Assembly: GCA_963932905.1 (NCBI GenBank)
Contig: CAWVRN010000049.1
Coordinates: forward strand, 1-14,265
Source: an uncultured Bdellovibrio sp.
GTDB taxonomy: Bacteria; Bdellovibrionota; Bdellovibrionia; Bdellovibrionales; Bdellovibrionaceae
Length of the DNA stretch: 14,265 bases
Direction of reading: 5' to 3'
How positions within the stretch are numbered: position 1 is the stretch's first letter; each line of letters starts with the position of its first letter. The notes under the pieces are model-generated. The model worked only from the letters and a program-made list of their open reading frames with translations. It searched no databases and had not been told where the DNA came from. Positions 1 through 14,265 of this stretch are shown in pieces. The translations under genes and the position numbers were made by a program.

Positions 1-8
1 CGGAATTT

Positions 9-47
9 AAAAAAGCAAAAGTGCCCTCCAGACGCAGGCTGAGGGGC
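9..47 (-). terminator. Probable intrinsic terminator downstream of fxsA
   Basis: Imperfect GC-rich hairpin GCCCTCCAG-N7-CTGAGGGGC (23-47). On the minus strand it is followed by ACTTTTGCTTTTTT, and it starts 6 nt after the fxsA stop. Confidence 0.5.
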
Positions 48-53
48 CAGTTC

Positions 54-575
54 TTAGGATTTAGAATCGGGATCATTAAGCAGCTTGGTGTCCTCAACCT
101 TGCGAAACTGAGCATCAATAACGTTGTCAGAATACTCGTTTTCTTGCTGCCTTTGCGCGGTTTGAAATGGATTTCCACCTTGCGAATAGTAAAACTTAAA
201 ACCATTATTTCCAAACTGGTGAACAAAGCTGTTTGCGCTGAAAACGCGCTTCATCAAGAAATTGGAAAACGCAATCGCCATCAACCAACGGACTGGTGGA
301 ATGATCAATACTACCCCAGCTATTTTTGTGGCCATCGATGGAACTATCAACAACAATCCTGATAAGAATAGCAGTCCACGAGAAATTAATGCGCTATTAG
401 AAGCCGAGGCATGCCCTGTTTGAAACTCCCTTAAAGATTTTGATCCTACGGCACGTACGATTAAAACTCCAAACATGGTGCTAACAACATAAAACAAAAT
501 AAAATTCAGAAATCCGTAAGCCACAACAAAATTGTACACAAGTAAAACTTCGGCAATCAAAATAAGTATCGGCAT
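54..575 (-). CDS. fxsA: FxsA family inner-membrane protein
   Basis: 173 aa. N-terminal 'ILIAEV' and hydrophobic helices, 'GLLLIVP...GVVLIIPPVR' core, and a C-terminal 'VIDAQFRKVED' tail typical of FxsA. AGGA RBS lies just after the xth stop. Confidence 0.8.
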   Translation of the reverse strand: MPILILIAEVLLVYNFVVAYGFLNFILFYVVSTMFGVLIVRAVGSKSLREFQTGHASASNSALISRGLLFLSGLLLIVPSMATKIAGVVLIIPPVRWLMAIAFSNFLMKRVFSANSFVHQFGNNGFKFYYSQGGNPFQTAQRQQENEYSDNVIDAQFRKVEDTKLLNDPDSKS

Positions 576-584
576 AAACGTCCT

Positions 585-1355
585 TTATTTCAGGTCTAAA
601 ACCACACTGACTGGGCAATGATCACTGCCCTCGATTTCGTCATGAACTTGCGCATCTCGCACCAGTGGCGCCAATCCTTTGGTTACACAAATATAATCAA
701 TACGCCAACCGCGATTAGAAATTCGGGCTAGTTCACGGTAGTTCCACCATGAATATTTATCTTTCACATTAGGATGAATAAGTCGGAATGTATCGACAAA
801 TCCAATTTTCAAAAACTCTTCAAACCAAAAACGTTCTTCCGGCAAAAAACCACTTTCTTTCGATAACCTGACGGGATCGTATACGTCGACGTCTTTGTGC
901 GCGACATTGTAGTCACCAACAACAACGATTTCTTTTCCTAACCCATAGGTTTTCGCCAAATGTTTATTAAGCTCTTGCAGAAATTCTTGTTTAAATTGGT
1001 GGCGAACATCACCCGAGCCCCCATTTGGAAAATAGATATTATATAAAACAAATGGACCGAAATCAGTGATGACGGTGCGACCCTCATCTTCGTATTTTTT
1101 AATTTCAAAATTTGTTTTTTCTGTTAACCATTCTCGATTGCTAAACGTAGCAACACCAGAATAACCTTTTCGGATCGCTGACGACCAAAGGGCTTTTTTA
1201 TAACCCAAATTCTTGATAGCGTCGTCCACCTGTTCTAAATGAGCCTTAGTTTCTTGTACGCAAAAAATATCGGGTTTCTCTTGAGCAATAAAATCCTCAA
1301 GACCTTTTTTTGCGCACGCTCTGATACCATTGACATTCCAGCTAACGATTTTCAT
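585..1355 (-). CDS. xth: Exodeoxyribonuclease III / AP endonuclease (Xth/ExoA family)
   Basis: Motifs SWNVNGIR, QETK, GYSGVA, YFPNG, GDYNVAH, YSWW, GWRIDY and SDHCP. Start moved from 1382 to ATG 1355 (MKIVSWNVNG), the usual family N-terminus. Confidence 0.95.
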   Translation of the reverse strand: MKIVSWNVNGIRACAKKGLEDFIAQEKPDIFCVQETKAHLEQVDDAIKNLGYKKALWSSAIRKGYSGVATFSNREWLTEKTNFEIKKYEDEGRTVITDFGPFVLYNIYFPNGGSGDVRHQFKQEFLQELNKHLAKTYGLGKEIVVVGDYNVAHKDVDVYDPVRLSKESGFLPEERFWFEEFLKIGFVDTFRLIHPNVKDKYSWWNYRELARISNRGWRIDYICVTKGLAPLVRDAQVHDEIEGSDHCPVSVVLDLK

Positions 1356-1362
1356 GGTGACG

Positions 1363-1392
1363 ACCATACCCTTTAATTCCATACTAATACAA
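1363..1392 (-). promoter_or_regulatory. Candidate sigma-70 promoter for xth (possibly leaderless)
   Basis: Minus strand reads TTGTAT-N18-TATGGT, followed by 7 nt and then ATG 1355. There is no well-spaced SD before that ATG. Confidence 0.35.
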
Positions 1393-1429
1393 GAATTTAT
1401 CAGCTATTAACCTCAGGATTAGTGCACCG

Positions 1430-2593
1430 ATGTCGACAGATTTGAGCCAAAAGTATAAATCCATACTGAAGAACCAATTTAAAAGTTTAGATGAATCCAC
1501 TTTGGCACCAATGGTGTCAGACAACTTGCTGTGCCCGAATCCTGTAGAATTGCCTAAAGCGCTTATTACCGAGTTTCAAAATACAATTAAAGCATTTTAC
1601 ACGCTTCGCAATGATCCTATGTATATTCACAATTATGAGTCTGAACTGAATCGCCTTCAACTAAAGGATCCCGGAAACAAATCTTTGTTCATGAGCTATG
1701 ATTTCCATTTGTCCTGGGAAGGAAAACCAAAATTAATAGAGATCAATACTAATGCTGCCTTTTTAACTTTGGGCTATTATTTATATCAAGCGCATGGATT
1801 AGATACTGGTCTTGACTTCAAAAATGAAGATTTGAAAGACTTATTTTTGCAAGAATTGAAATTACAAAACAAACAACCTTCTAAACCGCATGTTCTAATC
1901 GTCGATGAAAAGCCGCATGAACAGAAAATGTTTTTAGAATTCTTAATTGTTCAAGAATTGCTGCAATCGTTTGGCTGGCAATGCTCAATTGCCGATGTCG
2001 CCGACTACGCGAAATACAAGGTCGATATCGTGTACAACCGTTACACTGATTTCTATCTAAGCAGCACAGAAGCACAAGCTATGCGACGTGATTTTTTAAA
2101 TCGCACCACATGCTTTTCACCTAACCCATTTGAATACTTTATGTTGGCAGATAAACAGCGCATGATTGATTGGTCATCAGATAGCTTCTGGGAAAGTTTA
2201 AATTTTCCAACAGATCAAGTCGAGCGTATTAGAAATGTATTGCCTAAAACTCTTAGCTTTAAGCCAGAATTAAAAGAAGAGATCTGGTCACAGCGTAAAC
2301 ATCTATTTTTCAAACCAAAAAATTCGTTTGGCTCGAAACAGTCTTACAAAGGCGCATCGGTTTCCAAAAAAGTATTCGAAGAAGTCGCTAATGAACAATT
2401 TTTGGCGCAAGAGTTAATCCCTGCCCCTGAAGTAGCTATGAAAACACCCGATGGCGATCAGAATTTTAAATTCGATTTACGTTGTTATGCTTATCAAGAT
2501 CAGTTGCAATTAGTTATTGCACGGGTTTATCAAGGACAAGTCACTAACCTAAAAACAAAATGGGGCGGTTTTTCGCCGGTAAAATGGGTGTAG
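1430..2593 (+). CDS. Circularly permuted ATP-grasp (glutathione/glutathionylspermidine-synthetase-like) amide ligase, substrate unknown
   Basis: 387 aa. 'YDFHL...PKLIEINTN' (ExN metal motif) lies in the N-terminal third, indicating permuted order. It is followed by 'VYNR', 'FFKPKNSFGSK' (Lys plus Gly loop), 'AQELIP', 'DLRCY', 'ARVY' and 'TNL...GG'. Confidence 0.7.
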   Translation: MSTDLSQKYKSILKNQFKSLDESTLAPMVSDNLLCPNPVELPKALITEFQNTIKAFYTLRNDPMYIHNYESELNRLQLKDPGNKSLFMSYDFHLSWEGKPKLIEINTNAAFLTLGYYLYQAHGLDTGLDFKNEDLKDLFLQELKLQNKQPSKPHVLIVDEKPHEQKMFLEFLIVQELLQSFGWQCSIADVADYAKYKVDIVYNRYTDFYLSSTEAQAMRRDFLNRTTCFSPNPFEYFMLADKQRMIDWSSDSFWESLNFPTDQVERIRNVLPKTLSFKPELKEEIWSQRKHLFFKPKNSFGSKQSYKGASVSKKVFEEVANEQFLAQELIPAPEVAMKTPDGDQNFKFDLRCYAYQDQLQLVIARVYQGQVTNLKTKWGGFSPVKWV

Positions 2594-2594
2594 C

Positions 2595-3533
2595 ATGCAA
2601 GAGCGCGTACTTGAACTAGCATTTGGCCAATGGATTGACATAACAGCACCAACAAAAACCGATGTTCCCGATCTGGCACGACGTTATAATATTCCAGAAA
2701 AAAGTCTTATGACGTGTTTAGATCCTGAACATCTACCTAAACTAGAAAATTTAAATGAATTTTTATTTTTAGTCACTCGCGTTTTTGACAAATCAAACTC
2801 GGCCAAAGGTGATACCATTCAGGAGTTAACAACGAAACTTGCAATCTTTATTGCGAAAGATCGAATAATCACCCTACACAGGGTCGATCATGAATTTATC
2901 GAAAAACTTAGAACAAAGCTGGCTGATACCAAAGGCTGCCTGGATTCTAAAAAATTAATTATTGAACTACTGTCTTCCGCAATCCAAAGTTTTGATATTC
3001 CACTGACCCAGCTTGAAGAACAAGTAACTACCTTCGAACAACTTATATTTAAAAATACGAAACAGCAGCGTATCTTCCAAGAAGGCTTTTTGCTGAAACG
3101 AAAATCTACTGTCTTTCGAAAAGTGTTAAAGTTAGCGAACGACGTGAACAATAAACTTGTGATCAAAGCTGAGTTTCAAAACCAGGATTTTCAAGAAATA
3201 AAAACGTCGATGGAAACAATGTTGTTTTACGCAGAAGAAGTGCAAGAAAATGTCACGAACTTGATTACACTTTATTTATCGATGACGTCGCAAAAAACAA
3301 ACGAAGCTTCATACAAGACAAATGAGATCGTTCGATTGTTAACGGTATTTTCAATTTTCTTTTTACCACTAAATTTCTTAGCCGGTGTTTACGGAATGAA
3401 CTTCGAATACATGCCTGAATTAAAATCGGAACATGGATATTACGCGGTACTCGGAGTTATGGCGTTAATTTCTTTCGGCTTGTTCTCTTGGATGTATCGT
3501 CGCGGCTGGATCAAAGGCCTAGAAGATCTTTAA
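2595..3533 (+). CDS. corA: CorA family Mg2+/Co2+ transporter
   Basis: 312 aa. Two C-terminal TM helices with the 'GVYGMNF..MPEL' signature. Starts 1 nt after the upstream stop. Confidence 0.93.
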   Translation: MQERVLELAFGQWIDITAPTKTDVPDLARRYNIPEKSLMTCLDPEHLPKLENLNEFLFLVTRVFDKSNSAKGDTIQELTTKLAIFIAKDRIITLHRVDHEFIEKLRTKLADTKGCLDSKKLIIELLSSAIQSFDIPLTQLEEQVTTFEQLIFKNTKQQRIFQEGFLLKRKSTVFRKVLKLANDVNNKLVIKAEFQNQDFQEIKTSMETMLFYAEEVQENVTNLITLYLSMTSQKTNEASYKTNEIVRLLTVFSIFFLPLNFLAGVYGMNFEYMPELKSEHGYYAVLGVMALISFGLFSWMYRRGWIKGLEDL

Positions 3534-3606
3534 TCCTTACGGATTTCTAACAATTTTAATCATTTCCTAAAGTGTTTATGTCAAAATAAATACATAGGAT
3601 ACTTGT

Positions 3607-4914
3607 ATGACAATGAGAAGAAGGATCTTCTTAAAAGGCATGGCCGGTGCATTGGCACTAACGTCAATTGCCGCTAAGAAAAAACAAAGTAGGCCAGTAG
3701 AGTTTGATCGAAATCTTGTTTCAGTTTTACTGGGACCGTCTTTCGACGGACAATCAGAATTTTCAATCGTTCACTGCCAGCAAGAGCCCTTGCGCTACCT
3801 GATCTATGAAGACGATCAACTTCTGCAAGATATGACATACAGTACTGTCACTTTTCAAGACGATGATTTCAAGATTGATAAATTTCTTGTACAAAACTTA
3901 CCAATTGATCGAGACCTTAAAATTCGGATTCTATCGAATAGTAAACAACTTGACGAGCGTACCTTTTCTTCCATTTCCTCAAAGCGCCCAACTTACAAAA
4001 TCGGAATTGCGTCTTGCATGAGAGCCGCACAACATGAAAAAGCAATGTGGACCAGCCTTGAAGCGCAAAATGCAGACGTAAATCTATTTGTGGGAGATTG
4101 TGTCTATATAGACTACCACTTGGATGAAGAGCCCACGCCAAGAATTCATTGGGATAAATTTGTAGAAGCACGCATGGTACTTGATTTCTATCAATGGAAA
4201 CGACTAGTTCCAACCATTGCTATTTGGGACGATCATGATTTTGGTGGTAATGATTCGAATTCGAGTTTCCCTTATTCCGCGGAAGCTCGAGCCAATTTCA
4301 AAAATTTCTTTGCGCAAAACTTAAGCGAACAAACGTGCATCACCTCAGGACCAGGAATTTCTTGCAAATTCCAACTAGGAAACCAGTTATTCCTTATGCT
4401 GGACGGCCGTTCATTCCGCGAAAAACCGCATTCCAAAAAAATGTATTCTCTGTTTGGTAAAGAGCAAGAAGAATGGATTTTTGATTCAATTAAAAACTTC
4501 AAAGGCCTAGTGTGGTTTTGCAATGGGACGCAGTGGTTTTCAAACTACGGTTATGCGGAATCCTTCCGCAAACACTTTACGATCAATTTCAATAGCTTTG
4601 TCGAAAAATTAAACTTAGCTGAGGCCCAAATGATTTTTGTCGCTGGAGATGTTCATTATTCAGAAATATGCACCACACCGAACTATCTTAAAAAGAAATC
4701 GATAGAGCTAACGTCAAGCTGCATGCATAGTTCAAATTTTTTTGCGTTGCCTACTGTTGCCAATAGTCCGTACCGAATGTCGGCGACATGGTTAAGAAAT
4801 TTCATGGTTTGCCAAACTACCGAGACTGAAAAAACAATTTCGGTCACGGCGGATTGCTTTACCAAAAACAAACGCCGCCTATTTACCAATAAAATGGATT
4901 TTGACCTGACCTGA
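3607..4914 (+). CDS. phoD: PhoD-family alkaline phosphatase/phosphodiesterase, Tat-exported
   Basis: Twin-arginine signal RRIFLK. Metal-ligand motifs ASC, GDCVY, WDDHDFGGND, LDGR and GDVH. AGGA RBS upstream. Confidence 0.85.
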   Translation: MTMRRRIFLKGMAGALALTSIAAKKKQSRPVEFDRNLVSVLLGPSFDGQSEFSIVHCQQEPLRYLIYEDDQLLQDMTYSTVTFQDDDFKIDKFLVQNLPIDRDLKIRILSNSKQLDERTFSSISSKRPTYKIGIASCMRAAQHEKAMWTSLEAQNADVNLFVGDCVYIDYHLDEEPTPRIHWDKFVEARMVLDFYQWKRLVPTIAIWDDHDFGGNDSNSSFPYSAEARANFKNFFAQNLSEQTCITSGPGISCKFQLGNQLFLMLDGRSFREKPHSKKMYSLFGKEQEEWIFDSIKNFKGLVWFCNGTQWFSNYGYAESFRKHFTINFNSFVEKLNLAEAQMIFVAGDVHYSEICTTPNYLKKKSIELTSSCMHSSNFFALPTVANSPYRMSATWLRNFMVCQTTETEKTISVTADCFTKNKRRLFTNKMDFDLT

Positions 4915-4916
4915 CC
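4902..4916. repeat. (TGACC)3 short tandem repeat containing the phoD stop codon
   Basis: TGACC TGACC TGACC read directly. The TGA stop is 4912-4914. Confidence 0.6.
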
Positions 4917-5032
4917 CTGGATAAAACTGGCATAGCCACAAAATTTATTCAGAAAACAGGAACATACAAAAGAGATGAGAAAACAACCGCAGTAGTACTG
5001 CAAAGCAATTCTAGATTTTATTTCTAAGTCAC

Positions 5033-5063
5033 TAAAGCTCTCACCTTTTTTGTGAGAGCTTTA
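5033..5063. terminator. Perfect 12-bp hairpin between convergent phoD and nuclease genes; probable (bidirectional) terminator
   Basis: TAAAGCTCTCAC-CTTTTTT-GTGAGAGCTTTA, 8 nt beyond the nuclease stop. U-tracts are short (TTTA on each strand). Confidence 0.75.
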
Positions 5064-5071
5064 ATTCCATG

Positions 5072-6145
5072 TTACTTTTTGTTTTCGAATTCTTTGATTA
5101 GGTCAGAAAGTTCTTTAACTTTTTTGCTTTTATATTCTGCAGCACCGCCACCTTTGTAGTGAGCTTGAGCCATGGTATTGATCGTATTAGCTAGGCGTAA
5201 TCCTGCTTTCATGATTTGGGCTTTGATGATTTCAGAAGCCTGTTTCATATATTCTGGTGTCGCTTCCGCTGCACCCGTTGCTTTAACAGTTACAGCAACC
5301 CCTTTTTCGTCCAACACTGGTTTACCGTTAGCATCTTTAGTTAAACGCATGCAGTATTCACGCTGAGATGGGTGCAAATCGGTAGCACCGTCAATATAAA
5401 CCTTAGAATGTAATGCTTGAGATTCTTTGTACCATTCAACCGAAGGAGCCGATGCGATTTCTTTAGTTTTCAAACTTTTCTGATCTTCAATTATAAGATC
5501 AGCTAATTCTTTGTAGCCTTTCCATCCCGGCATTTTATATTTAGGATCTTTTTCTTTCTGAGCGTAGAAAATTTCTTCAACTAGAGCTGAATCCCAGAAA
5601 GAATGCAAGTTAGATGACTTGATTTGAGCTTTTTCGCCTTTGCCAACAGAGTATTTAACATTACACCAGTTAGCACCACGGTCATAGCCATTACCCACAT
5701 GCAATGGCTGATGAACGTCACCAACTAAATGAATAAGATATCGCATTAAATCCATACGTTGGTTTTTTGAAAATTTTGGCGTTGATTTTCCCATGAACAA
5801 TTTCGTCGGAACTCCAGCGATCAAAGAATTGGCGTCGATTTTCTCTCGTAAAGCTACAGGAATTTTGCCGTACGAACCGTCATAACGAGGATCGATTTCA
5901 ACAAAGTGAAAACTTGCAAATTCCTTATAATCTTCATCGGAACGCACTAAATCTGGAAATGTAGCAGCTTCGGCCATTGGTCCATGACCTAAGATCTCTT
6001 CAACCAAACGCTTACCTTTGGGGGTCAAGTTACGTTGAGCGATCTCGCCCACAGTTTGATGACCTAAATCGCCCCAAGCTAAAGCCATTGAGCTAACTAA
6101 CGTCGTTGCCATAACAGACGTAACGATCTTTTTTAAATTATTCAT
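5072..6145 (-). CDS. Secreted S1/P1 family zinc nuclease
   Basis: Sec signal peptide ending ALA, directly followed by mature W1-GDLGH. Motifs FPD, FHF, HLVGDVHQPLH and NLHSFWD. Start moved to ATG 6145, which has a GGAG RBS at 6151-6154. Confidence 0.92.
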   Translation of the reverse strand: MNNLKKIVTSVMATTLVSSMALAWGDLGHQTVGEIAQRNLTPKGKRLVEEILGHGPMAEAATFPDLVRSDEDYKEFASFHFVEIDPRYDGSYGKIPVALREKIDANSLIAGVPTKLFMGKSTPKFSKNQRMDLMRYLIHLVGDVHQPLHVGNGYDRGANWCNVKYSVGKGEKAQIKSSNLHSFWDSALVEEIFYAQKEKDPKYKMPGWKGYKELADLIIEDQKSLKTKEIASAPSVEWYKESQALHSKVYIDGATDLHPSQREYCMRLTKDANGKPVLDEKGVAVTVKATGAAEATPEYMKQASEIIKAQIMKAGLRLANTINTMAQAHYKGGGAAEYKSKKVKELSDLIKEFENKK

Positions 6146-6165
6146 AAATTCTCCAATCACAGCGC

Positions 6166-6194
6166 AAACTAAAGTAAACAGAAATTCATTTCAA
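6166..6194 (-). promoter_or_regulatory. Candidate sigma-70 promoter for the S1/P1 nuclease
   Basis: Minus strand reads TTGAAA-N17-TAGTTT. The predicted TSS near 6159 lies just upstream of the RBS. Confidence 0.4.
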
Positions 6195-6324
6195 CTGTAG
6201 AGAAATAGACAGCACGACAAGAAAAGGCACCGATTGGATAAGTCTGTAGTGAATCAGGTACTTAGATTAAGCACGACGTTCTACTAGTTATTGATCAAAA
6301 ATCATTCACAAATCAAAAAAACCC

Positions 6325-6351
6325 TTAAATTCAAGGAAGTTGATCCGATGT
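6325..6351 (+). promoter_or_regulatory. Candidate sigma-28 (FliA)-like promoter for the SelO-like gene
   Basis: TTAA-N15-TCCGATGT versus consensus TAAA-N15-GCCGATAA. It ends 7 nt before ATG 6359. Confidence 0.35.
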
Positions 6352-6358
6352 ATTAAGC

Positions 6359-8191
6359 ATGACCGTAAAAATGAGTTTAAAAAAGCCACAAACCAGCGAG
6401 TACTCCGCATTTGATGCCATCGATGGTTCTCATCCTTACAAAACACTCGGCGAAGAATTCTACATCGAGTACCCAGTGTTCAATTTGAAAAAAGGCAAAA
6501 TAGCTTACTTCAATTATGATCTAGCGCGCGATATGGGTCTGATATCAAAAGATCATAAACAAAAGATGACCCCAAAGTTAGAACAAAAAATTTTGGACAC
6601 ATTTTCAATTCAAATTATTAACGAATATGATGTTCTTTCAAAAAAGCGAATTCCTAGTCACTTGATCAAGCCAAACAAATATATGGCTACTCGCTATCTA
6701 CAACTGCAGCACAAAAACAAACAGGGCAAAACTTCGGGCGATGGGCGCAGTATTTGGAATGGATTTATAAAAAACGGAAAAAAAACTTGGGATGTATCTT
6801 CACGTGGCACCGGCGTCACACGCCTGTCGCCGGGCAGTGTTGAGGCGGACAAACCTCTTAAAACGGGAAACACTGAGGCCGGTTATGGATGTGGACAAGC
6901 GGAAATTGACGAGCTAGTTAGCTGCGCCATTATGTCTGAAGTGGTTCACAAAATGGGAATTTATACGGAACGAGTTCTAACAGTTATTGATTTAGGTAAC
7001 GGTGTGGGAATTGGTGTACGTGCAGCCGAAAATTTATTTAGACCTGCCCATGCATTTCTATTTCTAAAACAAAACCGCTGGGAGCCTTTAAAGCGGGTCA
7101 TCGACTTTTTTATCGACCAAAAAGAAATGTCTCAGACAACATCACACGGCGCGGATAAGTACGATACTTTCTTAACTAAATTTTGCGATCGATTTGCTTC
7201 GTTTGCGGCCCAACTCGAAGAACACTACCTATTTGTATGGCTAGACTGGGACGGCGATAACGTATTGATGGATGCTGGTATCATCGACTATGGCAGCGTA
7301 CGTCACTTCGGAAGCTGTCATAACCAATATCGCTACGATGATGTCGAACGTTTTTCAACCAACTTGTTAGAACAAAAACAAAAAGCTAAATCGATCGTCA
7401 TGACGATGCTTCAAGCTATTGACTACGTGAAAACGAAAAACAAAAAAAGTTTAGACAGTTTCAAGCGTCATCCTTTGATGGGTCGTTTTGAAAAAATTTT
7501 TAATCAAAAACAACTTTACTATTTTTCTCAAAAACTAGGGTTTAACGATGTGACATTTGCGAAGGCCACATCACAGCCGGAAACTCACCGTGCGTTGTTA
7601 AAGCTATTCAAAGCCTGCCATTATTGGGAAAATTTAAAAACTCAACCCGGCTTTTCAAAAGTAGCGGACGGCATTAACAAAAACCCTCTATGTAACATGC
7701 GCAACTTCTATCGCGAATACCCGGCATATAAAGAAGATGGCAAGGCACCGAAACTGACCATCGATGAGTTTATCTCTATGACCTGGACGCAATCCTCCCC
7801 GAAGAAAAGTACAGCCTTGTACTACAAAAACAGCGCGCGTTTTGAAGACCTTTTAAAATGCTATGATCGTGTCACTACCTTCATGTCGAAAAATAGCAAT
7901 GCGAACATTCTTTCGGTTCTGGCAAAAAATGCGGCTCGCTGGAATCCTTCCAACTTTTTGACAGGGAATTCTTTGATCCACAATGTGGATAGTATTTTAG
8001 AACAATATAAGACTTTTCAACGGGAAGATATTGTCCAACTAAATGTTGAAAAGATCGTTCATTATGTGAGCGGCGAAGCGTCGGATTTAAGAAAGAAATC
8101 AATTTATGATGTGAATTCTGCCGACAAAGTTAACCAAAAACTTTGGGACCAAATCCTAATGAACTTGCATGAATTTAGAGATGAGTTTTAA
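6359..8191 (+). CDS. Divergent SelO/YdiU-family kinase-fold protein (putative AMPylase or variant)
   Basis: 610 aa. 'YFNYDLARDMGL', 'MATRY', 'SGDGR', 'RGTGVT' (SelO KGxGxT), 'SEVVHKMGIYTERVL' (SelO SEAMHxLGIPTTRAL), R221/R228, 'DN' and 'IDYG' appear in SelO order. Alternative start at ATG 6371. Confidence 0.75.
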   Translation: MTVKMSLKKPQTSEYSAFDAIDGSHPYKTLGEEFYIEYPVFNLKKGKIAYFNYDLARDMGLISKDHKQKMTPKLEQKILDTFSIQIINEYDVLSKKRIPSHLIKPNKYMATRYLQLQHKNKQGKTSGDGRSIWNGFIKNGKKTWDVSSRGTGVTRLSPGSVEADKPLKTGNTEAGYGCGQAEIDELVSCAIMSEVVHKMGIYTERVLTVIDLGNGVGIGVRAAENLFRPAHAFLFLKQNRWEPLKRVIDFFIDQKEMSQTTSHGADKYDTFLTKFCDRFASFAAQLEEHYLFVWLDWDGDNVLMDAGIIDYGSVRHFGSCHNQYRYDDVERFSTNLLEQKQKAKSIVMTMLQAIDYVKTKNKKSLDSFKRHPLMGRFEKIFNQKQLYYFSQKLGFNDVTFAKATSQPETHRALLKLFKACHYWENLKTQPGFSKVADGINKNPLCNMRNFYREYPAYKEDGKAPKLTIDEFISMTWTQSSPKKSTALYYKNSARFEDLLKCYDRVTTFMSKNSNANILSVLAKNAARWNPSNFLTGNSLIHNVDSILEQYKTFQREDIVQLNVEKIVHYVSGEASDLRKKSIYDVNSADKVNQKLWDQILMNLHEFRDEF

Positions 8192-8810
8192 CCCAACGTT
8201 TGATAATTGGGAATTCTTCGTCGATCATATCGTGTTTTTTATTCAAAGACACAAATTCAATATCTAGTCCGCTATCTTTTAATTTTTCAGCACCAAATTT
8301 TGTTTCTTGATAGGGAAGAATGTCATCGCGGTACCCGTGGGTCATAATCCAAGGAGTTTTCCTAGAATCCTGAGTTAGGCTTTGACGCCAACGAGGGAAA
8401 AAGTGGAAATAACCACTAACTCCTATAACACCACCTAATTGCTTTGGATAGTTAAGCGCTACATCGGCACTGACCAGGCAGCCTTGTGAAAAACCAAAAA
8501 GGAAAATATTTTTAGCTTTGTAACCTTGCTTTTCTAAATCGTTGATGACATCAAAAATCATCGAGCGAACACGCAGAACACCCGTTTTTTCATACGGAGG
8601 TTCACCGAACCAAGAAAAACCTTTTAAATATTTTCTAGGAGCATTTAAAAGTAAGTAATTCATTTCAGGGACACCCAACTCTTTATCGAAATTCTTAAAT
8701 GGTTTAAGACTATCCCCACGACCATGAAGCACCAGCATAATCTTTTTTGATTTACGTTTAGCCGCCAAAAACTGATACTTAAAATGGTCTGTAGATAACT
8801 GAAAATCCAT
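8175..8810 (-). CDS. Alpha/beta hydrolase, phospholipase/carboxylesterase (Abhydrolase_2 type)
   Basis: LHGRG oxyanion motif, GFSQG nucleophile, HGYRDDIL (Asp) and a C-terminal His. Start moved to ATG 8810, which has a GAGGGG RBS right at the S41 stop. Confidence 0.88.
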   Translation of the reverse strand: MDFQLSTDHFKYQFLAAKRKSKKIMLVLHGRGDSLKPFKNFDKELGVPEMNYLLLNAPRKYLKGFSWFGEPPYEKTGVLRVRSMIFDVINDLEKQGYKAKNIFLFGFSQGCLVSADVALNYPKQLGGVIGVSGYFHFFPRWRQSLTQDSRKTPWIMTHGYRDDILPYQETKFGAEKLKDSGLDIEFVSLNKKHDMIDEEFPIIKRWVKTHL

Positions 8811-8821
8811 CCGGGTCCCCT

Positions 8822-10339
8822 CTAGAATTGGATACAATCGATGTGACCAAGGGCTTTACCCAGCAAGCGATCTGCCGTCAAGATTTCCTTCTTCAAAGAG
8901 CCACATTGCTGAACAGACGCAATTCGCTTTGAAACTTTTTCTCTGACATCACGATTTCCTACAGGGTACAAATATAACTCTTCTTCACGCTGGAAAATAC
9001 TTGCGATAGTTTCAGTCACTTGAACATCCGGAGTAATTCCTAGCAATTGAGGTGATCGCCCTGATGGCAAGTGAAATGTCCCTTTCGTTTGAAAGTACAG
9101 CAGCTTATTATTTTTTGGCCACTCTTCACCTTCTTGAAACGAACCCTTTCCAAATGTACGCTCACCGATCAGGAGCCCTCGTTCGTAGTGCTGAATAACA
9201 CCCGCTAGGATTTCTGCACTCGACGCTGTGGAACGATTCACTAGAACTACCAAGGGACCAAAATATTCTTCAGGTTGTTCACTAAAAAACGTTTCTTTTC
9301 TAAAACGCTTGTTAAAGTACACTAGATCGTAAATCTTTTTCTCGCCTACGAATAACCCACTGATGCAAAGGATTTCATCCATTGAACCACCCGAATTATC
9401 ACGTAAATCCAAGATCACACCGTTGGTTTTTTCTGTGATCGCTTGGCGGAGGTTAGATTTAGTTACTTCACACACGCCATCGGAAATTTTAAAAATACTG
9501 ATCAAGTGCAAATTCTTATTATTTCTGCGGGGGAGCCGTTTCATTGAAACGGCAGGTAACACCTGGCTACGTTTATCTAAAGACCATGTAGCAATTTTAT
9601 TGTTCACCATTTTTACTTTAAATTTATGAGTATCCTTGCTTTTCAACCAGTCAGATACTGATTCCAAAGCCATATGAGAAATATCTTTTCCATCAATCTC
9701 AAGAATCACATCGCCTTTGCTAACGCCTAATTTATCAAAAATGGATCCTGGATAGATACGTGCGAACACAAATTCAGATTCAGTTTTACCTAAATTAAAA
9801 CCATATGAGTTTATTCTTGGATTACTATTAGCTACAACTTTTTCATAGTATTCCCGTGGCAACAAATAGCTATGTGGATCACGATGAATCGATAGATAAT
9901 TGTTAATACCAAGACCAACAATATAAGGAGCAAACTTATGAGATTTAATTTTCTCTTCAAGCTCTTTCCAAATGACTTCGAAATTCATTCCTAGGTGCTT
10001 GCTGTCTCTAAACAATTTCAACCATGGCGTTAATCTAACTTTTTCACTTTGACTCGCAATCGTTTTACGCTTTTCTAGAGATAGCCCGTCAGAATCAGAC
10101 CATTTCATTTCTAATTCCATGTAGTTCGCCATGCTATAAAGGCTATTCACACAGGCCAAGTATGTCTTTTGGGTGCTTTTACAATTGAAATTTTGATAGA
10201 AATTGCCAATATCTTGGGTCTTCAAACCCGTGTCTATCCACGACTCCTCTTGCTTAGAGGTCGATGAATTCATGAGCTGGTGCTCGAATGAAATAAATAT
10301 TAGTACTATGGCTATTAACCCTACCCCAAAACGTACCAC
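8822..10339 (-). CDS. S41A C-terminal processing protease (CtpA/Prc-like) with PDZ domain and N-terminal membrane anchor or signal
   Basis: DPHS, a PDZ domain (YGFNL...GDVILEIDG), LDLRDNSGG, TASSAE (Ser), GERTFGKG (Lys) and GITPDV. Start moved to the in-frame GTG 10339, which is preceded by GGGGAGG. The track start at 10384 lies inside the sigma-54 promoter. Confidence 0.92.
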   Translation of the reverse strand: MVRFGVGLIAIVLIFISFEHQLMNSSTSKQEESWIDTGLKTQDIGNFYQNFNCKSTQKTYLACVNSLYSMANYMELEMKWSDSDGLSLEKRKTIASQSEKVRLTPWLKLFRDSKHLGMNFEVIWKELEEKIKSHKFAPYIVGLGINNYLSIHRDPHSYLLPREYYEKVVANSNPRINSYGFNLGKTESEFVFARIYPGSIFDKLGVSKGDVILEIDGKDISHMALESVSDWLKSKDTHKFKVKMVNNKIATWSLDKRSQVLPAVSMKRLPRRNNKNLHLISIFKISDGVCEVTKSNLRQAITEKTNGVILDLRDNSGGSMDEILCISGLFVGEKKIYDLVYFNKRFRKETFFSEQPEEYFGPLVVLVNRSTASSAEILAGVIQHYERGLLIGERTFGKGSFQEGEEWPKNNKLLYFQTKGTFHLPSGRSPQLLGITPDVQVTETIASIFQREEELYLYPVGNRDVREKVSKRIASVQQCGSLKKEILTADRLLGKALGHIDCIQF

Positions 10340-10379
10340 GTAAACCCTCCCCGAAAAAATCGGGCCCGACATAAACAAG

Positions 10380-10395
10380 AGCAACCACTATGCCA
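10380..10395 (-). promoter_or_regulatory. Sigma-54 (RpoN) -24/-12 promoter for the S41 protease / hydrolase pair
   Basis: Minus strand reads TGGCAT-AGTGG-TTGCT, matching TGGCAC-N5-TTGCW with exact GG-N10-GC spacing. Predicted TSS is near 10369. Confidence 0.75.
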
Positions 10396-10452
10396 TTTCT
10401 AATATAACTCTCAAGGGGTCTCGCTCGGTTAGTCTTAGTGAATTTTCATTAA

Positions 10453-10469
10453 TGTCTAACAATTTGACA
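10453..10469. promoter_or_regulatory. Imperfect palindrome, candidate enhancer-binding-protein site; overlaps a TTGACA -35 box for hldD
   Basis: TGTCTAA-CAA-TTTGACA (7-bp arms, 1 mismatch), about 84-100 nt upstream of the predicted sigma-54 TSS. TTGACA at 10464-10469 is followed 18 nt later by TAAAAA. Confidence 0.45.
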
Positions 10470-10509
10470 AGACTAAAAGGGGTGGAGTAAAAAAACTAAT
10501 GAGGTAAAA

Positions 10510-11496
10510 ATGGACCGTAAAATTATAGTTACAGGCGCCAATGGCTTTATTGGCAGCGTGATCGTGTGGGAGCTTAACCAGAAGGGTTTTACGAACATTA
10601 TCGCCGTCGACAGCGTTCCTTTAAGCGAGCGTAATCTTTTAAAAAATTTAAAATACTCTCAGTTCCTAATGCACACGGAGCTTTGGCCATATCTAGCCAA
10701 GCAAGCCAAGGGTGAAATTTCGTGGATTGTTCATATGGGTGCATGCTCATCTACAACAGAAAAGAACTGGGACTTCCTATACGAAAATAATACCCTATAC
10801 ACTCAAAAAATCTTCGAAGCCGCCGTAGAGAAGGATTTCGACGTCGTATATGCCTCCAGCGCCGCGACTTATGGTGCCGGCGAAAACGGATTTGATGACA
10901 CGACTGATGCTAATATTTTAAAACCTTTAAACCTATATGGTGATTCTAAAGTACTTTTTGACCGTTGGACTAAAACCGCCAAGGCATTGCCAAAACATTG
11001 GTACGGTTTAAAGTTCTTCAATGTATATGGCCCAATGGAATACCACAAAGATTCAATGGCCAGCGTGGTGTTTAAGTCATTTCACGCGATTAAATCCACT
11101 GGAAAAATGAAATTATTTAAGTCACACAATCCTGAATACAAAGATGGCGAACAGTTACGTGATTTCGTTTATGTTAAAGATGTCACACGCTGGATTGTTG
11201 AATTGATGGAAAAAAAGCCGACTAACGGTATTTATAACATGGGATTTGGCAAAGCACGCACATGGAATGACTTAGTTACTGCGACATTCAAGTCTTTGAA
11301 CAAAGACGTGCAAATCGAATGGATGGAAATTCCTGCCGATATCAGAAATCAATATCAGTACTTCACAGAAGCCAACATGAATCGCTGGCTAGCCCAGAAG
11401 ATGTCGGCTCCTCAATGGAGCCTAGAAGACGGAATCAAAGATTACGTTCAGAATTATTTAAATACTTCCGATCCATACTTAAAAACGAAAGTGTAA
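10510..11496 (+). CDS. hldD: ADP-L-glycero-D-manno-heptose 6-epimerase
   Basis: IIVTGANGFIGS, HMGACSSTTE, YASSAATYG, PLNLYGDSK (YxxxK), FNVYGP.EYHK..MAS, RDFVYV and YQYFTEA. GAGG RBS. Synonyms rfaD/gmhD. Confidence 0.95.
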   Translation: MDRKIIVTGANGFIGSVIVWELNQKGFTNIIAVDSVPLSERNLLKNLKYSQFLMHTELWPYLAKQAKGEISWIVHMGACSSTTEKNWDFLYENNTLYTQKIFEAAVEKDFDVVYASSAATYGAGENGFDDTTDANILKPLNLYGDSKVLFDRWTKTAKALPKHWYGLKFFNVYGPMEYHKDSMASVVFKSFHAIKSTGKMKLFKSHNPEYKDGEQLRDFVYVKDVTRWIVELMEKKPTNGIYNMGFGKARTWNDLVTATFKSLNKDVQIEWMEIPADIRNQYQYFTEANMNRWLAQKMSAPQWSLEDGIKDYVQNYLNTSDPYLKTKV

Positions 11497-11507
11497 AAGG
11501 AACGTAC

Positions 11508-13259
11508 TTGCAGGCACTACCAGATCACTTAAAAAAATATATCGTCGATCAAAGCGATCAAAAGTATACGCCAAAGGAACAGGCGATTTGGCGCTATATT
11601 TTGCGACAATTGAAAAACTATTTAAAAGATCACGCGCATGAAAGTTATCTGGACGGTTTAGAAAAAACCGGAATTTCGTCAGAAGAAATTCCTTTGATAA
11701 AAGACATCAGCAGGCATTTAGAAAAATTTGGCTGGCGAGCCCTACCCGTTAGCGGATTCATTCCACCGGCGGCTTTTATGGAACTACAGTCTTTAAGTGT
11801 TCTACCCATTGCTTCTGAAATGCGTTCGCTAGAACATTTGAAATACACGCCGGCACCGGACATTGTTCACGAAGCCGCTGGGCACGCTCCGTTCTTAGCC
11901 CATCCAGAATTTGCTGAGTATTTAAAAAAATACGCTACCGTGGCTAAGAAAGCGATTATCAGCAAGGAAGACTTAGATATCTACGAAGCTATCCGCGTAC
12001 TTTCGGATTTAAAAGAAAACCCGTCATCAACAGCAGAGCAAATTACAATGGCAGAGAAACACCTTAACGCTGTCGTTGAGCAAAATAAAACAGTTTCAGA
12101 AGCCGCCGAACTTGGCCGCATGAACTGGTGGACCGCGGAATACGGTTTAATCGGTAGTGTCGATAATCCTAAAATCTATGGAGCGGGATTATTGTCCAGC
12201 GTGGGTGAATCGAAAGATTGCCTGAAAGACAACGTTAAAAAAATTCCTCTGACTGTCGAATGTTTGAAATATTCTTATGATATTACCGAACAACAACCAC
12301 AGCTATTTGTAACACCGACGTTCAAGCACTTAGAAAAAGTCTTATTTGAAATGGCTGACACCATGGCTTACAAAACGGGCGGCATTTCTGGCTTGGAAAA
12401 AGCAAAACAATCAAGAACGGTGAATACCGTAGTTCTAAATTCGACGGTACAAGTAAGCGGTATTTTATCTAACTTCGAATCAAGTGGTGATCGCGTTGAT
12501 TTCATCCAGTTCTCTAGCCCAACACAAATTTCTATCGATGATAGCCAATTACCCGATCACGGGAAAGAATATCATTCGACAGGATTTAGTTCACCGGTTG
12601 GCAAGTTAAAAAATATCTCAACCTGTCCTTCAGAATTATCAGATGAAGCTTGGGAAAAACTGGGTCTGCAAATCGGTCAGAAACTGACTCTAAATTATGA
12701 AAGCGGATTTATCGTTGAGGGTTTCTATTTCGGTCGTACTGTTCGCGGTGGGAAGACTATCTTGATGAAATTCAAAGATGCGACAGTAACTAAAGGCTCT
12801 AAAAAATATTATCAGCCAGAATGGGGACCTTTTGATTTACTGTTAGGCTCAGCGGTAACTAGTGTTTACAGCGGCCCTGCCGATCGCATTTCATACGGTC
12901 AGAACGATGATTTTGTGGTAAAGAAAGTCGCTGTTAAACTAGTTTCGGAAATCGATAGTGAAATTCACCAACTGTATTCGGATATACGCCACCTTCGTAC
13001 AAAATTTAATTTCGAATCACCGGCCCTTCCCACTTTGAAAAACATTTTTGCAAAGATGCAAATTTTGGATTCAAAAGATTGGTTAGCTGTTTTAGAAATA
13101 TATGAAATTTTAGTGAGTCACAAAAAAGAAATATCTAAAGAAGCCGGTTATGATGACTTTGTAAATATCGTACACCAAGATTTAGAATCCAAGAAAAAAT
13201 CAGCAAAGGACAATGCTGACTCAATTGAACAGGGCGTTCAGTTAGCTGCCCAAATATGA
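11508..13259 (+). CDS. phhA: Phenylalanine 4-hydroxylase, long form with C-terminal extension (aromatic amino acid hydroxylase)
   Basis: Fe ligands in PDIVHEAAGH and WWTAEYGL, plus IYGAGLLSS. Start moved from 11319, which overlaps hldD by 178 nt, to the in-frame TTG 11508 with an AAGGA RBS just after the hldD stop. This gives 583 aa. Confidence 0.9.
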   Translation: MQALPDHLKKYIVDQSDQKYTPKEQAIWRYILRQLKNYLKDHAHESYLDGLEKTGISSEEIPLIKDISRHLEKFGWRALPVSGFIPPAAFMELQSLSVLPIASEMRSLEHLKYTPAPDIVHEAAGHAPFLAHPEFAEYLKKYATVAKKAIISKEDLDIYEAIRVLSDLKENPSSTAEQITMAEKHLNAVVEQNKTVSEAAELGRMNWWTAEYGLIGSVDNPKIYGAGLLSSVGESKDCLKDNVKKIPLTVECLKYSYDITEQQPQLFVTPTFKHLEKVLFEMADTMAYKTGGISGLEKAKQSRTVNTVVLNSTVQVSGILSNFESSGDRVDFIQFSSPTQISIDDSQLPDHGKEYHSTGFSSPVGKLKNISTCPSELSDEAWEKLGLQIGQKLTLNYESGFIVEGFYFGRTVRGGKTILMKFKDATVTKGSKKYYQPEWGPFDLLLGSAVTSVYSGPADRISYGQNDDFVVKKVAVKLVSEIDSEIHQLYSDIRHLRTKFNFESPALPTLKNIFAKMQILDSKDWLAVLEIYEILVSHKKEISKEAGYDDFVNIVHQDLESKKKSAKDNADSIEQGVQLAAQI

Positions 13260-14056
13260 ATACACAGTTTAATATCAAAGTGGTTTTAGTTAAAACCCTG
13301 TATGATCGTAATATTGGTTCTACATCGCGAGTGATGAATAACATGGGCGTGGATGACCTGATTTTAGTAGCGCCTCAATGCGAAGTAACCTATGAGGCTC
13401 AGTTAGCCGCCGCAACCGGACAAACAGCACTGCGTGGGCGCAAAGTTTATTCCACATGGGACGAGTTTTATAAAAATGAATCCGAAGGTGTTCGAATTTC
13501 CTTTACCGCACGTGATGGGCGGGGACGCTTAGTAAAAGATTTCGATACGCAGCTAAAAGGTTATTTGGAAACGTTACGTGACGAACAGGAAGAAGATCGC
13601 ACTGCCATAAAAAATTTGTATCTTATTTTCGGTCCTGAAGATGCGGGGTTATCTGCCGCAGATATGGAATTGTCAAATTTCGCAGTGTCATTGCCAACTT
13701 ATGGAGACAATTCTAGTTTCAATTTGTCGCACGCTGTTTTGATGGGATTATTTATTTTAAGACAAAATATTGGCGGAAAACGCACTGTTTTAGATGGATC
13801 GCAGTTAGAAAAAGAAAAAAACACGCAGCCCATTTCTTTGATTAGCAATACCTTACGTGAATGGCTGGTGACACTGGGATTAAACTTAGATGCAGGTCGA
13901 GTGAATGCCTACACTGTTCTTCATCGCATGCTTTTACAAAATGCACCGACACCAAAAGAATATCAAATGCTGGAAACTATGCTTCAACAAACTATTAGAA
14001 AATTAAAACGTCTGAAAGAATTCGAACAGAAACAACGCGACAGCCAAGATCAATAA
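13256..14056 (+). CDS. SPOUT RNA methyltransferase, TrmJ/LasT-like (TrmH family)
   Basis: NIGSTSRVM..MG, FTAR, LIFGPEDAGLS and SFNLSHAV motifs plus a helical C-terminal domain. ATGA overlap with the phhA stop. Confidence 0.88.
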   Translation: MNTQFNIKVVLVKTLYDRNIGSTSRVMNNMGVDDLILVAPQCEVTYEAQLAAATGQTALRGRKVYSTWDEFYKNESEGVRISFTARDGRGRLVKDFDTQLKGYLETLRDEQEEDRTAIKNLYLIFGPEDAGLSAADMELSNFAVSLPTYGDNSSFNLSHAVLMGLFILRQNIGGKRTVLDGSQLEKEKNTQPISLISNTLREWLVTLGLNLDAGRVNAYTVLHRMLLQNAPTPKEYQMLETMLQQTIRKLKRLKEFEQKQRDSQDQ

Positions 14057-14210
14057 CTGCAACTGTATAAACTTAAATTCGATCAGACTCTCCCGACAAT
14101 AGGTTTCGATCTAACCGGGTAGCCACAAGCAATGGCCAATATTTGTAAGGCGAGACTAACGGCGCAGACGGTTTTCTTGCCGCGAAAAGGTAGTGAAGAT
14201 AGCTCAGGTC

Positions 14211-14265
14211 AGATGAGATGAGATGAGATGAGATGAGATGAGATGAGATGAGATGAGATGAGATG
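14211..14265. repeat. Pentanucleotide microsatellite (AGATG)n, at least 11 perfect copies, truncated by the window end
   Basis: 55 nt of perfect AGATG units, preceded in register by the degenerate units AGCTC and AGGTC (14201-14210). Confidence 0.97.

Follow-up and report, generated by a model that had tools for sequence, protein, structure and literature searches.

Kinase-fold "pseudokinases" have more than once been found to catalyse reactions that were not expected of them: SelO/YdiU enzymes transfer AMP or UMP from the α-phosphate of a nucleotide to Ser, Thr, Tyr or His of proteins (AMPylation and UMPylation), and NAD+ cleavage was recently reported. The 14,265-nucleotide stretch of DNA analyzed here (the window; uncultured Bdellovibrio sp., GenBank assembly GCA_963932905.1, contig CAWVRN010000049.1) encodes a SelO-like protein, P0001, whose catalytic loop carries an Asp, D296, at the position of the classical kinase base. 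The original prediction regarded this residue as the key novelty and proposed a distinct SelO subfamily that might phosphorylate, use another nucleotide or cofactor, or be bifunctional. The locus raises the question of whether P0001 acts as a kinase or as a SelO-type enzyme, and what D296 contributes.

P0001 is a divergent protein with a predicted SelO-type fold

The gene occupies 6359..8191 on the forward strand and encodes 610 aa; its assignment to the SelO/YdiU fold draws on the open reading frame translation, Pfam, an AF2 model and VIA-align. Positions 7238..7294 correspond exactly to in-frame codons 294–312, and the translation contains the motif as originally described, W294-L-D296-W-D-G-D300-N301 followed by D310-Y-G. 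The N-terminus, as read from the sequence, is not hydrophobic, which makes a cytoplasmic location probable. A promoter scan of 6000..8400 returned 8 promoter-like sites versus 5.6 ± 2.6 expected, none of them in the upstream intergenic region, and a terminator scan of the same interval returned a single weak terminator-like site, within the gene.

A search with the SelO family model, as the original prediction had suggested, gave a marginal pass: P0001 scored 24.2 bits against Pfam SelO PF02696 (cut-off 22.8, E 1.8e-05, residues 27–535), and a precomputed PF02696 match is absent from many of its orthologues. The scores fell below the cut-offs of the NCBIfam YdiU subfamily NF000658 (38.8 versus 431 bits) and of the SelO equivalog NF040880 (12.4 versus 900 bits); therefore, P0001 is not an equivalog of SelO. 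No kinase family matched at E ≤ 1 in the Pfam search.

The AF2 model of P0001 had a pLDDT of 92.1 and a pTM of 0.92. All nine Foldseek matches at E ≤ 0.001 were YdiU or SelO (E 6.6e-15 to 6.1e-13; target TM 0.67–0.75; identity 13–17%), and ordinary kinases reached no better than E ~0.02. VIA-align superposed residues 14..607 of the model on P. syringae SelO (6eac_C) with a Z of 32.6 and an rmsd of 3.3 Å, aligning 460 of the 475 residues of that chain (1..475). SelO/YdiU structures spanned Z 28.4–32.6, rmsd 3.3–3.8 Å and 436–460 aligned residues, the next fold class reached Z 13.4, and kinases reached Z 8–9. Judging from the model, the SelO-type fold extends over the whole of P0001 and is shared with the SelO/YdiU family (PF02696; P. 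syringae SelO 6EAC; E. coli YdiU 6III and 6LNA). P0001 is longer than these proteins (610 versus ~480 aa) and has extra N- and C-terminal segments.

The divergent form is a paralogue of canonical SelO

The source genome also encodes a canonical SelO (384 bits). Among 201 sampled genomes of the phylum Bdellovibrionota, 73 were found to carry the divergent form and 92 canonical SelO; 52 had both, 21 had only the divergent form and 40 only canonical SelO. The divergent SelO-like proteins are a separate paralogous subfamily, single-copy and conserved across much of Bdellovibrionota, with CAE78322.1 as the orthologue in B. bacteriovorus HD100. The proposal of a distinct SelO subfamily is borne out. 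Members reach down to 24% identity. Of more than 540 genome loci, the best 80 were all labelled Bdellovibrio-type save one metagenome-assembled genome labelled Bacillota; a distant member labelled Algicola sp. lies on a 3.9-kb contig, and an Atlas neighbour cluster is mostly Pseudomonadota (score 0.93). By sequence, P0001 appears to be a distant, uncharacterised relative of SelO conserved across predatory Bdellovibrio-type bacteria, and our literature search found no paper naming SelO or YdiU together with Bdellovibrio.

The catalytic loop keeps the SelO residues and gains two acids

The loop W294-L-D296-W-D298-G-D300-N301 (7238..7261, forward strand) corresponds to H240-G-V242-M-N244-T-D246-N247 of YdiU, and D310 of the D-Y-G in IIDYG (7286..7294, forward strand) is the DFG-equivalent metal-binding Asp, YdiU Asp256. 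Aligned by phmmer to the E. coli YdiU chains, P0001 has W294 at His, D296 at Val, D298 at Asn, D300 at Asp, N301 at Asn and D310 at the Asp of DYG. The same equivalences were obtained with a profile of 56 family sequences against the YdiU chains (E 8e-08) and with profile-profile hhalign against canonical SelO, represented by 31 sequences from the phylum (prob 99.4, E 1.1e-21), so the ungapped alignment first used to place D296 at the Val of HGVMNTDN was reproduced by three methods. The general statement that canonical SelO has Val at the HRD Asp also held: HGV[LM]N[TS]DN was found in 31/31 canonical sequences of the phylum, and the canonical SelO of the source genome reads HGVLNTDN. According to PMC3281104, the Val of HGV stands at the position of PKA Asp166.

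Conservation was counted over the 56 profile sequences, which are diverse members of the divergent subfamily. W294, G299, D300, N301 and D310 were each found in 56/56, and the spacing of the D-N...D set is identical to that of YdiU, as originally claimed. The two additional acids were likewise real, with position 296 acidic in 51/56 members (D 42, E 9, A 3, S 1, N 1) and D298 present in 55/56. D296 was found in 28/28 near homologues, and 19/19 genome-derived orthologues, drawn from several families within the phylum, were acidic at this position (D 16, E 3). The acid is not universal in the wider family, where five of the 56 members are non-acidic, representing at least four independent losses in proteins that are otherwise intact. 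One clade of the subfamily has S or A at 296, and P0121, the sister of a Bdellovibrio protein with D296, has A. By these counts, WLDWDGDN in P0001 is not a chance feature, and D298 (55/56) is a stricter family-specific change than the acid at 296 (51/56).

In YdiU, Asp246 is described as the general base and Asn247 and Asp256 as clamping the metals (bioRxiv 10.1101/692707; PMC8097203). By these equivalences, D300 of P0001 is predicted to act as general base, with N301 binding metal. YdiU Asn244, the position taken by D298 here, contacts the AMP phosphate according to bioRxiv 10.1101/692707. The carboxylate of D298 would repel a phosphate unless bridged by metal, a point that weighs against the explanation favored below.

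The phosphate pocket is kept while the surrounding site is rebuilt

Several elements of the nucleotide pocket are retained. The segment A110-T-R-Y-L-Q115-L-Q-H118 ... G127-D-G-R130 (6686..6748, forward strand) matches the GHQFG and GDGR motifs of SelO by hhalign and conservation. Q115 corresponds to YdiU Gln75 and R130 to Arg87, a phosphate ligand in the YdiU description (bioRxiv 10.1101/692707); R112, D128 and R130 were each found in 56/56 members and Q115 in 54/56. E194 (6938..6940, forward strand; E in 52/56) was aligned by phmmer and hhalign to the αC Glu, Glu130 of YdiU and Glu136 of P. syringae SelO, whose role is taken from PMC8097203, the review that also supplied the other residue roles of P. 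syringae SelO. R221 ... R228-P-A-H231 (7019..7051, forward strand) contains the Arg pair for the buried β/γ phosphates, aligned by phmmer, the family profile and hhalign to Arg170/Arg177 in E. coli YdiU and Arg176/Arg183 in P. syringae SelO; R221 is present in 54/56 members, with K in the other two, and R228 and H231 in 56/56. Arg87, Arg170 and Arg177 of YdiU are described as binding the β/γ phosphates of a flipped nucleotide (bioRxiv 10.1101/692707; PMC8097203).

Other parts differ from SelO/YdiU. The strand and turn W144-D-V-S-S-R149-G-T-G-V-T154 (6788..6820, forward strand; model strand 142–149) place R149 by hhalign at the β3 (VAIK) Lys, Lys107 in YdiU and Lys113 in P. syringae SelO. This position holds R 26, C 22, S 2, T 2, K 2, V 1 and A 1 among the 56 members, and R 6 and C/S/G/V 13 among the 19 genome-derived orthologues. 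In SelO, the β3 Lys is described as coordinating the γ-phosphate and as "almost invariant" across the family (PMC3281104), and K107A belongs to a set of YdiU active-centre mutants of which the majority were inactive (bioRxiv 10.1101/692707). That the Lys is unconserved in the divergent subfamily is a second point against the explanation favored below.

The base-fixing loop (6833..6895, forward strand) is remodelled by a 17-residue insert, S160–Y176, followed by G177-C178-G179, as seen from the hhalign gap and the column counts. The insert has a conserved T-G-[DN] core and takes the place of the YdiU peptide-recognition residues of the Arg116/Met117 region (hhalign; residues as given in bioRxiv 10.1101/692707). 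C178-G179 replaces Asp119-Gly120, so that Cys sits where YdiU has its base-fixing Asp119; G170 is found in 54/56 members, Y176 and G179 in 56/56 each, and C178 in 45/56, with D in 2/56. In P0210 and P0215, the only two members with the β3 Lys, the insert is absent and the base-fixing Asp is retained. P0001 ends in ...RDEF and its relatives in E-x-I or similar, without the C-terminal Cys/Sec-x-x tail that is reported to be common but not universal in SelO (PMC3281104; PMC13391479).

Taken together, D296 belongs to a correlated package consisting of the lost β3 Lys, the 17-aa insert, Asp119 to Cys178, Asn244 to D298 and Val242 to D/E296. The elements common to P0001 and SelO/YdiU are GDGR, the αC Glu, the Arg pair, the catalytic D-N and the D-Y-G ten residues on, and the loop reads WxDWDGDN in the divergent subfamily versus HGVMNTDN in SelO/YdiU. 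In the original prediction, the distinct subfamily was correctly recognized, whereas its kinase-like side was not upheld and the correlated package and the stricter D298 were missed.

A related but different SelO-type reaction is favored

Building on the established fold, residue equivalences, conservation and paralogy, we lean toward P0001 being an active cytoplasmic SelO/YdiU-fold enzyme that performs SelO-type NMP transfer in which the donor, metal or acceptor has changed. From these data we infer a nucleotide orientation, a chemistry and roles for D296 and D298, as follows. The nucleotide would be bound in the SelO-type flipped orientation, with its distal phosphates buried in the conserved Arg pocket of R130, R221 and R228 together with Q115, and N301 and D310 would hold two divalent metals. 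The chemistry would be nucleotidyl (NMP) transfer, without transfer of the γ-phosphate. The nucleotide-binding site is rebuilt at several places, and the reaction is for this reason probably related but different. The package would alter binding at the base/ribose end and at the α-phosphate or acceptor site; candidate changes are a switch of nucleotide donor, an additional metal, or an acceptor that is cationic or offers a hydroxyl. Loss of the base-fixing Asp and remodelling of its loop also weigh against the favored reading, since ATP or UTP cannot be assumed to bind as they do in YdiU. Position 296, acidic in most members and in all genome-derived orthologues, clearly matters for something, but the loss of the acid at least four times in otherwise intact proteins makes an essential role as catalytic base unlikely. 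D296 would instead serve as an auxiliary acid, in the metal second shell or in contact with the acceptor, and not as a catalytic base.

The HGD type of the H-x-D-x4-N catalytic loop exists among protein and small-molecule kinases. P0001 could be imagined as a true phosphotransferase in which D296 is a regained kinase Asp (D-x4-N, with D310-Y-G) and the γ-phosphate is transferred from canonically oriented ATP, either as the sole activity or alongside NMP transfer. Like H-x-D-x4-N kinases such as PKA (HRD), it has D-x4-N, a D-x-G metal site and the αC Glu, and it carries the HRD-type Asp, Asn and DFG-type Asp of the eukaryotic-like kinase set. D296, aligned to the Val of HGV, falls at the PKA Asp166 position by transitive alignment (hhalign combined with PMC3281104), and its acidity in 51/56 members and 19/19 orthologues would fit such a role. 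However, W-L replaces H-R/G, the β3 Lys equivalent is absent or variable (R 26, C 22, K 2 of 56), and the SelO phosphate pocket, where a flipped nucleotide has its distal phosphates buried, is retained (R130, R221 and R228 in 56, 54 and 56 of 56). The acid at 296 is sometimes D and sometimes E and was lost at least four times, including in the S/A clade, whereas the SelO-type base D300 is in 56/56, as are N301 and D310. Similarity to kinase structures is generic to the fold (Z 8–9, versus 32.6 for SelO by VIA-align). We consider a kinase quite improbable, and the roles of D296 as kinase-type base and as key novelty were not sustained.

A better candidate, although still doubtful, is SelO-type chemistry at a pyrophosphate bond without a protein being modified: hydrolysis of or transfer from a dinucleotide or nucleotide conjugate, or adenylation of a small molecule or carboxylate. 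Activating water or coordinating a third metal would then fall to the additional Asp residues. The YdiU–NAD complexes 9l29, 9jym and 9jyn were among the best structural matches, a Mn-dependent NADase activity of SelO (NAD+ to NMN and AMP) is reported in PMC13391479, and the insert replaces both the base-fixing loop and the peptide-recognition residues of YdiU. Distant SelO relatives with non-signalling roles are also described, namely the MchC microcin-maturation proteins (PMC3281104). Yet the NADase as reported requires a conserved C-terminal Cys/Sec-Ser-Ser tail (PMC13391479), which the ...RDEF end does not provide, and no small-molecule pathway genes co-vary with P0001, its neighbouring ligase being present in just 28/73 genomes with the SelO-like gene. 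By their description, MchC/MceJ resemble P0001 as divergent bacterial SelO paralogues with varied HGV (PMC3281104, Dudkiewicz et al. 2012). They differ in that the published HGV variants are QGN and HGS, with no Asp, and the window has no mch/mce-type cluster with an acyltransferase partner, exporter and microcin gene. A dead pseudoenzyme serving as a scaffold or nucleotide sensor would be consistent with the missing Lys needed in canonical SelO and with 38.8 bits against a YdiU cut-off of 431; this is very unlikely, because metal ligands, general base and phosphate-binding Args that are invariant down to 24% identity are typical of active enzymes.

More tentatively than for the SelO-type NMP transfer favored above, it is possible that the package (lost β3 Lys, loop insert, Asp to Cys and the three-Asp loop D296-x-D298-x-D300-N) has turned a SelO-type AMPylase scaffold into an enzyme whose chemistry is so far unseen in this fold. 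Such an enzyme would have a role particular to predatory Bdellovibrionota, alongside canonical SelO. Its chemistry may involve a donor other than ATP or UTP, catalysis with three metals, a basic acceptor or true phosphoryl transfer. The subfamily amounts to a natural experiment in which the metal, base and phosphate-pocket residues are kept, a supposedly indispensable Lys is lost and two loop acids are gained, one of them at the classical kinase base position, in a single-copy gene conserved beside canonical SelO in many predatory bacteria. Its characterization would tell which SelO residues the flipped-nucleotide mechanism truly requires and might uncover a new donor or acceptor.

Gene neighbourhood

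A conserved ATP-grasp-like ligase gene lies upstream, at 1430..2593 of the window. Among the 80 related loci listed, this ligase is upstream of the SelO-like gene on the same strand in 52, within 260 bp in 24 of them, and a peroxiredoxin gene is upstream in 32. Of the 201 genomes, 39 were found to encode the ligase, 28 with and 11 without the SelO-like gene, and 45 of the 73 genomes with the SelO-like gene have no ligase. In the window, unrelated CorA, PhoD-like and S1/P1 nuclease genes stand between the two. An obligate partnership of the SelO-like protein with the ligase or peroxiredoxin was rejected, because the phyletic patterns differ despite real synteny and three genes intervene. A looser redox link with these neighbours may exist.

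Catalytic loop of the window protein

Translation of the ORF at 6359..8191 (+ strand) gave a 610-aa SelO-like protein in which residue 294 opens the motif WLDWDGDN and D310 lies within IIDYG; 7238..7294 corresponds exactly to codons 294–312. The correspondence of this loop to SelO/YdiU was ungapped and identical in three independent alignments: phmmer of the window protein against E. coli YdiU chains, a profile of 56 diverse full-length family representatives against the same chains (E = 8e-08), and an hhalign profile–profile comparison with canonical SelO from the phylum (31 proteins; probability 99.4, E = 1.1e-21). W294, L295, D296, W297, D298, G299, D300, and N301 were paired with H, G, V, M, N, T, D, and N of SelO, and D310 with the Asp of DYG. 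Because the three alignments agree and the HGV Val occupies the kinase catalytic Asp position (PKA Asp166) in the relevant part of Dudkiewicz et al. (2012, PMC3281104), the original prediction was correct in placing an Asp at the kinase catalytic-base position.

Predicted fold

The protein passed the Pfam SelO model narrowly (24.2 bits vs cut-off 22.8) and fell far below the cut-offs of the NCBIfam YdiU (38.8 bits vs 431) and SelO (12.4 bits vs 900) models. An AlphaFold2 model built from the 56-sequence alignment was confident (pLDDT 92.1, pTM 0.92). All nine Foldseek matches at E ≤ 0.001 were YdiU or SelO (E = 6.6e-15 to 6.1e-13), and ordinary kinases followed at E of about 0.02. Despite the weak sequence-family scores, the whole fold resembled that of P. 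syringae SelO: VIA-align superposed 460 of 475 residues, spanning model residues 14..607, with Z 32.6 and an rmsd of 3.3 Å, whereas the next fold class reached Z 13.4 and kinases Z 8–9. These matches, far above those to kinases, indicate that the modelled protein adopts the entire SelO fold, with added insertions, and is not a kinase domain.

A second, divergent SelO paralogue

The window genome (4.55 Mb, 58 contigs) encodes a canonical SelO on another contig (C10:45201-46643; 1483..2949 of locus L001). This 488-aa protein scores 384 bits on PF02696 and reads HGVLNTDN...DYG, which makes the window gene a second and divergent paralogue. When 1.84 billion cluster representatives were searched, 318 matched at E ≤ 0.001, 120 of them at ≤ 1e-30. 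Genomic relatives numbered more than 540, and of the best 80 all but one were labelled Bdellovibrio, Pseudobdellovibrionaceae, Bdellovibrionales, Bdellovibrionia, Bdellovibrionota, or Oligoflexia. The exception, a 49%-identical orthologue (locus L028, JBLMWG010000270.1), lies on a contig of a MAG labelled 'Bacillota bacterium', which is probably mis-binned given the labels of the other 79.

Of the 201 genomes sampled from the phylum, 73 yielded a single copy of the divergent gene and 92 a canonical SelO; 52 genomes had both, 21 only the divergent gene, 40 only the canonical gene, and 88 neither. At NCBI, orthologues from B. bacteriovorus are already annotated as either "protein adenylyltransferase SelO family protein" or "hypothetical protein", and our literature search for SelO or YdiU together with Bdellovibrio found no paper naming both.

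Conservation of position 296

All 28 near homologues, with identities as low as 44%, carried D296, and 19 orthologues drawn from genomes in several of the phylum's families had D (16) or E (3). In the 56-sequence alignment, which extends down to 24% identity, position 296 was D in 42, E in 9, A in 3, S in 1, and N in 1. D298 was kept in 55 of 56, and G299, D300, N301, and D310 in every sequence, so that the AMPylase D-N...D set noted originally is intact. The loop pattern occurred in 223 of 269 collected proteins (position 296: D 198, E 12, A 8, S 4, N 1); the remaining 46 were mostly fragments, with four full-length proteins differing in spacing or in the DYG motif.

On a quick IQ-TREE tree computed with the catalytic-loop columns left out (17 of 53 inner branches starred), the acid at 296 was lost at least four times, and residue identity changed at least 14 times. 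The family member P0121, with A296, was sister (99*) to a D296-bearing Bdellovibrio protein, and a group of representatives carried S or A with the remaining loop intact. Position 296 is thus selected for an acid yet dispensable, which does not fit an essential catalytic base. D296 was conserved among near homologues but not throughout the wider family (5 of 56 non-acidic), and an essential role as a kinase base was left unsupported. A true kinase using D296, for which the position and prevalence of the Asp would speak, is accordingly improbable in our estimation.

A rebuilt nucleotide site

In the sections of a preprint (bioRxiv 10.1101/692707) and a review (PMC8097203) that treat the YdiU active site, Arg87, Arg170, and Arg177 hold the beta and gamma phosphates of a nucleotide in the flipped orientation, the beta3 Lys107 binds the gamma-phosphate, Asn247 and Asp256 form the metal clamp, Asp246 is the proposed base, Asn244 contacts the AMP phosphate, and Asp119 fixes the base of the nucleotide. 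Among the 56 sequences, the Arg pocket was kept (R130 56/56, R221 54/56, R228 56/56), as were Gln75 (Q115, 54/56), the alphaC Glu (E194, 52/56), and the metal clamp and proposed base (N301, D310, and D300). Lys107 is replaced by R149 in the window protein (family: R 26, C 22, K 2, other 6) and Asp119 by C178 (C in 45/56); the base-fixing loop is extended by an insert of 17 residues whose T-G-[DN] core is conserved, Asn244 has become D298, and Val242 is D or E at 296.

P0210 (642 aa) and P0215 (649 aa), two metagenomic proteins and the most divergent members of the family, retain both the Lys and the base-fixing Asp, have no insert, and carry A or N at 296. By sequence, they appear intermediate between canonical SelO and the divergent subfamily, and since the changes are absent together in this single clade, the changes look like one package. 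The motif is real and conserved and marks an uncharacterised, distinct SelO subfamily, as originally proposed; the correlated changes at the nucleotide site are more informative than the kinase-base reading of D296.

Because the Arg pocket, metal ligands, and D300 are retained, the nucleotide would bind as in SelO and react at its alpha-phosphate, in a nucleotidyl transfer. The rebuilt base-fixing loop, missing Lys, and two extra carboxylates suggest that donor, metal stoichiometry, or acceptor would differ from those of canonical SelO. We lean modestly towards this combination of SelO-type nucleotidyl transfer and altered specificity, which fits the coexistence of both genes in 52 genomes. 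SelO pyrophosphate-bond chemistry might instead act on water, a small molecule, or a dinucleotide, a possible but rather unlikely course: a commentary (PMC13391479) reports NADase activity for SelO, but this requires a C-terminal Cys-Ser-Ser tail, which the window protein lacks. A dead pseudoenzyme, with the beta3 Lys mostly replaced and the metal clamp and proposed base retained throughout, seems very improbable.

Genomic surroundings

The SelO-like gene stands alone: its neighbours are a divergent S1/P1 nuclease gene (5072..6160, − strand) and a convergent esterase gene (Abhydrolase_2; 8175..8837, − strand), the latter overlapping the 3' end of the SelO-like gene by 17 bases (8175..8191). 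The listed TTL start of the esterase ORF also overlaps the S41 peptidase ORF, so the real start may be internal.

An ATP-grasp-like ligase of 387 aa (1430..2593, + strand; weak Pfam TTL match, E = 0.00096, below cut-off) lies upstream, separated from the SelO-like gene by CorA, PhoD-like phosphatase, and S1/P1 nuclease genes. Such a ligase preceded the SelO-like gene, in the same orientation, in 52 of the 80 best-ranked related loci, with a gap < 260 bp in 24; among the 65 loci whose upstream flank reached 3 kb or more, the count was 46. It occurred in 39 of the 201 genomes, in 28 together with the SelO-like gene, and is essentially confined to the order that includes the window genome (families f1–f6: 35 of 36 genomes sampled). 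Synteny extends over the entire region throughout the order (FxsA, exonuclease III-type, esterase, S41 peptidase, epimerase), and the ligase and the SelO-like gene differ in their distribution among genomes (39 vs 73), so a functional partnership was not inferred. A 2-Cys peroxiredoxin was upstream in 32 of the 80 loci; no peroxiredoxin ORF was seen within the window.

A 646-aa ORF (11319..13259, + strand) has a biopterin-dependent aromatic amino-acid hydroxylase domain in its N-terminal part only, followed by a long C-terminal extension without an assigned domain. Its listed coordinates share 178 bases with the epimerase ORF (10510..11496), and translation therefore probably begins at a more downstream start codon.
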